Notes under the pieces: generated by a model
Told to the model about the DNA's origin: nothing
Databases searched by the model: none
What the model saw: only the letters and a program-made list of their open reading frames with translations
Part shown: positions 1-31,064 of the stretch, one piece after another
Layout of the letters: every line of letters begins with the position of its first letter
How positions within the stretch are numbered: the stretch's first letter is position 1
Program-made: the position numbers and the translations under genes
Virus genome (UHGV): UHGV-0851987
Reading direction: 5' to 3' (one strand)
DNA length: 31,064 bases
Source of the DNA: a virus

Positions 1-17
1 TCCTTATGTTGGTTTTA

Positions 18-986
18 TTAGTAGGTTATTTTTGTTGCGAATACTTCGCCTTTTACGATGGCTGTTATGATATTTTTAGCAACATCTTCTGATGCACCAA
101 CCTTGATAAGGTCAGCAAGTATTTTGTTATTTACTTCTTTCCGGTGAGCTTTATCCTTTGCTCTACGCTCTTCTTCGTCCTTGATTCTTTTTTCTTCTGC
201 TATTCTGGCTTGCTCTTTTGCTTCAGCCTCGCGCCGGATTCGTTCAGCCTCCTCCTGTGCTTTTCGGCGTTCTGCTTCAATTGCCGCCTGCTTTTCTCTT
301 TCAGCTCGTTCTGCTGCCTTTTTTGCTTCGCGCTGTGCTCGTTGCTCGGCTTCAATGCGTTCACGCTCTGCACGTTCCGCTGCTGCCTTAGCTTCTGCTT
401 CTCGCCTTGCTGCTGCTTCAATTTCGGCTTTTGCCTTTGCTTCGGCTTCTGCTCTGGCTTTCTCTTCAGCTTCTCTTTTTAAGCGTTCTTCATGCTCTCG
501 CTTTTCCTGCTCCGCTTTGAGTCTTGCCTCTTCTCTTTTGCGGTCAAATTCGCGATCCATCAAAATAGCTATTTCATGGTCAGACTCAATTTGCTTTGCG
601 AGAGCTTCAGCTGCTGCCTTAGCTTCTTCTTCGGCTTTAATCCGCGCCTGTTCTTCCTCATAATCAGTAAGAGGCTGGCGTGCCTTGGCTTTCAGCTCAT
701 CAAGGCGATCACGCACTGTCTTGCGGTTAGCATCAATTAGCTTTGGAATTTCCTTCAGTTCAGCAACAAGGTCTTTGCCAAGACCATCGAGATATGTTTT
801 CGTCTGCGCAACTTTATACGCCAGAGAAGCGATCTCCTTTCTGCCCTTTGCCGTTGTGATATCAGGCACAAAGGACATAACTTCACGTTCAACCTTTTGG
901 AGAATTTCTTCAATCTGGTCTGCAGACTGAAATACAGTCATTGCATTTGCTTTTTCAATAACAACTAAGTCTGTTACTTCACTCAT
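18..986 (-). CDS. Conserved phage early-left protein with long Glu/Ala/Lys/Arg-rich coiled-coil core; function unknown
   Basis: Long ORF in the supplied track (18..1082); start trimmed to the ATG at 984-986, which has a GGAGG RBS (complement of 991-995) 4 nt upstream. The globular N-terminus is followed by about 170 aa of EAKAKAEIEAAARREAE-type repeats. Opposite-strand ORFs across the repeat are artefacts. Confidence 0.7.
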   Translation of the reverse strand: MSEVTDLVVIEKANAMTVFQSADQIEEILQKVEREVMSFVPDITTAKGRKEIASLAYKVAQTKTYLDGLGKDLVAELKEIPKLIDANRKTVRDRLDELKAKARQPLTDYEEEQARIKAEEEAKAAAEALAKQIESDHEIAILMDREFDRKREEARLKAEQEKREHEERLKREAEEKARAEAEAKAKAEIEAAARREAEAKAAAERAERERIEAEQRAQREAKKAAERAEREKQAAIEAERRKAQEEAERIRREAEAKEQARIAEEKRIKDEEERRAKDKAHRKEVNNKILADLIKVGASEDVAKNIITAIVKGEVFATKITY

Positions 987-998
987 ATATCCTCCATC

Positions 999-1026
999 AA
1001 AAAAAATTGCCCTCACATCGGAGGGC
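999..1026 (-). terminator. Intrinsic terminator directly upstream of the RBS of gene 18..986
   Basis: On the minus strand: GCCCTC-N6-GAGGGC hairpin (1009-1026) followed by AA and an 8-nt U run (complement of 999-1006). The geometry matches a tL-type terminator inside an N-antiterminated operon. Confidence 0.55.
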
Positions 1027-1162
1027 GAAGAAGATTTCCAATAATCAGAACAAGTCGGCTCCTGTTTAGTTACGAGCGACATTGCTCCGTGTATTCACTC
1101 GTGGGAATGAATACACAGTGCAGTGTTTATTCTGTTGTTAGTGCCAAAAATAAAGGCCACCA

Positions 1163-1414
1163 TCAGGCAGCCTTGTTGTAAATGTTGCAGGTATCAAGTA
1201 AGTAATTAGATGGAGCGCCATAAATTATGAATTCATCGTTTGTCGGGTCCATCTCCATCTCTTGGCCTATTGCCATTCTTGCGTCAGTGTCATCAGCGGC
1301 GAAGCATAAAACAGCCCACGCTCCCATTGTTTTAAAAAGAACTGCAATTGGCTGTGGTTTTACTGAATTTGCGTTAGCGCGGAAATCATAAATCGCACTT
1401 TCATGAAATTCCAT
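1163..1414 (-). CDS. Hypothetical small early protein (83 aa), translationally coupled to N; occupies the position taken by ral in lambda
   Basis: ORF in track. The ATG lies 4 nt after the N stop codon, with GAGGGG overlapping the end of N. No family recognised with confidence. Confidence 0.6.
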   Translation of the reverse strand: MEFHESAIYDFRANANSVKPQPIAVLFKTMGAWAVLCFAADDTDARMAIGQEMEMDPTNDEFIIYGAPSNYLLDTCNIYNKAA

Positions 1415-1417
1415 AGA

Positions 1418-1750
1418 TCACCCCTCATACAGTGGTTTGCTGCCTAATTTCATTTTCTGGCGACCAACACAAGTCACACCCATTTCACTGCGTGGCTTGC
1501 TGTACCATGTGCGCTGATTCTTGCGCTCAATACGCTGCAGGTTGCTTTCAATCTGTTCGTGGTATTCAGCCAGCACTGTAAGGTCTATCGGATTCAGTGC
1601 GCTTTCTACTCGTGATTTCGGTTTGCGATTCAGCGAGAGAATAGGGCGGTTAACTGGTTTTGCGCTTACCCCAACCAACAGGGGATTTGCTGCTTTCCAT
1701 TGAGCCTGTTTCTCTGCGCGACGTTCGCGGCGGCGTGTTTGTGCATCCAT
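1418..1750 (-). CDS. N: Transcription antitermination protein N (lambda type)
   Basis: Translation from the internal Met begins MDAQTRRRERRAEKQAQWKAANPLL, the arginine-rich boxB-binding motif of lambda N. AGGAGA RBS upstream of the ATG at 1748-1750. The track ORF (to 1801) is an N-terminal over-extension. Confidence 0.9.
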   Translation of the reverse strand: MDAQTRRRERRAEKQAQWKAANPLLVGVSAKPVNRPILSLNRKPKSRVESALNPIDLTVLAEYHEQIESNLQRIERKNQRTWYSKPRSEMGVTCVGRQKMKLGSKPLYEG

Positions 1751-1922
1751 CTGGATTCTCCTGTCAGTTAGCTTTGGTGGTGTGGTAGGTGGGAGACCCA
1801 TTTCGACCTGCTTCGGCCGACTTCAATTCGGCAATAGTTCCGCAGGCCTCGCCGCTTTACGTGCGACATATTCCCATCCATGAACCCTTCACCACACCCC
1901 AAAGCCTTCTGCTTTGAATGCT

Positions 1923-1953
1923 GCCCTTCTTCAGGGCTTAATTTTTAAGAGCA
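1923..1953 (-). promoter_or_regulatory. nutL site (boxA plus boxB)
   Basis: Minus strand reads TGCTCTTAA (boxA, complement of 1945-1953), a spacer, then GCCCTGAAGAAGGGC (boxB hairpin, complement of 1923-1937). This matches the lambda nutL arrangement as I recall it. Confidence 0.8.
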
Positions 1954-1992
1954 TCACCTTCATGGTGGTCAGTGCGTCCTGCTGATGGCTAA

Positions 1993-2021
1993 ATAGTACG
2001 ATTTGTACTTTATCGAGTCAA
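1993..2021 (-). promoter_or_regulatory. pL promoter with operator palindrome
   Basis: Minus strand: -35 TTGACT (complement of 2016-2021), 17-nt spacer, -10 TACTAT (complement of 1993-1998). The spacer contains the perfect palindrome AGTAC-N5-GTACT. Downstream transcribed sequence continues into nutL. Confidence 0.6.
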
Positions 2022-2084
2022 TACAAAATGCTCTAAATATAATTGGTTTTTTATAACGCTTTGTATTTAATGGGTTTATATTTT

Positions 2085-2125
2085 GGAAAAAGAAAACCCG
2101 ACACTAAGGTCGGGTTATTGTTGTG
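2085..2125. terminator. Bidirectional intrinsic terminator between cI 3' end and pL
   Basis: Hairpin CCCGAC-ACTAAG-GTCGGG (2097-2114), flanked by TTATTGTTGTG on the plus strand and UUUUCUUUUU on the minus strand. It would stop the cI transcript before pL; no rex-like genes are present. Confidence 0.6.
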
Positions 2126-2146
2126 TGCTTTAGAGTGGTGAGGCTG

Positions 2147-2806
2147 TTAACTAAATGTCTCTTCAGGCCACTGGCTGGCGATAACTTTCCCTACAACGGA
2201 ACAGCTATCATTGCATGGGATCATTGGATATTGCGGGTTTAGTGGTTGTAGGAACACCTGACCGCTATCCCTGATCAGTTTCTTGAAAGTAAACTCGTCA
2301 CCACCAAGTCTGGCTATGCAGAAATCACCTGGCTCAACAGCCTGCTCAGGGTCAACGAGAATTAACATCCCGTCAGGAAAGCTTGGCTTGGATCCTGTTG
2401 GTGCGGTCATGGAATTACCTTCAACTTCAAGCCAGAACGCACAATCACTGGCTTTTTTGGTTGTGCTGACCCATCTCTCCGCATCACCTTTGGTAAAGGT
2501 TCTAAGCTCAGGCGAGAACATCCCGGCCTGAACATGAGAAAAAACAGGGTACTCATATTGTTTTTTAACGGGGATAGATGAGTATTCGCCAACAGGTGAA
2601 AATGTACCGTCGTGGTTGAATGAGACGCTATCAATACCAAGGTATTTAAACACCACACCAATCTCGTCAAGAGATGGATGACGAGATCCGCGCAACCAGT
2701 GACCAATTCCACCCTGCGTCATACCAAGCTCTTCAGCCAACTTCTCTTGAGTTATGCCGAGCTCTTTCATTCTGGATCTAGCCAGTTCATACCATTTCAT
2801 TTTCAT
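2147..2806 (-). CDS. cI: CI-type prophage repressor: HTH DNA-binding domain plus LexA-like S24 autopeptidase domain (hybrid)
   Basis: The C-terminal roughly 130 aa ([18 protein letters not shown] ... [69 protein letters not shown] ... [11 protein letters not shown]) matches my recollection of lambda CI almost exactly. The N-terminal HTH domain ([38 protein letters not shown]) is unrelated to lambda CI. Start chosen at MKMKW (ATG 2804-2806); the alternative is the second Met at 2798-2800. Confidence 0.9.
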
Positions 2807-2917
2807 ACCCTTATTATTACGCTCTGTACTAAAACCATCCATGCACAAGATGTATTTTTTGTTTGCATTTCAAAAGTACATATCGTATTATTATCTCATG
2901 GTTACTATGGAGGGCAT
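2807..2917. promoter_or_regulatory. OR region: divergent pRM/pR promoters and operators
   Basis: pR: -35 TTGCAT (2863-2868), 17-nt spacer, -10 TATTAT (2886-2891), GGAGG RBS (2909-2913). The spacer contains AGTAC-N5-GTATT, a near copy of the pL palindrome. A roughly 35-bp module is shared between pR and pL. The pRM elements themselves are not confidently placed. Confidence 0.6.
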
Positions 2918-3133
2918 ATGAGCAACCTACGAAAATATCGAGAGTCACTGAATATCTCTCAAACAACACTTGCTAAGGCGGTTGGATGCACACAGGGAGC
3001 TATTGGGCATTGGGAATCTGGTCGTCGCTTCCCAGACCTTAAAACATGCCGCGCTCTTGTTGCATGCCTAAACAAGTTAGGCGCAAAAGTCAGTCTTGAT
3101 GACGTGTTCCCTCCGGAACACAAAGCCGCTTAA
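2918..3133 (+). CDS. cro: Cro-like HTH repressor (71 aa)
   Basis: ATG at 2918 preceded by GGAGGG. The protein MSNLRKYRESLNISQTTLAKAVGCTQGAIGHWESGRRFPD has an XRE-type HTH, and its recognition-helix motif TQG-IGHW--G-R-P is shared with the CI N-domain. The track ORF 2678..3133 is an upstream over-extension. Confidence 0.8.
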   Translation: MSNLRKYRESLNISQTTLAKAVGCTQGAIGHWESGRRFPDLKTCRALVACLNKLGAKVSLDDVFPPEHKAA

Positions 3134-3141
3134 GACATTCC

Positions 3142-3173
3142 AGCTCTTACACATTCCAGCCCTGAAAAAGGGC
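3142..3173 (+). promoter_or_regulatory. nutR site (boxA plus boxB)
   Basis: AGCTCTTACA (boxA-like, 3142-3151), spacer CATTCCAG, then GCCCTGAAAAAGGGC (boxB, 3159-3173). Matches lambda nutR as I recall it. Confidence 0.85.
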
Positions 3174-3239
3174 ATCCAATTAAACCACACCTATGGTGTA
3201 TGCATTTATTTGCATACATTCAATCAATTGTTATCTAAG

Positions 3240-3276
3240 GAAATACTTACATATGGTTCGTGCAAACAAACGCAAC
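3240..3276 (-). promoter_or_regulatory. PRE-like promoter with CII-binding TTGC-N6-TTGC repeats
   Basis: Minus strand reads TTGCGTTTGTTTGC (complement of 3262-3275), overlapping the first codons of cII as in lambda PRE. Confidence 0.55.
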
Positions 3277-3549
3277 GAGGCTCTACGAATCGAGAGTGCG
3301 TTGCTTAACAAAATCGCAATGCTTGGAACTGAGAAGACAGCGGAAGCTGTGGGCGTTGATAAGTCGCAGATCAGCAGGTGGAAGAGGGACTGGATTCCAA
3401 AGTTCTCAATGCTGCTTGCTGTTCTTGAATGGGGTGTTGTCGACGACGACATGGCTCGATTGGCACGACAAGTTGCTTCGATTCTCACCAATAAAAAACG
3501 CCCGGTGTGCAAGACCGAGCGTTCTGAACAAATCCAGATGGAGTTCTGA
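3253..3549 (+). CDS. cII: Transcriptional activator CII (lambda type)
   Basis: Translation from ATG 3253 is [84 protein letters not shown]...[10 protein letters not shown], close to my recollection of lambda CII. The track ORF 3193..3549 is over-extended. Confidence 0.95.
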
Positions 3550-3606
3550 GGTCATTACTGGATCTATCAACAGGAATAATTATGACAAAACAACTCAGTC
3601 CTTACC
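3528..3606 (-). ncRNA. OOP-like antisense RNA with its terminator at the 3' end of cII (approximate bounds)
   Basis: Minus-strand hairpin (arms at 3531-3536 and 3559-3564) followed by UUGUUC. The 3' terminal sequence of cII and the following bases are lambda-like, where the OOP terminator lies. The 5' end and pO promoter are not precisely located. Confidence 0.4.
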
Positions 3607-3728
3607 AGGACAAAATTCACAAACACATACTACGTGATCGCTTCCTGTCCAGCTTCAAGCAGCCTGGTCGATTCCGGGCTGAGTTGGAAAAGGTGAAGCT
3701 GATGCAGAAGGAGAAAGGTCATGAGTAA
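3582..3728 (+). CDS. Small ORF (48 aa) between cII and the replication initiator
   Basis: ATG at 3582 with AGGA upstream; translation [48 protein letters not shown]. Below the track size cutoff. It overlaps the start of the initiator by 8 nt. P22 carries an 'orf48' at the same position as I recall. Confidence 0.4.
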
Positions 3729-4620
3729 CATATCTAATCTAGCCGAAGCCAGAGAGGCCAGAAGGCTACAACAACCGCATCAAAGCAGCGGTAAGGGGTA
3801 TGCCTTGCTGCACCGTAAAATTATGGATGTGCCGTTTTACAAGGACGCAGAAGCTGCGCATCTGTGGATTCACTTAATCCTCAAAGCAAAGCATACGCCT
3901 GAGTATGTAATGACTGACGCAGGAGAAATTCTGGTAGGCAGAGGGAAGCTACTTGGCGGTAGAAACTCTCTGGCGTTTGAAACAGGACTCAAACCAGATC
4001 GCGTTCAGTACCTGCTTAGAAAGTTCAAAAAACTCGGCATGATTGACTGGGTTTCACACGGTAAATTTTCAGTTTTCTCGGTAGAGAAATATGACGATTA
4101 TCAGTCAAATTTTGTACCAGCAGATTACCAGCAAATTACCACCTCAAAGCCAGCAATACCAATGCCTGTAAGCAATACTGTACCAGCAGATTACCAGCAA
4201 ATTACCACAGATAAAGAATATAATAATATTATCTCTAATACTGACGTATTAGAGAGTGCCACAGCAGACAAAAAGTCTGACAAGAAAAAACCTTCCGTCA
4301 GCTGTCAGGATGTTGTCGATGCTTACCACGAAATCCTTCCTGAAGCGCCAAGAATCCGCGCACTGAATGACAAGCGTAAAAACCAGATCCGAACGTTCTG
4401 GCGCAAAGCCGGAGTGATAACCCGCCAGCTTGACGGGCATGGGTTCACGATGCAGGACTGGAGAAATTATTTGAGCTACGTAGGCGAAAATTGCCGATGG
4501 ATGTTCGAAGAACGCCCAAACCATCAACGCGGAACCGTCTGGCACAAAAAGGGATTTGATTTCCTGCTTAACGACAATACCTACCTGAAAGTTCGTGAGG
4601 GTGAACACGATGACCGATAA
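3721..4620 (+). CDS. Replication initiation protein (O-like replisome organizer)
   Basis: ORF in track with RBS GGAGAAAGG before the ATG at 3721. It sits immediately upstream of, and overlaps, the helicase gene. The origin-like iterons lie inside the coding sequence. Confidence 0.85.
4114..4245 (+). repeat. Putative replication origin: two 29-bp direct repeats (iterons) plus AT-rich tract
   Basis: GTACCAGCAGATTACCAGCAAATTACCAC occurs at 4114-4142 and again at 4180-4208, each with an internal ATTACC sub-repeat. Followed by AGATAAAGAATATAATAATATTATCTCTAATA. The arrangement parallels ori-lambda inside gene O. Confidence 0.6.
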
Positions 4621-6046
4621 TTTTTATGCGCCGCCCCATAGCATCGAGGCAGAGCAGGCGGTGATTGGTGGATTGCTTCTGGATGATGACAGCAGTGAGC
4701 GCGTCCAGAAAGTTCTGGCGATGCTGAAGCCTGATTCATTTTACAGCCGACCACACAAAATCCTTTTCGAAGAAATAACCAGAATGCACCGGGAGCAAAA
4801 GCCAGTAGATGGCCTGACGCTTTTCGATGAACTGGAGCGTAAATCGTTAACGGCGTCTGTTGGCGGTTTTGCTTATATCGCTGAGATCGCAAAGAACACG
4901 CCAAGCGCAGCAAACATCGTTGCCTATGCAATGCAGGTTCGTGAAACCGCAATGGAACGCTACGCCATCAACCGCATGACTGAAGCGACGGAATTGCTCT
5001 ATTCCCGCAACGGAATGACTGCAACGCAGAAGTACGAAGCTATTCAGTCGATTTTCACGCAACTGACAGACCATGCAAAAACCGGATCGCGTCGCGGCCT
5101 TCGCTCATTTGGTGAGGTCATGGAAGACTGGGTTAGCGACCTTGAGAAGCGATTTGACCCGTCAGGCGAACAACGAGGAATGAGCACAGGGATCCCATCG
5201 CTGGACAGGATGCTGTCACCGAAAGGTCTGGTGAAAGGCTCTCTGTTTGTCATTGGCGCTCGCCCTAAGATGGGGAAAACGACGCTATACAGCCAGATGG
5301 CAATCAACTGCGCAGTGCATGAGAAAAAGCCCGCTCTGATGTTCAGCCTTGAAATGCCCGGTGACCAGATACTGGAAAAACTGGTAGGGCAGAAGTCAGG
5401 TGTTAACCCAAATATTTTTTACCTTCCAGCGACAAATGACGCTGATGACGGCTATCAGGGTGATTACGATGGTGACTTCAACAGGGCGATCGAAACAGCA
5501 AATCGCTTGAGTGAAATCGACCTGCTTTACATCGACGACACGCCGGGATTATCTCTGGCTCAAATCGTCAGTGAAAGCCGTCGAATCAAGCGAGAAAAAG
5601 GATGTGTTGGCATGATTCTGGTCGATTACCTGACACTAATGACCGCTGAGAAGGCCGATCGCAACGACCTTGCTTACGGCATGATCACCAAAGGACTGAA
5701 GAATCTTGCCAAAGAGCTTGATTGCGTTGTTGTGCTTCTGACACAGCTTAACCGCGCACTGGAAAGCCGAACCAATAAACGCCCATTACCAAGTGACTCA
5801 CGAGATACAGGGCAGATTGAACAGGATTGCGATTATTGGGTGGGGATCCATCGTGAAGGTGCTTTTGATGACAGCGTTCCTCCTGGTGAAACCGAACTAA
5901 TCCTTCGCCTCAATCGTCATGGCAATACCGGCACGGTGTATTGCATTCAGGCAAATGGCGCTATTTATGACACAGACCAACAGTCTGCTGAAATGCGCCG
6001 CCGTGAACGCGAGGAACCGCAGTCCAAGAAGAAAGGAGGATTCTGA
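4610..6046 (+). CDS. Replicative DNA helicase, DnaB family
   Basis: DnaB N-terminal domain (HSIEAEQAVIGGLLLD), Walker A GARPKMGKTT and DnaB-type C-terminal motifs. Start at ATG 4610 after GAGGG; the track start at 4595 is a short over-extension. Confidence 0.9.
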   Translation: MTDNFYAPPHSIEAEQAVIGGLLLDDDSSERVQKVLAMLKPDSFYSRPHKILFEEITRMHREQKPVDGLTLFDELERKSLTASVGGFAYIAEIAKNTPSAANIVAYAMQVRETAMERYAINRMTEATELLYSRNGMTATQKYEAIQSIFTQLTDHAKTGSRRGLRSFGEVMEDWVSDLEKRFDPSGEQRGMSTGIPSLDRMLSPKGLVKGSLFVIGARPKMGKTTLYSQMAINCAVHEKKPALMFSLEMPGDQILEKLVGQKSGVNPNIFYLPATNDADDGYQGDYDGDFNRAIETANRLSEIDLLYIDDTPGLSLAQIVSESRRIKREKGCVGMILVDYLTLMTAEKADRNDLAYGMITKGLKNLAKELDCVVVLLTQLNRALESRTNKRPLPSDSRDTGQIEQDCDYWVGIHREGAFDDSVPPGETELILRLNRHGNTGTVYCIQANGAIYDTDQQSAEMRRREREEPQSKKKGGF

Positions 6047-6315
6047 TGAATAAAAAACAATTAGCCATTCTCGAAAAGGCATGGGATGCACAAATATCAT
6101 GCGCTTTGAAAGAACAGGCACTACCAATAATCCAGACCAAATCGAAAATAGCCAGGCAGTTATGCGATGACGGATTCCTGAACGAAGTTGAGATTACGCG
6201 CCAGATGGTAACGTTCAAAGGGTATGAGATAAATCATCATGGTATAGCGGCGTATTGCTCCCATCTTCCTGATGACGTTGACATTGATGAAATGGAAAGG
6301 GAGATGAAGCAATGA
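6046..6315 (+). CDS. Hypothetical protein (89 aa)
   Basis: ORF in track. Translationally coupled (TGATG) to the helicase, with AAAGGAGGA RBS inside the helicase 3' end. Confidence 0.6.
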   Translation: MNKKQLAILEKAWDAQISCALKEQALPIIQTKSKIARQLCDDGFLNEVEITRQMVTFKGYEINHHGIAAYCSHLPDDVDIDEMEREMKQ

Positions 6316-6340
6316 CCATCTACATCACTGAGCTAATAAC

Positions 6341-6372
6341 AGGCCTGCTGGTAATCGCAGGCCTTTTTATTT
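6341..6372 (+). terminator. Intrinsic terminator (tR2-like position)
   Basis: AGGCCTGC-N8-GCAGGCCT hairpin (6341-6364) followed by TTTTTATTT. Confidence 0.6.
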
Positions 6373-6387
6373 GGGGGAGAGTAAATC

Positions 6388-6594
6388 GTGGCTGAGTTTA
6401 TGCTCGTCGCACTCAAATGCGTTGGCGTTGGATGGATTCTTCTGTCGTTTTTTATTGTTCTGCATAGCTACATTCGTCTTGTGAATGACGGTAAAGACCC
6501 ATGGTATACGTTGTTTGGCGCTGCATTTGTCTGGGTGATTATCGGTGTTATGCCTGTCGCTGTAGCAAAAATGGCGTGGCGTTTTGTTAGTTGA
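6388..6594 (+). CDS. Small membrane protein (68 aa, two predicted TM helices), GTG start
   Basis: ORF in track. GGGGGAGAG RBS 6 nt before GTG 6388. Two hydrophobic segments (VALKCVGVGWILLSFFIVL and LFGAAFVWVIIGVMPVAVA). Confidence 0.5.
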   Translation: MAEFMLVALKCVGVGWILLSFFIVLHSYIRLVNDGKDPWYTLFGAAFVWVIIGVMPVAVAKMAWRFVS

Positions 6595-6601
6595 GGTAAC
6601 G

Positions 6602-7048
6602 ATGAAGCAAATATACATGCTTCGCAACGAAGCAATCAGAAACAACGCCATAGACGCAATACTCTCACTTCCGATCGACGACAAGTCACCTCACGAAGTC
6701 CACATTAAAGAACCAAAGCGGAGCAATCCTCAAAACCGCCTTATGTGGGCGTTATTGCAGGACGTATCGCGTCAGGTGCTCTGGCATGGAGAGAGACTTG
6801 CGCCGGAGGACTGGAAAGATCTGTTCACTGCCCTGTGGCTTAAGACCAAAAAACTGGAGCAACGAAGTGCGCCTGGTATCGACGGTGGCGTTGTTATGCT
6901 TGGCGTGCGTACCAGCAAAATGCGAAAGGCCAGTATGACTGAGCTTATCGAAATCATGTTCTGGTTCGGCTCAGAGCGCAACGTGCGGTGGAGTGATGAC
7001 TCCCGGAGAGAGTATGAATGGTCACAACGAAAAGGGAGAGCTGCATGA
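6602..7048 (+). CDS. ninB: NinB-like recombination protein
   Basis: Resembles my recollection of lambda NinB (shared motifs QNRLMWALLQDVSRQV.WHG, GVRTSKM, ERNVRWSD). Start at ATG 6602 after GAGG. Confidence 0.8.
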   Translation: MKQIYMLRNEAIRNNAIDAILSLPIDDKSPHEVHIKEPKRSNPQNRLMWALLQDVSRQVLWHGERLAPEDWKDLFTALWLKTKKLEQRSAPGIDGGVVMLGVRTSKMRKASMTELIEIMFWFGSERNVRWSDDSRREYEWSQRKGRAA

Positions 7049-7572
7049 CTATCAAATCAAATACCCCGGCACACGACAAGGACTGCTGGAGAACGCCGCT
7101 TTGGCTTTTTGATGCACTGGATATTGAGTTTGGATTCTGGCTGGATTCGGCAGCGAGCGACAAAAATGCTCTGTGCGCTCACTGGCTAACTGAGGCTGAC
7201 GACGCGCTAAATTCTGAGTGGATAAGCCACGGTGCAATCTGGAATAACCCACCGTACAGCAATATCAGGCCGTGGGTGGAAAAAGCCGCTGAGCAGTGCA
7301 TACAACAGCGACAGACGGTAGTGATGCTTGTGCCAGAGGATATGTCTGTCGGATGGTTCAGCAAGGCTCTGGAGAGTGTTGACGAAGTTCGTATTATCAC
7401 TGATGGACGGATTAATTTTATCGAACCATCGACAGGGCTGGAGAAGAAGGGAAACAGCAAAGGTTCCATGCTGCTGATTTGGCGACCGTTCATCAGTCCT
7501 CGACGGATGTTTACTACCGTATCCAAAGCGGCATTGATGGCGATCGGGCAGGGCGTCAGGAGGGCGGCATGA
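7045..7572 (+). CDS. DNA N6-adenine methyltransferase (phage Dam-like, orphan)
   Basis: NPPY catalytic motif (IWNNPPYSN) and the overall phage Dam family pattern. ATGA overlap with the ninB stop; GGGAGAG RBS. Confidence 0.8.
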
Positions 7573-7745
7573 GACGACAGCGACGAAGTATCACCGACAT
7601 CATCTGCGAAAACTGCAAATACCTTCCAACGAAACTCTCCAGAAATAAACGCAAGCCAATCCCCAAAGAATCTGACGTAAAAACCTTCAACTACACGGCT
7701 CACCTGTGGGATATCCGGTGGCTAAGACATCGTGCGAGGAAATGA
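7569..7745 (+). CDS. ninE: NinE-like protein
   Basis: Translation [58 protein letters not shown] resembles lambda NinE as I recall it. ATGA overlap with the methyltransferase stop. Confidence 0.7.
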
Positions 7746-8149
7746 CAATGCTTTTAATTCAACCTGGATTTGGACTTGGCATCAAAAAAGGCCACATGTT
7801 TGGCGAGAAAGAGTCACAACGAAAAATGGTGTCTATCCGGTTGCCATTTATCAGTATTTGTTGGCTAAACAGGGAGGCAACAAATTATTGGTATACATGC
7901 GCCAGAGCAGCATTTAACGACCCTGACTGGTTTGTGAAAAACCACCACGCAGTTCGTCAGGCAAAGAGAAAGGCCAAAATGACATACATGAAGGCGTATC
8001 AAAAAGCATGGAAAGAACACCGCGATCGATACCAACAAGACATGGAAAAGCTTGAATCAGAAAACATGGAATTAAGACGAAAGCTCGGTGAAGCAAAACG
8101 AGACATTGATGCTTACAAGCGACTTTTTAATGGTGAAAGCCATGCTTAG
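7742..8149 (+). CDS. Hypothetical protein inserted between ninE and ninF (start uncertain)
   Basis: ATGA overlap with the ninE stop. The C-terminal 56 aa ([50 protein letters not shown]) are coiled-coil-like and have their own RBS (AGAGAAAGG) before the ATG at 7979, which may be the true start. Confidence 0.45.
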
Positions 8150-8318
8150 CCCATCCCAATCCCTTCAATACCAGAAAGAAAGCGTCGAGCGGGCTTTAAC
8201 GTGCGCTAACTGCGGTCAGAAGCTGCATGTGCTGGAAGTTCACGTGTGCTCCGATTGCTGCGCAGAACTGATGAGCGATCCGAATAGCTCAATGTACGAG
8301 GAAGAAGACGATGAGTGA
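8142..8318 (+). CDS. ninF: NinF-like protein
   Basis: Translation [58 protein letters not shown] resembles lambda NinF as I recall it. Start at the internal ATG 8142 after GGTGAAAG. Confidence 0.7.
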   Translation: MLSPSQSLQYQKESVERALTCANCGQKLHVLEVHVCSDCCAELMSDPNSSMYEEEDDE

Positions 8319-9063
8319 GTTAATGAATGGCAATGCCATCAAAATGACAAGCATTGAAATCGCTGAGTTGGTGGGTAAGCGTCATGACAATGTGAAACGT
8401 ACCATCGAAACGCTGGCTAAAAATGGTGTTATCCGGCTTCCTCAAATTGAGGTTTCCGAAAGAATCAATAACTTAGGGTTCAATGTTCAGTACGAGCATT
8501 ACGTCTTCGAGGGCGAACAAGGTAAGCGAGACAGTATTGTCGTTGTTGCCCAGTTGTCGCCAGAGTTCACCGCTCGTCTTGTTGACCGTTGGCGAGAGCT
8601 TGAAGAAACTGCGGTTAATATCCCCAAAACGCTACCAGAAGCATTGCGCCTTGCTGCTGATCTTGCTGAGCAGAAAATGCAACTGGAAAACCAGCTCGCA
8701 ATTGCCGCACCTAAAGTTGAGTTTGCCGATCGCGTTGGCGAGGCCAGTGGAATTTTGATTGGAAACTTTGCAAAGGTTGTTGGTATTGGTCCGAACAAAC
8801 TGTTTGCGTGGATGCGCGATCACAAAATCCTTATTGCTTCAGGTTCCCGGCGCAATGTGCCAATGCAGGAATATATGGATCGCGGCTATTTCGCAGTGAA
8901 AGAAACAGCGGTCAACACAAATCACGGAATACAGATATCGTTCACCACAAAAATCACCGGGCGTGGTCAACAGTGGCTGACCAGAAAGCTGCTCGATAAC
9001 GGAATGCTGAAAGTAACAGGCGGACGGCTTGGAATAAAAATCACCGAACTGGAGAACGCATGA
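8311..9063 (+). CDS. Phage antirepressor, Rha-type N-terminal domain plus KilAC-type C-terminal domain
   Basis: N-terminus MTSIEIAELVGKRHDNVKRTIETL is typical of Rha-family regulators; the C-terminal half is typical of KilA-C antirepressor domains. The start may be 8311, 8323 or 8344. Confidence 0.75.
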   Translation: MSELMNGNAIKMTSIEIAELVGKRHDNVKRTIETLAKNGVIRLPQIEVSERINNLGFNVQYEHYVFEGEQGKRDSIVVVAQLSPEFTARLVDRWRELEETAVNIPKTLPEALRLAADLAEQKMQLENQLAIAAPKVEFADRVGEASGILIGNFAKVVGIGPNKLFAWMRDHKILIASGSRRNVPMQEYMDRGYFAVKETAVNTNHGIQISFTTKITGRGQQWLTRKLLDNGMLKVTGGRLGIKITELENA

Positions 9064-9248
9064 ACGCCACAATTCAAACGATACCAGAGCTTCTTATCCA
9101 GACACGAGGCAATCAGACCGAAGTGGCGAGGATGCTTTCCTGCGCAAGAGGAACAGTGCTCAAGTACAACCGAGACAGCAAAGGCGATCGTCACGTAATA
9201 GTTAACGGCGTCCTGATGGTCAAACAGGGAAAGAGGGGAAGACGATGA
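9060..9248 (+). CDS. ninH: NinH-like protein
   Basis: Core GNQTEVARMLSCARGTVLKY and VNGVLMV resemble lambda NinH. ATGA overlap with the antirepressor stop. Confidence 0.7.
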   Translation: MNATIQTIPELLIQTRGNQTEVARMLSCARGTVLKYNRDSKGDRHVIVNGVLMVKQGKRGRR

Positions 9249-9733
9249 GCATAAGAGAACTAAACCTCACCAAAGAGCAGCACGAGTGGCTGAATGGCTG
9301 GCTTGAACTGTGGGGAGCATGGGTTTATTCAGGCCGCCTGGAAAAGCGCATGAGCAGCGTAATAGCGAAGTTCATGGAGAGCGTAGAGCCGGGAAGAGTT
9401 ATGACAAGGCCAATGTGTAATGATGATGATGGAATGTTGATTTCTCAGGTCGTCGATTCCGTCATGTACATTGACAAGAAAGCCTTTGGCATCCTCCTCA
9501 GCTACTACGCTCATGGATCTTCCAAGCATGCCATTGCATCTTACTATCATCGTGTCGCAAGACCTCGCAAGATGTTATGCCGGGGCGGCGGGCGTATTCA
9601 AAAACCATCGCTCGCAACCTGTCGCCGGGAAGTTGACGAAATCCTCAATGCTTCGTTGTTTATGATTTACCCGGTTCTGGATAGTGCGTTTAAAAATCGG
9701 AAACGTGTAGAGAAAATTAAACATGTAGCATAG
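9245..9733 (+). CDS. Q: Late-gene antitermination protein Q (phage 82 / QuuD-like family)
   Basis: WGAW ... RP.C.DDD motif pattern typical of the Q82/QuuD family. Position immediately upstream of the late promoter region and lysis genes. GAGGGGA RBS; ATGA overlap with ninH. Confidence 0.75.
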   Translation: MSIRELNLTKEQHEWLNGWLELWGAWVYSGRLEKRMSSVIAKFMESVEPGRVMTRPMCNDDDGMLISQVVDSVMYIDKKAFGILLSYYAHGSSKHAIASYYHRVARPRKMLCRGGGRIQKPSLATCRREVDEILNASLFMIYPVLDSAFKNRKRVEKIKHVA

Positions 9734-9739
9734 AACTTG

Positions 9740-9780
9740 TTGACATCATTGAGCAAATGAGCAACACTATTGGCATAAGC
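9740..9780 (+). promoter_or_regulatory. Candidate late promoter PR' and Q-utilisation region
   Basis: TTGACA at 9740-9745, located 6 nt after the Q stop. No convincing -10 hexamer at 17-nt spacing, so the assignment is positional. Confidence 0.35.
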
Positions 9781-9820
9781 TGCCGTTAGTGACTCTTAAG
9801 TTGCAACGGTGGCTTTTTTT
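9781..9820 (+). terminator. Intrinsic terminator downstream of PR' (tR'-like)
   Basis: Stem CTGCCGTT/AACGGTGG (with G-U pairs) followed by C and a 7-nt T run (9814-9820). Confidence 0.5.
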
Positions 9821-9824
9821 ATTT

Positions 9825-9896
9825 GGGTCAGTCGTATAAAGGTCATTACGGAAGGCTGTTAACCTTCTTATCGTGGTTCGAGTCCACGCTGTCCCG
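9825..9896 (+). tRNA. tRNA-Asn (anticodon GUU)-like, with one acceptor-stem mismatch
   Basis: Hand fold: acceptor GGGTCAG/CTGTCCC (U-U mismatch at 4:69), D-loop with GG, anticodon stem GAAGG/CCTTC with loop CUGUUAA, T-arm CGTGG-TTCGAGT-CCACG, discriminator G, encoded CCA at 9897-9899. Confidence 0.5.
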
Positions 9897-9904
9897 CCAA
9901 ATAT

Positions 9905-9977
9905 GCTGGTTTAGCTCCAATGGTAGAGCAGTCGCCTTGTAAGCGAATGGGTAGCGGTTCAAGTCCGTTAACCAGCA
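9905..9977 (+). tRNA. tRNA-Thr (anticodon UGU)
   Basis: Hand fold: acceptor GCTGGTT/AACCAGC, U8 A9, D-arm GCTC-CAATGGTA-GAGC, anticodon loop CUUGUAA, T-arm AGCGG-TTCAAGT-CCGTT, discriminator A, encoded CCA at 9978-9980. Confidence 0.65.
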
Positions 9978-10222
9978 CCATAACTGAGCCGTAGCCACTT
10001 GCTATCCTGGATTCATCAGTGATAGTTACGCTGCGGCCTTCTACGCATGACCTTCGTGAAAGCGGGTGGCATGAGGTTGCCCTAACAACCTCCTGCCGTT
10101 TTGCCCGTGCATATCGGTCACGAACAAATCTGATTACTAAACACAGTAGCCTGGATTTGTTCTATCAGTAACCGACCATATTCCTAATTAAATAGAGCAA
10201 ATCCCCTTATTGGGGGTAAGAC

Positions 10223-10546
10223 ATGAAGATGCCAGAAAAAAATGACCTGTTAGCCGCCATTCTCGCGGCAAAGGAACAAGGCATCGGGGCAATCCTTGCG
10301 TTTGCAATGGCGTACCTTCGCGGCAGATATAATGGCGGTGCGTTTACAAAAACAGTAATCGACGCAACGATGTGCGCCATTATCGCCTGGTTCATTCGTG
10401 ACCTTCTCGACTTCGCCGGACTAAGTAGCAATCTCGCTTATATAACGAGCGTGTTCATCGGCTACATCGGTACTGACTCGATTGGTTCGCTTATCAAACG
10501 CTTCGCTGCTAAAAAAGCCGGAGTAGAAGATGGTGGAAATCAATAA
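10223..10546 (+). CDS. S: Holin, lambda S type (dual-start MKM motif)
   Basis: Translation [62 protein letters not shown]... is nearly identical to lambda S as I recall it. Confidence 0.95.
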
Positions 10547-11006
10547 TCAACGTAAGGCGTTCCTCGATATGCTGGCGTGGTCAGAGGGAACTGATAACGG
10601 ACGGCAGAAAACCAGAAATCATGGTTATGACGTCATTGTTGGCGGAGAGCTATTCACTGATTACTCCGATCACCCTCGCAAACTTGTCACGCTAAACCCA
10701 AAACTCAAATCAACAGCCGCCGGACGCTACCAGCTTCTTTCCCGTTGGTGGGATGCCTACCGCAAGCAGCTTGGCCTGAAAGACTTCTCTCCCAAAAGCC
10801 AGGACGCTGTTGCGCTGCAGCAGATTAAGGAGCGTGGCGCTTTGCCGATGATTGATCGCGGTGATATCCGTCAGGCAATCGACCGTTGCAGCAATATCTG
10901 GGCTTCATTGCCGGGAGCTGGTTATGGTCAGTTCGAGCATAAGGCTGACAGTCTGATTTCAAAATTCAAAGAAGCAGGCGGAACGGTCAGAGAGATTGAG
11001 GTATGA
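10530..11006 (+). CDS. R: Endolysin, lambda R type (lytic transglycosylase)
   Basis: Translation [51 protein letters not shown]... matches lambda R as I recall it. Confidence 0.95.
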
Positions 11007-11461
11007 GCAGAGTAACCGCGATTATCTCCGCTCTGGTTATCTGCATCATCGTTTGCCTGTCATGGGCTGTTAATCATTACCGTGATAATGCCATCGCCTA
11101 CAAAGAACAGCGTGATAAAAAAGTCAGTGAGCTGAAGCAGGCGACCGCCACCATCGCTGACATGCAGCAGCGTCAGCGTGATGTTGCAGAACTTGACGCC
11201 AGATACACAAAGGAGCTTGCTGATGCTAACGCGACTATCGAAAGTCTCCGTGCTGATGTTTCTGCTGGGCGTAAGCGGCTGCAAGTCGCCGCCACCTGTG
11301 CAAAGTCAACGACCGGAGCCAGCGGCATGGGCGATGGAGAAAGCCCAAGACTTACAGCAGATGCTGAACTCAATTATTACCGTCTCAGAAGTGGAATCGA
11401 CAGGATAACCGCGCAGGTTAACTACCTGCAGGAATACATAAGGACGCAATGCCTTCGATGA
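11003..11461 (+). CDS. Rz: Spanin inner-membrane subunit Rz
   Basis: N-terminal TM segment ([18 protein letters not shown]), coiled-coil periplasmic domain, lambda Rz-like sequence. Confidence 0.9.
11223..11408 (+). CDS. Rz1: Spanin outer-membrane lipoprotein subunit Rz1 (embedded in Rz, +1 frame)
   Basis: Embedded ORF with AGGAG RBS (11211-11215). Lipoprotein signal peptide [20 protein letters not shown] with lipobox, then a proline-rich stretch. Confidence 0.75.
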
Positions 11462-11839
11462 TAGCGATAATTTTACTCATCATCCTTCACATCTGGCTCT
11501 GTAGGCAGGGTGGTGATCACTTCTGGAGTGAATCCAGATTAAACATCTCATTGCTGATGCTTGAAGTTGAGCATCTGGCGCGCGGTAAGGGGCTGCGTTG
11601 AGATAAGGGCCAGTTCATTACAAAGCCTATCTACGGGTGGGCTTGATAATGAAACCGGAATTTATTCTGGGCAACCAGTTACGGCAGTACAGCGAAACAA
11701 CCCAAGCCAGTAAGTGGGGAAATAACACTGGCAGCCACTGAAAGATGAACCTCCTGCCTTATGGCAAAAAAGATTCTTTGTGGTGGCGGACTGATGGAAA
11801 GACATCCTAATCAAGCAACCACTCCACAGGGTCATAATT

Positions 11840-12220
11840 ATGAACGACCAGCAAATCGAAAAAGAAATCGTTGAGAAAGGCAAAACGGCACCGCGAATCA
11901 CCCCGCAGCATATCGAAGACGTGATTAAAAGCGAGCATTACTTTACTGCTTATGATGGACGAAATGGTGCCATTTCCAGCAACGAATATTGTGGCAGGGA
12001 AAAACCAGAAGAAGGCGATCGTGATTTATCACCATTGAAGTTGCTCACTTTCTGCGTACTGGTGCTGAAGAATGGCTTCACCGTCACCGGAGAGAGTGCC
12101 TGTGCAAGCCCTGAAAACTTTGATGCAGAAATTGGTCGGAAGATTGCCAGGCAGAATGCTGTAAACAAAATCTGGATGCTCGAAGGTTACTTGCTGAAGC
12201 AGAAGCTAAGCGAACAGTAG
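11840..12220 (+). CDS. Hypothetical phage protein (126 aa)
   Basis: ORF in track between lysis and packaging modules. No family confidently recognised. Confidence 0.6.
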   Translation: MNDQQIEKEIVEKGKTAPRITPQHIEDVIKSEHYFTAYDGRNGAISSNEYCGREKPEEGDRDLSPLKLLTFCVLVLKNGFTVTGESACASPENFDAEIGRKIARQNAVNKIWMLEGYLLKQKLSEQ

Positions 12221-12323
12221 TTATTACAAAAGCCATTCCCTACAGAGTGGCTTTGACAATGGCTTATACCCTACACGGGATAACTTAACTGATATCCCTT
12301 TTAACGGATAAACGGAGCCAACA

Positions 12324-12566
12324 ATGGCAGAGATTATTCCCATGACTGAAGAACAGAAATTCCAGTTAGAGATTTACAAACTGGTCATGAACCAGAACGC
12401 AGCCGCAGAAGAAGCATTTCAGTTCATCGGCACTGACGAGCTGAAGCTTGAGCTATTCAAAATTCACTTCCAGTCAGGCGGCGCTAATTCAGATATCACG
12501 ACTCGTACTATCGAAGCGGTGCGTAAATCGAAGGAAGCGTTAGACCTGTTCACTACCGGAGCATAA
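12324..12566 (+). CDS. Hypothetical phage protein (80 aa)
   Basis: ORF in track with ACGGAG RBS. Same position as small ORFs upstream of the small terminase gene in P22-like phages. Confidence 0.55.
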   Translation: MAEIIPMTEEQKFQLEIYKLVMNQNAAAEEAFQFIGTDELKLELFKIHFQSGGANSDITTRTIEAVRKSKEALDLFTTGA

Positions 12567-12645
12567 ACATGGCAACTCAAGGTTTCGACAACCCATCCAA
12601 ATTCCGCGATGAATGGGATAAGCAAGCAGAAGGGAAATAATCAAT

Positions 12646-13071
12646 ATGGCGACTGAGAAAAAGAAAGGTGGTCGCCCCTCTGATTATATGCCGGAGGTGG
12701 CTAATGACATTTGCGCATTGCTTTCCTCCGGTGAGAGTCTGCGCAAAGTTTGCGAACGCCCAGGAATGCCGAGCAAAACATCAGTTTTTCGCTGGCTGGC
12801 TGAACATCAGGAGTTTCGTGACCAGTACGCGAAGGCAACAGAGACTCGGGCCGACTCTATTTTCGAAGAGATATTCGAAATTGCTGACGACGTAATCCCT
12901 GATGCCGCCGAGGTGGCAAAGGCAAGACTTCGCGTTGATACCCGCAAATGGGCGCTGGCCCGAATGAATCCCCGTAAGTATGGCGACAAGGTAACTAACG
13001 AGCTTGTCGGTAAGGACGGCGGCGCAATTCAGATTGAAACATCACCGATGAGCACTCTATTCGGAAAATGA
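12646..13071 (+). CDS. Terminase small subunit (Sf6 gp1-like)
   Basis: Translation GRPSDYMPEVANDICALLSSGESLRKVCERPGMPSKTSVFRWLAEH... matches my recollection of the Sf6 small terminase. Directly precedes and overlaps the large terminase. Confidence 0.85.
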   Translation: MATEKKKGGRPSDYMPEVANDICALLSSGESLRKVCERPGMPSKTSVFRWLAEHQEFRDQYAKATETRADSIFEEIFEIADDVIPDAAEVAKARLRVDTRKWALARMNPRKYGDKVTNELVGKDGGAIQIETSPMSTLFGK

Positions 13072-14480
13072 CCTCGATTAATCCTATCTTTGAACCGTTC
13101 ATTGAGGCGCATCGCTACAAAGTCGCCAAAGGCGGTCGAGGTAGCGGTAAGTCATGGGCAATTGCGAGGCTGCTTGTTGAAGCGGCGCGTCGGCAGCCAG
13201 TGCGTATTCTCTGCGCTCGTGAACTGCAAAACAGTATCAGCGATTCGGTAATCCGGTTGCTTGAAGATACCATCGAGCGTGAAGGGTATTCGGCTGAGTT
13301 TGAAATTCAGCGTTCCATGATTCGTCATCTCGGAACGAATGCTGAGTTCATGTTCTACGGCATCAAAAACAATCCGACGAAGATTAAATCTCTCGAAGGC
13401 ATTGATATCTGCTGGGTGGAAGAAGCGGAAGCGGTAACGAAGGAATCATGGGATATCCTGATACCAACCATCCGTAAGCCGTTCTCTGAAATATGGGTGA
13501 GCTTTAACCCGAAAAACATACTCGACGATACCTATCAGCGATTCGTAGTAAACCCTCCCGATGATATTTGTCTGCTGACGGTGAACTACACCGACAACCC
13601 GCACTTTCCTGAAGTTCTCCGTCTGGAGATGGAAGAGTGCAAACGCAGAAATCCGACACTGTATCGTCACATCTGGCTGGGTGAGCCGGTAAGCGCAAGT
13701 GATATGGCAATCATCAAACGTGAATGGCTTGAAGCTGCAACCGATGCGCACAGGAAACTAGGATGGAAGGCGAAAGGCGCTGTTGTCTCTGCGCATGACC
13801 CATCAGATACAGGGCCAGATGCTAAAGGTTATGCATCGCGTCACGGTTCGGTAGTTAAGCGCATTGCCGAAGGTCTGCTGATGGACATCAACGAGGGTGC
13901 TGACTGGGCTACTTCTCTGGCGATTGAAGACGGCGCTGACCACTACCTGTGGGATGGTGATGGTGTTGGTGCCGGGCTACGCAGACAGACAACGGAAGCG
14001 TTCTCCGGCAAGAAAATCACCGCCACGATGTTCAAGGGCAGCGAATCGCCATTTGATGAAGATGCGCCTTATCAGGCCGGAGCATGGGCTGATGAAGTCG
14101 TACAGGGCGACAACGTTCGCACTATTGGTGATGTGTTCCGCAATAAGCGAGCGCAATTCTATTACGCGCTGGCTGACAGGCTTTATCTGACATATCGGGC
14201 GGTTGTTCACGGTGAGTATGCAGACCCCGACGACATGCTGAGTTTCGACAAAGAAGCAATAGGCGAGAAGATGCTGGAGAAGCTGTTTGCAGAACTGACG
14301 CAGATTCAGCGCAAATTCAATAATAACGGGAAGCTGGAGCTTATGACTAAGGTCGAAATGAAGCAGAAGCTCGGTATTCCATCTCCTAACCTGGCTGATG
14401 CGCTGATGATGTGTATGCATTGCCCGGCATTGGTCCGCGAAGAAACAGAAATATACGTTCCCTCATCCTCCGGTTGGTAA
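13068..14480 (+). CDS. Terminase large subunit (ATPase/nuclease)
   Basis: Walker A KGGRGSGKS, Walker B-like ICWVEEAE, and a C-terminal nuclease domain pattern. ATGA overlap with the small terminase. Confidence 0.95.
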   Translation: MTSINPIFEPFIEAHRYKVAKGGRGSGKSWAIARLLVEAARRQPVRILCARELQNSISDSVIRLLEDTIEREGYSAEFEIQRSMIRHLGTNAEFMFYGIKNNPTKIKSLEGIDICWVEEAEAVTKESWDILIPTIRKPFSEIWVSFNPKNILDDTYQRFVVNPPDDICLLTVNYTDNPHFPEVLRLEMEECKRRNPTLYRHIWLGEPVSASDMAIIKREWLEAATDAHRKLGWKAKGAVVSAHDPSDTGPDAKGYASRHGSVVKRIAEGLLMDINEGADWATSLAIEDGADHYLWDGDGVGAGLRRQTTEAFSGKKITATMFKGSESPFDEDAPYQAGAWADEVVQGDNVRTIGDVFRNKRAQFYYALADRLYLTYRAVVHGEYADPDDMLSFDKEAIGEKMLEKLFAELTQIQRKFNNNGKLELMTKVEMKQKLGIPSPNLADALMMCMHCPALVREETEIYVPSSSGW

Positions 14481-14482
14481 AC

Positions 14483-16609
14483 ATGGCAGAGACATTAGAG
14501 AAAAAACATGAGCGGATCATGCTCAGGTTTGACCGCGCCTATTCTCCACAGAAGGAAGTGCGCGAAAAGTGTATTGAAGCTACGAGGTTTGCTCGTGTCC
14601 CCGGAGGTCAATGGGAAGGAGCAACGGCGGCTGGAACTAAGCTTGATGAGCAGTTCGAGAAGTATCCTAAGTTTGAAATCAATAAGGTAGCAACTGAACT
14701 TAACCGCATCATTGCAGAATACCGCAATAACAGAATCACCGTTAAGTTTCGTCCTGGTGACAGAGAGGCAAGCGAAGAGTTAGCCAATAAATTAAATGGT
14801 CTGTTCCGTGCTGACTACGAAGAAACTGATGGCGGTGAGGCTTGCGATAATGCATTTGACGACGCTGCTACTGGTGGTTTCGGTTGCTTCCGTTTGACGT
14901 CGATGCTGGTCAATGAATACGACCCCATGGACGATCGTCAGCGTATTGCTATTGAACCAATATACGACCCGTCGCGCTCTGTGTGGTTTGACCCTGACGC
15001 TAAGAAGTACGACAAATCTGACGCGTTGTGGGCGTTCTGTATGTATTCGTTGTCACCTGAAAAATATGAGGCTGAATACGGAAAGAAACCTCCTACTTCT
15101 CTGGATGTAACGTCTATGACCAGTTGGGAATATAACTGGTTTGGTGCAGATGTTATTTACATAGCGAAGTATTACGAAGTTCGTAAAGAGTCTGTTGACG
15201 TCATCAGTTATCGACATCCAATCACTGGAGAGATTGCAACATACGACAGTGATCAGGTTGAAGATATTGAAGATGAACTGGCAATAGCTGGATTTCAGGA
15301 AGTGGCAAGGCGCTCAGTGAAGCGCCGTCGTGTGTATGTATCCGTAGTGGATGGTGATGGTTTCCTTGAGAAACCTCGACGTATTCCTGGTGAGCATATC
15401 CCCCTCATCCCGGTTTATGGAAAACGCTGGTTCATTGATGACATTGAGCGTGTCGAAGGGCACATTGCAAAAGCAATGGATCCACAGCGTTTGTACAACC
15501 TTCAGGTTTCAATGCTGGCTGATACTGCAGCGCAAGACCCCGGTCAGATCCCTATAGTTGGCATGGAGCAAATTCGTGGACTTGAGAAGCACTGGGAGGC
15601 TCGCAACAAGAAACGCCCAGCGTTCTTGCCGTTGCGCGAAGTGAGAGATAAATCTGGCAATATTATCGCTGGAGCTACCCCGGCAGGATATACACAGCCT
15701 GCGGTTATGAATCAGGCATTGGCTGCATTACTACAGCAAACCAGTGCAGATATTCAGGAGGTTACAGGCGGCAGTCAGGCCATGCAGCAGATGCCAAGTA
15801 ATATTGCTCAGGAAACGGTTAACAACTTGATGAACAGAGCAGATATGGCTTCGTTTATCTATCTGGACAATATGGCGAAAAGTCTTAAACGAGCTGGTGA
15901 AGTATGGCTGTCAATGGCTCGTGAAGTGTACGGTTCAGAGCGTGAAGTGCGCATCGTTAACGAAGATGGAAGTGATGATATCGCTGTCCTGAGCGCACAG
16001 GTTGTTGACAGGCAAACAGGGGCTGTTGTTGCGTTAAATGACCTTTCTGTCGGTCGATACGATGTGACGGTTGATGTTGGACCAAGCTACACAGCACGAC
16101 GTGATGCAACGGTTTCTGTACTGACAAATGTCCTTAGCTCTATGCTTCCAACAGACCCAATGCGTCCGGCAATTCAGGGTATTATTCTGGACAATATCGA
16201 TGGCGAAGGCCTTGATGACTTCAAAGAGTACAACCGAAACCAACTGCTGATATCTGGCATTGCAAAACCACGCAATGAGAAAGAGCAGCAGATTGTTCAA
16301 CAGGCGCAAATGGCAGCACAAAGCCAGCCAAATCCTGAAATGGTTCTCGCTCAGGCGCAAATGGTAGCAGCGCAGGCAGAAGCGCAAAAAGCAACTAACG
16401 AAACTGCTCAAACTCAAATCAAAGCATTTACTGCCCAGCAGGATGCGATGGAGAGTCAGGCAAACACTGTCTATAAACTGGCTCAAGCCAGAAACATCGA
16501 TGACAAAGCAGTGATGGAGGCAATACGCCTTCTGAAAGATGTCGCCGAGTCACAACAACAGCAATTCCAGTCACCACCACAGCCTCCGGCAGACTTAATG
16601 CCGAGTTAA
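14483..16609 (+). CDS. Portal protein (P22 gp1 / Sf6 gp3 family)
   Basis: Central region (KRRRVY ... GEHIPLIPVYG) resembles the P22 portal. Start at ATG 14483, 2 nt after the terminase stop; the track ORF starting at 14411 overlaps terL and is over-extended. Confidence 0.9.
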   Translation: MAETLEKKHERIMLRFDRAYSPQKEVREKCIEATRFARVPGGQWEGATAAGTKLDEQFEKYPKFEINKVATELNRIIAEYRNNRITVKFRPGDREASEELANKLNGLFRADYEETDGGEACDNAFDDAATGGFGCFRLTSMLVNEYDPMDDRQRIAIEPIYDPSRSVWFDPDAKKYDKSDALWAFCMYSLSPEKYEAEYGKKPPTSLDVTSMTSWEYNWFGADVIYIAKYYEVRKESVDVISYRHPITGEIATYDSDQVEDIEDELAIAGFQEVARRSVKRRRVYVSVVDGDGFLEKPRRIPGEHIPLIPVYGKRWFIDDIERVEGHIAKAMDPQRLYNLQVSMLADTAAQDPGQIPIVGMEQIRGLEKHWEARNKKRPAFLPLREVRDKSGNIIAGATPAGYTQPAVMNQALAALLQQTSADIQEVTGGSQAMQQMPSNIAQETVNNLMNRADMASFIYLDNMAKSLKRAGEVWLSMAREVYGSEREVRIVNEDGSDDIAVLSAQVVDRQTGAVVALNDLSVGRYDVTVDVGPSYTARRDATVSVLTNVLSSMLPTDPMRPAIQGIILDNIDGEGLDDFKEYNRNQLLISGIAKPRNEKEQQIVQQAQMAAQSQPNPEMVLAQAQMVAAQAEAQKATNETAQTQIKAFTAQQDAMESQANTVYKLAQARNIDDKAVMEAIRLLKDVAESQQQQFQSPPQPPADLMPS

Positions 16610-16622
16610 CCAGGAGTAATCA

Positions 16623-17507
16623 ATGGAAAACGAACTGATCATCGACGGTCAGGTTATTGGCCTGTCTGAAACACAGGAAAATGCAGAAGAAACCATCATC
16701 CAAACAGAGTCACAGCCTGAGAATGAAAGCCAGGATGACAACGGTAAAGAGGTGGCAACTGAGCCTGAAAAAACCGAAGAGACACCAGAAGATTACGCCT
16801 TGCGTATTGGTGATGAAGAAATTCAGCTTAACGCTGACGATGATGATCACATTGACGGGAAACCTGCACCGCAATGGGTGAAAGATCTTCGCAAAGGCTT
16901 CAAAGAAACACAGAAAGAAAACCGTGAGTTGCGCCGCCAGCTTGAGGAAGCATTAGCCAAGCCTGCGGAACATCAGCAACCACAACCAGACGCTATTCCA
17001 CCAAAACCGACTCTTGAGTCGTGTGATTATGACGAACAGGCGTTTGAACAGGCATTGACTGATTGGCATGAGAAAAAAGGCCGTGTCGAACAGCAGCAGC
17101 AACAAAAACTACGTCAGCAACAGGAATACCAACAGCGTTTCCAGCAAAGGGTAGAAGCGCATAAACAACGGGCAGCCAAACTTCCTGTGAAAGATTATCA
17201 GGAAATGGAGGCCATTGTTCTTAGTGAGCTACCACCAATTCAGCAGGAAATCATCATTCACTGTGCAGACGAAGGCTCTGAACTACTCGCCTATGGCTTA
17301 GGTAAGAGCCAGCAATTACGCCAGCGTGTAGCCGCTGAGACAGATCCAATTCGCGCAGCATTCCTCTTGGGGCAGATTAGCAAACAGGTAAGCCTTGCTC
17401 CAAAACCAAAGAAAGCCATCAAGCCAGAGCCGGAAGTACGTGGTGGCGGTGCTGATGCGAAACAAGACGAATTCAACAAATTATGCCCCGGCGCAAAAAT
17501 CGAATAA
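16623..17507 (+). CDS. Scaffolding protein
   Basis: Acidic, Gln/Glu-rich protein between portal and coat, as in P22/Sf6. AGGAG RBS. Confidence 0.75.
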   Translation: MENELIIDGQVIGLSETQENAEETIIQTESQPENESQDDNGKEVATEPEKTEETPEDYALRIGDEEIQLNADDDDHIDGKPAPQWVKDLRKGFKETQKENRELRRQLEEALAKPAEHQQPQPDAIPPKPTLESCDYDEQAFEQALTDWHEKKGRVEQQQQQKLRQQQEYQQRFQQRVEAHKQRAAKLPVKDYQEMEAIVLSELPPIQQEIIIHCADEGSELLAYGLGKSQQLRQRVAAETDPIRAAFLLGQISKQVSLAPKPKKAIKPEPEVRGGGADAKQDEFNKLCPGAKIE

Positions 17508-17518
17508 GGAAAAGATAA

Positions 17519-18790
17519 ATGCCTAACAATCTCGACAGTAACGTCAGTCAAATCGTTCTGAAAAAATTCCTTCCGGGTTTTATGTCAGATTTAGTTCTGG
17601 CGAAAACCGTAGACCGTCAGTTGCTGGCAGGTGAAATCAACTCCAGCAATGGCGATAGCGTTAGCTTTAAACGTCCGCATCAATTCTCATCCCTCCGTAC
17701 TCCCACTGGTGATATTTCAGGGCAAAATAAAAACAACCTGATCTCAGGTAAAGCTACGGGGCGTGTAGGTAACTACATCACTGTTGCTGTTGAATATCAG
17801 CAACTGGAGGAAGCGATCAAGCTTAACCAGCTGGAAGAAATTCTCGCGCCGGTTCGCCAGCGAATCGTTACCGACCTTGAAACAGAGCTTGCTCACTTCA
17901 TGATGAATAACGGTGCGTTGTCACTTGGTAGCCCCAATACTCCAATCACCAAATGGTCTGATGTTGCGCAGACGGCATCTTTCCTGAAAGACCTCGGCGT
18001 TAATGAAGGTGAAAACTATGCTGTAATGGATCCATGGTCTGCACAGCGACTTGCTGATGCGCAGACTGGTTTGCATGCTTCAGATCAATTGGTTCGTACT
18101 GCATGGGAGAACGCACAGATCCCAACCAATTTTGGCGGCATTCGCGCACTGATGTCTAATGGGCTTGCCTCTCGTACGCAGGGGGCATTTGGCGGAACAC
18201 TGACAGTCAAAACACAGCCAACTGTTACCTATAACGCAGTTAAAGACTCATACCAGTTCACTGTAACATTGACCGGAGCGACAGCCAGCGTTACAGGTTT
18301 TCTGAAAGCTGGTGATCAGGTCAAATTCACCAATACCTACTGGCTGCAACAGCAGACCAAACAGGCGTTGTATAACGGAGCCACACCAATTAGCTTCACT
18401 GCAACGGTTACTGCTGATGCTAATTCAGACAGCAGTGGCGATGTGACGGTTACGCTTTCTGGTGTTCCGATTTATGACACTACAAACCCGCAGTACAACT
18501 CTGTAAGTCGTCAGGTAGAGGCAGGCGATGCCGTATCTGTAGTAGGCACTGCTAGCCAGACAATGAAGCCAAACCTGTTCTATAACAAGTTCTTCTGTGG
18601 ACTTGGCTCTATCCCACTGCCGAAACTGCACAGTATTGATTCTGCTGTTGCAACATATGAAGGTTTCTCCATCCGCGTACATAAATACGCAGATGGCGAT
18701 GCCAACGTGCAAAAAATGCGCTTCGACTTACTGCCTGCATATGTGTGCTTTAACCCTCACATGGGCGGTCAGTTCTTCGGTAATCCGTAA
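17519..18790 (+). CDS. Major capsid (coat) protein (Sf6 gp5-like)
   Basis: 423-aa protein following the scaffold; the N-terminus MPNNLDSNVSQIVLKKFLPGFMSDLVLAKTVDRQ matches my recollection of Sf6 coat. AAGGA RBS. Confidence 0.9.
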   Translation: MPNNLDSNVSQIVLKKFLPGFMSDLVLAKTVDRQLLAGEINSSNGDSVSFKRPHQFSSLRTPTGDISGQNKNNLISGKATGRVGNYITVAVEYQQLEEAIKLNQLEEILAPVRQRIVTDLETELAHFMMNNGALSLGSPNTPITKWSDVAQTASFLKDLGVNEGENYAVMDPWSAQRLADAQTGLHASDQLVRTAWENAQIPTNFGGIRALMSNGLASRTQGAFGGTLTVKTQPTVTYNAVKDSYQFTVTLTGATASVTGFLKAGDQVKFTNTYWLQQQTKQALYNGATPISFTATVTADANSDSSGDVTVTLSGVPIYDTTNPQYNSVSRQVEAGDAVSVVGTASQTMKPNLFYNKFFCGLGSIPLPKLHSIDSAVATYEGFSIRVHKYADGDANVQKMRFDLLPAYVCFNPHMGGQFFGNP

Positions 18791-18794
18791 TAAC

Positions 18795-18820
18795 AAGGGG
18801 CTTACGCCCCTTTTATGTTT
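18795..18820 (+). terminator. Intrinsic terminator after coat gene
   Basis: AAGGGGC-TTAC-GCCCCTT hairpin followed by TTTTATGTTTT. Confidence 0.6.
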
Positions 18821-18832
18821 TAAGGAAACAAT

Positions 18833-19018
18833 ATGGATCGGATGAGTGTATTCCTTGCCGCAGATAACGAATCCGGGCATGTACAGGCCGTTATCGCAGA
18901 AAAAGACTTCCAGTTTTTCGAAAGGTTGGGCTTTGTTGCCTCAGTTGATGAATTGAAACCGACCAGTAAGCGAGGTCGTAAGGCGGCTGACAATGGCAAC
19001 AGTACTGACAAAGGGTGA
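18833..19018 (+). CDS. Hypothetical small virion-module protein (61 aa)
   Basis: ORF in track. Corresponds positionally to the small gene between coat and head-completion genes in Sf6-like phages. Its 3' end overlaps the next gene by 26 nt. Confidence 0.45.
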   Translation: MDRMSVFLAADNESGHVQAVIAEKDFQFFERLGFVASVDELKPTSKRGRKAADNGNSTDKG

Positions 19019-19475
19019 GATCGTCCTTTTTGCGCTTCGTAAGTTTGCTATTGCTTCTAATGCATCGCTTACTGATGTTGAGCCGCAATCAATTGAAGAT
19101 GGTGTAAATGATCTGGAAGATATGATGTCCGAGTGGATGATTAACCCCGGCGACATTGGTTACGCTTTCGCAACTGGAGATGAGCAGCCATTACCAGATG
19201 ATGAGTCAGGTCTTCCAAGAAAATACAAACACGCAGTAGGCTATCAGTTATTGCTGAGAATGCTATCTGATTACAGCCTTGAACCAACTCCGCAAGTTCT
19301 CAGTAACGCCCAACGCTCATATGATGCCTTGATGACCGACACTCTGGTTGTTCCTTCAATGCGACGACGTGGAGATTTTCCTGTAGGGCAGGGTAATAAA
19401 TATGACGTGTTCACATCTGACCGATATTATCCAGGCGATCTCCATCTGATTGATGGCGATATCCCAAACGCATAG
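18993..19475 (+). CDS. Head completion / tail accessory protein (P22 gp4-like)
   Basis: Motif LTDVEPQS and size (160 aa) resemble P22 gp4. Position after coat. Confidence 0.75.
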   Translation: MATVLTKGEIVLFALRKFAIASNASLTDVEPQSIEDGVNDLEDMMSEWMINPGDIGYAFATGDEQPLPDDESGLPRKYKHAVGYQLLLRMLSDYSLEPTPQVLSNAQRSYDALMTDTLVVPSMRRRGDFPVGQGNKYDVFTSDRYYPGDLHLIDGDIPNA

Positions 19476-19483
19476 GTGAATAA

Positions 19484-20902
19484 ATGCCTATTCAGCAACT
19501 TCCGCTTATGAAAGGTGTCGGAAAAGATTTCCGAAACGCCGACTATATCGACTATCTGCCAGCGAATATGTTGGCTACACCCAAAGAAATCCTGAACAGC
19601 AGCGGATATCTTCGCTCATTCCCGGGCATTGCCAAACGTTCTGATGTGAACGGTGTATCGCGCGGAGTCGAGTACAACATGGCGCAGAATGCTGTTTATC
19701 GTGTGTGTGGTGGCAAGCTGTACAAAGGCGAAAGTGAAGTCGGTGATGTTGCCGGAAGTGGTCGCGTATCAATGGCGCATGGGCGGACATCACAGGCGGT
19801 AGGCGTTAATGGTCAACTGGTAGAATACCGCTATGATGGCACGGTTAAAACCGTCTCAAACTGGCCTGCAGACAGCGGATTCACTCAGTATGAGTTAGGT
19901 TCAGTCCGCGACATTACACGCTTACGTGGGCGTTATGCGTGGTCAAAAGACGGCACGGATTCATGGTTTATCACTGACCTTGAAGACGAATCGCACCCTG
20001 ACCGATACAGCGCACAATATCGTGCAGAGTCTCAGCCTGACGGCATCATCGGCATCGGAACATGGCGAGACTTCATCGTCTGCTTTGGTTCATCGACGAT
20101 TGAATATTTCTCCCTGACGGGCGCAACCACTGTTGGTGCCGCTTTGTATGTCGCACAGCCATCGTTGATGGTGCAAAAAGGAATCGCCGGAACCTACTGC
20201 AAAACGCCGTTTGCTGATTCGTATGCGTTCATCAGCAATCCGGCAACGGGTGCGCCGTCTGTATACATCATCGGCTCCGGTCAGGTGTCACCAATCGCCA
20301 GCGCGAGCATTGAGAAAATCCTCCGCTCCTACACTGCTGATGAACTGGCTGATGGTGTGATGGAATCGCTGCGATTTGATGCTCATGAGTTGCTGATTAT
20401 CCACCTTCCGCGCCATGTTCTCGTGTACGACGCATCTTCAAGCGCCAATGGTCCGCAATGGTGTGTACTGAAAACAGGCCTGTATGACGATGTGTACCGC
20501 GCTATCGACTTCATTTACGAAGGCAATCAGATAACGTGCGGCGATAAGCTGGAGTCCGTGACCGGGAAATTGCAATTCGATATCAGCAGCCAGTACGACA
20601 AGCAACAGGAACATCTGCTGTTTACTCCTCTGTTCAAAGCGGATAACGCCAGAGTTTTCGACCTTGAAGTTGAATCTTCAACTGGCGTTGCTCAGTACGC
20701 CGACCGCCTTTTTCTCTCTGCAACCACTGACGGCATAAATTACGGTCGTGAGCAGATGATTGAGCAGAATGAACCGTTCGTTTACGACAAGCGCGTTTTG
20801 TGGAAGCGAGTTGGGCGCATCAGGAAAAATGTCGGCTTCAAATTGCGTGTTATCACTAAGTCACCTGTCACTCTGTCAGGCTGCCAGATAAGGATCGAGT
20901 AA
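19484..20902 (+). CDS. Tail accessory protein (P22 gp10-like)
   Basis: 472 aa; the sequence [49 protein letters not shown] closely matches my recollection of P22 gp10. Confidence 0.9.
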
Positions 20903-21750
20903 TGGCTGATTCGAATCTCAATGTGCCGGTAATCATCCAAGCTACGCGGCTCGACACATCAGTCCTTCCACGCAATATCTTCTCGCAGTCATATCTGCTG
21001 TACGTTATCGCACAGGGTACTGATGTTGGTAACGTGGCGAACAAGGCCAACGAGGCCGGGCAGGGCGCTTATGACGCACAAGCCAGGAACGATGAGCAGG
21101 ATGTGATTCTGGTCGATCACGAAATTCGACTGGCATCGGCTGAAGCGAAGATACAGGACCACGAAACAAGGATCACTAACGCAGAAGCGGCGATAGTCGG
21201 CCTTGATTCGCGATTAACGACAGCAGAAAACGATATTGATTATCTGACTGATGAAGTTGTCGCCATTCAAAACACGCTTTCAGACCATGAAGCGCGCATT
21301 GATGCTCTGGAGTATGCCACTACTCGCAAAAAGTCAGAGGTTGTTTACTCTGGCGTATCAGTAACAATCCCGACAGCGCCGACCAACCTTGTTAGCCTGC
21401 TGAAAACGCTCACGCCGTCATCCGGCACGTTGGCACCATTCTTCGACACTGTTAACAACAAGATGGTTGTGTTCAACGAGAACAAAACCTTGTTCTTCAA
21501 GCTGTCGATCGTCGGGACGTGGCCCAGCGGAACCGCCAACAGGTCAATGCAGCTAACATTCTCCGGCTCTGTTCCTGATACGCTGGTCAGCAGTCGTAAT
21601 GCGGCGACAACAACCGACAACATCCTGTTAGCTACGTTCTTCAGCGTGGATAAAGACGGCTTTCTTGCCACAAATGGCAGCACGTTAACCATTCAGTCTA
21701 ATGGTGCGGCGTTTACTGCCACAACCATCAAAATCATTGCGGAGCAGTGA
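20902..21750 (+). CDS. Tail needle protein (P22 gp26 family) with extended C-terminal knob
   Basis: N-terminal coiled-coil region [43 protein letters not shown] resembles P22 gp26. At 282 aa with an extra C-terminal domain, it looks like the Sf6-type needle. TAATG overlap. Confidence 0.85.
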
Positions 21751-22229
21751 TGGAAATAAAGCTCATCGATAATCCGGTGAAGCTTGCAGAATTCCTCAAC
21801 AACCCGGCAAACACGGGAAATATCGTAGACAGTGGAGATAAATACTACATCAAGCCTGATGCGGTATACCTCGGCATCTACGAAGGATTAGTGCTGGCTG
21901 GCGTTCATGAAGTGCGTAACTTCTGGCATAGCGTTGTTGAATGCCATGCGGTGTACGACCCCGGATTCCGTGGTGAATATGCACTGCAAGGGCATCGATT
22001 ATTCTGCAAATGGCTTCTCGAAAACTCACCATTCCTTAACAGCATCACTATGGTTCCTGACACCACGAAATACGGACGGGCAATTATCCGTTTGCTTGGC
22101 GCTACCCGTGTTGGTCACCTTGATGATGCTTATACCAGCAATGGAAATCCTGTAGGCATCACGATTTATCAGTTACCGCGCTCAAAATACGAGGAGCTAA
22201 AGAATGTTAATTTTCCAGATTGCCAATAA
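21750..22229 (+). CDS. Virion assembly protein (P22 gp14-like position)
   Basis: ORF in track; ATG 21750 overlaps the needle stop (TGATG) with GGAG upstream. The track ORF begins at the GTG codon 21747. Confidence 0.6.
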   Translation: MEIKLIDNPVKLAEFLNNPANTGNIVDSGDKYYIKPDAVYLGIYEGLVLAGVHEVRNFWHSVVECHAVYDPGFRGEYALQGHRLFCKWLLENSPFLNSITMVPDTTKYGRAIIRLLGATRVGHLDDAYTSNGNPVGITIYQLPRSKYEELKNVNFPDCQ

Positions 22230-22857
22230 GCACCTCAGCAAAGTTGTTTACTGCAAAGGTGGCAGTGATGGCGGTTCAAAAGCCCAGGCACGCGCAACTG
22301 AAAAAGGTATCGAATTGCAGCGTGAAATGTGGCAAACGAACATGCAAAACCTTGCACCGTTTACGCCACTCGCTCAGCAGTATGTATCACAGTTGCAGAA
22401 TCTTTCCTCACTTCAGGGGCAAGGGCAGGCACTTAACCAGTATTACAACTCCCAGCAGTACAAAGACCTTGCAGGGCAGGCTCGTTACCAGAGTCTGGCG
22501 GCAGCAGAGGCAACGGGTGGATTAGGCTCTACAGCAACAGGAAACCAGTTAGCAGCAATCGCACCTACACTCGGTCAAAACTGGCTGTCAGGTCAGATGA
22601 ACAACTACAACAATCTGGCAAATATCGGCCTTGGTGCTCTTACAGGTCAGGCAAACGCCGGACAGAACTACGCTAACAATGTCAGCCAATTGTATCAACA
22701 GCAGGCGGCAGCATCTGCGGCTAATGCGAATAAACCATCAGGATTTCAGAGTGCCTTGGGTGGAGCGGCGGCAGGTGCAGCTGCAGGTACTGCAATCATG
22801 CCTGGTTGGGGTACAGCAATTGGTGCTGGCGTCGGTCTTCTTGGTTCACTTTTTTAA
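22204..22857 (+). CDS. Ejection (internal virion) protein, gp7-like
   Basis: Gly/Ala/Gln-rich protein with a hydrophobic C-terminus. First of three ejection-protein genes before the tailspike. GAGGAG RBS 7 nt before ATG 22204. Confidence 0.7.
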   Translation: MLIFQIANKHLSKVVYCKGGSDGGSKAQARATEKGIELQREMWQTNMQNLAPFTPLAQQYVSQLQNLSSLQGQGQALNQYYNSQQYKDLAGQARYQSLAAAEATGGLGSTATGNQLAAIAPTLGQNWLSGQMNNYNNLANIGLGALTGQANAGQNYANNVSQLYQQQAAASAANANKPSGFQSALGGAAAGAAAGTAIMPGWGTAIGAGVGLLGSLF

Positions 22858-22869
22858 TGGAGGTGTCTC

Positions 22870-24171
22870 TTGGCTACATGGCAACAGGCTGGTAATTCAG
22901 GCGCGCTTCTTGCCGGGTTAGGCGGCATGAACTCCAACGCTCCAAGAGCAAGTGATGCAGACGCCACGCTTGCATACATTCGACAGAATAACGAGATGGA
23001 GCGTTCAGGACGTAATAACGTTGGCTTGCAGGCTTTGCAAGGCATTTCATCTGTCATGGATATGTATAAGCAGATGGATCAGCAGAAGCGACAGCAAGAG
23101 TTTCAGCAGGCTTATGCTGATGCATATACATCTGGTGACCGCGATGCAATGCGAAAACTAGCATCACAGTATCCTGAGCAGTTTGACGCTGTAAGAAACG
23201 GCATGAAATTTGTCGATGAAGACCAGCGTTCCACTGTCGGTACACTGGCAGCAAGTGCCAGACTCGCAGCTTCATCTCCAGAAGCCATGATGTCATGGTT
23301 GCAGAACAACTCATCTGAGCTTACTCGTGCCGGAGTAGACCCTCTGGATGTGGCGAAAATGTATCAGCAAAATCCACAAGGTTTCACAGAGTTTGTTGAT
23401 CACCTTGGAATGGCTGCACTTGGTCCAGAACAATATTTTCAGGCGCAAGACAGAATCGTTGGGCGTGAGATTGATCGCGGAAAACTTGCAGAGACAATCC
23501 GCAGCAATCAGGCAGGAGAAGCACTAACAGCTAGAGGTCAGGACATCCAGATACGTGGACAGAACATCAGCGCACAGAATGCTGCTCTTTCCCGAGAAAT
23601 ACAAAGAGCAGAATTACAAGAAAAGGCTCTGGACAGACAGATAGCCAGAGAAAGCAATCAGTTAAAACTTGAAGAGCTAAAACAGAAACAGGCAGATGTT
23701 CGGCAAAAGGCTGACATAGCACGCGCTGACAGGCAGGCCGCCGCTCAGGGTGCAGTTGATACGTTCAGCACCGCGCTTGATTCTCTCAACGAGATAGAGC
23801 AAAGCCCCGGCCTTTCAAAAGCAGTAGGAATTCGCTCCGCGTTTCCGACAGTTCCTGGTTCTGATGCGGCTAACTTTGAAGCAAGGCTCGACACCTTTAA
23901 AGCTCAAACATTCCTTCCTATGGTGCAGTCCCTGAAGGGTATGGGCGCTCTTTCAGATGCTGAGGGTAAAAAACTATCCGATGCGGTTGGTGCCCTAAGT
24001 CCCAAAATGAGTGAAAAGGCTTTTCGTGACTCTATCGGAAAGATTAGAAATCAGCTTGAAAGCAAGTTGAGCACTGTTAAAAAACAGTTTGATTATCAGG
24101 AGCCGGTGCAGAATATGCCAGGGCAACAATCTACTACTGGCAGTAACTTTTCTTCACTATGGGGTGATTAA
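22870..24171 (+). CDS. Ejection protein, gp20-like (DNA transfer)
   Basis: ORF in track. TTG start codon 6 nt after GGAGG (22859-22863). Coiled-coil-rich. Confidence 0.7.
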   Translation: MATWQQAGNSGALLAGLGGMNSNAPRASDADATLAYIRQNNEMERSGRNNVGLQALQGISSVMDMYKQMDQQKRQQEFQQAYADAYTSGDRDAMRKLASQYPEQFDAVRNGMKFVDEDQRSTVGTLAASARLAASSPEAMMSWLQNNSSELTRAGVDPLDVAKMYQQNPQGFTEFVDHLGMAALGPEQYFQAQDRIVGREIDRGKLAETIRSNQAGEALTARGQDIQIRGQNISAQNAALSREIQRAELQEKALDRQIARESNQLKLEELKQKQADVRQKADIARADRQAAAQGAVDTFSTALDSLNEIEQSPGLSKAVGIRSAFPTVPGSDAANFEARLDTFKAQTFLPMVQSLKGMGALSDAEGKKLSDAVGALSPKMSEKAFRDSIGKIRNQLESKLSTVKKQFDYQEPVQNMPGQQSTTGSNFSSLWGD

Positions 24172-26168
24172 TGGCTAAAGCATGGAAAGATGTTATCGCC
24201 TCTCCACAGTATCAGGCGTTAGCACCAGAACAAAAAGCGCAGGCTCAGGAGCAATACTTCAATGAAGTCGTGGCCCCGCAAGCCGGAGAAAATGCAGAGC
24301 AGGCTAAGCAAGCTTTCTATGCTGCCTATCCATTGCCATCTGTGCAGCAAGTGGAGACACAGCAACCAGTAGCACAGCAACAACCACAGCAAAGTGGATT
24401 TATGTCTGATCTTGGCGAAGCAGTAAAAGAGACTGGTCGCGGACTGGTGCAGGCTGGCGTGAACGTGGCAAACATACCTGCATCAGTTGCAGATGCTGTA
24501 ACAAGCGCGGCGGCTTGGGCTGGCGGTAAACTCGGAATTGGCGATGGGACATATCACCCTGCGCCACGAGTAACAACGCAGGGATTAGAGCAGGACTTTG
24601 GCCTTCAGCAAGGCGCGCTGACTCCACAAACTACAGAGGGAAGGGTATTTGCTGAGGCATTGCCTTACCTCACTCCTGCTGGCATTGAGAGAGCGGCAAC
24701 ACAGGCACCAACACTCGCTGGTAGAATCGCTCAGGGTGCAACTCGCCTTCTCGCTGAAAACGCAGTTGGATCACTTGCTGCAAATAGTGCGAAAGATGAT
24801 GCGGAAGCACTCGCCACCGATTTAGGCGTTGGTGTGCTGGCTGGCGGCGCTATTAACGCTGCCGGACGTGGATTAGGCGCTGCTTATCGTGGCGTTCGTG
24901 GTGCTATTGCACCAGAAGCGCAGCAAGCTATCAGATTTGCAGAGCGTGAAGGAGTACCTCTGCACACCACAGACCTGTTACAGCCTACTTCCCGCGTCGG
25001 AAAAATGGCGCAAACGACAGCAGAAAATATCCCCCTGGCTGGCACAAGCGGAATGAGAGCAACGCAACAGGAAGCGAGAAGCCAGTTGGTTCAGAGATTT
25101 GCTGATAAATTCGGTGAGTATGATCCAGCGGTTGTTATTGACAGCCTTAAAGCGAAAACATCAGGAATTCGTCGCGCTGCAGGAAATCGACTGGAGCAGG
25201 TTCAGAATGCTATGGCGGGAATAAACATTCAGCCTGCAAGAGCAATTCAGCAGATTGATACAGAAATATCTAATCTGCAGAAGCTTGGTAAGGTCGCCGA
25301 TAACGAGACTATTTCAAAACTTCAGTCCTATCGTGATGAGCTTGTTCGCAATGCTGGTCCTGATGGTCCGGTAAATCTGGATTTGAAGCAATTAAGCGAT
25401 CTGCGCAGCCAGTTCAGAATGGACGTGAAGGGGGAACGACCAGTGTTACCAAACCGTTCCGATGCTGCCATTCAGCGCGTTTACAAGGCGATGACAGACG
25501 ATATCAATGGTGCCATTGATCAGAATCTTGGCAACGATACTCTCCGTAAATATCAGCAGGCCAATGCCGTCTACGCTGACGAAGCGGCGAAACTAAAGAA
25601 TACCAGGCTGAAGAATGTTCTCATGAAAGGCGACCTGACGCCGGAAGTTGTCAACAACATGCTATTCAGCAAGAACAAATCGGAAATTAAGACGCTGTAT
25701 AACTCAGTTGGTCGTGTTGGCAGGGCGCAAATGCGCAATGGCATCATTGGAAAGGCGATGGAGAAATCTGGCGGATCCCCTGACCAGTTCCTTCGGCAGC
25801 TTAACATCCTGCAAAACCAGACTGGCATCACATTTAAGGGGCAGGACGCTGCTTATCTGAAAGGATTAAAAAACTATCTGCAATCCACGCAGCAGGCTGC
25901 AAAAGCGGCAGTAACAACACCCACAGGGCAGCAAACCATCCCGTTCATTATCGGGTATGGGACGGCAATGAACCCGGCGACAACTGGCGCAGCAGTAAGC
26001 TACGGACTTCTTACTCGCGCCTATGAGAGCGAACCATTCAGAAATGCAATGCTCCGAATGGCAAACACCCCACGCGGATCAACAGCCTTTGAGAAAGCAA
26101 TGCAGCAGGCACAAAAGGCAATTAACGCTCTGACGCAGGGGGCTAAGTCTGATGCGTTGTCAGAATAG
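24171..26168 (+). CDS. Ejection protein, gp16-like (DNA transfer)
   Basis: ORF in track. TAATG overlap with the preceding gene; Ala/Gly-rich. Last gene before the tailspike. Confidence 0.7.
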   Translation: MAKAWKDVIASPQYQALAPEQKAQAQEQYFNEVVAPQAGENAEQAKQAFYAAYPLPSVQQVETQQPVAQQQPQQSGFMSDLGEAVKETGRGLVQAGVNVANIPASVADAVTSAAAWAGGKLGIGDGTYHPAPRVTTQGLEQDFGLQQGALTPQTTEGRVFAEALPYLTPAGIERAATQAPTLAGRIAQGATRLLAENAVGSLAANSAKDDAEALATDLGVGVLAGGAINAAGRGLGAAYRGVRGAIAPEAQQAIRFAEREGVPLHTTDLLQPTSRVGKMAQTTAENIPLAGTSGMRATQQEARSQLVQRFADKFGEYDPAVVIDSLKAKTSGIRRAAGNRLEQVQNAMAGINIQPARAIQQIDTEISNLQKLGKVADNETISKLQSYRDELVRNAGPDGPVNLDLKQLSDLRSQFRMDVKGERPVLPNRSDAAIQRVYKAMTDDINGAIDQNLGNDTLRKYQQANAVYADEAAKLKNTRLKNVLMKGDLTPEVVNNMLFSKNKSEIKTLYNSVGRVGRAQMRNGIIGKAMEKSGGSPDQFLRQLNILQNQTGITFKGQDAAYLKGLKNYLQSTQQAAKAAVTTPTGQQTIPFIIGYGTAMNPATTGAAVSYGLLTRAYESEPFRNAMLRMANTPRGSTAFEKAMQQAQKAINALTQGAKSDALSE

Positions 26169-26332
26169 CTTTTCAAACACCAGGAACGTGCAAAAACCAA
26201 ATATGTAGAACGCAATATTCAACAGATCTCTTTGCATAGACTCATCTCATAATTAACAAATCATAACTGACATTAGTGCAATGCTGGGCAAGTTGCATCT
26301 TGTCAGGCATTGCTACGTCCGGAGCAAATTAA

Positions 26333-28372
26333 ATGACAGACATTACAGCCAATGTTGTAGTAAGTATGCCATCGCAACTCTTCACTATGGCGCGTTCTTT
26401 TAAAGCAGTTGCCAATGGCAAAATTTATATCGGGAAGATTGACACTGACCCTGTAAATCCAGAAAACCAGATTCAGGTTTATGTGGAGAACGAAGATGGT
26501 TCTCACGTTCCTGTATCGCAACCAATCATCATTAATGCTGCTGGTTACCCGGTATATAACGGGCAGATTGCCAAATTCGTAACTGAGCAAGGCCATTCTA
26601 TGGCTGTTTATGATGCGTATGGTGCACAGCAGTTCAAATTCCCAAATGTGCTGAAGTATGATCCGGATCAGTTTGAAGCAAGATTATATGATGATGTTTG
26701 TTCTGGAAATTTTCCCAGCAAGATGGGATACATACACAACACTTTGCATGCAACATTGCGCACATTGCAACATAAGCTTGACGATATACTATCTGTTAAA
26801 GATTTTGGCGCCGTAGGAGATGGTTTAGATCATCCTCTTAGCGAAAAGTTCAGCACATTAAGTGCTGCTCAGATGGTTTATCCATTTGTTACCGCATTAA
26901 CACAAACCCAAGATTACGCTGCGATACAAGCTGCGATTAACACTGCTAAATTTATTAACGCAGGCGTGTTTCTGCCATCTGGCCAATACGTGGTAAATAC
27001 AGAAATTGTGGCGGATTATGCTCTTAGCTTATATGGCGAAGGCAGCGGTGGTTTGCGTGACATAGCCTCTACAGGTCACGAGGAATCGCCTGTTCGTGGG
27101 TCTGTAATATTGTCTAAAGTAAACCCCGGAAGAACGTTGTCAATTAATAGCACTACAGGTTTTTCATTCGGTATGACATTGCGCGACTTCGCAATATGGG
27201 GTGTGCAAGACTCTTGTGACGTGGGCCTGTATACTAACCATGTAGGTTGGACAGGGATTATGTCCGGTTTAAATATCCAACGCTTCCCAAATCAAGCGTG
27301 GGAGGTGGGCTATATTCAAGATACATACGTGAACAACTGCACTTTTTTGCTCAGCGGTTCTCAAGATAAACCTGCAGTGCACTTCCTTAACGACTCTAAC
27401 TATATCTATTTCAATGGTTGTCATTTTGAGGATACTCCTTACTTTATTAAAATGACTAATGCGTGGAACATAGCGTTCCATCATTGCCATTTCGAAGTAG
27501 CCCGTACAGTAAACGGCTCACTGGATGATAGATTTTTTTACCGAAGCGCACCCATTGACCTTGGTGCAAGCTATAGAATTCAATTTTCAGAAAATACATT
27601 CATACCGACCGATGTAGGTTACCTGTCGTCGAAACTAGATGCACCAAGAAACCAGGTTCCGTATTTTATGACGGGTTCTGGAGGTAACAGCATTAGCTTC
27701 TCTGGGGATATATTCCTGGCACCAGAAGGTAGTGTAGATGCTATGTATCTGGATTGCACAGCTGTTAGTGTATTGGGGTGTAAATTTATACGAATGTCTC
27801 CCAGCCGCGAATGTATACATATCACCGACGGACATGTAAGTAATTGCGAGATAGGGATTTCAGCCGCCGAGGACCTAACAAAATTGTACGGTATCTATGT
27901 CGGCAAAGGCGGTGTTTCAAACTGTACCTTTGGTTTCTATGAGTCTGACTCCGGTGGGAAACGAAATGAAGGCGCGCTATTATTTGGAGAGGGGAAGGCT
28001 AACGGTAATTCATACCCTGACGATGACCGTGTGTATATTTTTCTGGATTCACCAACGAAGGTTGATGGTTACGACGGTGGAGATGCAAGATTCATTACCT
28101 TAACAGAAAGCACTATTGTAGATTTAACAAAAGTTCATCCATCAACTCATTATAATATAATCGGCTCTTCGGTAGCTATTACTAACATTTATGGTGCTCC
28201 ACTAGGCAGAGACCTGATTGTACGGGTGTCTAGTGGTGATCATTCTGGTGTTAAGTACGTAGCCGGTTCTGTCGAAACTAATGGAGCTACTGATTGGGCC
28301 GCGGTGCCAAGCACAAACGCGATATTCAAATGCATTAAAGGACCGGCTGGTAAAGTGATGTATCAGTTATAA
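26333..28372 (+). CDS. Tailspike protein: P22/Sf6-type N-terminal head-binding domain plus divergent receptor-binding domain
   Basis: N-terminal roughly 115 aa ([61 protein letters not shown] ... VLKYDPDQ) match the conserved podovirus tailspike head-binding domain. The remainder is consistent with a beta-helix enzyme domain (my inference). GGAG RBS. Confidence 0.9.
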
Positions 28373-28384
28373 ACTAGTGGTGTG

Positions 28385-28411
28385 TGTTTTAAATAAACCA
28401 CCTCTAAATGA
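28385..28411. terminator. Bidirectional intrinsic terminator between the convergent tailspike and Wzy-like genes
   Basis: 10-bp stem AAACCACCTC / GAGGTGGTTT with loop TAAAT, T-rich on both sides. Confidence 0.65.
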
Positions 28412-28428
28412 GGTGGTTTTTGCAAAAG

Positions 28429-29754
28429 TTATCTTTGAGTTCTCGCAAATCTAAGGCATAGCAACACAAAAGAGAATGCCACTAAAAATACAGACATATC
28501 AACAACATAAGCAATGCCAACAGGAGGCGATAACAGTAGCTGCAAAGATCTAATATAAAAAACAGCCAAAAACGAAGATGTAAATGGAAGCATGCATCCT
28601 GAGTTTTTATACTTTGCTTTTGAAATCCTTCCTATTATAAAACCTATAATAGACGTCATAATTAAGCTTCCAATAAATCCAAAAAACACATATCCTGCAA
28701 GATCAAAGTGACTTGTTGGACCTCTTGCAATATCATCCCATGGGTACCATTGTTTCCATATCAATCTACCTACATCATTATCAAAATAGTTATATGAGAA
28801 CACGGTTTTTACAAATCCATTTCCACCTATATATCCAAATAGCTGAATAAAAGGGTTTTCAACAACTATTCTATTGATAGTGTCGTAAGGCAGAGAAAAA
28901 TAGTAAGCATCTCCATTTGCAATTATTCTCATAAGGAATAGCTCAAATATAACAGGCAAGTCTGTATACTGAGAACTGGTATAACCTATAGATTCAGATG
29001 TAAACGTCAAAATATAAAGAACATATGCAATCATGGCTGAAAAAGATACGAGACTGATTGCCAAGAACTTTAAATTTATTCTTGGAGACACACCTGAATA
29101 TATATATATTGCCGCTATTGATACTAGCGCGTGTTCAAGAAGAGAGAACTTAGCACCTGACACAAAAGACGCAATAACAGCCACTAAAATTGCAAAAAAT
29201 ATAATAATTGCTCTATTTAACTTATTTTTTGTTTTGTATATATTTATAGCCAGCATAGCTGACAATAACAATCGCACAACATCTAGTATTCTTACAATTA
29301 CTCCAAGACCTTTATTTGCCTCAAACCTTGATTCACCAAACGAAGAGAATGAAACATTTAATAAATAGTACGCTGTTAATACAACATACATAACAAAAAT
29401 AATCTTAAATGAAAATTTATAGTTGCTGTCTACCTCTCTGAAAAGAGCGTTTCTAAGACCAGCTATTGGCTTTATGTTTAGACTAAATGAAAATCTCCAT
29501 GTTATAACAAGGATAATAAAGTTAAGTAGTACCATTATGGCTAGGTAATCGTCTATGTACCCGTAAAGATATAGAATTATGACAACTGAATATGCAGTTC
29601 CAGAACCGAAGGCAAAAAAGTAGTGCGCTGGATCTATTATTCCATAGGTTGTTTTTCTTATTGCTTTGTAGCATAAGAACGCGCAAAGAAAGGTTAATAG
29701 CATGTAACCAATCCAGTGTGTGAATATAAAACTGAAAAATTCACTATCGCTCAT
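28429..29754 (-). CDS. Polytopic inner-membrane protein, candidate O-antigen polymerase (Wzy/EpsG-like) serotype-conversion moron
   Basis: 441-aa ORF with roughly 10-12 hydrophobic segments and high F/I/Y/L content. Visibly AT-rich DNA compared with the rest of the window. Located between tailspike and integrase, where P22/Sf6-type phages carry O-antigen-modifying genes. Lacks the acyltransferase-3 signature expected of an Oac-type acetylase. The function is inferred. Confidence 0.7.
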   Translation of the reverse strand: MSDSEFFSFIFTHWIGYMLLTFLCAFLCYKAIRKTTYGIIDPAHYFFAFGSGTAYSVVIILYLYGYIDDYLAIMVLLNFIILVITWRFSFSLNIKPIAGLRNALFREVDSNYKFSFKIIFVMYVVLTAYYLLNVSFSSFGESRFEANKGLGVIVRILDVVRLLLSAMLAINIYKTKNKLNRAIIIFFAILVAVIASFVSGAKFSLLEHALVSIAAIYIYSGVSPRINLKFLAISLVSFSAMIAYVLYILTFTSESIGYTSSQYTDLPVIFELFLMRIIANGDAYYFSLPYDTINRIVVENPFIQLFGYIGGNGFVKTVFSYNYFDNDVGRLIWKQWYPWDDIARGPTSHFDLAGYVFFGFIGSLIMTSIIGFIIGRISKAKYKNSGCMLPFTSSFLAVFYIRSLQLLLSPPVGIAYVVDMSVFLVAFSFVLLCLRFARTQR

Positions 29755-30168
29755 TTTTATTTCCGAATAGTTTTAAAAAAACATAAACATACGAAATTAT
29801 TAATACAGCAATCACGAATGCATGTGGCTAACTTACAATTTGCATCATACTTTGTATTTATGCCATTCATGTCAATATCATTTTATTTCCTTGACAAATC
29901 AACATTGTTACATAAGAAAGTTTCTTATGCAAAGTTAAAACCAGCTTGAAAATATTCGTTTGCTAACGAAATCAACTCAATAGAGTCATTGATAGTTAGC
30001 ACGTCTATCTCAAATGTGTTAAGAGTGATTTTGACATAAGAGGACTCTGTGCAGAGAATTTATACCATAAACAAAAACTTGTCATGGCGGGAAAAGATGG
30101 ATGCAGTATACATAATCATTAGATTACAATGTTCTGTTCCATTAGTTATCATTTAAGTGTTAGCTATT

Positions 30169-31064
30169 TCATTTGTCATCAAGCCAGTCAGCCCACCACT
30201 GCATCATCTCCCTGCGCTTATCGAGATACTGCGCATGGTTGTAAATACCGCGCACAGATCCGCCGTTGGCATGTGCCAGTTGCACTTCAATAGCATCAGC
30301 AGGCCATTCGTGCTCGTTCATAATCGTGCTGAATTCATGCCTGAATCCGTGACCGCTTTCCAGCCCTTCATAGCCAATTTGTTTGATCACAAGCAATACC
30401 GCGTTCTCGCAGATTGGCTTCTTCTTATCGTTGCGCCCGGCAAAAACAAACTCTGAGACTGGTTTGGTGATTGAGCTTAGCGTAGTGAGAAGTTCAACCA
30501 CCTGGTCTGACATCGGGACCACATGAATTTTTCGTCCCTTCATCACACTGGCGTCGATGGTGATAATCCTGTTTTCAAAATCGACGTTCTTCCATAGCAT
30601 GGAACGAAGCTCTTTCGTTCTTAGGGCTGTATAACGTAAAACTTTTGTCGCAATGAGCGATACGATACTTCCTGAAAATGTTGCCAGTGCTTTGTTGAAT
30701 GCAGGGATCTGGTCTGCTGGAAGGAACGGGAAGTTCTTCTTGCGGTATCCTTTCATGGCGTCTGCAAGGTCAGGTGCCGGGTTATATTTAGCCCTTCCGG
30801 TGACAATAGCGTAACGAAAAACCTCGCCGCATCTTCTGCGGGCTTTGTTGGCTCGCTCCATTGCACCGCGATCTTCAAATCTTCGGATTACTTCCAGCAG
30901 TTGCATCGGCTCAATATCCTGAATTTCAAGACCGCCGATGATGGGTAAAATGTCGTCATCAAACATTTTGGCAAGTTCAGTTGCATAGCCTACTGACCAG
31001 ACTTGCTTCTTGTGCTCGTACCATTCCTTGTAAATCGCACTAAATGAATTGTTGTTAGACGAAG
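30169..31064 (-). CDS. int: Tyrosine integrase (P4-like family), 5'-truncated by the window edge
   Basis: C-terminal catalytic region with HGFRHEFST and LAHANGGSVRGIYNHAQY (tyrosine recombinase R/H/Y signature region). The reading frame stays open to position 31064, so the N-terminus lies beyond the window. Confidence 0.9.
   Translation of the reverse strand, partial: SSNNNSFSAIYKEWYEHKKQVWSVGYATELAKMFDDDILPIIGGLEIQDIEPMQLLEVIRRFEDRGAMERANKARRRCGEVFRYAIVTGRAKYNPAPDLADAMKGYRKKNFPFLPADQIPAFNKALATFSGSIVSLIATKVLRYTALRTKELRSMLWKNVDFENRIITIDASVMKGRKIHVVPMSDQVVELLTTLSSITKPVSEFVFAGRNDKKKPICENAVLLVIKQIGYEGLESGHGFRHEFSTIMNEHEWPADAIEVQLAHANGGSVRGIYNHAQYLDKRREMMQWWADWLDDK

What the first reader, a model, noticed from the sequence alone, without database searches (positions are those of the whole stretch)
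18..1130. Early-left protein with a 170-residue charged coiled-coil repeat, guarded by a terminator next to its RBS
The coding DNA between roughly 150 and 560 is a low-complexity GC-skewed repeat encoding E/A/K/R heptad-like repeats. It is flanked by a globular N-domain and a short C-terminal domain. A hairpin/U8 terminator ends only 3-4 nt before its Shine-Dalgarno, so synthesis should depend strictly on N antitermination. The architecture suggests a filament- or scaffold-like factor, possibly exclusion or host takeover, rather than an enzyme.
Basis: partly seen in the sequence, partly recalled or inferred. Interest (0 to 1): 0.5.

Follow-up and report, generated by a model that had tools for sequence, protein, structure and literature searches.

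The report
Agt-like phage recombination-module helper protein
The gene is real and encodes a long, rod-like charged protein, but it is a common lambdoid-phage gene related to phage phi80's Agt (the "antidote" to its RecBCD inhibitor GamL), and the terminator in front of it is lambda's known tL2a, the end of the PreS small RNA.

Summary
A 322-aa protein is encoded on the minus strand (986..21, stop 20..18). It has a conserved N-terminal helical domain, about 170 residues of E/A/K/R-rich helix, and a 40-aa C-terminal mini-domain. A hairpin plus U8 ends 3 nt before its Shine-Dalgarno.

Two points of interpretation change.
- The charged segment has no heptad hydrophobic seam. It has the signature of an ER/K single alpha-helix, not a canonical coiled coil.
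- The terminator is not a dedicated guard. It is lambda tL2a, the 3' end of the Hfq-dependent sRNA PreS/LPR1, and other genes use the same slot.

The protein is Sf6 gene 33 (PHROG 1376, no Pfam family). NCBI's automated genome annotation (PGAP) mislabels it "TolA" in about 10% of complete E. coli genomes. It is 50% identical over its full length to phi80 Agt/Mog, annotated as the antitoxin or modifier of the RecBCD/SbcCD inhibitor GamL.

Homologs in Pseudomonas, Vibrio, Acinetobacter, Alcaligenes, Shewanella and enteric phages sit directly upstream of Erf, RecT, Bet or Sak4 recombination modules.

Best reading: a non-enzymatic adaptor of the phage recombination module. It is not an exclusion factor. 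It is a new member of a known but poorly understood family, of moderate interest.

The parts
18..986 (-). CDS of the Agt-like protein (322 aa; stop codon 20..18). It equals Sf6 gene 33 and mEp234_033.
   Evidence: for the ORF and its annotated equivalents. PHROG 1376 at E 6.8e-110. 50% identity over the full length to phi80 Agt, E 1e-64.
642..986 (-). N-terminal conserved helical domain (aa 1-~115). Near-invariant residues across 117 family representatives include R49, G70, K78, R88 and E110.
   Evidence: for conservation. AF2 helices 12-20, 22-38 and 46-76, then the long helix. Substitutions among alleles: 39 synonymous against 10 nonsynonymous.
138..641 (-). Long charged helical spacer (aa 116-283). 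The ER/K-type core is aa 148-283 (nt 138-545). A conserved hydrophobic island, ESDHEIAILMDREFDR, lies at aa 134-149.
   Evidence: AF2 predicts one continuous helix 81-295, with pLDDT >90 over aa 120-220. Spacer length ranges from about 15 to about 330 aa among homologs.
21..137 (-). C-terminal mini-domain (aa 284-322). Family motif: H[RK]xx[IV]Nxx...G(L/I)xxxxAKxxxxAIAxGxIPxVxIxY.
   Evidence: Weak profile hits to RuvA domain III (E 0.03-0.6) and a UBA domain (E 0.04). AF2 shows a helix, a turn, a helix and an extended tail.
375..632 (-). Direct repeats encoding AKAAAE (aa 122-127 and 199-204). They bound the in-frame 77-aa deletion seen in the 245-aa allele.
   Evidence: 27-nt repeat at 375-401 and 606-632, 93% identical.
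991..995 (-). Shine-Dalgarno GGAGG, 4 nt before the ATG.
   Evidence: Conserved in 78 related loci.
999..1026 (-). Intrinsic terminator equal to lambda tL2a: stem-loop 1026..1009 plus AAU8 to 999.
   Evidence: Alignment with lambda and Sf6. Sf6 annotation 'tL2A'. mEp234 annotation.
999..1086 (-). Homolog of the Hfq-dependent sRNA PreS/LPR1 (about 88 nt in lambda). It differs from lambda at 4 positions, all in or beside the terminator hairpin.
1089..1116 (-). Conserved perfect hairpin upstream of the PreS body, identical in lambda and Sf6.
   Evidence: z-score -4.86 for the 132-nt region. Rfam gives only a chance mir-137 hit.
1153..1174 (-). Second intrinsic terminator, overlapping the stop codon of the 83-aa ORF.
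1418..1753 (-). Lambda-type N antiterminator (MDAQTRRRERRAEKQAQW...).
   Evidence: PF11438, E 2.2e-26.
1923..1952 (-). nutL: boxA-like TGCTCTTA and boxB GCCCTGAAGAAGGGC.

Best explanation
The gene encodes a member of the phi80 Agt ('Mog') family (PHROG 1376). This is a non-enzymatic, rod-like accessory protein of the phage recombination (Rec) module.

Shown:
- It is a full-length homolog of phi80 Agt.
- Its relatives are almost always the gene directly in front of the single-strand annealing protein gene (Erf, RecT/Bet or Sak4), with or without an exonuclease, SSB or RecBCD modifier.
- It consists of a conserved N-terminal helical head, a variable-length spacer and a small UBA/RuvA-III-like C-terminal module. 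Here the spacer is extreme: about 170 aa, of which the 136-aa core would span about 20 nm. It has the ER/K single-alpha-helix signature.

Inferred:
- The two end domains bind different partners, and the stiff charged helix sets their separation.
- Because the family travels with unrelated annealing proteins and with unrelated RecBCD modifiers (GamL in phi80, Abc2 in Sf6-like phages), the partner is more likely a conserved host component of DNA-end processing, or DNA itself, than a particular phage protein.
- In line with phi80 genetics, its role would be to temper or redirect inhibition of host end-processing nucleases. Phage recombination would then proceed without poisoning the cell.

Expression (inferred): from pL by N-modified polymerase reading through two intrinsic terminators. 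The second is tL2a, which also forms the 3' end of the PreS sRNA. Termination there would yield the sRNA, and read-through would yield this protein followed by cIII, kil and the Rec genes.
For: - Identity: 50% over 322/322 aa to phi80 Agt, E 1e-64. GenBank calls Agt 'anti-toxin for Gam; Mog (modifier of Gam)' and calls gamL 'toxic without Mog'.
- Family matches: PHROG 1376, 17211 and 21365. All 117 diverse representatives hit PHROG 1376.
- Family size: 5385 representatives at E<=1e-3 and 1012 at E<=1e-30.
- Synteny in distant phages:
  - phi80: agt-gamL-recT-exo.
  - D3 and JBD44: followed by erf, then exo.
  - Vibrio 1.036.O: followed by an exoVIII-like gene, an unknown gene and an OB-fold gene.
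  - Acinetobacter TCUAN1 and Alcaligenes Piluca: followed by bet.
  - Shewanella 1/41: followed by recT after one gene.
  - Edwardsiella GF-2: followed by cIII and other genes, then a recombination protein.
- In 84 D3-type and Vibrio-type loci there are 39 distinct immediate-downstream proteins. 16 are ERF and 13 are RecT, with gaps of 7-8 nt or a 4-nt overlap.
- In 72 E. coli-type loci the downstream genes include cIII in 72, kil in 66 and Abc2 in 64. An Erf, RecT or Sak4-type annealing gene follows about 550-700 nt after the gene end.
- Architecture and ER/K signature.
- Modularity: P0013 combines the E. coli-type N-domain with the Klebsiella-type C-domain.
- Expression context.
Against: - No GamL homolog lies downstream in any of the 72 E. 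coli-type loci. The only genetically defined activity of the family therefore cannot be its role here as such.
- No direct biochemical data exist for any member. I could not read Rotman et al. 2012. What Agt does rests on the GenBank annotation and on my recollection of that paper's abstract.
- Fold searches give no informative match.
- The C-domain similarity to RuvA domain III/UBA is below significance.
- An Ala stripe (periodicity about 3.7; a/d occupancy up to 0.75 if Ala is counted) leaves room for helix-helix pairing rather than a lone helix.
- The window ends at the gene's stop codon. Downstream context is inferred from near-identical loci.
Confidence: 0.6

Rival explanations
1. The protein is itself the DNA-end protector or anti-nuclease of the Rec module, a functional analog of Mu Gam or lambda Gam, rather than a modifier of one.
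For: - In Firmicutes phages the slot upstream of erf-ssb or sak4 is filled by Mu Gam homologs, DUF2483, DUF1351 or gp157. The authors suggest these have analogous functions.
- D3, JBD44, Piluca and TCUAN1 have the Agt-like gene plus an annealing protein, with or without an exonuclease, and no annotated Gam.
- The N-domain carries many conserved basic residues: R49, K63, K71, K78, R88, R92 and R103.
Against: - phi80 and the Sf6-like phages carry a separate RecBCD modifier next to it: GamL, or Abc2 in 64 of 72 loci.
- phi80 annotation makes Agt the antidote, not the inhibitor.
- No fold similarity to Gam, Mu Gam or Ku was found.
Confidence: 0.15
2. One reading: a filament- or scaffold-like factor for superinfection exclusion or host takeover, unrelated to recombination.
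For: - The protein has an elongated, non-enzymatic architecture.
- The early-left region of lambdoid phages does hold exclusion and host-modifying genes such as sieB, ral, kil and cIII.
- The slot after tL2a is a variable hot spot.
Against: - It shows conserved, often translationally coupled linkage to annealing-protein genes across distant hosts. Accessory exclusion genes do not usually keep such synteny.
- It is homologous to phi80 Agt.
- There is no PADLOC hit beyond a compositional LmuB match at E 0.025.
- There is no transmembrane segment.
Confidence: 0.08
3. The C-terminal module mimics RuvA domain III. It tethers or blocks host RuvB, so the protein couples the phage annealing machinery to, or shields it from, branch migration.
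For: - The C-domain profile hits seven RuvA domain III sequences (best E 0.03) and a UBA domain (E 0.04). The alignment runs over the helix-Gly-helix core.
- The Rec-module context fits a Holliday-junction link.
Against: - E-values are above significance, and the RuvA hits are not independent of each other.
- The pattern L..L...G.....A is generic for UBA-like and HhH-like hairpins.
- There is no structural confirmation.
Confidence: 0.07
4. It is a TolA-like cell-envelope protein, as NCBI's automated genome annotation (PGAP) and pharokka label it.
For: - Automated names 'cell envelope biogenesis protein TolA' or 'TolA' appear in many records.
- The Ala/Glu/Lys-rich helix resembles TolA domain II in composition.
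Against: - There is no N-terminal membrane anchor (maximum Kyte-Doolittle 19-residue mean 1.03).
- There is no Pfam or NCBIfam TolA domain.
- There is no PDB TolA hit.
- The gene context is phage early-left and recombination.
Confidence: 0.02

Closest known systems
Phage phi80 (Lula) Agt / Mog, 'anti-toxin for Gam' (PHI80_40; Rotman et al. 2012, J Bacteriol 194:6802)
   Same: - Same length (322 aa) and same three-part architecture.
- 50% identity end to end, with about 75% in part of the charged helix.
- Same operon (pL, after N) and same position at the head of the Rec module.
   Different: - phi80 Agt is followed directly by gamL-recT-exo.
- Relatives of the window gene are followed by cIII-kil, small ORFs, Erf, Sak4 or RecT, SSB and Abc2. 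None has GamL.
- Antidote activity has not been tested for this protein.
Shigella phage Sf6 gene 33 / mEp234_033 / IME10 Orf53 / Pseudomonas D3 orf53 (PHROG 1376, unknown function)
   Same: - Sf6 and mEp234 genes are 97-98% identical in DNA, including the tL2a-SD junction.
- D3 orf53 shares the N-domain at about 55% identity.
   Different: Nothing of substance. These are the same gene, annotated as hypothetical. D3-type proteins are 354 aa and abut erf or recT directly.
ER/K single alpha-helix (SAH) domains (myosin VI/X, caldesmon, MAP4K4; own knowledge of Sivaramakrishnan/Spudich and Peckham/Knight work)
   Same: - About 90% E/K/R/A/Q.
- Twofold excess of i,i+4 opposite-charge pairs.
- No hydrophobic seam, and no Pro or Gly over aa 106-295.
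- AF2 predicts one uninterrupted helix.
   Different: - Richer in Ala than classic ER/K motifs.
- Monomeric state is untested.
- Other family members have more hydrophobic spacers (0.17-0.25 bulky residues).
TolA domain II
   Same: Long Ala/Lys/Glu-rich helix, which is the reason for the automated name.
   Different: No membrane anchor, no TolA domain III, and a phage recombination context.
DUF1351 (PF07083), Sipho_Gp157, DUF2483 and Mu Gam in Firmicutes phage Rec modules
   Same: They occupy the analogous position next to erf, recT or sak4 and ssb. DUF1351 proteins are of similar size (about 330 aa).
   Different: - No detectable homology. Pfam gives no hit for any of 117 family members.
- hhalign probability is below 1% against an MM1 ORF10 profile.
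Lambda ea10 and the tL2a/PreS (LPR1) element
   Same: - The gene sits in the lambda ea10 slot, between tL2a and cIII.
- The upstream ~150 nt are almost identical to lambda.
- PreS is a described Hfq sRNA ending at tL2a.
   Different: Ea10 is unrelated in sequence. In some phages it is present together with this gene, in the order PreS-ea10-agt-like-cIII.

Membership tests
phi80 Agt family / PHROG 1376 | Full-length sequence homology to Agt and to the family profile | tested here: met
   BLASTP gives 50% identity over 322 aa, E 1e-64. PHROG 1376 E 6.8e-110. The profile search recovers the family.
phi80 Agt family / PHROG 1376 | Three-part architecture: conserved N-domain, charged helical spacer, C-terminal H[RK]..N...G...AK...AIA.G.IP.V.I.Y module | tested here: met
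   106 of 117 representatives end in [IVLMF]x[YF].
phi80 Agt family / PHROG 1376 | Location in the early-left operon at the head of the recombination module | tested here: met
   The window is cut at the stop codon. In 72 near-identical loci, cIII, kil, Erf/RecT/Sak4-type annealing genes, SSB and Abc2 follow. The same holds in Sf6 and mEp234.
phi80 Agt family / PHROG 1376 | Adjacent gamL, with relief of GamL toxicity | tested here: not met
   GamL is absent from 72 of 72 related loci. The activity itself cannot be tested with these tools.
Canonical coiled coil | Heptad repeat with hydrophobic a/d positions | tested here: not met
   No 3.5-residue periodicity. Bulky a/d occupancy is 0.12-0.25 across aa 155-266.
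ER/K single alpha-helix | High E/K/R content, dense i,i+4 E-K/R pairs, few hydrophobic residues, no helix breakers | tested here: met
   52 pairs against 25.8 +/- 3.8 in shuffles, and no Pro or Gly over aa 106-295.
ER/K single alpha-helix | Stable monomeric helix in solution | not testable with these tools
   Needs CD, AUC or SAXS. The AF2 monomer model shows a single helix 81-295.
TolA | N-terminal transmembrane anchor and C-terminal TolA domain III | tested here: not met
   Maximum KD19 is 1.03. No Pfam or NCBIfam TolA model is hit.
DUF1351 (PF07083) | Match to the Pfam model or profile-profile homology | tested here: not met
   0 of 117 members hit PF07083. hhalign probability is below 1%. 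The DUF1351 profile was shallow (members >=78% identical).
Lambda tL2a / PreS (LPR1) sRNA element (for the terminator) | Sequence identity with the lambda ral-ea10 intergenic region, ending in a GC hairpin plus U tract | tested here: met
   Alignment.
Lambda tL2a / PreS (LPR1) sRNA element (for the terminator) | Hfq binding, expression and regulation of dnaN/alaS | not testable with these tools
   Shown for lambda only.
UBA-like / RuvA domain III (C-terminal module) | Significant sequence or fold match | tested here: inconclusive

The most novel reading that the evidence does not exclude
The Agt family is an unrecognised, near-universal fifth component of Rec modules in phages of Proteobacteria. 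In this reading it is a two-headed adaptor, and its ER/K single-helix 'ruler' (about 15 to about 330 residues in different phages) sets the distance or effective concentration between two partners. One partner would be bound by the basic N-domain, for example a host end-processing nuclease or DNA. The other would be bound by the UBA/RuvA-III-like C-domain, for example RuvB or another repair factor. That would explain how phages blunt RecBCD/SbcCD without killing the host.
Probability: 0.25. Interest if true: 0.6.

Novelty: new member of a known kind. Interest (0 to 1): 0.38.

Why it matters
- **Scale of the gap.** The family has no Pfam entry, no structure and no mechanism. It is nevertheless present in about 10% of complete E. 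coli genomes and in more than 1000 clusters at 50% identity.
- **Link to recombination.** It is tied to phage recombination modules across Gamma- and Betaproteobacteria. A 2025 survey of lambdoid Rec modules does not mention it.
- **Possible payoff.** Knowing what it does would explain how temperate phages tolerate their own RecBCD/SbcCD inhibitors. It could also improve recombineering systems.
- **Annotation.** The 'TolA' label is wrong and should be replaced.
- **Regulation.** The same terminator makes the PreS sRNA and gates this gene, cIII, kil and the Rec genes. This gives a simple, testable switch between sRNA production and read-through.

Tried and rejected
- **Family libraries.** Pfam, NCBIfam and PADLOC scans of the protein gave nothing, or only compositional hits (DIP1281, TraG, LmuB). 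A PDB sequence search gave only low-complexity matches.
- **Rfam.** Only a chance mir-137 hit on the conserved hairpin. There is no model for PreS.
- **DUF1351 homology.** Tested with MM1 ORF10 and a 13-sequence profile, and rejected. The profile was shallow, so a very remote link is not excluded.
- **The 354-aa ORF from ATG 1082.** Rejected. It reads through the sRNA and terminator, has no SD, and homologs start at MSEV.
- **Plus-strand ORFs 144-482 and 181-663.** These are low-complexity artefacts of the antisense strand.
- **An antiparallel dimer in which the N-domain of one chain meets the C-domain of the other.** Considered, but N- and C-domain types recombine independently (P0013), and no multimer prediction was possible.
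- **Rotman et al. 2012.** The paper is not in the held library. Further literature searches found no other study of the family.
Full report
**What is there**

The window is an Sf6-like (P22-like) lambdoid phage. It is 95% identical to Sf6 over 78% of its first 25 kb.

The finding's interval holds a minus-strand gene. The mechanical ORF runs 18..1082, but the real start is the ATG at 986..984, behind GGAGG at 995..991. Every homolog begins MSE(V/I)TDL. The upstream extension would read through a conserved sRNA and terminator. The product is 322 aa, 36.8 kDa, pI 5.8, with no transmembrane segment.

**The charged region**

- Residues 148-283 (nt 138-545) are at least 90% E/K/R/A/Q and at most 10% bulky hydrophobic.
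- It is not a heptad coiled coil. There are 8 bulky hydrophobic residues in 136 and no 3.5-residue periodicity. Best-register a/d occupancy is 0.12-0.25.
- Oppositely charged i,i+4 pairs are twice as frequent as in shuffles: 52 against 25.8 +/- 3.8. There is no Pro or Gly over aa 106-295.
- AlphaFold2 models one uninterrupted helix from 81 to 295, with pLDDT above 90 over aa 120-220.
- This is the signature of ER/K single alpha-helices (own knowledge of that literature). An Ala stripe, with periodicity about 3.7, leaves some room for helix pairing.
- At the DNA level there is no real tandem array, only a few 16-27-nt direct repeats. One pair encodes AKAAAE at aa 122 and aa 199. It bounds the in-frame 77-aa deletion that produces the common 245-aa allele.

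**Is it translated?**

Yes.
- 77 of 80 IMG/VR loci with the same N-domain keep a 322-aa frame.
- Among 70 distinct alleles, the N-domain shows 39 synonymous against 10 nonsynonymous changes. The charged region shows 41 against 40, with third-position bias.
- The flanking domains are conserved in frame across very distant homologs.

**The terminator**

- The hairpin at 1026..1009 plus AAU8 ends at 999, 3 nt before the SD.
- It is not particular to this gene. The 150 nt upstream of the SD are almost identical to lambda's ral-ea10 intergenic region. Sf6 annotates the hairpin as tL2A.
- In lambda this region encodes the Hfq-dependent sRNA LPR1/PreS. Its 3' end is tL2a, and it up-regulates dnaN during lytic growth (bioRxiv 10.1101/2024.10.31.621285).
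- The window's copy differs from lambda at 4 positions, all in or beside the hairpin.
- In 11 of 78 related loci a different gene follows the same 'U-tract GA(C/T) GGAGGATAT ATG' joint, and the Agt-like gene comes after it. That gene is lambda ea10 or another small ORF.
- The terminator therefore belongs to the upstream PreS module. The site behind it is a mosaic insertion slot.

**Expression**

The window has:
- a lambda-type N;
- nutL with boxB identical to lambda;
- a pL-like promoter;
- a second terminator at 1174..1153.

No promoter-like site lies between the terminators and the gene. Dependence on N antitermination is thus a sound inference from lambda biology. It is not shown here.

**What the protein is**

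- It is Sf6 gene 33 and mEp234_033. It belongs to PHROG 1376, of unknown function.
- It has no Pfam, NCBIfam, PADLOC or PDB relative.
- About 10% of complete E. coli genomes carry it (530 of 5426). PGAP usually names it 'cell envelope biogenesis protein TolA'. That label rests on composition only.
- The informative relative is phage phi80 (Lula) Agt, 50% identical over the whole 322 aa. GenBank describes Agt as 'anti-toxin for Gam; Mog (modifier of Gam)'. The next gene, gamL, is described as 'host RecBCD/SbcCD enzymes inhibitor; toxic without Mog', and is followed by recT and exo.
- As I recall the abstract of Rotman et al. 2012 (J Bacteriol 194:6802), gamL was unclonable alone and agt nearby was its antidote. 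I could not open that paper here.

**Family and context**

A profile of the N-domain finds 5385 cluster representatives, 1012 of them at E<=1e-30. All 117 inspected share the plan of N-domain, charged helix and C-terminal module. The spacer is typically 106-327 aa, with a median of about 180. Individual enteric variants have spacers as short as about 15-45 aa.

| Phage(s) | Gene order after the Agt-like gene |
|---|---|
| phi80 | gamL, recT, exo |
| Pseudomonas D3 and JBD44 | erf, exo |
| Vibrio 1.036.O | exoVIII-like, unknown, OB-fold |
| Acinetobacter TCUAN1, Alcaligenes Piluca | bet |
| Shewanella 1/41 | one gene, then recT |
| Edwardsiella GF-2, E. coli types | cIII, kil, small ORFs, then Erf, RecT or Sak4, SSB |

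- In 84 D3-type and Vibrio-type loci there are 39 distinct proteins encoded immediately downstream, with a gap of 7-8 nt or a 4-nt overlap. 16 are ERF and 13 are RecT.
- In 72 E. coli-type loci, Abc2 is present in 64 and GamL in none.
- The family therefore travels with any annealing-protein family and with unrelated RecBCD modifiers.
- A 2025 survey of lambdoid Rec modules does not discuss it.
- In Firmicutes phages the equivalent slot holds Mu Gam, DUF2483, DUF1351 or gp157. I tested DUF1351 and found no homology.

**Domains**

- The N-domain is helical, with many invariant basic residues.
- The C-terminal 45 residues give weak profile hits to RuvA domain III (E 0.03-0.6) and to a UBA domain. 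This suggests a UBA-like protein-binding hairpin, but it is not significant.
- Fold searches were uninformative.
- N- and C-domain types recombine independently (P0013). This argues that they bind different partners rather than each other.

**Mechanism proposed**

Shown: the protein is a homolog of Agt, it is linked to Rec modules, it has an elongated two-headed architecture, and it lies downstream of tL2a/PreS.

Inferred:
- It is an adaptor whose stiff charged helix spaces two binding modules.
- It acts on a conserved host DNA-end-processing factor, or on DNA, to temper or direct the phage's interference with RecBCD/SbcCD.
- It is made only when N-modified polymerase reads through tL2a. Termination at tL2a instead would yield the PreS sRNA.

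Rivals are listed separately: that it is itself a Gam-like end protector, that it is a RuvB-binding mimic, that it is an exclusion scaffold, and that it is TolA-like.

**Verdict**

It is wrong on the coiled coil, the dedicated terminator and exclusion.
- The gene is a new member of a known but barely characterised family. Interest is moderate.

Noticed in passing
window 999-1086 (-): Homolog of the lambda Hfq-dependent sRNA PreS/LPR1, ending at tL2a. It is nearly identical to lambda. Rfam 15 has no model for it.
   Followed up: partly
window 1089-1116 (-): A perfect 12-bp hairpin (GUGUAUUCAUUC...GAGUGAAUACAC) lies just upstream of the PreS body and is identical in lambda and Sf6. The 132-nt region folds with a z-score of -4.86. 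Its function is unknown; it might be a processing site or part of the precursor.
   Followed up: no
window 1163-1414 (-) and 1153-1174 (-): An 83-aa ORF of unknown function (PHROG 2471, similar to VT2-Sakai Sap20) lies between N and PreS, where lambda has ral and sieB. Its stop codon lies inside a second intrinsic terminator.
   Followed up: no
L017, L047, L068, L073, L087 (ea10) and L020-L023, L025, L044 (other ORF), about 400 nt upstream of the gene: The site right after the tL2a U-tract is a mosaic hot spot. Lambda ea10, or an unrelated ~100-aa ORF (MKLRVWHIPQVPMKPF...), can be inserted using the same SD-ATG joint, with the Agt-like gene following.
   Followed up: partly
window 540-587 (-), aa 134-149: A conserved hydrophobic island, E(S/A)DHE(I/M)A(I/L)LM(D/N)xxFDR, sits inside the charged helix. 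It is shared with phi80, Klebsiella and a Rhodospirillales homolog, duplicated in some Klebsiella proteins, and deleted in the 245-aa allele. It may be a partner-binding patch.
   Followed up: no
E. coli RefSeq genomes (e.g. NZ_CP146585.1 2242321-2243331): PGAP names this phage protein 'cell envelope biogenesis protein TolA' across hundreds of genomes. This is a systematic misannotation caused by low-complexity similarity.
   Followed up: yes
mEp234 (L002 6351-7481; not in the window): The closest phage for this segment, mEp234, carries a hicA-hicB-'hicC' three-gene cassette between cI and pL. The window has a different immunity region.
   Followed up: no
window 144-482 (+) and 181-663 (+): Long antisense ORFs (112 and 160 aa, rich in Phe, Ser, Cys and Leu) are artefacts of the low-complexity coding strand and should not be annotated.
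   Followed up: yes
L094-L173 (Pseudomonas D3-type loci): Among Agt-like N-domains that are at least 88% identical, the abutting annealing protein switches between the ERF and RecT families. This is a sharp mosaic joint directly at the gene's stop codon.
   Followed up: partly

Follow-up and report, generated by a model that had tools for sequence, protein, structure and literature searches.

Organization of the immunity region

The window (the whole stretch of viral DNA that was analysed, UHGV-0851987, 31,064 nucleotides) contains a lysis/lysogeny region in which N and cI are transcribed from one strand and cro and cII from the other, with operators, promoters, nut sites and a terminator between and around them (Table 1). 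The open reading frames of N, cI, cro, cII, O and a helicase are all intact, and the rest of the window is a near-complete Sf6-like genome, morphogenesis genes included. An Rfam scan of the entire stretch found two tRNAs and nothing else.

Table 1. Coordinates of the features of the immunity region in the window
Feature	Position	Strand	Description and basis
N	1418-1750	-	110 aa; 91% amino acid identity to lambda N; Pfam N36, E = 1.6e-26
N leader variable core	1790-1885 (approximate)	-	differs from lambda and Sf6; three-way alignment
nutL	1923-1953	-	boxA TGCTCTTAA (1945-1953), boxB GCCCTGAAGAAGGGC (1923-1937); alignment with lambda nutL
pL	1993-2021	-	-35 TTGACT (2021-2016), 17-nt spacer, -10 TACTAT (1998-1993); predicted start ~1986; promoter scan
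oL1	1994-2010		TAGTACGATTTGTACTT; equivalent of operator annotated in VT2-Sakai; conserved in 6 phages
oL2	2019-2035		CAATACAAAATGCTCTA; weakest site; overlaps pL -35; VT2-Sakai equivalent, PWM, conserved in 6 phages
oL3	2052-2068		TATAACGCTTTGTATTT; VT2-Sakai equivalent, PWM, conserved in 6 phages
cI-transcript terminator (t_imm homologue)	2087-2116	-	stem AACCCGAC/GTCGGGTT, then U-tract; terminator scan
cI, 3' part	2147-2557	-	lambda-type cleavage-site region, Peptidase_S24 C-domain and stop codon
cI, 5' part	2558-2806	-	non-lambda HTH_3 DNA-binding domain, VT2-Sakai type (93.4% nucleotide, 94% amino acid identity to VT2-Sakai)
pRM (inferred)	2813-2841	-	-10 AATAAT (2818-2813), weak -35 TGGATG (2841-2836); position of pRM annotated in VT2-Sakai
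oR3	2815-2831		TATTACGCTCTGTACTA; VT2-Sakai equivalent; conserved among compared phages
oR2	2841-2857		ATGCACAAGATGTATTT; centre ~-43 from predicted pRM start; VT2-Sakai equivalent, conserved
pR	2862-2891	+	-35 TTTGCA, 18-nt spacer, -10 TATTAT; promoter scan
oR1	2874-2890		AAGTACATATCGTATTA; VT2-Sakai equivalent, conserved; inverted repeat with oL1
cro	2918-3133	+	71 aa; all-helical HTH_3 type (Pfam), unlike lambda Cro
nutR	3142-3173	+	boxA AGCTCTTAC (3142-3150), boxB GCCCTGAAAAAGGGC (3159-3173); alignment with lambda nutR
cII	3253-3549	+	lambda type; block 3140-3589 97% identical to lambda (nucleotide); Pfam Phage_CII, E = 1e-48

Residues 1-60 of N, the arginine-rich N-terminus included, are identical to lambda N, and boxB is identical to lambda in both nut sites, a pairing of matching arginine-rich motif and cognate boxB hairpins that points to lambda-type antitermination. 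Each boxA differs from lambda at the first base, which against the consensus CGCTCTTA is T in nutL and A in nutR; the nutL boxA of Sf6 also differs there (G), so this position appears variable. The first-pass annotation had placed a lambda-type N, nutL and nutR within 1802-3180; the type is correct for all of them, but the N gene lies outside that interval, and its last ~19 codons belong to a block (1001-1476) that matches VT2-Sakai downstream of VT2-Sakai's own N gene. For the variable core of the N leader, in which an RNase III-type hairpin was sought, a closing helix was predicted, with a z-score of only -1.4.

The terminator that follows cI is 86% identical to lambda 35799-35834 and aligns with the pRM-transcript terminator annotated in VT2-Sakai. 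It had initially been read as bidirectional, and the hairpin (2095-2116) does fit a terminator pattern on both strands, but this is a pattern match only, with the clean U-tract on the cI-sense strand. The initial reading that rex-like genes are absent between cI and pL was borne out: the 78 bp between the cI stop codon (2147) and oL3 (2068) contain one terminator hairpin and no open reading frame of 40 aa or more, and UHGV-0851987 thus has no rexAB-type exclusion cassette, that is, no accessory genes co-transcribed with cI.

Repressor, Cro and operators

CI (2147-2806, minus strand) is 71% identical to lambda CI overall and near-identical to it from YEYPVFSHV to the C-terminus; pairwise alignment puts the junction, at SIPVKKQ/YEYPVF, exactly between Q83 and Y84 in the 219-aa reading, in agreement with the first-pass annotation. 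Positions 2153-2557 of cI are 94.6% identical to lambda 37233-37637 at the nucleotide level, with three amino acid changes in 136, and the C-domain matches lambda CI fragments in the PDB (E = 1e-83 to 1e-97). Ala94-Gly95, Ser132 and Lys175 (219-aa numbering) are kept in an alignment of five repressors including lambda CI, and CI, 98% identical to lambda across the cleavage-site region and C-domain, is predicted to undergo RecA-stimulated autocleavage. Pfam recognizes HTH_3 (residues 11-59, E = 5e-11) as well as Peptidase_S24 (E = 9e-29). The HTH domain was rightly called unrelated to lambda, since ~45% nucleotide identity in a forced alignment amounts to no DNA-level similarity and the protein similarity is weak, at the level of the HTH. 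Candidate start codons for cI are at 2806, alternatively at 2800, and a TTG at 2848 that some gene callers choose. Among public contigs, just one other was found to encode exactly this 217-aa CI allele.

Cro gave no alignment to lambda Cro at E <= 100. It shares with the CI N-domain the motif T-Q-G-x-I-G-H-W-x-x-G-x-R-x-P, as originally noticed, with 35% identity over 62 aa (E = 5e-11). At least 1,000 contigs carry precisely this Cro sequence.

The GenBank records of VT2-Sakai and the Stx1-converting phage annotate three oL and three oR operators of 17 bp, pL, pR, pRM and the pRM-transcript terminator at equivalent positions; the operators in these records carry the label 'putative'. One site per promoter had been noted at the outset; each promoter does have a site, but the actual number is three each. 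The module said to be common to pL and pR is a 20-nt inverted repeat (1992-2011 and 2873-2892, covering oL1 and oR1; 90% complementary), and a local alignment of 37 nt, running from the -35 side to the -10, reaches a score of 38, versus a maximum of 30 in 500 shuffles. The palindromes reported there lie at 1995-2009 (AGTAC-N5-GTACT) and 2875-2889 (AGTAC-N5-GTATT). In a comparison of six phages the operator blocks are conserved and the spacers between them vary; the half-site consensus is TAGTACAA, with invariant AC...GT at positions 5-6 and 12-13. Of all sites in UHGV-0851987, oL1 has the highest score under a PWM that was itself built from the six sites. A search for further operator copies with this PWM gave one extra match (12494-12510, score 15.0), which was rejected because it lies inside a coding region and ~1.0 chance match is expected. 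The bare core TACN5GTA is not over-represented across UHGV-0851987 (5 seen versus 3.1 expected), and the evidence for the operators is therefore their placement and conservation.

Operator centres are spaced by 26 and 33 bp in oR and by 25 and 33 bp in oL, compared with 23/24 and 24/20 bp in lambda, and pairwise cooperativity and looping in the manner of lambda should not be taken for granted despite the 98% identical C-domain. The -35 of pR sits between oR2 and oR1, and oR2 does not overlap it. The inferred start of pRM approximately coincides with the cI ATG at 2806, so that the cI mRNA is probably leaderless. In electrophoretic mobility shift assays, lambda CI bound its own O1 sites at 0.2-0.35 uM and VT2-Sakai operators only at 3.7-6.4 uM, which is 10-25 times weaker binding (PMC10742460).

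The region is predicted to work as an ordinary bistable switch of CI and Cro, in which RecA triggers CI to cleave itself and a lambda-type N brings about antitermination, its DNA binding, cooperativity, pRM activation, self-cleavage and homo- or heteroimmunity all being deduced by homology. CI, in which an HTH_3 DNA-binding domain precedes a lambda-type cleavage-site region and a Peptidase_S24 domain for oligomerisation, would bind as dimers to six 17-bp operators, three each at oR and oL. Occupied O1 sites would mask the spacer and -10 of pR and pL, causing repression, and oL2 would additionally cover the pL -35. At oR2, centred ~43 bp upstream of the cI start, CI may activate the weak, probably leaderless pRM, and the overlap of oR3 with the pRM -10 would permit negative autoregulation. 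The cI transcript presumably stops at the t_imm-like terminator directly 3' of cI, the slot of lambda rexAB or of relatives' cargo being empty. Upon DNA damage, RecA filaments would elicit CI self-cleavage at Ala94-Gly95 by Ser132 and Lys175, as in lambda; Cro, which seems to be an all-helical HTH protein paralogous to the CI N-domain and shares its recognition-helix motif (TQGxIGHW), would then occupy the same operators, and lambda-type N acting at lambda-type nutL and nutR would allow readthrough of early terminators.

Mosaic structure and immunity type

Nucleotide alignment identifies lambda-like blocks at 1449-1987 (N and nutL), 2089-2124 (t_imm), 2153-2557 (the cleavage and oligomerisation half of cI) and 3140-3589 (nutR to cII), and VT2-Sakai-like blocks at 1001-1476, 1974-2084, 2147-3133 and 3485-4470. 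Lambda homology stops at 1987, equivalent to lambda 35583 (the lambda pL start site is at about 35582), is absent at oL/pL (1988-2088) and over the cI N-domain, oR and cro (2558-3139), and picks up again at 3140, just after cro. UHGV-0851987 therefore has no lambda operators, its CI N-domain and Cro are not of the lambda type by nucleotide and protein alignment, and it is not a member of imm-lambda. The region had been called a natural heteroimmune recombinant, and it is indeed mosaic with respect to lambda, with sharp boundaries (pL start site, CI linker and just after cro) and a non-lambda repressor, Cro and operators, but a fresh mosaic is not supported, and its specificity is predicted to be that of the known VT2-Sakai type.

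The cI-oR-cro segments of UHGV-0851987 and VT2-Sakai are 92.3% identical at the nucleotide level; CI is 96% identical over its full length and its DNA-binding domain 94%, the HTH segment being unchanged, the Cro proteins are 100% identical, and all six annotated operators of VT2-Sakai have equivalents in the same promoter context. Judging from these sequences, the non-lambda module appears to be the VT2-Sakai / Stx2-II / Nil2 / 2851 immunity type, a common and already sequenced mosaic and nothing new. This immunity type was sequenced in approximately 1999-2003, first in VT2-Sakai, and its operators are annotated in GenBank. The region as a whole is very probably the lysis/lysogeny switch of an Sf6-like, P22-family temperate E. 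coli phage or prophage of the VT2-Sakai (Sp5) immunity type. Homoimmunity with VT2-Sakai-type phages is predicted, and heteroimmunity to lambda is expected because the repressor, Cro and operators are all non-lambda. A literature search found no binding, footprinting or immunity data for the CI/Cro pair of UHGV-0851987, nor any published binding or footprinting results for CI of VT2-Sakai with the operators of that phage, the primary descriptions being accessible through citing papers and GenBank annotations.

The lineage of UHGV-0851987 (683R2, Louie, phi458 and ~212 genomes at >=95% identity) might constitute an immunity subtype distinct from the Stx-phage lineage (~93%), with affinities or specificity shifted by the N-domain and central operator bases changing together, and identities do fall into two bands, 95-99% and 90-95%; we consider this improbable. 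Systematic lineage differences occur at central or near-central bases of oL1, oL2, oR2 and oR1, and in phage 434 the non-contacted central operator bases tune affinity, but the invariant contact positions A5, C6 / G12, T13 are unchanged, and a Cro that is 100% identical must recognise both operator sets. Five N-domain residues differ relative to VT2-Sakai (D47S, E48D, S60N, V61I and I78A), yet the CI recognition-helix segment is identical, and the N-domains are 94% identical, which exceeds the 92% that serves as a rule of thumb for predicting the same specificity (PMC2629481). Given the differences in these five residues and in the central operator bases, specificity identical to that of the Stx-phage lineage is a prediction only.

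It is very improbable that a new intragenic crossover, by which UHGV-0851987 gained either a lambda cI C-domain or a foreign N-domain with cro and operators, recently created a novel hybrid repressor of uncharacterised specificity, as the sharp lambda-homology boundaries at the CI linker, the pL start and just after cro might suggest. VT2-Sakai CI has the same lambda-like C-domain with the junction at the same codon, as do dozens of Stx phages and 786 E. coli genomes, and the domain junction was therefore inherited and did not arise in UHGV-0851987. The C-domain alleles of UHGV-0851987, VT2-Sakai and lambda are roughly equidistant (92-94% nucleotide identity pairwise), too far apart for any of them to have been copied recently from another. 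A colinear, diverged homologue in Salmonella phages indicates that the combination of N- and C-domain is old, and that calling it "lambda domain plus foreign domain" is to view it from lambda. HK97 CI does not add a third type of N-domain joined to the lambda C-domain, as alignment shows it to be simply lambda-type.

It is just as improbable that the region is decayed and non-functional, left over in a cryptic prophage from which rexAB and other genes were deleted: the cI-pL slot is empty where relatives have 0.9-1.3 kb of cargo, but four sequenced phages have the same empty slot, the reading frames from N to the helicase are intact, promoters, operators and terminator are conserved, and the genome is otherwise near-complete.

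The VT2-Sakai immunity type of this region has little importance by itself, being textbook lambdoid mosaicism: operators, Cro and the DNA-binding domain of the repressor form an immunity cassette that is exchanged as a unit between conserved linkers, with one boundary in the domain linker of cI. Its value for annotation is that a large group of Shiga-toxin phages is predicted to be homoimmune with this phage, and lambda, 434 (Sf6) and P22 heteroimmune. It also raises the questions of interference in polylysogens between heteroimmune repressors that have a near-identical oligomerisation domain, and of the lambda C-domain operating at other operator spacings. Since this CI has 98% identity to lambda CI in the C-domain but a DNA-binding domain without any DNA-level relationship to lambda's, mixed oligomers are conceivable. 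In a cell with both lambda-immunity and VT2-Sakai-type prophages, the repressors could form mixed dimers or higher oligomers, leaving fewer functional homodimers and resulting in destabilised lysogens (more spontaneous induction) or coupled induction; this is speculative and rather unlikely. If true, there would be cross-talk between formally heteroimmune prophages, which could bear on Stx-phage induction in polylysogenic E. coli. In a lesser variant of this idea, the 33-bp spacings between O1 and O2 in oR and between O2 and O3 in oL may put the lambda C-domain into a cooperative geometry unlike that of lambda.

Comparison with known phages

Among the immunity regions closest to that of UHGV-0851987 are those of VT2-Sakai (AP000422) and of the phages homoimmune with it (Stx2-converting phage II, the Stx1-converting phage of Morioka V526, Nil2, 2851 and the PA-series). 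VT2-Sakai has the same CI junction, equivalents of the six operators, pL, pR and pRM, and a terminator after the cI operon. Its flanks, in contrast, consist of a 933W/H-19B-type N with nut sites and an HK022-type cII, whereas N, nutL, nutR and cII of UHGV-0851987 are of the lambda type; VT2-Sakai also carries the cargo genes H0092/H0093 between cI and pL, where UHGV-0851987 has none. The two oL regions are only 78% identical, differing in the spacers and in central operator bases.

Over the whole 2.2-kb region from N to cII, vB_EcoP-683R2, Louie, Dewey and vB_EcoP-720R6 are colinear with UHGV-0851987 and 97-98% identical, differing by a few percent of point differences, and their cI-pL slot is empty too. 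Phage 683R2 is assigned to Lederbergvirus, to which Sf6 also belongs. The same module is present at 98.8% identity in phi458, which, unlike UHGV-0851987, has ~1 kb of cargo between pL and cI; its paper describes phi458 as a spontaneously induced prophage. The complete arrangement (lambda-type N and cII with an empty slot) is found at 97-98% identity in 70 complete E. coli genomes, and the module of cI N-domain, oR and cro in 786 of 5,426 genomes.

Lambda shares with UHGV-0851987 its N (91% amino acid identity), the nut boxBs, the t_imm hairpin, the CI C-domain (98% amino acid identity) and the cII block (97% nucleotide identity), along with the architecture of three plus three operators, divergent pRM and pR, and a probably leaderless cI. 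It differs in the CI N-domain, in Cro (whose sequence family points to a different fold class) and in operators without DNA-level similarity, and rexA/rexB are present in lambda only. Shigella phage Sf6, the nearest genome overall (78% coverage, 95% identity), has a lambda-type N and nutL like UHGV-0851987 but phage 434-type operators and repressor, and the immunity module has therefore been swapped.

More distantly, the repressor of Salmonella phage Oslo (vB_SosS_Oslo) combines an HTH domain and a lambda-like S24 domain colinearly, with the same linker length as CI of UHGV-0851987, and the repressors of Oslo, g341c and SPN9CC are ~54% identical to this CI in the N-domain and ~80% in the C-domain. 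For the L/ST64T repressor, a match to the N-domain was observed (53.7% over 67 aa). At such identities, these Salmonella-phage repressors are predicted to have an immunity specificity different from that of UHGV-0851987. The epsilon34 repressor is likewise ~80% identical to lambda in the C-domain and ~50% identical to L, VT2-Sa and Nil2 in the N-domain, and its proposed operator consensus, WTACRAWWTGTAT, has the core TAC...GTA in common with the operators of UHGV-0851987 (PMC2629481).

Mosaic structure of the immunity region

The genes at positions 1400-3600 are arranged as in a lambdoid early control region (table); beyond cII come a 48-aa ORF and genes for an O-like initiator and a DnaB-like helicase. 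Comparison with lambda by blastn yielded four homologous blocks, and zero lambda similarity was found at oL/pL (1988-2088) or across the 5' part of cI, oR and cro (2558-3139); the mosaic relative to lambda is real. Replacement of the N-leader core depresses the identity of the N-nutL block, which ends at about the lambda pL start (near 35582). Beyond the lambda-like blocks, both sides resemble the Shiga toxin phage VT2-Sakai (1001-1476, 96%; 3485-4470, 97%). Short stretches in which lambda-like and VT2-Sakai-like sequence overlap, at the N and cII 3' ends, are similar in all three phages and look like typical linkers for module exchange.

Features of the immunity region and blocks homologous to lambda
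Feature	Coordinates	Strand	Lambda coordinates	Description
Lambda block	1449-1987		35062-35583	From N across nutL to approximately the pL start; 85%
Lambda block	2089-2124		35799-35834	t_imm hairpin just past the rexB 3' end; 86%
Lambda block	2153-2557		37233-37637	cI 3' part; 94.6%
Lambda block	3140-3589		38247-38693	From 6 bp past the cro stop through nutR, tR1 and cII; 97%
N	1418-1750	minus		Pfam N36
nutL	1923-1953
pL and three operators	1993-2068
oL1	1994-2010			TAGTACGATTTGTACTT
oL2	2019-2035			CAATACAAAATGCTCTA
oL3	2052-2068			TATAACGCTTTGTATTT
pL				-35 TTGACT, -10 TACTAT; oL1 over spacer and -10, oL2 over -35
Hairpin terminator	2095-2116
cI	2147-2806	minus		Pfam HTH_3 and Peptidase_S24
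Three operators, divergent pRM and pR	2813-2891
oR3	2815-2831			TATTACGCTCTGTACTA
oR2	2841-2857			ATGCACAAGATGTATTT
oR1	2874-2890			AAGTACATATCGTATTA
pRM (inferred)	2841-2813			-10 AATAAT (2818-2813), weak -35 TGGATG (2841-2836); position equivalent to VT2-Sakai pRM
pR				-35 TTTGCA, -10 TATTAT; overlapped by oR1
cro	2918-3133			Pfam HTH_3
nutR	3142-3173
cII	3253-3549			Pfam Phage_CII

The antitermination system is of the lambda type, as the first-pass annotation proposed: N is 91% identical to lambda N, boxB is identical to lambda in both nut sites, and boxA differs from lambda CGCTCTTA only at its first base, which is T in nutL (1945-1953, minus strand), A in nutR (3142-3150, plus strand) and G in nutL of Sf6. 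Between nutL and the ribosome-binding site of N, the leader has conserved flanks around a centre (~1790-1885, minus strand) that has been exchanged compared with lambda and also with Sf6. Folding still predicts a long-range closing helix (GGGGUGUGGU / ACCACACC), but the predicted structure has no significant stability (z = -1.4). The final ~19 codons of N (1418-1476) diverge from lambda and lie inside the VT2-Sakai-matching stretch, the counterpart of which is located downstream of VT2-Sakai's own, unrelated N gene; this 3' end looks like a remnant lambda-type N end acting as a mosaic linker. The same stretch contains an 83-aa ORF (1163-1414, minus strand) with no Pfam family, the counterpart of VT2-Sakai H0090. 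A 354-aa ORF (18-1082, minus strand) has a long low-complexity stretch rich in Ala, Glu, Lys and Arg; its counterpart in the E. coli phage 683R2 is annotated 'TolA protein', and its position is that of gene 33 in Sf6. Two 30-bp repeats within the O-like gene (4113-4142 and 4179-4208), identical to 'ori iteron' features of VT2-Sakai, are likely the replication origin.

The 78 bp from the cI stop to oL3 contain no ORF, confirming the absence of rex-like genes between cI and pL, and one hairpin, which aligns with the VT2-Sakai terminator and with lambda t_imm. Its description as a bidirectional terminator is correct insofar as the terminator pattern fits both strands, but its clean U-tract is on the cI-sense strand and no transcript is evident that would need the other orientation. 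The empty slot is common to the E. coli phages 683R2, Louie, 720R6 and Dewey; the slot holds H0092/H0093 in VT2-Sakai, an 858-nt ORF in EC.P3 and 2B8, two ORFs in ev207 and ~1 kb in phi458.

Domain junction of the CI repressor

From Y84 on (219-aa numbering), CI is identical to lambda CI except for three residues, and alignment of the two proteins places the junction between SIPVKKQ and YEYPVF, exactly as first read. The DNA-binding proteins are indeed foreign to lambda: the N-domain of CI reaches only ~45% nucleotide identity when alignment is forced, equivalent to no DNA-level similarity, and no similarity of Cro to lambda Cro is detectable. Cro and the CI N-domain are 35% identical to each other (E=5e-11) and have in common the motif TQGxIGHWxxGxRxP, as first read. 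A 13-nt inverted repeat (85% complementary) between the cI domain junction (2546-2558) and the cro start codon region (2916-2928) is probably due to chance.

In a three-way codon alignment, the window and VT2-Sakai lose homology to lambda at one and the same codon. The C-domains are roughly equidistant in nucleotide identity (window/lambda 93.9%, window/VT2-Sakai 92.0%, VT2-Sakai/lambda 92.7%), and the N-domains of the window and VT2-Sakai are 93.4% identical. Repressors of Salmonella phages vB_SosS_Oslo, g341c, SPN9CC and others are ~54% identical to the window CI in the N-domain and ~80% in the C-domain, and that of Oslo is colinear over the full alignment, with a linker of equal length. In the epsilon34 genome paper, the C-domain of that phage's repressor is given as ~80% identical to lambda and the N-terminal part as ~50% identical to those of L, VT2-Sa and Nil2; the operator proposed there is WTACRAWWTGTAT (PMC2629481). 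HK97 CI, considered as a third hybrid, was rejected, being plain lambda-type on alignment. The junction within CI is an old trait that this repressor family has inherited in common, and not a product of this phage. Of the reading as a natural recombinant, the mosaic relative to lambda stands, but the CI junction was inherited.

Both the Ala-Gly cleavage site and the catalytic Ser/Lys dyad are retained in the C-domain, whose matches to lambda CI structures in the PDB have E=1e-83 to 1e-97. On these grounds, induction would be expected to depend on RecA, and dimer and tetramer contacts to resemble those of lambda.

Operators, promoters and the predicted switch

The six putative operators are the equivalents of sites annotated in the VT2-Sakai record. 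Their 12 half-sites give the consensus TAGTACAA, with C invariant at position 6 and A at position 5 in 11 of 12. A module common to pL and pR, noted earlier, is evident as a 20-nt inverted repeat (90% complementary) and a 37-nt local alignment (score 38, versus a maximum of 30 over 500 shuffles). The evidence for these putative operators is placement and conservation: in an alignment of oL and oR from six phages (the window, 683R2, VT2-Sakai, EC.P3, 2B8 and ev207), operator blocks are conserved and spacers variable, most clearly at oL (78% overall to VT2-Sakai). Differences between the window lineage and the Stx-phage lineage fall mainly in the middle of the operators, at bases that may make no contact. 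Within the window, the bare core TACN5GTA shows no enrichment (5 found versus 3.1 expected). The one additional site that a PWM built from the six operators picked out, at 12494-12510 (TATCACGACTCGTACTA, score 15.0), just upstream of the small terminase gene, was rejected as a further operator because it lies inside a coding region and about one such match is expected by chance.

Operator geometry is one real difference from lambda. Centres are spaced 26 bp (oR3-oR2), 33 bp (oR2-oR1), 25 bp (oL1-oL2) and 33 bp (oL2-oL3), versus 23/24 bp at oR and 24/20 bp at oL of lambda, despite a CI oligomerisation domain that is 98% identical, and oR2 does not cover the pR -35. The oR1-oR2 spacing of VT2-Sakai is 32 bp, the 1-bp difference being due to the length of a T-run.

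By homology, transcription from pRM would begin close to the cI ATG at 2806, so that the mRNA would lack a leader, as it does in lambda; oR2, centred ~43 bp upstream of this start, could activate pRM, and oR3 would lie over the pRM -10. Two other candidate cI starts are ATG 2800, with which VT2-Sakai CI is annotated (217 aa), and TTG 2848, matching 231-aa versions of CI in public records; the latter lies inside oR2, upstream of the inferred pRM -10, and so would be usable only on pRE transcripts. No direct binding results for the cognate CI or Cro were found in the literature. In EMSA, lambda CI bound VT2-Sakai operators at 3.7-6.4 uM versus 0.21-0.35 uM for its own O1 sites (PMC10742460), which is consistent with heteroimmunity. 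Hetero-oligomer cross-talk with lambda-immunity prophages is possible, and nothing about it is specific to this window.

Immunity type and relatives

When 50,697 phage records were searched with the non-lambda module (2540-3145), five phages (phi458, Dewey, Louie, 683R2 and 720R6) matched at 97-99% identity and more than 55 records at ~93%, including VT2-Sakai, Nil2, 2851, the Stx1-converting phage and Stx2 phage II of strain Morioka V526, PA-series Stx2a phages, ev017, ev207 and 2B8. Among 5,426 complete E. coli genomes, the full 1400-3600 arrangement is present in 70 (97-98% identity) and the module of cI N-domain, oR and cro in 786 (212 records at 95% identity or above, 579 at 90-95%). Some genomes have the module in up to two places, which would amount to two prophages of equal predicted immunity in one cell. 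Cro occurs with exactly this sequence in at least 1,000 contigs. The 217-aa CI allele was seen unchanged in only one other contig; its cluster at 90% identity has 1,686 members.

Overall, the window belongs to the P22 family and is Sf6-like: 78% of it is covered by Sf6 (95% identity) and 70% by 683R2 (97%). A tandem tRNA-Asn (GTT) and tRNA-Thr (TGT) pair (9825-9980) is located as in Sf6, downstream of Q. Sf6 bears phage 434-type operators, and so the immunity cassette has been swapped. VT2-Sakai CI is 96% identical to the window CI over its full length, lambda-like C-domain included, and its Cro is 100% identical. The VT2-Sakai record labels CI 'similar to bacteriophage lambda CI' and annotates three oL and three oR operators, pL, pR, pRM and a rho-independent terminator of the pRM transcript; the Stx1-phage record is annotated alike. 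Thus, the immunity type is common and already known, sequenced and annotated, and a near-identical arrangement is present at 97-98% identity in the published genomes of 683R2, Louie, 720R6 and Dewey.

Follow-up and report, generated by a model that had tools for sequence, protein, structure and literature searches.

The window analyzed here, a 31,064-nucleotide stretch of the virus genome UHGV-0851987, comes from a lambdoid phage that resembles Sf6 and HK620 and whose morphogenesis genes are P22-like; over the first 25 kb of the window, Sf6 gives 78% coverage at 95% identity. The genes N, cI, cro, cII (positions 3193-3549) and orf48/DUF2740 (3582-3728) are followed by an O-like gene and by the gene of a DnaB-type helicase. 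The O-like gene (3721-4620, plus strand) codes for a replication initiator of 299 amino acids, which matches PHROG 345 (“replication initiation O-like”) at 3.9e-87; the gene is 98% identical to the O genes of VT2-Sakai, HK022 and HK620. The downstream gene, P (4610-6046, plus strand), codes for a phage DnaB-type replicative helicase (Pfam DnaB, 3.4e-31; DnaB_C, 2.8e-60). Its start, which we placed by homology to HK022 P, overlaps the end of the O-like gene by 11 nt.

A search with the initiator returned 1420 protein matches, and those listed are 99% identical to it. The N-terminal domain (amino acids 1-128, ending in ...KYDDYQ) is encoded by positions 3721-4104 of the plus strand and is 42-99% identical across phage homologues; its family has 4338 representatives at E ≤ 1e-3. 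Weak or transitive Pfam matches suggest that this is an origin-binding winged-helix domain of the “replisome organiser” type. Phage_rep_org_N is matched by 9 of 50 family representatives (best, 1.1e-5), the window protein itself staying below the threshold at E = 0.18, and relatives of the domain also match assorted winged-helix families, with single matches to Phage_rep_O, DnaD_N and RepL. PHROG families described as “DnaD-like helicase loader” match the initiator at 3.7e-21 and weaker. NCBIfam gave no match, a search of PDB sequences with the N-terminal profile returned nothing meaningful, and an AlphaFold model built from the single initiator sequence was discarded because of its pLDDT of 42. 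The C-terminal part of the initiator (4256-4617, plus strand) is a putative helicase-recruiting module, whose type matches the downstream partner gene. No similarity between the initiator and lambda O was detected by BLASTP, by an HMM of 50 sequences or by hhalign (0.2% probability). The window protein did not match Pfam Phage_rep_O (PF04492) even at E ≤ 1, and one of 50 distant relatives matched this family at 0.0017. The two proteins thus show no sequence homology detectable by these procedures, and they may be very remote kin.

The first-pass annotation of the window had pointed to two perfect 29-bp direct repeats, 66 bp apart, within the initiator coding sequence, and both were recovered. 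The sequence GTACCAGCAGATTACCAGCAAATTACCAC occurs exactly twice, at 4114-4142 and 4180-4208, with 66 bp from start to start; by chance, about 1.7e-9 pairs of identical 29-mers would be expected in a sequence of 31 kb. With the preceding T, the iteron repeat is 30 nt long, and the two iteron blocks (plus strand) occupy 4113-4142 and 4179-4208, with a 36-bp spacer (4143-4178) between them. The internal ATTACC half-repeats reported earlier were not what we found; instead, each copy is built of three 11-bp units in direct orientation, which have TACCA as their core. In block 1 the cores lie at 4115-4119, 4126-4130 and 4137-4141, and in block 2 at 4181-4185, 4192-4196 and 4203-4207, i.e., the six TACCA sites stand at offsets 0/11/22/66/77/88. 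Neither the repeat finder nor reading of the 30-mer revealed an inverted repeat or dyad within the iteron blocks. Within the window, the 11-mer TACCAGCARAT is matched exactly four times, each time inside the origin element. When one mismatch is allowed, there are 8 matches in the window, with 1.15 expected, and none of 100 shuffled sequences reaches 8. One more TACCA, at 4157-4161 in the spacer, was not counted as a site, being out of phase and not conserved in HK022.

The two repeat copies, offset by 22 codons, specify one and the same decapeptide (amino acids 132-141 and 154-163 of the 299-residue product of ORF 3721-4620), as had been noticed before. One can therefore ask whether the repeat is merely a duplicated peptide in a flexible protein linker, with no function at the DNA level; the coding region concerned does lie between two folded domains. 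Within a block, however, the three 11-bp units are read in three different codon frames, since 11 is not a multiple of 3, and a periodicity read in three frames cannot be a by-product of a peptide repeat.

Immediately downstream of the repeats the composition of the DNA changes. The tract of about 35 bp described as AT-rich in the first-pass annotation was confirmed at 4209-4245, where the GC content is 19%, compared to 47% in the whole window; in the core of this tract, 4209-4231, it is 8.7%. This 23-bp core is a candidate DNA unwinding element. No DnaA box with up to one mismatch was found in the region 3700-4700, no IHF consensus in 3900-4400 and no GATC near the origin element; Rfam gave no match within 2800-5000. 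The AT-rich core is followed by a perfect palindrome, TCTCTAATAC-TGAC-GTATTAGAGA, which was identified by the repeat finder at 4232-4255 and has 10-bp arms and a 4-nt center. The order of parts in the initiator gene is, thus, repeats, AT-rich tract and palindrome. The element had originally been delimited as 4114-4245; the end at 4245 cuts through the palindrome, which is part of the element and forms its right-hand portion.

For comparative analysis, a homologue set was compiled from seven diverged phage homologues and 51 loci from bacterial assemblies (one genome per species), and 52 enterobacterial genes, that of the window included, were analyzed. Six nnnCCA cores at offsets 0/11/22/66/77/88, all in the same codon frame, are present in 50 of the 52 loci. 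The array starts 9 nt past ...KYDDYQ, the end of the N-terminal domain, in 49 of these 50 and at +33 in the remaining one (L134). The two exceptions, L112 and L113, have 12-bp units arranged according to the same two-triplet plan. Across the 52 loci, the six cores are alike within each genome and differ between lineages. The core TTACCAGC is found in the window, HK022, Enterobacter adelaidei and Pantoea sp. 1.19, TGTCCAAC in ST64T (where it matches the phage L repeat) and HK106, and GTGCCAAC in Klebsiella, Erwinia, Yersinia and others; further classes are TGTCCAGC, TTCCCAGA and AATCCAA. Such concerted change, with cores alike within a genome and altered between lineages, is the pattern expected when sites and a trans-acting binder evolve together. 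The 30 nt past the last core are 73-87% A+T in all 52 loci.

The plan extends beyond the enterobacteria. In distant relatives from Spongiibacteraceae, Elusimicrobiales, Bacteroidia, Glaciecola and Prevotella contigs, 11- or 12-bp arrays directly follow the domain and are themselves followed by A+T-rich sequence. In 149 sequences, each representing a cluster at 50% identity, the most frequent spacings of exact peptide repeats just past the domain are 11 amino acids (33 nt) and 22 amino acids (66 nt). Both the retention of 11-bp arrays in distant relatives and the uniformity of the units inside a genome, as against encoded peptides that vary greatly from lineage to lineage, argue against a mere peptide duplication. 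This explanation is disfavored, and we regard it as scarcely credible.

Polymorphism among close relatives was examined in a sample obtained by scanning IMG/VR with the O protein, which comprises 81 genes 97-100% identical to that of the window (67 distinct sequences). The first-pass annotation had named absence of the repeats from close homologues as an outcome that would speak against an origin. In fact, both repeats are present, in the same layout, in all 80 close relatives, and single-base variants are rare. In the 81 genes, 5 of the 60 positions of the iteron blocks vary, as do 7 of the 36 spacer positions and 3 of the 47 that make up the AT-rich tract and palindrome. The spacer is the most variable segment in close relatives, and between lineages its sequence is not conserved. 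The direction of these differences is compatible with constraint on the iterons, the iteron-spacer contrast being small.

The palindrome is as widespread as the cores. All 52 loci have a perfect stem of 9-10 bp with the center T[A/G]A[C/A], in 21 distinct sequences, beginning 12-27 nt past the last core. In an alignment of 31 distinct 32-mers, the inner nine stem pairs are Watson-Crick in 279 of 279 cells; double-sided changes occur at every inner pair and wobble at none. The covariation score is 0.829, compared to 0.194 for shuffled alignments, none of 500 of which reaches the observed value, and registers slid along the alignment score 0.08-0.19. When folded as single-stranded DNA, the palindrome region has an energy of -8.9 kcal/mol (z = -4.95). 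The compensatory changes alter the encoded peptide, which indicates that selection acts on the nucleic acid, and they, too, are at odds with a function confined to the protein linker.

Since covariation alone does not separate RNA structure from DNA structure, we considered whether the palindrome (4232-4255 only), together with a T-rich run on the minus strand, could be an intrinsic terminator or an RNA hairpin, acting on leftward transcripts or in the O mRNA, rather than an origin element made of DNA. A terminator scan did return this site as weakly terminator-like, with 10 pairs at 4255-4232 of the minus strand followed by TAATATTATT. However, the stem of this candidate has just 3 G-C pairs, the U-tract is poor, and Rfam has no match at the palindrome. 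The lack of any G-T or G-U wobble in the 279 inner-pair cells (21 distinct hairpins) would be surprising in an RNA stem and is predicted if pairing is needed in both DNA strands; it favors a dyad or hairpin at the DNA level. In addition, lambda has an analogous palindrome, TCAGAGAATTC-TGGC-GAATCCTCTGA, at the same place relative to its own AT-rich tract. A terminator or RNA hairpin is therefore, in our judgment, very unlikely. We found no description of the palindrome signature (21 variants, 279/279 Watson-Crick pairs, no wobble) in the searchable literature.

We next asked which part of the initiator the iterons follow. Core identity is correlated with N-terminal identity (Mantel r = 0.66, not reached in any of 2000 permutations), although much of this covariation could result from linkage alone, since the iterons start 9 nt past the N-terminal coding region; there is no correlation with C-terminal identity (r = 0.07, p = 0.07). 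In 23 pairs of loci with N-terminal identity of at least 80% and C-terminal identity below 40%, cores are shared at 0.97. Conversely, in seven pairs with C-terminal identity of at least 90% and N-terminal identity below 60%, they are shared at the background level of 0.56. HK106 illustrates the latter situation: its C-terminal half is identical to that of the window protein, identity in the N-terminal domain is 48%, and the cores read TGTCCAACG.

The C-terminal part, in turn, agrees with the downstream partner gene in 50 of 50 typed loci. Where the C-terminus is of the HK022 type, the gene that follows codes for a DnaB-type helicase (44 of 44 loci); where it is 52-70% identical to lambda O, the gene that follows is of the lambda-P type (6 of 6). 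Iteron classes occur across both C-terminal/partner groups. The O protein of Erwinia phage 59 is a natural chimera, in which an HK022-like N-terminus and iterons are joined to a C-terminus 70% identical to lambda O, and a lambda-P-like gene follows. As judged from sequence comparisons, these data support a modular organization, in which the N-terminal domain and the iterons would account for origin recognition and the C-terminal domain for recruitment of the partner.

The element is already known and has been annotated since about 2000. Megablast retrieved 227 phage records, with about 98% identity to VT2-Sakai, Stx1 and Stx2 phages, mEp235, HK022 and HK620; over 1.2 kb, identity is 97.9-98.3%. 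In the VT2-Sakai record (AP000422.1), two misc_binding features, “ori iteron 1” and “ori iteron 2”, described as bound by O, correspond exactly to 4113-4142 and 4179-4208 of the window. The HK620 record (AF335538.1) has a two-piece rep_origin within nucleotides 393-488 of the gene, whose first and second pieces are the same bases as iteron blocks 1 and 2. These GenBank annotations appear to have been made by analogy. The O-gene origins of HK620, VT2-Sakai and HK022 are the same element as that of the window (DNA 98% identical): the two 30-bp repeats recur at gene nucleotides 393-422 and 459-488, and the AT-rich tract and palindrome are also the same. The differences are trivial: in HK022, the opening unit of block 2 reads TCCCA where the window has TACCA, and the spacer contains two changes. 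A search of the literature for direct experiments on this origin type (cloned-origin replication, footprinting, binding, origin mapping) found none.

For phage L, six imprecise 11-bp repeats, TGTCCAACGGA, have been described in gene 18 as the likely origin (Zaworski et al. 2021, PMC8022706). The gene 18 origins of phage L and ST64T share with the window the 0/11/22/66/77/88 layout, the frame, the position in the gene, the AT-rich tract and the palindrome; the C-terminal domains are 94% identical, and a DnaB-type helicase gene is located downstream in both cases. The cores, on the other hand, are TGTCCAACG in phage L and ST64T and TTACCAGCA in the window, and the N-terminal domains are just 57-58% identical; with both the core and the N-terminal domain different, a different origin specificity is predicted. 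The label “P22-type” was rejected for the ST64T-type gene 18: P22 gene 18 contains four repeats of about 20 bp, and P22 gp18 is just 25% identical to L gp18 (PMC8022706).

The earlier note had likened the element to ori-lambda inside gene O, and the likeness is real with respect to position and order of parts. Each is situated centrally within an initiator gene that comes after cII in the pR operon, and in both the binding repeats are followed by an AT-rich tract and then by a palindrome. The likeness does not extend to the type of iteron or to sequence homology with lambda O. Lambda has four 18-bp iterons with hyphenated dyads, to each of which an O dimer binds, and its AT-rich region measures 39 bp; lambda O binds DNA through its N-terminal part and P through its C-terminal part (PMC6022878). 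The iterons of the window, two triplets of direct 11-bp units, are unlike the four dyads of lambda. Since the units are direct repeats without a dyad, the dimer-per-iteron mode of lambda is not simply transferable. The partners differ as well: the window codes for a phage DnaB-type helicase, whereas lambda P is a loader of host DnaB. Both initiators would nevertheless be two-domain proteins, DNA-binding at the N-terminus and partner-binding at the C-terminus, and Erwinia phage 59 indicates that the C-terminal module is interchangeable in nature between initiators of the window type and lambda O.

In SPP1, the origin oriL lies inside gene 38 and combines direct repeats with an AT-rich unwinding element; gp38 is the origin-binding replisome organiser, gp40 is a DnaB-family helicase, and replication has been reconstituted in vitro (PMC6316719). 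SPP1 and the window have in common an origin inside the gene of the origin-binding protein, direct repeats next to an AT-rich element and a phage-encoded helicase of the DnaB family. SPP1 differs in having a separate helicase loader, gp39, a second origin, oriR, and a Gram-positive host. Origins of iteron plasmids (R6K, RK2, pPS10, F and P1) also consist of direct, helically phased repeats served by their own initiator and of an AT-rich unwinding element. Plasmid iterons are 17-22 bp long, are located outside the rep gene, are usually accompanied by DnaA boxes and control copy number by handcuffing. The window element resembles them in its direct phased repeats and AT-rich element and differs in having neither a DnaA box nor an IHF site nearby.

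We conclude that the element is very probably the replication origin of an Sf6/HK620-like lambdoid phage, located where the gene for its own initiator codes for the linker, in the middle. The proposal that this is an iteron-type origin with a specificity unlike that of lambda gains support from its position, the order of its parts and the comparative evidence. From these observations we infer binding, unwinding, helicase loading and stoichiometry at the origin as follows. The winged-helix N-terminal domain of the O-like protein would bind six TACCA-core sites, arranged as two head-to-tail triplets with 11-bp spacing. With this spacing, and with triplet starts 66 bp (6 × 11 bp) apart, the six sites should face roughly the same side of the helix, and an O-some-like complex could assemble there. 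The stress imposed by the complex, together with pR transcription through the site, would open the adjacent 23-bp tract. The C-terminal domain of the initiator would then recruit the phage's own DnaB-type helicase, encoded immediately downstream. The palindrome would mark the right edge of the origin and might be extruded as a hairpin.

More speculatively, the palindrome may be a structure-specific origin element, i.e., a DNA hairpin or cruciform that is extruded upon unwinding and positions helicase entry or priming, perhaps throughout the family, whichever partner (DnaB-type helicase or lambda-P-type loader) is used. In the same tentative scheme, the initiator would bind the 11-bp units as an array, head to tail and in helical phase, and not as lambda-style dimers on dyads. 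We put this forward as a possibility that is less likely to be right than wrong.

As the expected origin of a replication module that is very common in E. coli and Salmonella prophages and is carried by Stx phages, HK022, HK620 and mEp235, the element has little weight as a discovery. Earlier annotations mark two 30-bp iterons and neither the six 11-bp units nor the palindrome, and what is added here are refinements, namely the grammar of six units and how widely the family shares it, the modular relation between domains and partner, and the covariation of the palindrome. The grammar (nnnCCA at 0/11/22/66/77/88, beginning 9 nt past ...KYDDYQ, then the AT-rich tract and a palindrome with the center T[A/G]A[C/A]) can be used to find the origin and to predict classes of replicon specificity within the initiator family. 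Its practical value lies in annotation and engineering, and the natural domain swaps offer a ready design for finding the residues that read the core. The palindrome covariation is the sole feature that could repay experiment.

The evidence presented here concerns sites that co-evolve with the N-terminal domain rather than initiation itself. The repeats could, accordingly, be initiator-binding sites with a mainly regulatory role (they might titrate O, let it regulate itself, serve in handcuffing or exclude related phages), and replication would then start elsewhere in the genome. There are precedents for parts of such a scheme: the SPP1 initiator binds a second origin elsewhere (PMC6316719), and plasmid-borne lambda iterons can inhibit phage replication (PMC3349717). 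However, the sites always have an AT-rich tract and a conserved palindrome directly after them, which is the layout of an unwinding element, and the 31-kb window contains no other exact copies of the 11-bp unit. We consider a mainly regulatory role unlikely and retain the interpretation of the element as the origin. In phages L and P22, moreover, whole replication modules are exchangeable, but single genes are not (PMC8022706), which argues that the origin lies within the module.

A perfect palindrome (4232-4255) adjoins the AT-rich tract of the origin within the initiator gene, and palindromes occupy the homologous positions of L083-L136, the homologous loci of related phages and bacterial assemblies. 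As can be seen from the comparison of 52 loci, the structure of this element is kept in 52 of 52 cases while its sequence is not, there being 21 sequence variants. Of the 279 cells that the inner nine pairs contribute, all 279 are Watson-Crick and none is a wobble pair; at the centre, the homologous loci read T[A/G]A[C/A]. No mention of the palindrome was found in earlier annotations or in the literature examined.

The palindrome also borders the junction in a set of natural chimeric initiators, that of Erwinia phage vB_EhrS_59 (L087, 1186-2136) and those of L110, L114, L115, L124 and L136, in which the exchange point lies directly past it. The front part of these proteins consists of an HK022/L-type N-terminal domain, with 11-bp iterons in the gene, and the C-terminus is 52-70% identical to lambda O. 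In every chimera, the downstream gene encodes a lambda-P-type loader and not a DnaB-type helicase. The arrangement of the iterons varies as well. Units of 12 bp replace the 11-bp ones in L112 and L113 (Silvania, Leclercia), L139 (a Glaciecola MAG) and L140 (Prevotella), the last of which carries nine 12-bp units in tandem. In place of the two triplets, L135, L137 and L138 have one array in which an 11-bp GAACAAC unit occurs about five times.

The start of the helicase gene and the end of the initiator gene of the window overlap by 11 nt (4610-4620), as they likewise do in HK022 and ST64T, an arrangement compatible with translational coupling of initiator and helicase. An antisense ORF of 119 aa (4249-4608, minus strand) lies entirely within the O gene; its counterpart is annotated as hypothetical "ORF b66" in the Stx1 phage record AP005153.1, and the ORF has probably been called in error. 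An oop-like antisense RNA locus was also observed (3495-3525, minus strand, and 3557-3589), with a strong terminator-like hairpin and T-run on the minus strand within the 3′ end of cII and with ACTGGATCTATCAACAGGAATAATTATGACAAA, a near-match to the conserved 33-bp oop promoter/5′ region (PMC3349717). An Rfam scan of 2800-5000 returned no match for this locus.

A search for relatives of the initiator N-terminal domain retrieved P0132, a protein of 3097 aa in which 15 separate stretches match the helix-turn-helix region (residues 64-96) of the domain; it is either a relative with an unusual, repetitive build or an artefact. E. coli-phage-type O genes were also found in assemblies of unrelated taxa. 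A 386-bp contig of Xanthomonas pisi (L100) is 99% identical to the N-terminal domain of the window, and contig NODE_1 of Chryseobacterium sp. 18061 (L125) matches HK106 in the iteron blocks, AT tract and palindrome. Both assemblies look likely to be contaminated or mislabelled.

Follow-up and report, generated by a model that had tools for sequence, protein, structure and literature searches.

A conserved phage gene behind the tR2 terminator in the nin region of a P22-like phage, predicted to encode a small two-helix membrane protein

T4 Imm, HK97 gp15, and P22 SieA and SieB are small, hydrophobic, phage-encoded exclusion proteins of the inner membrane that are non-essential for the phage; several of the known exclusion proteins are very hydrophobic and have two transmembrane (TM) helices, and T4 Imm is the product of an early lytic gene. 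In phage lambda, passage through the terminator tR2 is achieved by N-modified RNA polymerase in the delayed-early phase, and the genes of the pR operon are repressed in lysogens. Published measurements put maximal termination at tR2 at about 0.9 and indicate that ribosomes close to the hairpin, among them those that initiate at the NinA site, affect it (PMC4824070). The nin region has been described as a 'chain of interlinked genes' (with citation of Kroger & Hobom 1982), and a published model of lambdoid mosaicism treats conserved inter-gene boundary sequences as targets of recombination (PMC3233612).

The window analysed here is the whole 31,064-nucleotide sequence of the virus genome UHGV-0851987, a P22-like phage (Lederbergvirus) related to Sf6 and HK620. 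Its early region follows the lambda order, with an N-like gene, cI, cII, O, helicase, NinB, Dam, and Q. The gene for an N-like antitermination protein (1418–1801; phrog_271, E = 4.5e-28) and the repressor gene (2147–2848) are located on the minus strand, where a possible nutL boxA, TGCTCTTAA, is also found at 1945–1953. Downstream of cro, a nutR-like site (3143–3174, plus strand; putative in function) consists of a boxA-like AGCTCTTA and the boxB GCCCTGAAAAAGGGC, which we take to be identical to the boxB of lambda nutR. The cII-like gene (3193–3549), the O-like gene (3721–4620), and a helicase gene (4595–6046), the homologs of which are annotated as DnaB-like helicase, are followed by an 89-aa ORF (6046–6315, plus strand; phrog_2239, function unknown) that is ATGA-linked to both the helicase gene and the NinA mini-ORF. 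Further downstream, ninB, coding for the Orf recombination mediator (6602–7048, plus strand; PF05772, E = 1.6e-48), is ATGA-linked to the gene of a Dam-type N6-adenine DNA methyltransferase (7045–7572, plus strand; PF05869, E = 1.3e-64). The tRNA genes Asn-GTT and Thr-TGT (9825–9980, plus strand) lie just past the Q-like gene (9245–9733), an arrangement also seen in phage 21 and Sf6, and the lysis cassette occupies positions 10223–11461, including the holin gene (10223–10546; phrog_126).

Between the replication genes and ninB, the window carries a hairpin followed by a 68-codon ORF. The terminator scan identified a stem-loop at 6341–6364 with eight pairs, six of them G-C, and an 8-nt loop, followed by the T-run TTTTTATTT at 6365–6372, and RNA folding of positions 6325–6400 returned the same 8-bp stem, with an MFE of -25.3 kcal/mol for the whole segment. 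A stretch of 42 nt, AAGGCCTGCTGGTAATCGCAGGCCTTTTTATTTGGGGGAGAG, comprising the hairpin, the T-run, and the Shine-Dalgarno sequence GGGGGAGAG, is invariant when lambda, HK620, HK022, and Sf6 are aligned with the window. It carries the tR2 annotation in HK620 and Sf6, and the Sf6 record also labels it 'bsq6; boundary sequence'. Judged by this sequence identity and by its position between the replication genes and ninB, the terminator at 6341–6372 (plus strand) is the counterpart of lambda tR2. Exact tR2 was present in 111 of the 130 distinct flanks, and a tR2-like hairpin in a further 11.

The ORF itself, MAEFMLVALKCVGVGWILLSFFIVLHSYIRLVNDGKDPWYTLFGAAFVWVIIGVMPVAVAKMAWRFVS, occupies positions 6388–6594 of the plus strand, with a GTG start and a TGA stop, and its start is separated from the T-run of tR2 by 15 nt. 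The Shine-Dalgarno sequence GGGGGAGAG (6373–6381, plus strand), the GGAG core of which ends 8 nt upstream of the GTG, closes the conserved boundary sequence at its 3' end; a G-rich sequence of this type was found in all 130 distinct flanks, in 115 of them exactly as GGGGGAG(A/G)G. An in-frame ATG at codon 5 is unconserved, being replaced by Ile in the other of the two clades described below, which favours initiation at the GTG (6388). A preliminary description made from the nucleotide sequence had proposed a 68-codon ORF with a GTG start and a strong ribosome-binding site, placed in the nin region directly behind a hairpin terminator, and these points stand, with ninB as the next gene.

The gene that follows GGGGGAGAG differs between phages: it is ninB in lambda, gene 46 in Sf6, and the 68-codon ORF in the window, HK620, and HK022. 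Since phages with different next genes have AAGGCCTGCTGGTAATCGCAGGCCTTTTTATTTGGGGGAGAG in common, the strong ribosome-binding site is a conserved ninB-type Shine-Dalgarno sequence that serves whichever cassette follows. In lambda, the identical sequence drives ninB directly, whereas in the window the 68-aa ORF stands between the two, and ninB is read from a start of its own, 7 nt past the stop of this ORF. Various small genes seem to accumulate in the slot behind tR2; the different gene found there in Sf6, gene 46, lies at 893–1219 of locus L244, and the 68-aa gene of locus L003 is followed by an ORF of 108 aa, hydrophobic at its N-terminus (MADWQIPIIILAGASLVAGFILL...).

The 68-aa ORF should be distinguished from NinA. 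A 27-codon NinA-like ORF, MTIYITELITGLLVIAGLFIWGRVNRG, at 6312–6395 of the plus strand, runs through the tR2 hairpin and corresponds to the gene annotated as NinA in HK620, HK630, and Sf6, where it is gene 45; the P22 NinA is 26 aa long. In all four of these phages, the NinA mini-ORF begins about 30 nt upstream of tR2 and continues across the hairpin. In the window, the ATG of this ORF shares an ATGA with the stop of the 89-aa ORF, and its TGA (6393–6395) is situated inside GTGGCTGA, 8 nt into the 68-aa ORF; it thus overlaps the first codons of the latter in another frame. Naming the 68-aa ORF NinA was therefore rejected in view of the HK620, HK630, Sf6, and P22 annotations, and the BLAST rows labelled 'ninA' arise because the two features overlap, nothing more. 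NinA of P22, lambda, phage 21, and HK620 thus belongs to the same locus as the 68-aa ORF but is the neighbouring gene, and the original annotation of HK620 leaves the 68-aa ORF uncalled as a gene separate from NinA. Given the reported effect of ribosomes near tR2 (PMC4824070), translation of the NinA-like ORF could tune read-through of tR2 and couple into the 68-aa ORF. In some Salmonella genomes, the NinA frame is fused in-frame with the 68-aa ORF, giving a 93-aa call.

Three scans of IMG/VR yielded 238 viral loci with 87 distinct DNA versions of the 68-aa ORF. The frame is intact in 86 of the 87, all of exactly 68 codons, and codon 1 is GTG in 76 versions and ATG in 11; the single exception (locus L074, 17–220) has a premature stop at codon 15 and is likely a pseudogene. 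Both of the other plus-strand frames and one minus-strand frame contain stops in every version, and of the remaining minus-strand frames, one lacks stops in 76% and the other in 36% of versions. Pairwise Nei-Gojobori dN/dS values among representatives were in the range of 0.26–0.51, with a median of 0.33 (3082 pairs); values of about 0.3–0.5 point to a merely moderate constraint on the ORF.

The sequences fall into two deep clades, of which clade A includes the window, HK620, and Salmonella P22-like phages, and clade B includes HK022, HK75, and Stx2 phages. Over codons 2–48, identity between the clades is 0.22–0.45 at third positions, which are saturated, and 0.55–0.64 at first and second positions, with pS of 0.78 and pN of 0.41 (Fisher p = 2.6e-4). 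Amino-acid identity between the clades is 40% in the reading frame of the ORF and 20–28% in the other two plus-strand frames, while the codon-complementary antisense frame reaches 39%, yet is interrupted by a stop. For an Erwinia prophage homolog, protein identity is 44% and synonymous sites are likewise saturated. By these comparisons the 68-codon frame is a real conserved phage gene.

On the minus strand of the window, an open frame of 105 aa (6367–6684) runs antisense to the 68-aa gene and to the beginning of ninB. In 24% of the homologous variants this frame contains stops, and we consider the ORF a probable artefact, produced by hydrophobic-codon composition. One could argue that the 68-codon frame is a chance one, or that the antisense ORF is the real gene, and that conservation hitch-hikes with the tR2 boundary; such a view would draw on the openness of the minus-strand frame in the window and in most variants, on the conservation of the flanks at the DNA level, and on the omission of the 68-aa ORF from the original HK620 annotation and from some PGAP annotations. 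We regard this as extremely improbable, since the plus-strand frame is far more regularly intact than the antisense one, its Shine-Dalgarno sequence and start codon are conserved, and pN stays well under pS across the diverged core, whereas the antisense ORF would oppose the whole early-right operon and enter ninB, and antisense frames are often open opposite DNA coding for hydrophobic residues.

It could also be that the frame is a translated spacer, in which mere translation from tR2 to ninB keeps the coupling and avoids Rho-dependent polarity, and the peptide has no function. The nin genes have been presented as a tightly interlinked translational chain (with citation of Kroger & Hobom 1982), Rho-dependent terminators are reported for the lambda nin region (with reference to Cheng et al. 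1995), and lambda, P22, and Sf6 dispense with the 68-aa gene. A spacer would not be expected to preserve particular residues, length, or hydrophobicity; the length, however, is fixed at 68 codons, constraint at the amino-acid level outlasts saturated synonymous divergence, and W16, K36, G53, P56, K61, and W64, together with the hydrophobic pattern, are invariant from E. coli phages to Erwinia prophages, which makes this explanation very unlikely.

Searches assigned the protein to phrog_1165, a PHROG listed as function unknown, with E = 1.3e-38 and residues 1–68 aligned to positions 1–68 of the 68-position profile; all 14 diverse relatives tested matched the same profile, and the distant members of the family are 63–66 aa long. 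Length and synteny agree with this assignment, the gene being the first of the nin region after the replication genes. A word-indexed search of 5.8 billion proteins found 59 cluster representatives with identities of 51–97%, nearly all of 68 aa; the named ones among them are all from Escherichia or Salmonella, and all are 'hypothetical protein'. A HMMER profile search of 1.84 billion representative proteins gave only 25 matches, including relatives of 63–66 aa, and linked no annotated family to the 68-aa protein.

The protein is encoded in 107 phage records, among them HK022 (HK022_58), HK75, HK629/630, mEp235, mEp213, HK633, HK620 (where it is uncalled), Salmonella phages SPN9CC and Emek, and 48 Stx2a-converting phages. 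Matches were present in 539 of 5426 complete E. coli genomes, 228 of which contain a near-full-length match of the window's clade; PGAP lists the product in E. coli genomes as 'hypothetical protein' (e.g., WP_000807329.1, with 99.5% nucleotide identity) or leaves it uncalled. Full-length similarity places the protein in one family with phrog_1165 and WP_000807329.1, represented by HK022_58, the unnamed CDS of HK633, mEp213, HK75, and HK629, and orf70 of Stx2-converting phage 86. The window copy is 94–99.5% identical to those of HK620, HK633, and E. coli prophages, which occupy the same place behind tR2, and it differs in a few residues (e.g., S20 for T20), none of the differences being substantive. 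The 68-aa protein is, accordingly, a member of an already catalogued family of hypothetical proteins.

Scans of the ORF and diverged relatives against Pfam, NCBIfam, and PADLOC returned nothing above threshold, and PADLOC assigned 0 families to three family members. The sub-threshold matches, to T4SS_pilin (E = 0.08), DUF202 (E = 0.01), and Mnh subunit G (E = 0.016), were dismissed as noise due to hydrophobicity. The T4SS pilin match (PF18895) scored 13.4 bits (E = 0.081), short of the cut-off at 26.6, and was rejected as a likeness of hydrophobic composition only. A Foldseek comparison of the AlphaFold model with BFVD and PDB gave no match at E <= 0.001, as a two-helix hairpin is too generic a fold. 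No RNA family was found in the region of the ORF by Rfam, and a search of the accessible literature revealed no functional or expression study of the 68-aa ORF.

The 3' end of the gene differs from the rest in its conservation. Codons 49–68 with the stop (6532–6594, plus strand) are about 96% identical at the nucleotide level between clades A and B and may represent either a mosaic junction or a conserved gene end; identity is 96–97% at all three codon positions, with one synonymous difference in a representative pair, and many E. coli genomes match nucleotides 145–207 of the ORF only. Identity between the clades extends precisely to the stop codon; the genes that come next vary, being NinB types, an approximately 100-aa 'MDESRKQFEE...' family, or others. 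The gene end thus resembles a second recombination 'boundary', and, taken with the conserved tR2 and Shine-Dalgarno sequence upstream, the 68-aa gene looks like a cassette flanked by two recombination-prone conserved ends; near-identity of its last 60 nt between the clades could be due to recombination instead of selection on the protein. Nevertheless, comparison of the last 20 codons of the Erwinia and window genes gave pS of 0.75 and pN of 0.30, and over such diverged DNA these values show that the C-terminal motif is under protein-level selection too. Lambda, P22, and Sf6 lack the gene, their slot being occupied by ninB or gene 46, and it is therefore dispensable. We propose that the cassette was dropped between the conserved boundary sequence, with tR2 and the Shine-Dalgarno sequence, and whichever nin gene follows.

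The preliminary description had also suggested a small membrane protein with two TM helices and called for TM prediction. We looked for two hydrophobic stretches of at least 19 residues with Kyte-Doolittle values above 1.6 and a polar turn between them, and found 19-residue maxima of 2.34 (residues 6–25) and 2.38 (residues 42–60) separated by the polar turn NDGKDP (N33–P38). The AlphaFold2 model, based on a 31-sequence alignment, consists of helices 2–33 and 38–67 with a mean pLDDT of 91, in agreement with the suggestion. From hydropathy and the AlphaFold helices, TM helix 1 is predicted at about residues 11–29 (6418–6474, plus strand) and TM helix 2 at about residues 41–60 (6508–6567, plus strand), followed by the basic tail KMAWRFVS; these boundaries are approximate. 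The N-terminus contains basic K10 and acidic E3, the loop has two basic and two acidic residues, and the C-terminal tail has two basic residues (K61 and R65) and no acidic ones. By the positive-inside rule, this charge pattern suggests that both ends are probably cytoplasmic and the NDGKDP turn periplasmic. W16, F21, L31, K36, I52, G53, P56, V57, A58, A60, K61, M62, A63, W64, and F66 are invariant in the close family, and the G, P, and W of TM helix 2 and the tail are still invariant in the broad alignment.

Class II holins and pinholins are similar to the 68-aa protein in that they are about 70 aa long and have two TM helices and a basic C-terminus. They differ from it in that the 68-aa ORF belongs to the early operon and its C-terminal tail has eight residues with two basic charges. 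A holin function was rejected, the ORF being located outside the lysis cassette and matching no holin family. A type I toxin-antitoxin membrane toxin, which would be a short single-TM peptide paired with an overlapping antisense sRNA gene, was likewise rejected, given the two TM helices, the lack of an Rfam match, and the promoter scan of positions 5800–7200, in which no promoter-like site was detected on the minus strand.

Apart from one weak site upstream of tR2, the promoter scan found nothing promoter-like on the plus strand around the GTG, including the 15 nt that separate it from the T-run. A contig scan with a narrower alignment retrieved three loci. Homologs in Erwinia and Izhakiella occupy the corresponding position, with replication genes before and NinB after them, and lack a terminator: in Erwinia endophytica the homolog overlaps a 77-aa relative of the 89-aa ORF (locus L241, 2771–3004) by ATGA, and in Izhakiella capsodis the ATGA overlap is with the helicase gene. 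Locus L241, in the Erwinia prophage, has the NinB-Dam pair as well. The 89-aa ORF was not upheld as a conserved partner, preceding the 68-aa gene in only 6 of 136 distinct E. coli/Salmonella loci.

The ATGA-coupled homologs without a terminator, the overlap of the GTG with the NinA stop, and the adjoining ninB show that the 68-aa gene is a link in the nin chain, and the earlier view of it as a stand-alone gene has to be abandoned. Of the two modes of expression that had been envisaged, a local promoter finds no place in the 15 nt available, while dependence on antitermination is supported by the N-like gene and the nutR-like boxB of the window, with N itself as the likely factor. The absence of an own promoter, the overlap with NinA, the N-like gene, and nutR make N antitermination in the delayed-early phase the best reading. 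The 68-aa gene would be the first one behind tR2 in the early-right (pR) operon and would be transcribed only when RNA polymerase passes this terminator. The nutR-like site is the likely loading site of N-modified RNA polymerase, which would then read through tR2; most transcription would thus be due to N/nut-modified polymerase in the delayed-early lytic phase, accompanied by a small basal read-through. Translation would begin from GGGGGAGAG, possibly coupled to termination on the NinA mini-ORF.

The same data bear on the idea that the gene is a stand-alone, moron-like unit with its own promoter or expressed in lysogens, encoding a superinfection-exclusion factor or a small membrane toxin. 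The protein is small and very hydrophobic with two TM helices, as noted above for several known exclusion proteins; otherwise similar phages differ in whether they carry the cassette, its downstream neighbours vary, and its prophage spread among complete E. coli genomes is wide. At the same time, the promoter scan and the coupling to upstream genes, in the distant homologs even without a terminator, argue against an independent unit, and genes of the pR operon are repressed in lysogens, as known from lambda. PADLOC, Pfam, and NCBIfam gave no match, and the promoter scan of the minus strand detected nothing from which an antitoxin antisense RNA could be transcribed. We therefore consider the moron-like unit distinctly unlikely, and a toxin expressed from the prophage is not favoured.

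We find it quite probable that the gene encodes a small inner-membrane hairpin protein that is made in the delayed-early phase and acts in the membrane of the infected cell. Its role there can be proposed tentatively: our best guess is a non-essential protective or modulatory role in lytic development. Protection could consist in blocking the entry of a superinfecting genome or in blunting a host response that acts at the membrane. The invariant motif IG..PVA.AKMAW.F of TM helix 2 and the juxtamembrane segment might bind a conserved membrane partner, a suggestion of low certainty. A search for exclusion or defence homologs of the 68-aa ORF found no functional match in PADLOC, Pfam, NCBIfam, or PHROG, and the resemblance to T4 Imm, HK97 gp15, and P22 SieA/SieB is an analogy only, with no relationship detected in sequence or fold; the 68-aa gene also differs from these in having no promoter of its own. 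In a bolder version, which we consider unlikely, phrog_1165 would represent a new class of delayed-early inner-membrane effectors of lambda-like phages that dock onto a conserved host inner-membrane protein through TM helix 2 and the KMAW segment and either exclude superinfecting DNA during lytic growth or counter a membrane-acting abortive-infection system. If this were true, the fast-diverging TM helix 1 and loop would reflect an arms race.

The current understanding of lambdoid phage biology is unchanged by these findings, and the feature is an ordinary one. The gene is found in the model phages HK022 and HK620, in Stx2-converting phages, and in about one tenth of complete E. coli genomes, where it is sometimes unannotated. 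As a real, constrained, predicted membrane protein encoded behind tR2, its product would be a cheap target for functional testing, and the locus illustrates, in textbook fashion, how a cassette inserted at a conserved 'boundary sequence' takes over its neighbour's ribosome-binding site.

Follow-up and report, generated by a model that had tools for sequence, protein, structure and literature searches.

A Dam-family adenine methyltransferase gene with predicted GATC specificity in the nin region of a P22-like lambdoid phage

Why a methylase with the same specificity as the host Dam enzyme is so widespread among enterobacterial phages is a general question, and the function of phage Dam enzymes was described in 2020 as still poorly understood, in a paper that lists HP1 among the phages with Dam-like genes (PMC7556043). 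The reference enzyme for the gene analysed here is M.EcoVT2Dam, the product of the dam gene of VT2-Sakai (BAA94133), which according to PMC6602927, citing Radlinska & Bujnicki 2001, "is known to target 5'-GATC-3'". This gene is also present in 933W, Phi24B, HK97 and many Stx phages. In the host, GATC methylation was found at 99.9% of the sites in two E. coli strains (PMC6602927). Phages P22, L and lambda depend on host Dam, and the DNA in their virions is methylated only in part, "possibly because replication outstrips modification" (PMC8022706). The nin regions of lambda and P22 follow the same logic as the locus described below, with transcription from pR, nutR, N antitermination and packed genes joined by ATGA junctions, and such junctions are a general trait of nin regions in all lambdoid phages (PMC8022706).

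We analysed a stretch of 31,064 nucleotides from the virus genome UHGV-0851987, hereafter the window, which represents most of the genome of a P22-like lambdoid phage. The best overall matches of the window were to Shigella phage Sf6 (78% covered, 95% identity), Escherichia phage vB_EcoP-683R2 and HK620. A rightward operon contains the cro/cII region, O, a DnaB-like P gene (4595-6046), two small ORFs, ninB and the methyltransferase gene, here called dam, and is followed 3' of dam by ninE, an uncharacterised ORF, ninF, a Rha/KilAC antirepressor-like gene, ninH and Q (Table 1). Located on the same strand between P and Q, 3' of nutR and of a terminator-like hairpin, in a genome with an N-like gene, dam is thus part of a lambdoid nin region. 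The antirepressor-like gene between ninF and ninH (8311-9063, plus strand) matched PF03374 (1.5e-32) and PF09669 (7e-09). Directly 3' of Q are genes for tRNA-Asn(GTT) (9825-9899) and tRNA-Thr(TGT) (9905-9980), both on the plus strand; Stx phages have tRNA genes at the same position, 3' of Q. Outside this region, an ORF of 441 aa with a hydrophobic N-terminal stretch (28429-29754, minus strand) has the tailspike gene (26333-28372) on one side and the integrase gene on the other. It gave no Pfam or PADLOC match, and its single match was to phrog_14022 (unknown function). P22-like phages usually carry O-antigen conversion genes at this place.

Table 1. Features of the dam locus and of the putative N/nut system in the window
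Feature	Position	Strand	Basis
N-like antiterminator ORF	1418-1801	-	phrog_271, anti-termination protein N-like, 4.5e-28
Lambda-type boxB of nutL	1923-1937	-	exact match, none expected by chance
Lambda-type boxB of nutR, GCCCTGAAAAAGGGC	3159-3173	+	exact match, 0 expected by chance
Terminator-like hairpin, tR2-like position	6341-6364	+	8 pairs, 6 of them G-C, then T-run TTTTATTT
ninB, Orf-family recombination mediator, 5' neighbour	6602-7048	+	PF05772, 1.6e-48; phrog_72
Shine-Dalgarno-like GGGAGAG 5' of dam	7034-7040	+	last base 4 nt and GGAG core 6 nt from start
dam, 175-aa phage N6-adenine DNA methyltransferase gene	7045-7572, including stop codon	+	PF05869, TIGR01712, phrog_111, VT2-Sakai identity, dN/dS
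ATGA overlap of dam start and ninB stop	7045-7048	+	ATG 7045-7047 and TGA 7046-7048, read from sequence
Motif-I-like segment W32-L-D-S-A-A-S38, presumed AdoMet-binding loop	7138-7158	+	conserved columns
Catalytic motif IV, N68-P69-P70-Y71	7246-7257	+	sequence; invariant in 30 homologues
Shine-Dalgarno-like AGGAGG 5' of ninE start	7558-7563	+	read from sequence
ATGA overlap of ninE start and dam stop	7569-7572	+	ATG 7569-7571 and TGA 7570-7572, read from sequence
ninE, 3' neighbour	7569-7745	+	PF05322, 6.7e-43
Q antiterminator, distal end of nin operon	9245-9733	+	PF06530, 8.8e-25

The ATGA overlaps by which an earlier note on this DNA had linked dam to ninB on its 5' side and to ninE on its 3' side are both present. 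This coupling is nothing special to dam, as it is shared by nin regions generally. A longer reading frame starting from the in-frame ATG at 7018 was rejected since the N-termini of the homologues align with the start at 7045, and homologues of 175 aa form clusters of thousands of sequences, which likewise favours this start. We also considered an antisense ORF of 174 aa (7179-7703, minus strand) that extends over dam and ninE and is also open in VT2-Sakai. The pattern of substitutions argues against it: the differences from VT2-Sakai change 8 aa in the antisense ORF, compared with 2 aa in dam and 1 aa in ninE, and it is very probably non-coding. The databases also hold fusion ORFs, such as a Dam-NinE fusion of 233 aa with 41 member sequences and others in which Dam is joined to NinB, Q, RusA or CII-type domains. 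These presumably originate from frameshifts at the ATGA junctions, or are artefacts of assembly or gene calling.

The dam product is a full-length member, above the curated cut-offs, of both Pfam PF05869 (Dam; 1.3e-64, a score of 217 bits where 28 is required, with profile positions 1-167 of 169 aligned) and NCBIfam TIGR01712 (3.5e-79, 264 bits where 97 is required, with all positions 1-165 aligned), the latter being an equivalog model named "phage N-6-adenine-methyltransferase". It also matched the DNA methyltransferase family phrog_111 in PHROGs (9.3e-88), and its best match in PADLOC was "orphan methyltransferase" (oMTase; 6e-19). In an alignment of 30 homologues with identities down to 58%, the NPPY tetrapeptide, which conforms to the (N/D)PP(Y/F/W) pattern of motif IV, and 47 other columns were invariant. 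An N6-adenine methyltransferase with an NPPY motif had been proposed before, and this assignment is upheld by the two profiles and by the motif at residues 68-71. Three residues of the motif-I-like segment (L33, D34 and A36) were also invariant in the alignment, and in an AlphaFold model the segment forms a low-pLDDT loop after the first strand; we tentatively assign it as motif I, the presumed AdoMet loop.

The model, based on the 30-sequence alignment, was of moderate quality (pLDDT 75, pTM 0.78), with pLDDT values below 50 for residues 34-42 of the presumed cofactor loop, and has the class I (Rossmann-like) fold of AdoMet-dependent methyltransferases. Neither the single protein nor the 30-sequence profile gave a meaningful match in sequence searches against the PDB, and the PF05869 Dam family is without a solved structure that is detectable by sequence. 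The dam product consists of one class I methyltransferase domain, is minimal in size and lacks a separate target-recognition domain. It does not belong with the host-type Dam enzymes, such as E. coli Dam and T4 Dam, which have a separate recognition domain.

The closest counterpart is M.EcoVT2Dam, to which the dam product was identical at 173 of 175 residues with no gaps. The two genes are of equal length and occupy the same slot between ninB and ninE with 4-base overlaps on both sides, whereas their carriers differ: a P22-like podovirus (Sf6/HK620-like Lederbergvirus) here and Stx-converting phages in the case of M.EcoVT2Dam. The two substitutions, Q16R and V60I, are in columns that vary freely among the 30 aligned homologues. 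Since M.EcoVT2Dam, with 99% identity, is reported to be GATC-specific, the adenine of GATC is predicted with high confidence, by homology, to be the target of the enzyme, which revises the earlier statement that the target could not be predicted.

Some small phage adenine methylases have other or relaxed specificities, and non-specific enzymes from phages or prophages are on record (PMC3299994; the prophage OS31 enzyme, PMC7556043). With its 175 aa, single domain and no recognisable target-recognition domain, the dam product could in principle be one of these. However, the 99% identity is to a GATC-specific enzyme, both substitutions are located at variable positions, and strains with identical copies of dam showed no unexplained m6A motif in methylome studies (PMC6602927), so that we consider a target other than GATC very improbable. 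The non-specific methylases Hia5/Hin1523 were considered as kin of dam and dropped; PMC3299994 does not mention VT2, HP1, T1 or PF05869.

To place the gene among its relatives, we compared nucleotide sequences and counted copies in genomes. The dam genes of the window and of VT2-Sakai differ at 14 nucleotides (about 2.7%), almost all of which are synonymous, and the sense frame appears to be under purifying selection (dN/dS about 0.06 at a dS of about 0.11). Of the 5426 complete E. coli genomes, 1566 (about 29%) carry copies with at least 95% identity, up to five per genome, and among the matches listed these are annotated as "phage N-6-adenine-methyltransferase" and located between NinB and NinE. 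The ninB-dam-ninE stretch matched 402 phage records at the DNA level, while 2157 phage records encode a relative at the protein level, with hosts that include Vibrio, Klebsiella, Gordonia and Lactococcus.

The ninB-ninE junction in nin regions of the lambda/P22 type is a site at which the cassette content varies. In Salmonella phage vB_SosS_Oslo, the match to the ninB-dam-ninE stretch is split into two pieces, and the matching stretch is annotated as NinB, DNA methyltransferase, NinC (PAPS-reductase-like), NinD and NinE, a gene content which illustrates how cassettes build up in the slot. In the close relative vB_EcoP-683R2, by contrast, ninB is followed by ninX and there is no methylase. The dam gene is thus a mosaic module of this P22-like (Sf6/HK620-like) phage and is dispensable, being absent from so close a relative.

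This dispensability, together with the truncated and fused versions of dam in the databases, would fit a gene that is decaying or inactive and is carried along without a function. Against such a reading stand the low dN/dS ratio, the fact that every catalytic and conserved column is intact in a protein that spans both curated profiles at full length, and the retention of copies with at least 95% identity in more than a quarter of the complete E. coli genomes. We therefore regard loss of function as extremely improbable.

As for a restriction partner, the ORFs of the window that were scanned matched phage families or nothing, and Pfam, PHROGs and PADLOC assigned none of them to a nuclease or restriction family, in agreement with the earlier note, which had seen no adjacent restriction endonuclease gene. 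The immediate neighbours of dam are ninB and ninE, and the small ORFs nearby (6046-6315, 6388-6594 and 7748-8149) fall in conserved phage families of unknown function. The enzyme is accordingly an orphan methyltransferase.

This P22-like phage appears to use an N/nut system of the lambda type, because it has exact matches to the lambda-type boxB in both nut sites, an N-like gene and, separating the P-distal ORF from the nin genes, a strong hairpin in a tR2-like position. The translation of the N-like ORF contains the arginine-rich sequence MDAQTRRRERRAEKQAQWKAAN, and the hairpin probably acts as a terminator. Because dam is located 3' of both the lambda-type nutR and this hairpin, its expression from pR is expected to require N and to be delayed-early, not immediate. 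Early expression after infection or induction had been suggested for this gene; transcription from pR under these circumstances stands, while the positions of nutR and the hairpin point to the delayed-early class. The identical gene of Phi24B was expressed in lysogen cultures, and its level changed significantly on induction (PMC3342100).

One explanation for the presence of dam is that it encodes a dedicated anti-restriction methylase, the main role of which is to guard incoming or replicating phage DNA from host restriction endonucleases. The gene is solitary, conserved and predicted to be expressed with the early genes, GATC methylation blocks enzymes of the MboI/DpnII type (the inhibition of MboI by m6A is used as an assay; PMC7556043), and the occurrence of family relatives in phages of many host genera makes a general defensive use plausible. 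However, in the usual hosts, E. coli, Shigella and Salmonella, GATC is already methylated by the host-encoded Dam, for which reason restriction of unmethylated GATC would be unlikely as the main threat. A GATC methylase duplicates the host enzyme, so that its ordinary anti-restriction value in the usual Enterobacteria hosts would be limited. In addition, a methylase made after N-dependent read-through cannot guard the incoming genome in the first minutes, and enzymes of the DpnI type target methylated GATC. We consider it rather unlikely that defence of this kind is the main role.

In our assessment it is highly probable that dam encodes a solitary enzyme of the phage Dam family, essentially equivalent to M.EcoVT2Dam, with GATC as its predicted target, and that it is an N-dependent nin cassette which may serve to top up methylation. 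The gene is a mosaic cassette inserted between ninB and ninE in the pR operon, where it would be translated within a tightly packed series of genes. Transcription would reach it only after N-mediated antitermination past the tR2-like terminator, and as a consequence the enzyme would act during phage DNA replication. The most likely outcome would be that phage DNA becomes fully methylated at GATC when the limited host Dam falls behind. Full methylation would shield the DNA from enzymes that cut unmethylated GATC and from MutH nicking of un- or hemimethylated sites, and would also offer protection on transfer into hosts that are poor in Dam or restrict GATC. The gene, its motifs, family, context, conservation and prevalence are direct results of the analysis, and its target, the timing of expression and the benefit to the phage are inferred. 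As an account of the role, a top-up of methylation while phage DNA replicates fast is no less plausible than anti-restriction in the classical sense.

A related possibility, which we hold tentatively, is that the extra Dam has a housekeeping or regulatory role other than defence and keeps the GATC sites of the phage or prophage fully methylated, which could prevent cleavage by MutH, adjust promoters or packaging steps that respond to methylation, or make lysogeny more stable. Host Dam is reported as required for stable 933W lysogeny (Murphy et al. 2008, as cited in PMC3342100), it has been suggested by the authors of PMC3342100 that phage Dam may supplement the host enzyme, and it is documented that Dam leaves the virion DNA of P22, L and lambda undermethylated (PMC8022706).

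The GATC content of the window bears on the same possibility. GATC was depleted, with 81 sites observed against 120-140 expected (O/E 0.58, second-order Markov expectation), which agrees with the suggestion that Dam methylation is selected against in prophage genes (PMC6602927). The depletion was strongest in the lysis region (O/E 0.25) and the morphogenesis region (0.48), whereas it was absent from the immunity region (0.98); CTAG (0.36) and GGCC (0.53) were also depleted in the window. The depletion was similar in phages with dam (O/E 0.58-0.59) and in a relative without it (0.45), indicating that carriage of the methylase is not accompanied by a visible relaxation of selection against GATC, and for the same reason the depletion has no power to separate the models for the role of the gene. 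Other observations weigh against a housekeeping role: the GATC positions across the window formed no cluster at an obvious regulatory site, dam belongs to an operon of the lytic cycle that is repressed in a stable lysogen, and the gene is missing in vB_EcoP-683R2.

Two further ideas seem improbable to us. The first is that the selected role of the enzyme is unconnected with restriction, and that saturating GATC methylation during replication could blind MutH-directed mismatch repair and so favour recombination together with the adjacent ninB; the second is that, at the levels at which the phage expresses the enzyme, methylation extends beyond GATC. If the blinding of MutH were true, the ninB-dam pair would be a "mosaicism-promoting" module for diverged phage genomes.

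Overall, the dam gene of this phage is an unremarkable representative of a phage gene that has already been characterised and is routine among lambdoid phages. Gene, family and nin-region location are all on record, as is the specificity of an enzyme with 99% identity, and routine annotation pipelines already label it "phage N-6-adenine-methyltransferase". For the redundancy with host Dam, this copy is as good a test case as any other, and not a better one.

More distant members of PF05869 and TIGR01712 are the Dam enzymes of T1 and HP1, and the record for VT2-Sakai dam notes a similarity to HP1 Orf13 and T1 M.T1. T1 is a virulent phage. T1-like phages of the Drexlerviridae matched the dam product at about 32-36% identity (E-values of 1e-18 to 1e-20). 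The enzymes of T1 and HP1 differ from the dam product in their low sequence identity, and also in that their genes are located outside a nin region. The alpha-class enzymes E. coli Dam and T4 Dam share with the dam product the chemistry, the class I fold and, by prediction, the target (G-m6A-TC). The GATC specificity common to the phage enzyme and the host-type Dam enzymes is best read as convergence.

Follow-up and report, generated by a model that had tools for sequence, protein, structure and literature searches.

The gene at 8311–9063 (plus strand) of the virus genome UHGV-0851987, of which a stretch of 31,064 nucleotides was analyzed (the window), is identified by sequence comparison as roi, a long-known gene for a DNA-binding regulator of lambda-like phages, and by the same comparisons its product is not an antirepressor of the P22 type. 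Nothing about the locus is unusual except a small deletion, by which the end of roi is fused to a neighboring gene. The roi gene, its position, and the late region without immI have already been described in HK022, HK620, and Sf6. New here are the deletion of hkbD and rusA with the resulting gene fusion, and a conserved, predicted IHF core site inside roi that is identical in rha of P22. The account that we favor, and consider reasonably probable, is that roi encodes a Rha winged-helix domain and a KilAC domain, is expressed as a delayed-early gene with IHF-linked autoregulation, and interferes with lytic growth through KilAC, with no link to immI.

The open reading frame and its alignment with the HK620 and HK022 proteins define a product of 250 residues, in which residues 1–237 of Roi run in frame into the 13 C-terminal residues of RusA. 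Residues 1–237 share 98% amino acid identity with HK620 Roi and 87% with HK022 Roi. Both HK620 and HK022 have the gene order ninF-roi-hkbD-rus-ninH-Q, which the window matches except for hkbD and rus, its own order being ninF-roi-ninH-Q. In all, 236 phage records carry roi. The diversity of alleles used below was gathered by exact-protein look-ups, as an alignment-based search of the locus gave near-identical roi genes only. In two papers (PMC4587872, PMC3430580, citing Clerget & Boccard 1996), HK022 Roi is described as binding DNA and as inhibiting lytic growth when the host is an IHF mutant. The gene was first described in coliphage HK022 and is also present in HK97, HK620, CUS-3, and most Stx phages.

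A preliminary description of this DNA had proposed that the product contains Rha and KilAC domains, and domain searches confirm both. The Pfam ANT/KilAC model (PF03374) scores 112.6 bits (E 1.5e-32) over residues 126–228 (8686–8994, plus strand), and Phage_pRha (PF09669) scores 36.6 bits over residues 12–99 (8344–8607, plus strand), which passes its curated cut-off of 29.9. The NCBIfam model TIGR02681 scored 17.9, below its cut-off of 45.95. In the allele alignment, residues 22–63 of the Rha domain are hypervariable, its recognition and wing region differing from allele to allele, and the KilAC domain is nearly invariant. The Rha domain was modeled by AF2 (pLDDT 80–89) with a strand-helix-helix-hairpin topology, in agreement with its assignment as a winged helix; an earlier model from a 15-sequence alignment was unusable (pLDDT 41.5). 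The predicted secondary structure has a helix-turn-helix-like stretch at residues 150–170, inside the KilAC domain. A PDB sequence search with Roi returned zero matches, and PADLOC run on Roi and three neighboring unknown proteins gave no match to a defense system. A terminator-like hairpin at 8733–8749 within roi was dropped as a weak consensus match in a coding region.

The position of the gene in the nin region was also described correctly, as roi lies directly after ninF and before ninH and Q, all on the plus strand. The ninF gene (8142–8318) was assigned from PHROG 672, which covers residues 19–76 of the reading frame at 8088–8318, and from a NinF Pfam match in the same context, and ninH (9060–9248) from PHROG 268 and, in the same context, PF06322. 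The late antiterminator Q (9245–9733), of the 162-residue type, matches PHROG 943 (E 3.2e-90). The start of roi overlaps ninF by 8 nt (8311–8318), and the ninF/ninG overlap of P22 is also 8 nt. Early, N-dependent control from pR had been claimed as well and is plausible from the sequence. The promoter scan gave a pR-like consensus match (2862–2891, plus strand) between cI (2147–2848, minus strand; PHROG 4) and cro, and an N-like gene occupies 1418–1801 on the minus strand. The boxB elements of nutR (3159–3173, plus strand; an exact pattern match with 0 expected by chance) and nutL (1923–1937, minus strand; an exact pattern match) are identical to those of lambda. A tR2-like intrinsic terminator detected by the terminator scan (6341–6364, plus strand), whose position equals that of the annotated tR2 in HK620, Sf6, and P22, precedes the nin genes, so that expression of roi would need antitermination by N. 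Scanning the window for promoters gave none that was convincing next to roi. Elsewhere in the window, an integrase suspected of being truncated proved to be a reading frame that merely runs off the end.

The deletion was located by a three-way DNA alignment to 9008–9020 (plus strand), where the 3' end of roi is joined to the 3' end of rusA at the microhomology TGAAAGTAACAGG. From the HK620 coordinates of roi, hkbD, rus, and ninH, 619 bp have been lost at the junction relative to HK620, and hkbD and rusA are gone. The deletion took place between 13-nt microhomologies and left both Roi domains intact. Because hkbD and rusA were deleted, the EAA at the C-terminus of Roi is replaced by 13 residues of RusA, GRLGIKITELENA, which together with the stop codon occupy 9022–9063 (plus strand) in the alignments; tblastn with HK620 RusA matched the window with residues 103–120 only, at 9007–9060. 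The stop codon of the fusion overlaps the start of ninH (ATGA), like the rus/ninH junction of HK620. The exact fused protein occurs, with its gene context preserved, on 15 public contigs, and five of these occurrences trace to five separate sequencing runs. The junction was not found in IMG/VR, among the GTDB species representatives, or in the best-scoring sequences from the collections of phages and of complete E. coli. This natural in-frame Roi-RusA' fusion leaves the phage without any Holliday-junction resolvase in the nin region.

Codons 51–55 of roi, in the wing loop of the Rha domain, contain a predicted IHF core consensus, AATCAATAACTTA (WATCAANNNNTTR), at 8463–8475 on the plus strand, which is the sole perfect match to the consensus in the 31-kb window. 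An equally placed match occurs in HK022 roi, and HK022 Roi is said to bind DNA within its own gene beside an IHF site. Among six diverged roi alleles, identity is 0.89 at the site versus 0.34–0.6 in the surrounding block. The codons for I52, N53, and L55 (a rare TTA) are fixed, whereas all five other codons for invariant residues in the block vary synonymously; this test comprises 8 codons in 6 related alleles, and I52 may also be constrained for the end of a strand. In the wider Rha+KilAC family the same stretch is a hypervariable loop, and constraint on the protein therefore does not explain conservation of the site. The identical 13-mer is present, in the same motif, in P22 rha, the two proteins being about 40% identical over 43 residues. 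Of 80 Rha relatives examined, the INNLG motif pattern matched 66, and all 66 keep the consensus. These comparisons suggest that selection preserves an IHF site within the coding sequences of both roi and rha. For P22 and phi80 Rha, one paper (PMC4936722, citing Henthorn & Friedman 1995) describes an IHF-linked phenotype like that of HK022 Roi and regulation of rha by IHF. The evidence for selection on the site gives the long-standing, unexplained dependence of both regulators on IHF a point at which it can be tested. A search for a Roi operator by means of short repeats inside roi gave just short two-copy matches at chance level, and hence no operator.

The absence of P22-type immI, which the preliminary description had set beside the nin-region gene, is exact. 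Between the end of the gene-16 homologue at 26168 and the start of the tailspike gene at 26333 lies a 164-bp gap (26169–26332) without immI genes, where P22 has 2,890 bp of immI at the corresponding place. Queries with P22 SieA, Orf59a, Mnt, Arc, and Ant and with N7 Arc and Ant gave nothing significant against the window by tblastn. This immI-less gap is the published arrangement of Sf6. The further proposal, that an antirepressor replaces the lost immI and induces heteroimmune prophages, is unsupported, since the gene is roi (87–98% identity), which fits what the preliminary description itself had named as its refutation, a DNA-binding regulator unrelated to antirepression; since the protein has none of the domains of P22 Ant; and since roi and immI vary independently. 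All four combinations of the two exist, with immI only in P22, both in N7, roi only in HK620 and the window, and neither in Sf6, and the presence of roi appears functionally unlinked to the absence of immI.

It is improbable, in our judgment, that Roi acts as a genuine antirepressor, one that is produced early from pR, binds and inactivates its own CI and possibly heteroimmune repressors, replaces the immI Ant, and so allows induction or trans-activation of co-resident prophages. The Pfam and PHROG labels do say "antirepressor", and the match to PHROG 63, "anti-repressor Ant" (E 1.4e-97), is far beyond chance. P22 Ant, however, is composed of P22_AR_N and P22_AR_C, and the window protein has neither; the BLASTP similarity of P22 Ant to Roi, 25 bits over 37 residues around the KilAC helix-turn-helix, is insignificant (E 0.08 against the window). 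The C-terminal half of Roi is 58% identical over 165 residues to the C-terminus of P1 Ant1, a known anti-repressor (PMC9043618), and KilAC may on that account have a protein-binding role. P1 KilA is not an antirepressor, however, yet it shares 66% identity over 130 residues with the same half, and a module about equally similar to the two is not diagnostic of antirepression. Roi proteins of 97–99% identity are found with at least five classes of CI. The P1 C1 repressor and the lambdoid CI are themselves unrelated proteins, so a module conserved at about 60% between P1 and lambdoid phages is unlikely to be the part that binds a repressor. KilAC also occurs in ICP1 and in the f3SE/BPS11Q3 group of Salmonella phages, which we take to be virulent and repressor-less. 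The distribution of roi speaks against this role too, as the gene stands alongside a complete immI in N7, lies directly downstream of a P22-type ant in Stx phages, and is missing from the immI-less Sf6. A P22-type ant in the nin region of Phi24B, a different protein, speeds up induction (PMC3064807), which gives an early-controlled antirepressor in this region a precedent, but HK022 Roi is reported to inhibit and not to promote lytic growth (PMC4587872).

Another possibility, to which we assign a low though appreciable likelihood, is that KilAC is an effector acting on a conserved host target and that the Rha domain provides only phage-specific gene regulation. The target would be RecA/SOS, as for AriS, or cell division, as for CreP, phi11 gp07, and P1 KilA, and Roi would tune the host response during lytic growth and could damp, not trigger, the induction of other prophages. 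Near-invariance of KilAC in roi alleles and its identity of about 60–66% to the P1 proteins are expected for a shared host target, and KilAC proteins turn up in 1,370 phage records from a wide range of hosts, presumably virulent phages included. In AriS, a protein of Listeria phage phi10403S, KilAC suffices by itself to inhibit the SOS response and the N-terminal domain regulates phage genes, and the AriS-like group, defined by an N-terminal AntA/B, Bro-N, or pRha domain together with KilAC, lists pRha+KilAC variants (PMC9043618); the window Roi has this architecture. Inhibition of SOS in the manner of AriS would oppose prophage induction. CreP, a KilAC protein that stands alone, has a bacteriostatic effect on E. 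coli and makes the cells filament (bioRxiv 10.1101/2024.01.05.574328). On the other hand, AriS is from a Gram-positive system and distant in sequence, an SOS or division phenotype is not reported for Roi, and the helix-turn-helix plus hairpin of the KilAC model could equally bind DNA. A host target also overlaps with the account that we favor rather than excluding it. Very improbable, finally, is that the fused gene is a decaying remnant, in which the loss of hkbD and rusA damaged Roi and the reading frame is no longer functional. Decay would fit the 13 foreign residues at the altered C-terminus, the lack of the junction in the collections searched, and the IS629 insertions in roi of Stx phages, which show that roi is dispensable (PMC4587872). 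Both Pfam domains are nevertheless complete, the KilAC match stopping at residue 228 and thus short of the junction at 237; the reading frame continues through the fusion, whose ATGA coupling to ninH is kept; and the recurrence of the exact protein on 15 contigs, with separate sequencing runs behind five of them, is a further point against decay.

In the account that we favor, roi would be a delayed-early gene read from pR under N antitermination, and Roi, by analogy with HK022 Roi, would bind DNA inside its own gene beside the IHF site. Roi and IHF would jointly limit the expression or action of Roi. The KilAC module would interfere with lytic growth if IHF is missing or Roi is overabundant, probably by way of a target, either DNA or a host component, that P1 shares with the lambdoid phages. 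We tentatively raise a broader possibility, which falls short of an even chance, that the IHF core is a conserved cis element of roi and of P22-like rha that couples the expression or action of these regulators to the host IHF level and so to growth phase, that KilAC has a host target which P1 and the lambdoid phages share, and that Roi modulates SOS or prophage cross-talk and not repressors. Such an arrangement would account for the discovery of both Rha and Roi by way of one IHF-dependent phenotype. Some caution is needed with the label "antirepressor (KilAC)", which is inherited from P1 Ant1 and automatically put on roi in many genomes, and which is unsafe as evidence of prophage induction or cross-activation.

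Several known systems share parts of this arrangement. P22 Ant and its immI have in common with Roi the database word "antirepressor" only, besides the insignificant 37-residue similarity; the P22 gene sits between genes 16 and 9 and has dedicated control by Mnt, Arc, and sar, absent in the window. In Sf6 the corresponding gap (13555–13718) is also 164 bp, the region aligns contiguously with the window at 91%, and tRNA-Asn and tRNA-Thr follow Q in both, but Sf6 lacks roi and carries ninI and a ninG that IS911 interrupts. The resemblance to the P1 proteins is confined to the C-terminal half. The alignment with Ant1 begins at residue 73 of Roi and residue 178 of Ant1, and the N-termini are unrelated: Ant1 has no recognized N-terminal domain and KilA has KilA-N. 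The genomic setting in P1, immI (the icd-ant operon) and the kilA-repL region, is different as well. AriS belongs to the same architecture class, with an N-terminal phage regulatory domain and a C-terminal KilAC, but has an AntA/AntB N-terminal domain, a Gram-positive host, and about 30–45% identity in KilAC. P22 Rha (orf201) has the same Rha winged-helix domain, and IHF-linked growth inhibition is reported for P22 and phi80 Rha and for HK022 Roi; P22 Rha differs in having the C-terminal domain ORF11CD3 instead of KilAC, and its gene lies in a late operon, after the lysis genes. The closest counterparts are the Roi proteins of HK022, HK97, and HK620, which have the same two domains and whose genes occupy the same slot downstream of ninF and upstream of ninH and Q. 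The predicted IHF core is at equal codon positions in these genes. In the allele alignment, the N-terminal specificity block of the window Roi is the HK620 allele and not that of HK022, and the window protein departs from all three in its last three residues, which are swapped for those of RusA.

The flagged ORF (8311-9063, plus strand, 250 aa) is a real ORF, and it is roi. The Rha and KilAC domains with which it had been described were both recovered by domain search: Pfam gives a Phage_pRha domain at residues 12-99 (36.6 bits, cut-off 29.9) and an ANT/KilAC domain at residues 126-228 (112.6 bits), and the protein matches PHROG 63, 'anti-repressor Ant' (E 1.4e-97). Residues 1-237 are 98% identical to HK620 Roi and 87% identical to HK022 Roi. 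At the DNA level, roi has matches in 236 phage records, among them HK97, HK022, HK620, CUS-3, and most Stx phages; their annotations read 'DNA-binding protein Roi' or, where re-annotated automatically, 'anti-repressor Ant'. To our knowledge, the only experimental work on Roi is that of Clerget and Boccard (J Bacteriol 1996), who reportedly found that Roi binds inside roi itself, near an IHF site, and that IHF stabilises the binding. The likeness of the C-terminal half of Roi to P1 Ant1 and KilA was reportedly also pointed out in their 1996 paper.

The window is a P22-like (Lederbergvirus) temperate phage genome, nearest to Shigella phage Sf6 and coliphage HK620, with Sf6 covering 78% of the first 25 kb at 95% identity. 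Its early genes (an N-like gene, cI, cro, cII, O, and a DnaB-type P) are followed by the nin region, in the order ninB, dam, an unknown gene, ninF, roi, and ninH, and then by Q, two tRNAs, the lysis genes, terminase, head and ejection genes, tailspike, a membrane protein, and integrase. Delayed-early, N-dependent transcription of roi from pR, as the preliminary description had it, is supported at the level of sequence by a pR-like promoter (2862-2891), nutL and nutR boxB elements identical to those of lambda (1923-1937, minus strand, and 3159-3173, plus strand; none expected by chance for either), an N-like protein encoded in the window, and a tR2-like terminator (6341-6364) located where HK620, Sf6, and P22 have their annotated tR2. 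No promoter better than chance was found near roi.

Several other features of the genome are recorded here. Phage ORFs at 18-1082 (minus strand) and 7706-8149 (plus strand, between dam and ninF) are conserved proteins of unknown function (PHROGs 1376 and 1511) with no match in Pfam or PADLOC. The tRNA-Asn (GTT) and tRNA-Thr (TGT) genes at 9825-9899 and 9905-9980, between Q and the holin gene, occur as the same pair at the same position in Sf6, where they are annotated as similar to phage 21. The 441-aa protein at 28429-29754 (minus strand) is very hydrophobic and apparently polytopic, belongs to PHROG 14022 (function unknown), and has no match in Pfam or PADLOC; its slot between tailspike and integrase is the site of O-antigen modification genes in HK620, Sf6, and P22, and it is probably a lysogenic-conversion gene product. 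Q (9245-9733) is of a 162-aa type (PHROG 943) and is not related to the Q of HK620, which has 207 aa (4054-4677 of the HK620 locus, L001). Both types are found 3' of roi among 80 loci with near-identical roi, marking a clear boundary of the mosaic at ninH/Q.

When roi alleles are aligned, the KilAC half hardly varies, whereas residues 22-63 are hypervariable and come in at least five variants. In an AF2 model built from a 95-sequence alignment, the confidently modelled N-domain (pLDDT 80-89) has the topology strand, helix, helix, beta-hairpin, two helices, and is followed by a long linker helix and a less confident KilAC part with a helix-turn-helix (150-170) and a hairpin. The Roi body also occurs in database proteins with foreign N-terminal extensions (P0006 and P0007, 294 aa; P0005, 299 aa; P0001 and P0002, 304 aa), the first two of which also match NinB (PF05772); the nin region may often give rise to fusions, whether by deletion or through differences in gene calling.

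The IHF core consensus WATCAANNNNTTR has a single perfect match in the 31-kb window, AATCAATAACTTA at 8463-8475, and this lies within roi; about 1.7 matches per whole window and about 0.04 per 753-bp gene are expected by chance. The same codons of HK022 roi also match perfectly (1653-1665 of the HK022 locus, L002) and lie within the diverged block. Nucleotide identity across this block is 34-60% among six diverged alleles but rises to 89% in an island at the IHF match. In this small sample the three degenerate codons of the core are all fixed (I52 ATC, N53 AAT, and L55 as the rare TTA), as against none of the five codons for other invariant residues of the block. Protein constraint does not explain conservation of the core, because the wider Rha+KilAC family has a hypervariable loop here. 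P22 rha, a late-operon gene whose product is about 40% identical to Roi over 43 residues, has the identical 13-mer at the same motif with identical flanks (P22, 39835-39847), and the consensus is kept in 66 of the 66 P22-Rha relatives in which the motif was found by pattern, 14 of the 80 relatives examined not matching the pattern. As a control, another IHF-consensus match of P22 adjoins the attP core. Rha (phi80, P22) and Roi both came to light because they inhibit the growth of phages in hosts deficient in IHF, and rha is said to be under IHF regulation (PMC4936722). We therefore infer that the predicted IHF site in the roi/rha coding sequence is a maintained cis element restraining these regulators via IHF. 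Roi, which carries the conserved KilAC module, is most likely a DNA-binding regulator whose expression or action would be linked to IHF by way of a site in roi itself.

For roi, 'antirepressor' is only a label. The domains of P22 Ant are P22_AR_N and P22_AR_C, and BLASTP gives no meaningful similarity between Ant and Roi (25 bits over 37 residues). The 37-residue stretch (window 8719-8817 against P22 Ant 252-287 and N7 Ant 263-298; 43% identity, E 0.05-0.08 against the window) pairs the KilAC helix-turn-helix stretch with the C-terminal part of P22-type Ant; it could reflect a remote P22_AR_C/KilAC relationship or chance. The Pfam name ANT derives from P1 Ant1, to whose C-terminus the C-terminal half of Roi is 58% identical; its identity to the C-terminus of P1 KilA, a KilA-N protein and not an antirepressor, is 66%. 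Phage records with the module number 1,370 and span many hosts; among them are ICP1 and, from Salmonella, the f3SE/BPS11Q3 phage group, which we take to be virulent and repressor-less. The module is unlikely to be the repressor-binding part of Roi, because it is about 60% conserved between P1 and lambdoid phages while P1 C1 and lambdoid CI are unrelated repressors. Functions of KilAC proteins vary widely, antirepression (P1 Ant) being one; Listeria AriS, whose family explicitly takes in pRha+KilAC proteins, inhibits the SOS response, probably via RecA (PMC9043618), and CreP causes bacteriostasis and filamentation (bioRxiv 10.1101/2024.01.05.574328). Antirepressor activity of Roi, though conceivable, is unsupported. 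CI proteins linked to Roi of 97-99% identity fall into at least five classes among 80 IMG/VR contigs (95-99%, about 70%, about 34%, and about 32% identity to the window CI, and P22-C2-like), other loci being without a detectable match. This diversity excludes a partner specific to one immunity type, but a broad-range partner may exist.

Between roi and ninH, HK620, HK022, and 71 of 80 IMG/VR loci carry hkbD (an HNH-like gene) followed by rusA; in the window roi runs straight into ninH. A three-way alignment places the junction at 9008-9063 and reveals a 619-bp deletion relative to the HK620 locus (L001 3223-3872), with loss of hkbD and rusA. Its ends are 13-nt microhomologies, TGAAAGTAACCGG at the roi end and TGAAAGTACCAGG at the rusA end. 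The in-frame product joins Roi 1-237, with both domains intact, to the last 13 RusA residues, and the ATGA stop/start overlap with ninH is kept. Since tblastn finds only RusA residues 103-120 and no NinG (NinG/Rap) in the window, the phage lacks a Holliday-junction resolvase in its nin region. The junction does not occur in the best 80 IMG/VR loci or among the best matches from the phage and complete E. coli collections, which all align in two pieces; its 32-nt sequence has no match anywhere in IMG/VR or in the GTDB species representatives. The deletion is specific to the window's lineage and the junction rare. The exact 250-aa protein occurs in 15 contigs of public assemblies, and the five occurrences listed come from five different sequencing runs with the same context, so the fusion is a circulating variant and not an artefact.

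The preliminary description had linked an antirepressor in the nin region to the missing immI. Its factual details all held: only 164 bp separate the end of the gene-16 homologue (26168) from the tailspike start (26333), where P22 has 2,890 bp with sieA, orf59a, mnt, arc, sar, and ant; nothing homologous to an immI protein was detectable in the whole window; and the antirepressor-labelled gene overlaps the end of ninF by 8 nt, the same overlap as for ninG in P22. The functional link is not supported, as P22-like phages show all four combinations: immI without roi in P22; both in N7 (two arc-family genes, a full-length ant 69.5% identical to P22 Ant, and roi at 97%); roi with only terminator remnants of immI in HK620; and neither in Sf6 (ninF, ninG::IS911, ninH). 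Stx phages, moreover, have a P22_AR_C-type ant directly 5' of roi and ninG directly 3' (7 of 80 IMG/VR loci and one further locus), so that Roi replaces neither Ant nor NinG. In Phi24B the gene shown to accelerate induction is this P22_AR_C-type ant, not roi (PMC3064807, PMC3430580). Directly 5' of other roi alleles lies a second Rha-domain protein (locus L252, 1-304) or an Ant-like ORF6N + P22_AR_C protein (locus L253, 1-226); this slot is a hot spot for regulators from one shuffled domain set. Sf6 likewise has 164 bp here, and its sequence spanning this gap aligns contiguously with the window at 91%; the immI-less late region is therefore simply the published Sf6 arrangement. The flagged feature is a gene already described, at a position and in a type of mosaic that are likewise known.

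Follow-up and report, generated by a model that had tools for sequence, protein, structure and literature searches.

Two tRNA genes in the late leader of a P22-like phage as probable nuclease-resistant replacement tRNAs

A temperate, P22-like phage genome carries a gene for tRNA-Asn(GUU) next to one for tRNA-Thr(UGU) in its late leader, between the terminator that follows the antiterminator gene Q and the holin gene S. We studied them in the window, a stretch of 31,064 nucleotides of the virus genome UHGV-0851987. Both genes are real and probably encode functional elongator tRNAs; they form a phage 21-type late-leader cassette and, with considerable room for doubt, the pair is best read as late-expressed, nuclease-resistant replacement tRNAs. 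For tRNA-Thr this reading draws on published work with an identical sequence; for tRNA-Asn, and for the PARIS system, it is suggested by sequence features. The cassette itself is already known, having been annotated in phage 21, Sf6, SfI and many other phages for some two decades. Positions 9734–10222 of the window are the entire Q–S intergenic region. Its features and those that flank it are as follows.

9245–9733, plus strand: Q, the late antiterminator of phage 21 type, 162 aa (161 of 162 aa identical to phage 21 Q; an antiterminator in OL657228)
9740–9768, plus strand: pR′ with embedded QBE (coordinates carried over from the phage 21 annotation by alignment, offset +8233)
9740–9745, plus strand: pR′ −35, TTGACA (identical to phage 21)
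9748–9763, plus strand: QBE half-sites ATTGAGCA/AATGAGCA between −35 and −10 (identical to phage 21)
9763–9768, plus strand: pR′ −10, AACACT (identical to phage 21)
9775–9782, plus strand: putative start of late transcription (A9775), then the sigma-dependent pause element TAAGCTG, 9776–9782 (homology transfer from OL657228)
9777–9824, plus strand: tR′ terminator of 21 type, with hairpin 9779–9813 (35 nt), U7 run 9814–9820, then AUUU (fold; annotated in phage 21 and Sf6)
9825–9899, plus strand: tRNA-Asn(GUU), 75 nt (ARAGORN; Rfam, 55.3 bits; covariation; sequence identical to phage 21 and Sf6)
9900–9904, plus strand: 5-nt spacer AATAT between the tRNA genes (sequence; AACAT in phage 21 and Sf6, one substitution)
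9905–9980, plus strand: tRNA-Thr(UGU), 76 nt (ARAGORN; Rfam, 61.5 bits; sequence identical to phage 21 tRNA-Thr)
9983–10222, plus strand: late leader of lambda-like sequence, reaching the S start codon (93.4% identity to lambda 44943–45185)
9988–10037, plus strand: conserved leader hairpin (−24.2 kcal/mol, z = −3.4)
10068–10103, plus strand: terminator-like hairpin followed by GUUUUG within the leader (−26.6 kcal/mol, z = −4.3)
10223–10546, plus strand: holin/antiholin gene S, which opens the late operon (S107, with S105 starting at 10229; at the nucleotide level 98.8% identical to lambda S; ORF list)

ARAGORN calls exactly two tRNA genes across the 31-kb window, tRNA-Asn and tRNA-Thr, both on the plus strand. 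The Rfam model RF00005, with a gathering score of 29, recovers the same two at whole-window E-values of 1.6e-9 (tRNA-Asn) and 3.4e-11 (tRNA-Thr), far above chance, and model positions 1–71 of 71 are covered by both, a full cloverleaf. A reading of the sequence made beforehand, without database searches (hereafter the sequence-only reading), had proposed a tRNA-Thr(UGU) and a tRNA-Asn(GUU)-like gene and named such predictors as the check; both genes are upheld, in the reverse of the order it gave, with tRNA-Asn first. At E ≤ 10, Rfam returned no third RNA family between 9700 and 10300.

The 3′ CCA is encoded in both genes, and the discriminator base is G73 in tRNA-Asn and A73 in tRNA-Thr. The acceptor stem of tRNA-Asn does contain the U-U mismatch described earlier, which the NC line of the Rfam alignment places at U4·U69 (pair 4:68 in the covariation numbering), and the D stem contains a U13·U22 mismatch. 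Its anticodon arm, GAAGG/CCUUC, encloses the loop CUGUUAA. E. coli AsnRS recognises G34, U35 and U36 together with the discriminator G73, and all four are present by sequence in tRNA-Asn; the acceptor pair 4:69 is not known as an AsnRS identity element. In tRNA-Thr, a G27·A43 mismatch atop the anticodon stem leaves a stem of 4 bp (arm GUCGC/GCGAA). By sequence, this tRNA carries the ThrRS identity set of G1-C72, C2-G71, G35 and U36 (Hasegawa et al. 1992, as cited in PMC12445682).

Upstream, the tR′ hairpin has a predicted stability of −20.2 kcal/mol (z = −6.1; 0 of 200 shuffles were as stable) and is identical in the window, phage 21 and Sf6. The sequence-only reading had placed a hairpin/U7 terminator downstream of Q and directly before the tRNAs, and we find it there, at 9779–9820, with 4 nt between the end of the U7 run and the start of tRNA-Asn. 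All elements of a phage 21-type Q antitermination module are present, namely a Q21-family protein, pR′/QBE, the pause element and the intrinsic terminator; for the late elements of phage 21, which were characterised by experiment, the OL657228 annotation cites PMID 31455742, 31663818 and 1704887. From this architecture, and from the identity with the phage 21 system (PMID 1704887, 31455742), we infer Q-dependent read-through of tR′. RNA polymerase would start at pR′ (A9775) and, without Q, would halt at the hairpin/U7 terminator about 40–45 nt on. With Q loaded at the QBE, it would read through into tRNA-Asn(GUU), the 5-nt spacer and tRNA-Thr(UGU), and then run on through the lambda-like leader to the lysis genes and those of the virion. 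The tRNAs, with their CCA ends encoded, would be released by RNase P and host 3′ trimming enzymes, a route based on the layout of the region and on how E. coli generally processes its tRNAs. The pair could also be expressed by N-antiterminated pR transcription through Q and tR′, or by terminator leakage in lysogens. A sigma-70 consensus scan gave no promoter between the terminator and the tRNAs, a weak negative since the scan also misses pR′, because of its weak −10. Our literature search turned up no report on how the tRNAs of this locus or of its close relatives are expressed, processed or charged, and no assay of the phage 21/Sf6 tRNA-Asn.

Downstream, the stretch that follows the tRNAs is lambda-like S-leader, as the sequence-only reading had stated, and its first hairpin lies 7 nt beyond the end of tRNA-Thr. 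Among 48 distinct sequences of this hairpin, which are too alike for such an analysis, no pair showed compensatory covariation. In lambda itself, a 160-bp segment runs from the tR′ T-tract to the conserved leader; we considered whether it might be a degenerate tRNA pair and rejected the idea, its local score being 18 against 15.3 ± 2.0 for shuffles, with 66 of 500 shuffles equal. Pfam and PADLOC searches with the unknown ORFs near the ends of the window gave no matches.

The arrangement closely follows that of phage 21 (OL657228; Guo et al. 1991, PMID 1704887; Yin et al. 2019, PMID 31455742), which has the same order, Q21-pR′-QBE-tR′-tRNA-Asn-tRNA-Thr. The two genomes are 99% identical over 9245–9982 and 98.8% identical over 9734–9982, where the −35, QBE, −10, hairpin, U7 run and both tRNAs are the same; the three substitutions all lie outside the tRNAs, one upstream of the −35 (9737), one shortly before the start site (9773) and one within the spacer (9903). 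The genomes part downstream: phage 21 goes on with a short T-rich leader, the S21 pinholin and a SAR endolysin, the window with a lambda-type leader and S/R lysis genes. The window genome is otherwise P22-like and not lambda-like. Phage Sf6 (AF547987), which covers 78% of the window at 95% identity, shares with it the terminator hairpin, both tRNAs, the lambda-like leader, the S/R genes and the P22-like virion genes. However, the Q of Sf6 has diverged (172 aa, 85% identical) and the promoter/Q-binding region differs, the window having the phage 21 allele.

Of 5,426 complete E. coli genomes, 369 carry the cassette. The Asn-Thr unit stands behind a 21-type terminator at 72 or more loci, behind a lambda-type tR′ at 15, with the junction within the T-tract, and also behind other upstream sequences, usually with the same conserved leader next. 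The earlier description of the tRNAs as inserted in the late leader is a fair one. In all cassette variants tRNA-Asn stands first, although this constancy follows from how the search was designed. Phage P1 (OP279344) independently has an adjacent tRNA-Asn(GUU)-tRNA-Thr(UGU) pair in the same order; its tRNA-Thr is about 80% identical to that of the window. The P1 tRNA-Asn bears no visible sequence relation to the window's, and the pair lies in another genomic setting. In lambdoid Stx phages such as 933W, ileZ-argN-argO occupy the same slot, between Q/pR′/tR′ and stx, where the Q-dependent late transcript has its 5′ end. Those tRNAs have anticodons for rare Ile and Arg codons and belong with another Q type, and the usual explanation for them is codon supply for stx and the late genes.

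The function that we favour for the pair is suggested by work on anticodon nucleases. In the proposed mechanism, Toprim-type nucleases of rival mobile elements (P2 Old and probably PARIS AriB) cut the anticodon stems of host tRNAs, and the replacement tRNAs of the phage would sustain late-protein synthesis. A 2025 study found that the tRNA-Thr(UGU) of phage 21, tRNAThr21, shields cells from P2-OLD and is cleavage-resistant in vitro, and ascribed this resistance to changes in base pairing (U28-A42) together with shortening of the anticodon stem (PMC12445682). The rescue was of Old+Gam toxicity by plasmid-expressed tRNA, not of phage plating on a P2 lysogen, and was partial, with small colonies (PMC12445682). 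The same study reports that P2-OLD cuts tRNA-Asn(GUU) too, at a slower rate, and that E. coli has one tRNA-Thr(UGU) gene (PMC12445682). The tRNA-Thr of the window should be the tRNAThr21 tested there; this identification rests on its matching the sole tRNA-Thr in the 41.3 kb of phage 21 scanned and on the described U28-A42 pair and shortened stem. Phage 21 also encodes gam, Old's trigger. Late expression would follow this early trigger, so that the timing is not obviously ideal for counter-defence.

Turning to PARIS, the AriB targets all have U36-A-A-U39 in common, and a change at U39 stops cleavage of tRNA-Lys; the Lys, Thr and Asn tRNAs of T5 jointly neutralised PARIS, and the bypass needed T5 tRNA-Lys (PMC11464382, PMC12409363). 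The UGU tRNA is the primary target of Old and a major target of AriB, and the GUU tRNA is a secondary target of both (PMC12445682; PMC11464382, PMC12409363). The two host tRNAs have paired CNG triplets at positions 28-30/40-42 (CUG/CAG in thrU, CGG/CCG in asnT), and both also have UAAU (U36AAU39). The window tRNAs have neither, reading UCG/CGA and UAAG in tRNA-Thr and AAG/CUU and UAAC in tRNA-Asn; position 39 is likewise changed in the Thr and Asn tRNAs of T5. In their anticodons the window tRNAs agree with the T5 and anti-Old rescue tRNAs, matching the primary Old target and two of the three main targets of AriB. Rescue and window tRNAs alike differ from the host at sites that the nucleases use, namely at position 39, in the CNG triplets and at the 27:43 pair. 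Compared with T5-type sets, the window has two genes in the late leader of a temperate lambdoid/P22-like phage rather than the large tRNA cluster of a virulent one, and, unlike T5, it has no tRNA-Lys(UUU), the prime AriB target. Since PARIS bypass needed T5 tRNA-Lys, the window's Asn and Thr tRNAs alone should not defeat PARIS.

Some other tRNAs of these types carry host-like motifs. In P1, tRNA-Thr has the full 5-bp stem with CUG/CAG and tRNA-Asn keeps UAAU, while some Klebsiella-type variants of the cassette tRNA-Asn, with a GCAGG/CCUGC arm, regain the paired CNG motif. The P1 tRNA-Thr and the Klebsiella-type tRNA-Asn both speak against counter-defence.

The principal alternative, which deserves serious weight although we think it unlikely, is that the tRNAs serve codon supplementation only, boosting the decoders of phage-favoured codons, ACA foremost, with defence irrelevant. 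ACA makes up 33% of Thr codons in the window (17.4 per 1000) against 12% (6.5 per 1000) in a 50-kb sample of E. coli K-12 (odds ratio 3.4, p = 9e-18), and the host has the single tRNA-Thr(UGU) gene mentioned above. Relative to that sample, Asn codons are 1.27-fold commoner in the window. The same ACA bias is reported in the SfI paper (17.3% versus 7.1%), and the phage L paper finds that 24 of 25 coat-gene Asn codons are AAC. The strong ACA enrichment fits plain codon supply too, which counts against counter-defence.

However, ACA use is not sorted by cassette presence. The two cassette carriers use ACA for 32% (window) and 19% (phage 21) of their late-gene Thr codons, and the two that lack the cassette for 29% (HK620) and 12% (lambda). 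The early genes of the window, translated before Q acts, are equally ACA-rich, at 34%. The phage-host codon comparison proposed in the sequence-only reading gave ACA enrichment relative to the 50-kb K-12 sample, but no AAC/AAU bias, AAU being slightly higher if anything. The SfI authors likewise found no Asn codon bias and saw no reason for the tRNA-Asn. Because HK620 has late genes about 97% identical to those of the window and no tRNA gene, codon supply on its own is not enough to account for the cassette, and with ACA use unsorted and AAC/AAU bias absent we set codon usage aside as its sole explanation. Codon supply also gives no reason for the phage tRNAs to differ from those of the host at just the anticodon-stem sites that Old and AriB use. 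For replacement tRNAs, a better supply of ACA decoding is likely a secondary benefit.

A quite improbable alternative is that the tRNA-Asn-like gene is a decaying or non-functional passenger, that U4·U69 marks its loss of function and that tRNA-Thr alone matters. The notion accords with the two non-canonical pairs, U4·U69 and U13·U22, with a single-sequence fold barely better than shuffles (z = −1.7), with the SfI authors' view, and with an in vitro translation assay in which host tRNA-Asn was cut too weakly for ribosomes to stall (PMC12409363). Against it, the tRNA-Asn family shows compensatory double changes at 11 of 21 stem pairs across 22 distinct variants, a result matched by 0 of 500 shuffles, and 90.5% of cells are paired. 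U4·U69 is retained in 20 of the 22, including those with swapped pairs 5:68, 6:67 and 7:66, and since it is kept while neighbouring pairs swap, it appears to be a selected or tolerated feature, not decay. G73 is found in 21 of 22 variants and the encoded CCA in all 21 full-length ones, both outside the retrieval pattern; that pattern fixed positions 11-40, and the invariant anticodon loop follows from it. The stem covariation eases the doubt that the sequence-only reading had voiced over this gene, and family-wide sequence comparison largely settles the matter toward a functional tRNA-Asn gene that is not decaying. For tRNA-Thr, double changes occur at 4 pairs (3 of them in the acceptor stem) among 20 variants, with 94.8% of cells paired. 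G27·A43 is present in 20 of 20, and G1-C72, C2-G71, G35, U36 and A73 are invariant in all 20.

Least probable of all is that the tRNAs act mainly as RNase P/RNase E signals that detach the terminator leader and set the 5′ end of the late mRNA, with decoding incidental: the closeness of tRNA-Asn to the U-run (4 nt) and of tRNA-Thr to the stable hairpin 9988–10037 (7 nt), a possible 5′-end cap, would suit it, but lambda and HK620 have the leader hairpin without tRNAs, a processing signal needs neither synthetase identity elements nor an encoded CCA, and tRNAThr21 decodes ACA in vivo, as it rescues Old toxicity (PMC12445682).

Beyond the reading of the pair as replacement tRNAs, we tentatively put forward a broader proposal, which may well turn out to be wrong. 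The Asn-Thr pair might be a co-selected, mobile counter-defence kit of temperate enterobacterial phages against the Toprim anticodon-stem nucleases of P2-like phages and P4-like satellites (Old, PARIS AriB). The tRNA-Asn would itself be resistant, U4·U69 and G27·A43 would be part of the evasion, and the cassette would move between late-terminator T-tract and leader whatever the Q type.

As a genome feature the cassette is ordinary, its arrangement is not new, and a function of its Thr member was published in 2025. The interest that is left lies in tRNA-Asn, which has the anticodon of a secondary Old/AriB target, has lost the motifs and carries an acceptor mismatch that appears to be under structural selection. 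Should tRNA-Asn turn out to be a replacement that resists cleavage, small temperate phages would possess portable anti-nuclease tRNA sets of minimal size; this, if true, would help to explain which lambdoid/P22-like prophages induce or spread in hosts with P2/P4-borne defences.

Exactly two tRNA genes were called by ARAGORN in the entire 31,064-base window, and these are the two that a sequence-only reading had proposed:

9825–9899, plus strand: tRNA-Asn(GTT); Rfam tRNA model, 55.3 bits
9905–9980, plus strand: tRNA-Thr(TGT); Rfam tRNA model, 61.5 bits

Both match the Rfam model across its full length, above its curated threshold of 29 bits, and both encode CCA. A permissive Rfam scan of 9700–10300 returned no RNA family besides these two. 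The U·U mismatch reported for the acceptor stem of tRNA-Asn is real and falls at pair 4:69 (U4·U69), with a further mismatch in the D-stem, U13·U22; tRNA-Thr has a G27·A43 mismatch at the top of the anticodon stem. The two sequences are identical to their phage 21 and Sf6 counterparts.

The window is a P22-like (Lederbergvirus, Sf6/HK620-like) phage or prophage of Escherichia/Shigella, its first 25 kb being 78% covered by Sf6 at 95% identity. By PHROG matches, the gene order is N, cI, cII, O, P (a DnaB-like helicase), NinB, DNA methylase, an antirepressor-like gene and Q up to the tRNAs, followed by S, R, Rz, terminase, virion genes, tailspike and integrase. The DNA methyltransferase gene (7018–7572, plus strand; phrog_111, E = 4e-88) is one of the nin-region genes and stands between NinB and Q. 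ORFs of 354 and 83 residues (18–1082 and 1163–1414, minus strand) are found just past the N-like antiterminator gene, where P22-like phages often place exclusion genes; they have no Pfam or PADLOC match and hit only PHROGs of unknown function. Between tailspike and integrase, where P22-like phages usually carry genes for O-antigen modification, a 441-residue ORF (28429–29754, minus strand) likewise has no Pfam or PADLOC match and is covered at full length only by phrog_14022, of unknown function.

The curated phage 21 record, OL657228, maps directly onto the late regulatory region, since Q is identical at 161 of 162 residues and window 9734–9982 is 98.8% identical to phage 21.

Late regulatory features; all but Q transferred from OL657228
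9245–9733: Q protein, 162 residues, 161/162 identical to phage 21 Q
9740–9745: pR' −35, TTGACA
9748–9763: Q-binding element, ATTGAGCA / AATGAGCA
9763–9768: pR' −10, AACACT
9775: transcription start, A
9776–9782: sigma-dependent pause element, TAAGCTG
9777–9824: terminator tR', hairpin plus U7

RNA starting at 9775 folds into a hairpin at 9779–9813 followed by U7 at 9814–9820 (−20.2 kcal/mol, z = −6.1), confirming the terminator proposed downstream of Q, and tRNA-Asn begins 4 nt after the U7 run. The leader that follows the tRNAs is lambda-like, as had been noted, with 93.4% identity to lambda 44943–45185 between 9983 and the S start codon, and S shares 98.8% identity with its lambda counterpart. 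By homology with phage 21, pR' would be constitutive, with the transcript stopping at tR' unless Q loads at the Q-binding element and pause site. Q-modified polymerase would then transcribe both tRNAs right where the late operon begins, and RNase P and host 3' trimming would free them. Q-independent expression may come from N-antiterminated read-through from pR and from terminator leakage in lysogens.

Several other elements surround the cassette. A stable hairpin at 9988–10037 (−24.2 kcal/mol, z = −3.4), beginning 7 nt past tRNA-Thr, is kept by almost every cassette-bearing locus, as it is by lambda, phage 21 and Sf6. A T-run (CTTCTTTTTTT) comes after it in phage 21-type leaders, where it resembles a second intrinsic terminator; the window and lambda have no such T-run. 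Phage L has an annotated terminator at the matching position. A second hairpin, terminator-like and trailed by GUUUUG, lies at 10068–10103, some 120 nt upstream of S; it derives from the late leader of lambda (lambda 45028–45071), with a mid-stem U·C mismatch where lambda has G-C. The Q gene also keeps, at 9557–9570 on the minus strand, the CII-binding motif annotated in phage 21 for the antisense promoter paQ, TTGC-N6-TTGC (TTGCGAGGTCTTGC). The promoter pR' is constitutive in lambda and Stx phages; if the same holds here, lysogens should steadily produce a terminated leader RNA of 40–45 nt from 9775–9820. The equivalent short leader RNA of Stx phages is reported to work as a regulatory sRNA (PMC7547250).

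Both tRNA structures bear marks of selection. Among 22 distinct variants of tRNA-Asn, 11 of 21 cloverleaf pairs have changed on both sides, a level reached by none of 500 column shuffles and by no slid control; the retrieval pattern fixed positions 11–40, so that variation could show only in the acceptor arm, the T arm and pairs 28:42 and 29:41. U4·U69 is retained in 20 of the 22 and survives where pairs 5:68, 6:67 and 7:66 are swapped compensatorily (GGGUCAG/CUGUCCC, GGGUCGA/UCGUCCC, GGGUAGG/CCUUCCC). Such persistence speaks against decay, and from this pattern the mismatch looks tolerated or selected. G34, U35, U36 and G73, the AsnRS identity elements, are present. In tRNA-Thr, covariation shows at three acceptor pairs, and all 20 variants keep G27·A43.

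We fetched 132 occurrences using a pattern within the tRNA-Asn body. Among them, Asn then Thr was the commonest arrangement (97), followed by Asn without a partner (10), Asn then Gly(UCC) (8), Asn-Phe-Thr-Arg(UCU) (6) and a few others. The Asn-Thr unit stands behind a 21-type terminator in at least 72 loci and behind a lambda-type 6S RNA/tR' terminator in 15, including the IMG/VR and GTDB contigs L015, L020, L029, L032, L051 and L054. In these 15 the junction lies within the terminator T-tract (TTTTTTATT|GGGTCAG; also …GGGATTTTTTATT|GGGTCAG…), which suggests that the cassette moves between Q types by recombination inside the T-run. The unit also occurs behind other upstream sequences. Across these settings the same conserved leader, TAACTGAGCCGTAGCC, usually comes after it, and the upstream gene encodes a Q21-like, Sf6-Q-like, lambda-Q-like or Klebsiella-phage Q-like protein. 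Because the unit recurs behind differing terminators and Q genes with a conserved leader, "inserted in the late leader" is a fair description. The sequence-only interpretation of 9734–10222 is supported. At the cassette site, lambda's own 160-bp segment is not significantly similar to the tRNA pair.

Alternative or enlarged cassettes occupy the same slot, namely Asn-Phe(GAA)-Thr-Arg(UCU), Asn-Gly(UCC), Asn-Thr-Arg(UCU) and Asn-Thr-Gly, at loci including Klebsiella phage Mulock (L005:901–1220) and E. albertii (L014). None of their extra anticodons is among the published targets of the tRNA-cutting nucleases Old (phage P2) and AriB (PARIS defence system) in the papers compared. The second tRNA of phages L and ST64T (L004:781–852) is 72 nt long, with its anticodon arm rewritten; it goes uncalled by ARAGORN, and the GenBank record and phage L paper (PMC8022706) name it tRNA-Leu(UAA). 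Its acceptor, D and T arms align with tRNA-Thr, which suggests a Thr gene that has been remodelled or has degenerated. Phage P1 (L007:1425–1578) has a tRNA-Asn(GUU) gene adjacent to a tRNA-Thr(UGU) gene, in the window's order, but its Asn gene is unrelated in sequence, so the pairing arose at least twice.

Counter-defence is a likely function of tRNA-Thr and a putative one of tRNA-Asn. Inhibition of RecBCD activates Old, whose lethality comes from cleaving tRNA-Thr(UGU), the only one in the host, at a paired CNG motif on both anticodon-stem strands; tRNA-Asn(GUU), tRNA-Lys(UUU) and tRNA-Val(UAC) are slower targets (Govande et al. 2025, PMC12445682). Old-poisoned cells are rescued by phage tRNA-Thr(UGU) genes, and the one from phage 21 (tRNAThr21) protects cells, in a partial, plasmid-based rescue, and withstands cleavage in vitro, which was ascribed to C28U/G42A base-pair changes and a shortened anticodon stem (PMC12445682). 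Phage 21 has no second tRNA-Thr within the 41.3 kb scanned; its gene is identical to window 9905–9980, with exactly U28-A42 and G27·A43. Phage 21 also carries gam, the Old trigger. All AriB targets share U36-A-A-U39, changing U39 abolishes cleavage of tRNA-Lys, and the Lys, Thr and Asn tRNAs of T5 together neutralise PARIS (Belukhina et al. 2025, PMC12409363).

Anticodon arms (27–31/39–43; 28–30/40–42; 36–41)
E. coli thrU: ACUGA/UCAGU; CUG/CAG (paired CNG); UAAUCA
Window Thr: GUCGC/GCGAA; UCG/CGA; UAAGCG
E. coli asnT: GCGGA/UCCGU; CGG/CCG (paired CNG); UAAUCC
Window Asn: GAAGG/CCUUC; AAG/CUU; UAACCU

Compared with the host tRNAs, both window tRNAs thus lack the paired CNG and UAAU; position 39 is likewise altered in the T5 Thr and Asn tRNAs. 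Counting against counter-defence are the partial, plasmid-based nature of the tRNAThr21 rescue, the paired CNG regained by some Klebsiella-type tRNA-Asn variants, and the lack of a tRNA-Lys(UUU), without which the cassette alone should not defeat PARIS.

Codon supply, discussed in the SfI (PMC3636060) and phage L (PMC8022706) papers, is a plausible bonus for tRNA-Thr. Of the window's Thr codons, 33% are ACA (17.4 per 1000 codons), compared with 12% (6.5 per 1000) in a K-12 sample of 50 kb (odds ratio 3.4, p = 9e-18). Against the same sample there is no AAC/AAU bias among Asn codons, which are only 1.27-fold more frequent. Nor does ACA use sort with the cassette: its share of Thr codons in late genes is 32% in the window and 19% in phage 21, which carry the cassette, against 29% in HK620 and 12% in lambda, which do not. 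HK620 has late genes about 97% identical to the window's and a lambda-type Q, but zero tRNA genes. As an account of the whole cassette, and especially of tRNA-Asn, codon supply therefore does poorly.

The cassette is already known. Genes for tRNAs downstream of Q were described in Sf6, ST64T, PS3 and p21 (PMC3636060, PMC8022706), and the Asn-Thr pair is annotated at the corresponding site in phage 21, Sf6, SfI, BTP1, SPN9CC and many more. Matching phage records number 176 for the intergenic region and 210 for the tRNAs, and 369 of 5,426 complete E. coli genomes contain the pair, labelled there by PGAP as tRNA-Asn and tRNA-Thr. Its likely function, too, is partly published.

What the first reader, a model, noticed from the sequence alone, without database searches (positions are those of the whole stretch)
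11462..12645. Accessory region between the lysis cassette and the packaging genes
After Rz there are about 380 bp without a convincing ORF, then two small genes (126 aa and 80 aa) of unknown function before the small terminase. In lambda this junction holds bor and cos; in P22 it holds small uncharacterised ORFs. The region is a typical moron slot and could carry a defence, anti-defence or virulence function, or the pac-proximal regulatory sequence.
Basis: inference. Interest (0 to 1): 0.45.

Follow-up and report, generated by a model that had tools for sequence, protein, structure and literature searches.

The report
Anti-defence gene slot before phage terminase
The stretch between the lysis and packaging genes of this Sf6-like phage carries an already catalogued Acb4-family gene, predicted to soak up bacterial alarm nucleotides, plus a conserved small gene of unknown function, so it is mostly ordinary.

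Summary
Rz ends at 11461, a 378-bp gap follows, then ORFs of 126 aa (11840-12220) and 80 aa (12324-12566), then the small terminase (12646). The region is about 97% identical to Shigella phage Sf6 genes 65-66-67.

- **ORF126** belongs to Pfam PF13876, the Acb4 family of cyclic-dinucleotide sponges that inhibit CBASS. Its exact sequence is in the published Acb4 homolog table. It is 45% identical to phage N4 Acb4, and its model matches only the SPO1 Acb4 crystal structure. It is an optional 413-bp cassette.
- **The slot** between Rz and ORF80 holds Tad2-like or Acb2 sponges, Rha or KilA-N proteins in related phages. It is an anti-defence hot spot inside the late operon.
- **Moron status**: no own promoter or terminator was detected, so it is not a classical moron.
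- **ORF80** is DUF2560 (P22 orf80). It is translated, under strong purifying selection, acidic and four-helical. It occurs only in P22-like phages of enterobacteria. Its function is unknown.
- **The gap** is non-coding. The annotated 50-aa "gene 65" shows no coding signature.
- **pac role**: unsupported, because the same sequence precedes at least four small-terminase families.

Verdict: already known, moderate-to-low interest. DUF2560 is the open question.

The parts
11003..11461 (+). Rz i-spanin. It marks the end of the lysis cassette and is the left boundary of the slot.
   Evidence: PF03245 E 1e-40 and phrog_13 E 3e-79. About 92% identical to Sf6 gene 63.
11449..11601 (+). 50-aa ORF equal to Sf6 'gene 65'. 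It is probably not a protein-coding gene. It forms part of the conserved 3' trailer of lambdoid lysis cassettes.
   Evidence: phrog_11822 E 9e-38 and annotated in Sf6 and RefSeq. Variable sites fall 10/10/12 by codon position, with 37 synonymous against 66 non-synonymous differences and internal stops in 2 of 26 variants. The region is present in 43 of 82 related loci. It also follows Rz in cos-type prophages.
11614..11653 (+). Hairpin H1 (TTCATTACAAAGCC...GGCTTGATAATGAA). It lies at the junction where other phages carry inserted genes.
   Evidence: Inverted repeat I3, 14-nt arms, 86% complementary. It is part of a fold with z -2.7. HK620 (hkbK/hkbL) and Huey (Tad2-like gene) have their insertions immediately upstream of it.
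11680..11806 (.). Conserved non-coding backbone block.
   Evidence: Present in 74 of 82 related loci whether or not acb4 follows. Stop codons occur in all three frames and there is no codon-position bias. No Rfam match.
11807..12220 (+). Optional acb4 cassette: a 33-bp leader with a weak Shine-Dalgarno sequence plus the CDS 11840-12220 (126 aa). It is an Acb4-family (PF13876) predicted cyclic-dinucleotide sponge.
   Evidence: PF13876 E 3e-35, 120.8 bits against a cutoff of 27. PDB 9e4w Acb4 at E 0.007 by sequence. 9e4w chains take the first 13 Foldseek ranks, probability 1.0; the next hit has E 0.15. The sequence is identical to A0A0H2Z1H7 in Table S3 of Chang et al.. 45% identical to N4 Acb4. 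The cassette is present in 23 of 82 loci and precisely absent from HK620. 78 synonymous against 8 non-synonymous differences.
12221..12323 (+). Leader of the DUF2560 gene, with hairpin H2 (12221-12264), a second hairpin (about 12276-12298) and a GGAG Shine-Dalgarno sequence.
   Evidence: Fold z-score -4.56, with 0 of 200 shuffles folding as well. Inverted repeat I9. H2 shares its flanks with H1. Positions 12223-12312 alone account for many of the matches in 2537 of 5426 E. coli genomes.
12324..12566 (+). DUF2560 gene (80 aa), equal to Sf6 gene 67, HK620 hkbM and P22 orf80. It encodes an acidic four-helix protein of unknown function.
   Evidence: PF10834 E 1e-43 and phrog_571. 45 distinct DNA variants encode the identical protein, with variable sites 3/0/28 by codon position. 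AF2 model pLDDT 87.8 with four helices. pI 4.7. No informative structural or sequence relative.
12567..12645 (.). Short spacer before terS. This is a second variable slot that holds Sf6 gene 68/hkbN or the Dec decoration protein in other phages. Here only a 23-aa ORF (12570-12641) is present.
   Evidence: Similarity to Sf6 and HK620 stops at 12564 and resumes at 12640. hkbN is present in 14 of 70 loci and Dec in 6 of 70. The 23-aa ORF has no family hit.
12646..13071 (+). Small terminase of the Sf6 gp1 type. It is the right boundary of the slot.
   Evidence: PF20901 E 1e-44 and phrog_1482 E 7e-67.

Best explanation
The region is the Sf6 gene 65-66-67 segment of a P22-like (Sf6-type) phage or prophage. 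It is a mosaic accessory slot inside the late operon, between the lysis cassette and the terminase genes.

ORF126 is an Acb4-family protein. By homology it should assemble into a homotetramer whose subunit interfaces bind and sequester cyclic dinucleotides made by host CBASS cyclases. The likely ligands are 3'3'-cGAMP and, as in homologs from phages of Gram-negative hosts, c-di-AMP-type signals. Sequestration would keep the CBASS effector unactivated during late infection.

ORF126 is a self-contained 413-bp cassette that is present or absent between otherwise collinear phages. The same slot carries Tad2-like or Acb2 sponges, or Rha/KilA-N proteins, in relatives. The slot therefore works as an anti-defence gene-exchange hot spot.

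ORF80 (DUF2560, P22 orf80) is a separate, strongly conserved backbone gene of enterobacterial P22-like phages. It encodes a small acidic helical protein. Its function is not known. My best guess, at low confidence, is a non-essential protein that binds a host or defence protein.

The 378-bp gap is non-coding backbone with conserved hairpins, not a gene.

Shown here: family membership, fold, cassette boundaries, slot contents, purifying selection. Inferred: tetramer formation, ligand, late-operon expression, any role of DUF2560.
For: **Identity of the region**
- About 97% nucleotide identity to Sf6 genes 63-67.
- The portal protein is 99.7% identical to that of Sf6.

**ORF126 as an Acb4-family member**
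- PF13876 at 120.8 bits against a cutoff of 27.
- PF13876 is the Acb4 family (Chang et al., bioRxiv 10.1101/2024.12.30.630793).
- The exact sequence is in their Table S3 as A0A0H2Z1H7.
- The AF2 model has pLDDT 87.4. Its only significant PDB matches are chains of 9e4w, SPO1 Acb4 with cGAMP.
- 45% identical, E 4e-29, to N4 Acb4. N4 Acb4 is cited as a cyclic-nucleotide sponge, and its expression alone activates the Panoptes defence (PMC12657230).
- The segment equivalent to the SPO1 ligand loop (A87-D95, with F94) and F80 are invariant or nearly invariant in the subfamily.
- All eight homologs tested by Chang et al. bound 3'3'-cGAMP.

**Cassette and hot spot**
- Junctions at 11806/11807 and 12220/12221.
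- Close homologs occur fused to Tad2 or Sequestin domains.
- Slot occupants include Tad2-like (PF11195; PDB Tad2 E 2e-17) and Acb2 (PF24729; PDB 7uq2 and 8h2j, E 2e-8).
- 19 of 70 fully visible slots hold at least one sponge.

**Expression**
- Same strand as the late genes, with no + strand terminator or promoter between Rz and terS.

**DUF2560**
Against: - No binding or phage-challenge experiment exists for this protein or, as far as I could find, for any member of the Sf6 gp66 clade.
- Several SPO1 ligand-contact residues are not conserved: K36->L68, E49->T81, Y57->A89, T70->I102, K81->M113. Ligand specificity may therefore differ.
- The protein carries an N-terminal extension and a hypervariable insert of about 30 residues that SPO1 Acb4 lacks.
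- Tetramer formation could not be modelled with the tools available.
- Expression only from the late operon is inferred from a simple consensus scan.
- For DUF2560 there is no functional evidence at all. Its link to anti-defence is only by neighbourhood. Its near-universal presence in enterobacterial P22-like phages fits a backbone role as well as an accessory one.
Confidence: 0.8

Rival explanations
1. The stretch carries the pac site or a packaging-regulatory sequence recognised by the small terminase. ORF80 would then be a packaging accessory protein.
For: It lies immediately upstream of terS. DUF2560 and its distant homologs occur only in phages with a P22-type portal and usually sit between lysis and terS. 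The leader contains stable hairpins.
Against: - An identical DUF2560 protein and near-identical upstream DNA precede at least four TerS families: P22 gp3-type in 28 loci, Sf6 gp1-type in 25, a 147-aa type in 24, and the Terminase_2 type in 5. A pac signal should co-vary with its TerS.
- In P22 the pac site lies inside the terS gene (PMC9611059).
- The hairpin and leader segment also occurs in cos-type lambdoid prophages.
- In one phage lineage DUF2560 is encoded antisense between the portal and scaffold genes, away from terS.
- From my own knowledge, orf80 is not among the conditional-lethal genes of P22.
Confidence: 0.07
2. ORF126 is an anti-CRISPR protein, as annotated for the identical gene in phage Huey.
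For: The Huey record labels both its Gp49 homolog and the upstream DUF2829 gene 'anti-CRISPR protein'. Two other phage records use the same label for Gp49 homologs.
Against: - The label is traceable for DUF2829, which is the family of AcrIIA7 as well as Tad2. I found no published Acr of the PF13876 family.
- AcrIIA9 is a PcfK-domain protein, not a Gp49 protein.
- The only solved relative is a cGAMP-bound sponge.
- Fusions of Acb4 with Tad2 domains could have spread the label by transitive annotation. This last point is my inference.
Confidence: 0.03
3. The two genes are prophage-expressed morons that protect or alter the lysogen (superinfection exclusion, defence or virulence).
For: In one lineage DUF2560 is an independent antisense unit.
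Against: - No hit to 5027 defence-system models.
- No promoter or terminator signal above chance, and none flanking the genes on the + strand.
- ORF126 belongs to a counter-defence family that benefits the phage, not the host.
- Neither ORF126 nor ORF80 has a predicted signal peptide or membrane segment. Both are hydrophilic (GRAVY -0.62 and -0.20).
Confidence: 0.05
4. DUF2560 is itself an anti-defence protein, either a new inhibitor or a sponge. This would make the whole 11807-12566 stretch a two-gene anti-defence island.
For: - It sits next to a slot that holds three different sponge families.
- It is small (80 aa), helical and acidic (pI 4.7), like many phage inhibitor proteins.
- It is under strong purifying selection.
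- It is movable as an independent unit.
Against: - It is not related to Sequestin (hhalign probability 1%) or to any solved protein.
- It has no known fusion to sponge domains. The few long hits look like chimeras or low-complexity matches.
- Its acidic surface is unlike the positively charged pockets typical of sponges.
- Anti-defence genes are usually patchy, whereas this one is nearly universal and almost invariant in its phage group.
Confidence: 0.2

Closest known systems
Acb4 (anti-CBASS 4) sponge family, Pfam PF13876 / Phage_gp49_66. Founding member: Bacillus phage SPO1 Acb4 (PDB 9e4w). E. coli phage N4 Acb4 (gp49).
   Same: - Strong Pfam match, and the same core fold with a three-stranded sheet flanked by helices.
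- Conserved aromatic and hydrophobic pocket residues: SPO1 F48, F62 and I66 correspond to window F80, F94 and I98.
- 45% identity to N4 Acb4.
- Phage-encoded small protein, and listed by the discoverers as a homolog.
   Different: - Only 24-25% identical to SPO1 Acb4.
- The nucleobase- and phosphate-specific contacts of SPO1 (K36, E49, Y57, T70, K81) are replaced.
- It has an extra N-terminal helix and a hypervariable two-helix insert of about 30 residues between strands 1 and 2.
- It is untested biochemically.
- It is encoded in the late operon of a temperate P22-like phage, not in a lytic phage.
Shigella phage Sf6 genes 65, 66, 67 (Casjens et al. 2004 annotation). HK620 hkbM. P22 orf80.
   Same: About 97% nucleotide identity and the same gene order. 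ORF126 differs from Sf6 gp66 by one residue. ORF80 is identical to Sf6 gp67 and HK620 HkbM, and 98.8% identical to P22 Orf80.
   Different: - The window lacks 57 bp that Sf6 has in the gap.
- It lacks Sf6 gene 68/hkbN between gene 67 and terS.
- Its terS is only about 86% identical in nucleotides to Sf6 gene 1. The closest listed match for terS is HK620, at 91.5% over the whole 12300-13100 query.
Anti-signalling hot spot of N4-like (Migulavirinae) phages, holding Tad2, Tad3, Acb4, Sequestin and Bes1/2 (bioRxiv 10.64898/2026.06.04.730250).
   Same: A fixed genomic position in one phage group that holds different nucleotide-sponge genes in different members (Acb4, Tad2). Sponge domains are also found fused together.
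   Different: - A different phage group and a different position: between lysis and terminase in the late operon, rather than among replication genes.
- Most occupants here are Rha or KilA-N proteins and homing-endonuclease-like genes, not sponges. Only about 27% of slots hold a sponge.
- I found no description of this hot spot for P22-like phages in the papers searched.
Lambdoid 'morons' (for example lambda bor downstream of Rz).
   Same: An extra gene, present or absent between conserved neighbours, at the junction between lysis and packaging.
   Different: No own promoter or terminator was detected. It has the same orientation as the late operon, so it is probably expressed with the late genes rather than from the prophage.

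Membership tests
Acb4 / PF13876 | Sequence match to the family profile above the curated threshold | tested here: met
   PF13876 E 3.4e-35, 120.8 bits against a cutoff of 27, covering profile positions 1-82 of 82. The exact sequence is in the discoverers' homolog table.
Acb4 / PF13876 | Acb4 protomer fold: three antiparallel strands flanked by N-terminal helices and a long C-terminal helical region | tested here: met
   The AF2 model (pLDDT 87.4) has strands at 29-36, 69-76 and 81-87 and a C-terminal helix at 96-125. The first 13 Foldseek PDB ranks are all 9e4w chains, probability 1.0, TM (target) 0.60-0.70. The next hit has E 0.15.
Acb4 / PF13876 | Homotetrameric pinwheel with four ligand pockets at subunit interfaces | not testable with these tools
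   Only monomer prediction was available. Chang et al. report that all eight modelled homologs fold as tetramers.
Acb4 / PF13876 | Conservation of the ligand-contact residues of SPO1 Acb4 | tested here: inconclusive
   SPO1 F48, F62 and I66 are kept as window F80, F94 and I98. N63 becomes D95, a backbone contact in SPO1. K36, E49, V56, Y57, T70 and K81 are replaced by L68, T81, C88, A89, I102 and M113. N4 Acb4 shares T and C at the E49 and V56 positions.
Acb4 / PF13876 | Binds 3'3'-cGAMP or related CBASS signals and rescues phage from CBASS | not testable with these tools
   This needs EMSA or ITC and plaque assays. The published data cover SPO1 Acb4, eight homologs (identities not held in the text) and N4 Acb4.
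DUF2560 / PF10834 | Sequence match to the family profile above the curated threshold | tested here: met
   E 1.1e-43, 147.7 bits against a cutoff of 25, covering the full profile of 72 positions.
Moron (strict sense: an inserted gene with its own promoter and terminator) | Presence/absence polymorphism between otherwise collinear phages | tested here: met
   The acb4 cassette 11807-12219 is present in 23 of 82 related loci and precisely absent from HK620. This is not met for DUF2560, which is present in all loci.
Moron (strict sense: an inserted gene with its own promoter and terminator) | Own promoter upstream and terminator downstream | tested here: not met
   3 promoter-like and 3 terminator-like sites were found, against 2.7 and 2.9 expected. 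The only + strand site is a weak promoter-like match inside ORF126. The scan is a simple consensus scan, so weak signals could be missed.
pac / packaging recognition region | The sequence co-varies with the small-terminase type that recognises it | tested here: not met
   An identical DUF2560 and conserved leader lie upstream of at least four TerS families. The leader also occurs in cos-type prophages.
Sequestin / PF21825 (small helical sponge) | Profile similarity of DUF2560 to a Sequestin domain | tested here: not met
   hhalign probability 1.1% against the Sequestin domain of P0200. No PF21825 hit at E up to 0.1.
Known anti-phage defence systems (PADLOC-DB) | Match of any ORF in the region to a defence-system protein model | tested here: not met
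   No hits at E up to 1 for ORF126, ORF80, the 50-aa ORF or the 23-aa ORF.

The most novel reading that the evidence does not exclude
DUF2560 (P22 orf80, Sf6 gp67) is a new kind of counter-defence or host-takeover protein specific to enterobacterial P22-like phages. The junction between lysis and terminase in these phages would then be a previously undescribed anti-defence island. It would consist of a fixed DUF2560 gene flanked by a swap site for nucleotide sponges (Acb4, Tad2, Acb2). The conserved hairpins with shared flanks (H1, H2) would mark the cassette exchange points.
Probability: 0.2. Interest if true: 0.55.

Novelty: already known. Interest (0 to 1): 0.33.

Why it matters
- **Annotation.** 'Gp49 family protein' and Sf6 gene 66 can be read as a predicted CBASS-signal sponge. 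The 'anti-CRISPR' label on the identical gene in phage Huey has no support that I could find.
- **Prevalence.** This acb4 lineage matches 525 of 5426 complete E. coli genomes, 116 of them over at least 80% of the cassette. Prophage-borne sponges are therefore common in E. coli. They could affect which superinfecting or induced phages escape CBASS, and which hosts' Panoptes-type guards fire.
- **Discovery.** The junction between lysis and terminase in P22-like phages is a compact, well-delimited place to look for further counter-defence genes. Unknown occupants include a 95-aa protein and a 66-aa predicted membrane protein next to Acb2 in L019, HkbL, and others.
- **DUF2560.** It is a strongly constrained gene of well-studied phages (P22, Sf6, HK620) that still has no known function.

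Tried and rejected
- **Solved relatives of DUF2560.** PDB sequence searches with the single sequence and with a profile gave nothing.
- **Exhaustive profile search of 1.84 billion representatives.** It found 75 hits, all small DUF2560-like proteins or apparent chimeras, with no informative fusion.
- **DUF2560 against Sequestin.** No relation.
- **Defence-system models (PADLOC) and NCBIfam.** Nothing for any ORF.
- **Rfam on 9000-13500.** Only the two tRNAs passed the gathering threshold.
- **Locus search with a divergent DUF2560 alignment.** I used encoding-contig look-ups instead.
- **Small ORFs in the gap.** I tested 11649-11741, 11761-11874 and 'gene 65' for a coding signature and rejected all three.
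- **Which eight Acb4 homologs were tested biochemically.** The table is in a figure that is not held, so I could not tell whether an Sf6-clade protein was among them.
- **Sf6 pac site.** The literature search returned Bacillus phage SF6 instead. Only the P22 statement could be used.
- **AcrIIA9 as the source of the 'anti-CRISPR' label on Gp49.** Rejected, because AcrIIA9 is a PcfK-domain protein.
Full report
**1. The observation**

The ORF list and the sequence confirm the anatomy.

- Rz is 11003-11461 (PF03245, E 1e-40).
- A 378-bp gap follows.
- The 126-aa ORF is 11840-12220 and the 80-aa ORF is 12324-12566.
- The small terminase is 12646-13071 (PF20901, Sf6 type) and TerL is 13068-14480.
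- Upstream lie tRNA-Asn and tRNA-Thr, then a lambda-type holin and endolysin.

The window is an Sf6-like member of the P22-like phages. The region is about 97% identical to Sf6 genes 63-67. The portal protein is 99.7% identical to that of Sf6.

**2. Are the ORFs real genes?**

I compared the window with 85 related loci: five annotated records and 80 IMG/VR contigs that carry the same 80-aa protein.

| Feature | Variable sites by codon position (1/2/3) | Synonymous / non-synonymous | Other |
|---|---|---|---|
| ORF126 | 6/1/19 | 78 / 8 | unbiased sample |
| ORF80 | 3/0/28 | 293 / 0 | 45 DNA variants, one protein; loci picked by protein identity |
| 'gene 65' (11449-11601) | 10/10/12 | 37 / 66 | internal stops in 2 of 26 variants |

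ORF126 and ORF80 are translated and under purifying selection. The ORF80 ratio is inflated by the way the loci were chosen, but that many silent variants of one protein still imply constraint.

'Gene 65' is annotated in Sf6 and RefSeq but shows no coding signature. The conserved block 11680-11806 has stops in every frame.

**3. ORF126 is an Acb4-family protein**

- It matches Pfam PF13876 (Phage_gp49_66) at 120.8 bits.
- Chang et al. (bioRxiv 10.1101/2024.12.30.630793) showed that SPO1 Acb4 is a member of PF13876. It is a tetrameric sponge that sequesters 3'3'-cGAMP and blocks CBASS. All eight further homologs they purified bound 3'3'-cGAMP. Those from phages of Gram-negative hosts also bound 3'3'-c-di-AMP.
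- The window protein is letter-for-letter their Table S3 entry A0A0H2Z1H7 (E. coli APEC O1). It differs by one residue from Sf6 gp66.
- A direct PDB sequence search finds only Acb4 (9e4w, E 0.007).
- An AF2 model (pLDDT 87.4) finds 9e4w chains as its first 13 Foldseek PDB matches, at probability 1.0 and TM 0.60-0.70. The next hit has E 0.15.
- It is 45% identical (E 4e-29) to phage N4 Acb4. In E. coli, N4 Acb4 is necessary for N4 to activate the Panoptes guard system, and its expression alone is sufficient to activate it (PMC12657230).

Mapping the SPO1 ligand contacts gives a mixed picture.

| SPO1 residue | Window residue | Status |
|---|---|---|
| F48, F62, I66 | F80, F94, I98 | conserved |
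| N63 | D95 | backbone contact in SPO1 |
| K36 | L68 | replaced |
| E49 | T81 | replaced |
| V56 | C88 | replaced |
| Y57 | A89 | replaced |
| T70 | I102 | replaced |
| K81 | M113 | replaced |

N4 Acb4 shares the T and C states at the E49 and V56 positions. The loop equivalent to the SPO1 ligand loop (A87-D95) is almost invariant in the subfamily.

The protein has an extra N-terminal helix. It also has a hypervariable insert at about residues 38-67 that SPO1 Acb4 lacks.

Family membership and fold are therefore shown. Tetramer formation, ligand and CBASS inhibition are inferred.

**4. ORF126 is an optional cassette in a hot spot**

Pairwise comparison places sharp junctions.

- HK620 runs continuously from the homolog of 11806 to the homolog of 12220. 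It lacks exactly the 413 bp that hold a 33-bp leader and the CDS up to its stop codon.
- Among 82 related loci the cassette is present in 23. The block upstream is present in 74 and the leader downstream in 77-81.
- A second insertion point lies at about 11616-11624. HK620 carries hkbK (KilA-N) and hkbL there. Phage Huey and E. coli 55989 carry a DUF2829 gene there.

Pfam and PDB searches identified the occupants of the Rz-to-DUF2560 interval.

- Rha plus ORF11CD3.
- KilA-N, with or without ORF11CD3.
- DUF551.
- T5orf172/MUG113 nuclease-like proteins.
- Tad2-like proteins (PF11195; PDB Tad2 E 2e-17).
- An Acb2-family protein in L019 (PF24729; PDB 7uq2 and 8h2j, E 2e-8).

Occupancy of the 70 fully visible slots:

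| Occupant | Slots |
|---|---|
| Acb4 | 16 |
| Tad2-like | 4 |
| Acb2 | 1 |
| At least one sponge | 19 |
| Rha | 26 |
| No recognised occupant | 14 |

The smallest interval between Rz and DUF2560 is 308 bp. Close Acb4 homologs also occur fused to Tad2 or Sequestin domains, as reported by others.

Three unrelated sponge families share this position. It behaves like the anti-signalling hot spot recently described in N4-like phages. I found no description of it for P22-like phages.

**5. Expression**

All genes lie on the late-operon strand. The consensus scan found no promoter-like or terminator-like sites above expectation, and none flanking the genes on the + strand. [quoted passage not shown] I therefore infer late, Q-dependent expression together with the lysis and head genes. 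On this reading the cassette is not a moron with its own signals.

**6. ORF80 (DUF2560)**

- It matches PF10834 at 147.7 bits. It is identical to Sf6 gp67 and HK620 HkbM and 98.8% identical to P22 Orf80.
- The family is narrow. The word-indexed search found 93 clusters. An exhaustive profile search of 1.84 billion representatives found 75 hits, nearly all 75-90 aa proteins.
- Distant members (30-45% identical) are all encoded in phages with a P22-type portal and, where the locus reaches it, a P22-type coat. They usually sit between lysis and terS. In one lineage the gene lies antisense between portal and scaffold.
- In the phage collection, about 150 records carry it at full length. That is about the number of enterobacterial P22-like portal records. 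P22-like phages of Vibrio and of aphid symbionts appear among the portal hits but not among the DUF2560 hits.
- It is present in 889 of 5426 complete E. coli genomes.
- The AF2 model (pLDDT 87.8) is a four-helix protein with pI 4.7.
- No solved or predicted structure with a known function resembles it. It is not related to Sequestin.

Its function remains unknown. I rank a protein-binding counter-defence or host-interaction role first, at about 0.2, on neighbourhood, size and charge. A packaging role ranks lower for three reasons. The gene is independent of TerS type. It can sit away from terS. From my own knowledge, it is not among P22's essential genes.

**7. pac**

The same DUF2560 protein and leader precede at least four TerS families. 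The hairpin and leader segment also follows the lysis cassette in cos-type lambdoid prophages. In P22 the pac site lies inside terS. There is no support for a TerS-specific signal in 11462-12645.

**8. Other non-coding features**

Two stable hairpins share the flanks TTAC(A)AAAGCC...GGCTT(T)GAnAAT. H1 is 11614-11653 and H2 is 12221-12264. Both lie at cassette junctions. Variants keep the stems through C-G to U·G changes, which is weak evidence for an RNA-level role. They could be 3'-end or processing hairpins, or boundary sequences for recombination. I could not decide between these.

**9. Verdict**

ORF126 is an already catalogued, though not individually tested, Acb4-family sponge. ORF80 is the known-unknown P22 orf80. 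The modestly new points are that this junction is a sponge-exchange hot spot in P22-like phages and that DUF2560 is a tightly constrained gene beside it.

Noticed in passing
window 9825-9899 and 9905-9980: tRNA-Asn (GTT) and tRNA-Thr (TGT) genes lie just upstream of the holin, as annotated in Sf6.
   Followed up: no
window 11614-11653 and 12221-12264: Two stable hairpins share the flanks TTAC(A)AAAGCC...GGCTT(T)GAnAAT and sit at the points where gene cassettes are inserted or lost. Fold z-scores are -2.7 and -4.6. Stem variants are C-G to U·G changes. Their role is undecided: RNA 3'-end or processing site, or recombination boundary.
   Followed up: partly
window 12223-12312; L093 2501-2590; L094 2501-2590: The query 12221-12566 matches 2537 of 5426 complete E. 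coli genomes, but only 889 cover at least 80% of it. In sampled low-coverage hits the match is the 90-bp stretch 12223-12312 alone. In cos-type lambdoid prophages (DUF1441 TerS) this stretch follows the 'gene 65' ORF after Rz.
   Followed up: partly
phage records HK97, HK544, HK75, HK446, HK106, mEp235, mEpX1: These HK97-like siphoviruses keep only the first 27-28 codons of DUF2560 (93-96% identical) near the right end of their genomes. This indicates a mosaic junction inside the gene. It corresponds to phrog_23132.
   Followed up: no
window 12567-12645; L001 2727-2918; L003 2728-2907; L045 4136-4537: A second variable slot lies between DUF2560 and terS. It is 79 bp here. In other phages it holds Sf6 gene 68/hkbN (14 of 70 loci) or the phage-L head decoration protein Dec (6 of 70 loci; PDB 6e3c, E 2e-81).
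   Followed up: partly
window 11950-12040 (ORF126 residues about 38-67): ORF126 contains a hypervariable insert between strands 1 and 2, while its flanks stay at least 95% identical. Many E. coli genomes match the cassette only in two pieces at the ends. SPO1 Acb4 and short homologs lack the insert.
   Followed up: partly
L002 (phage Huey) 1784-2284 and 2519-2899: Huey labels both its DUF2829/Tad2-like gene and its Gp49 gene 'anti-CRISPR protein'. DUF2829 is the AcrIIA7 family, but I found no basis for the label on the Gp49/Acb4 gene.
   Followed up: partly
L086, L087, L088 at 5001-5237: In one metagenomic P22-like lineage the DUF2560 gene lies on the opposite strand between the portal and scaffold genes. 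It is therefore an independent unit away from lysis and terS.
   Followed up: no
L019 2593-3470: This slot holds an Acb2-family gene (2923-3204). It is flanked by an unknown 95-aa ORF (2593-2880) and a 66-aa ORF with a hydrophobic C-terminus (3270-3470). Both are candidates for further counter-defence genes.
   Followed up: no
L040 2247-2855; L018 2022-2516: The commonest slot occupants, Rha- and KilA-N-domain proteins, share a C-terminal ORF11CD3 domain (PF10549). Why such DNA-binding proteins sit in the late operon next to sponges is unexplained.
   Followed up: no
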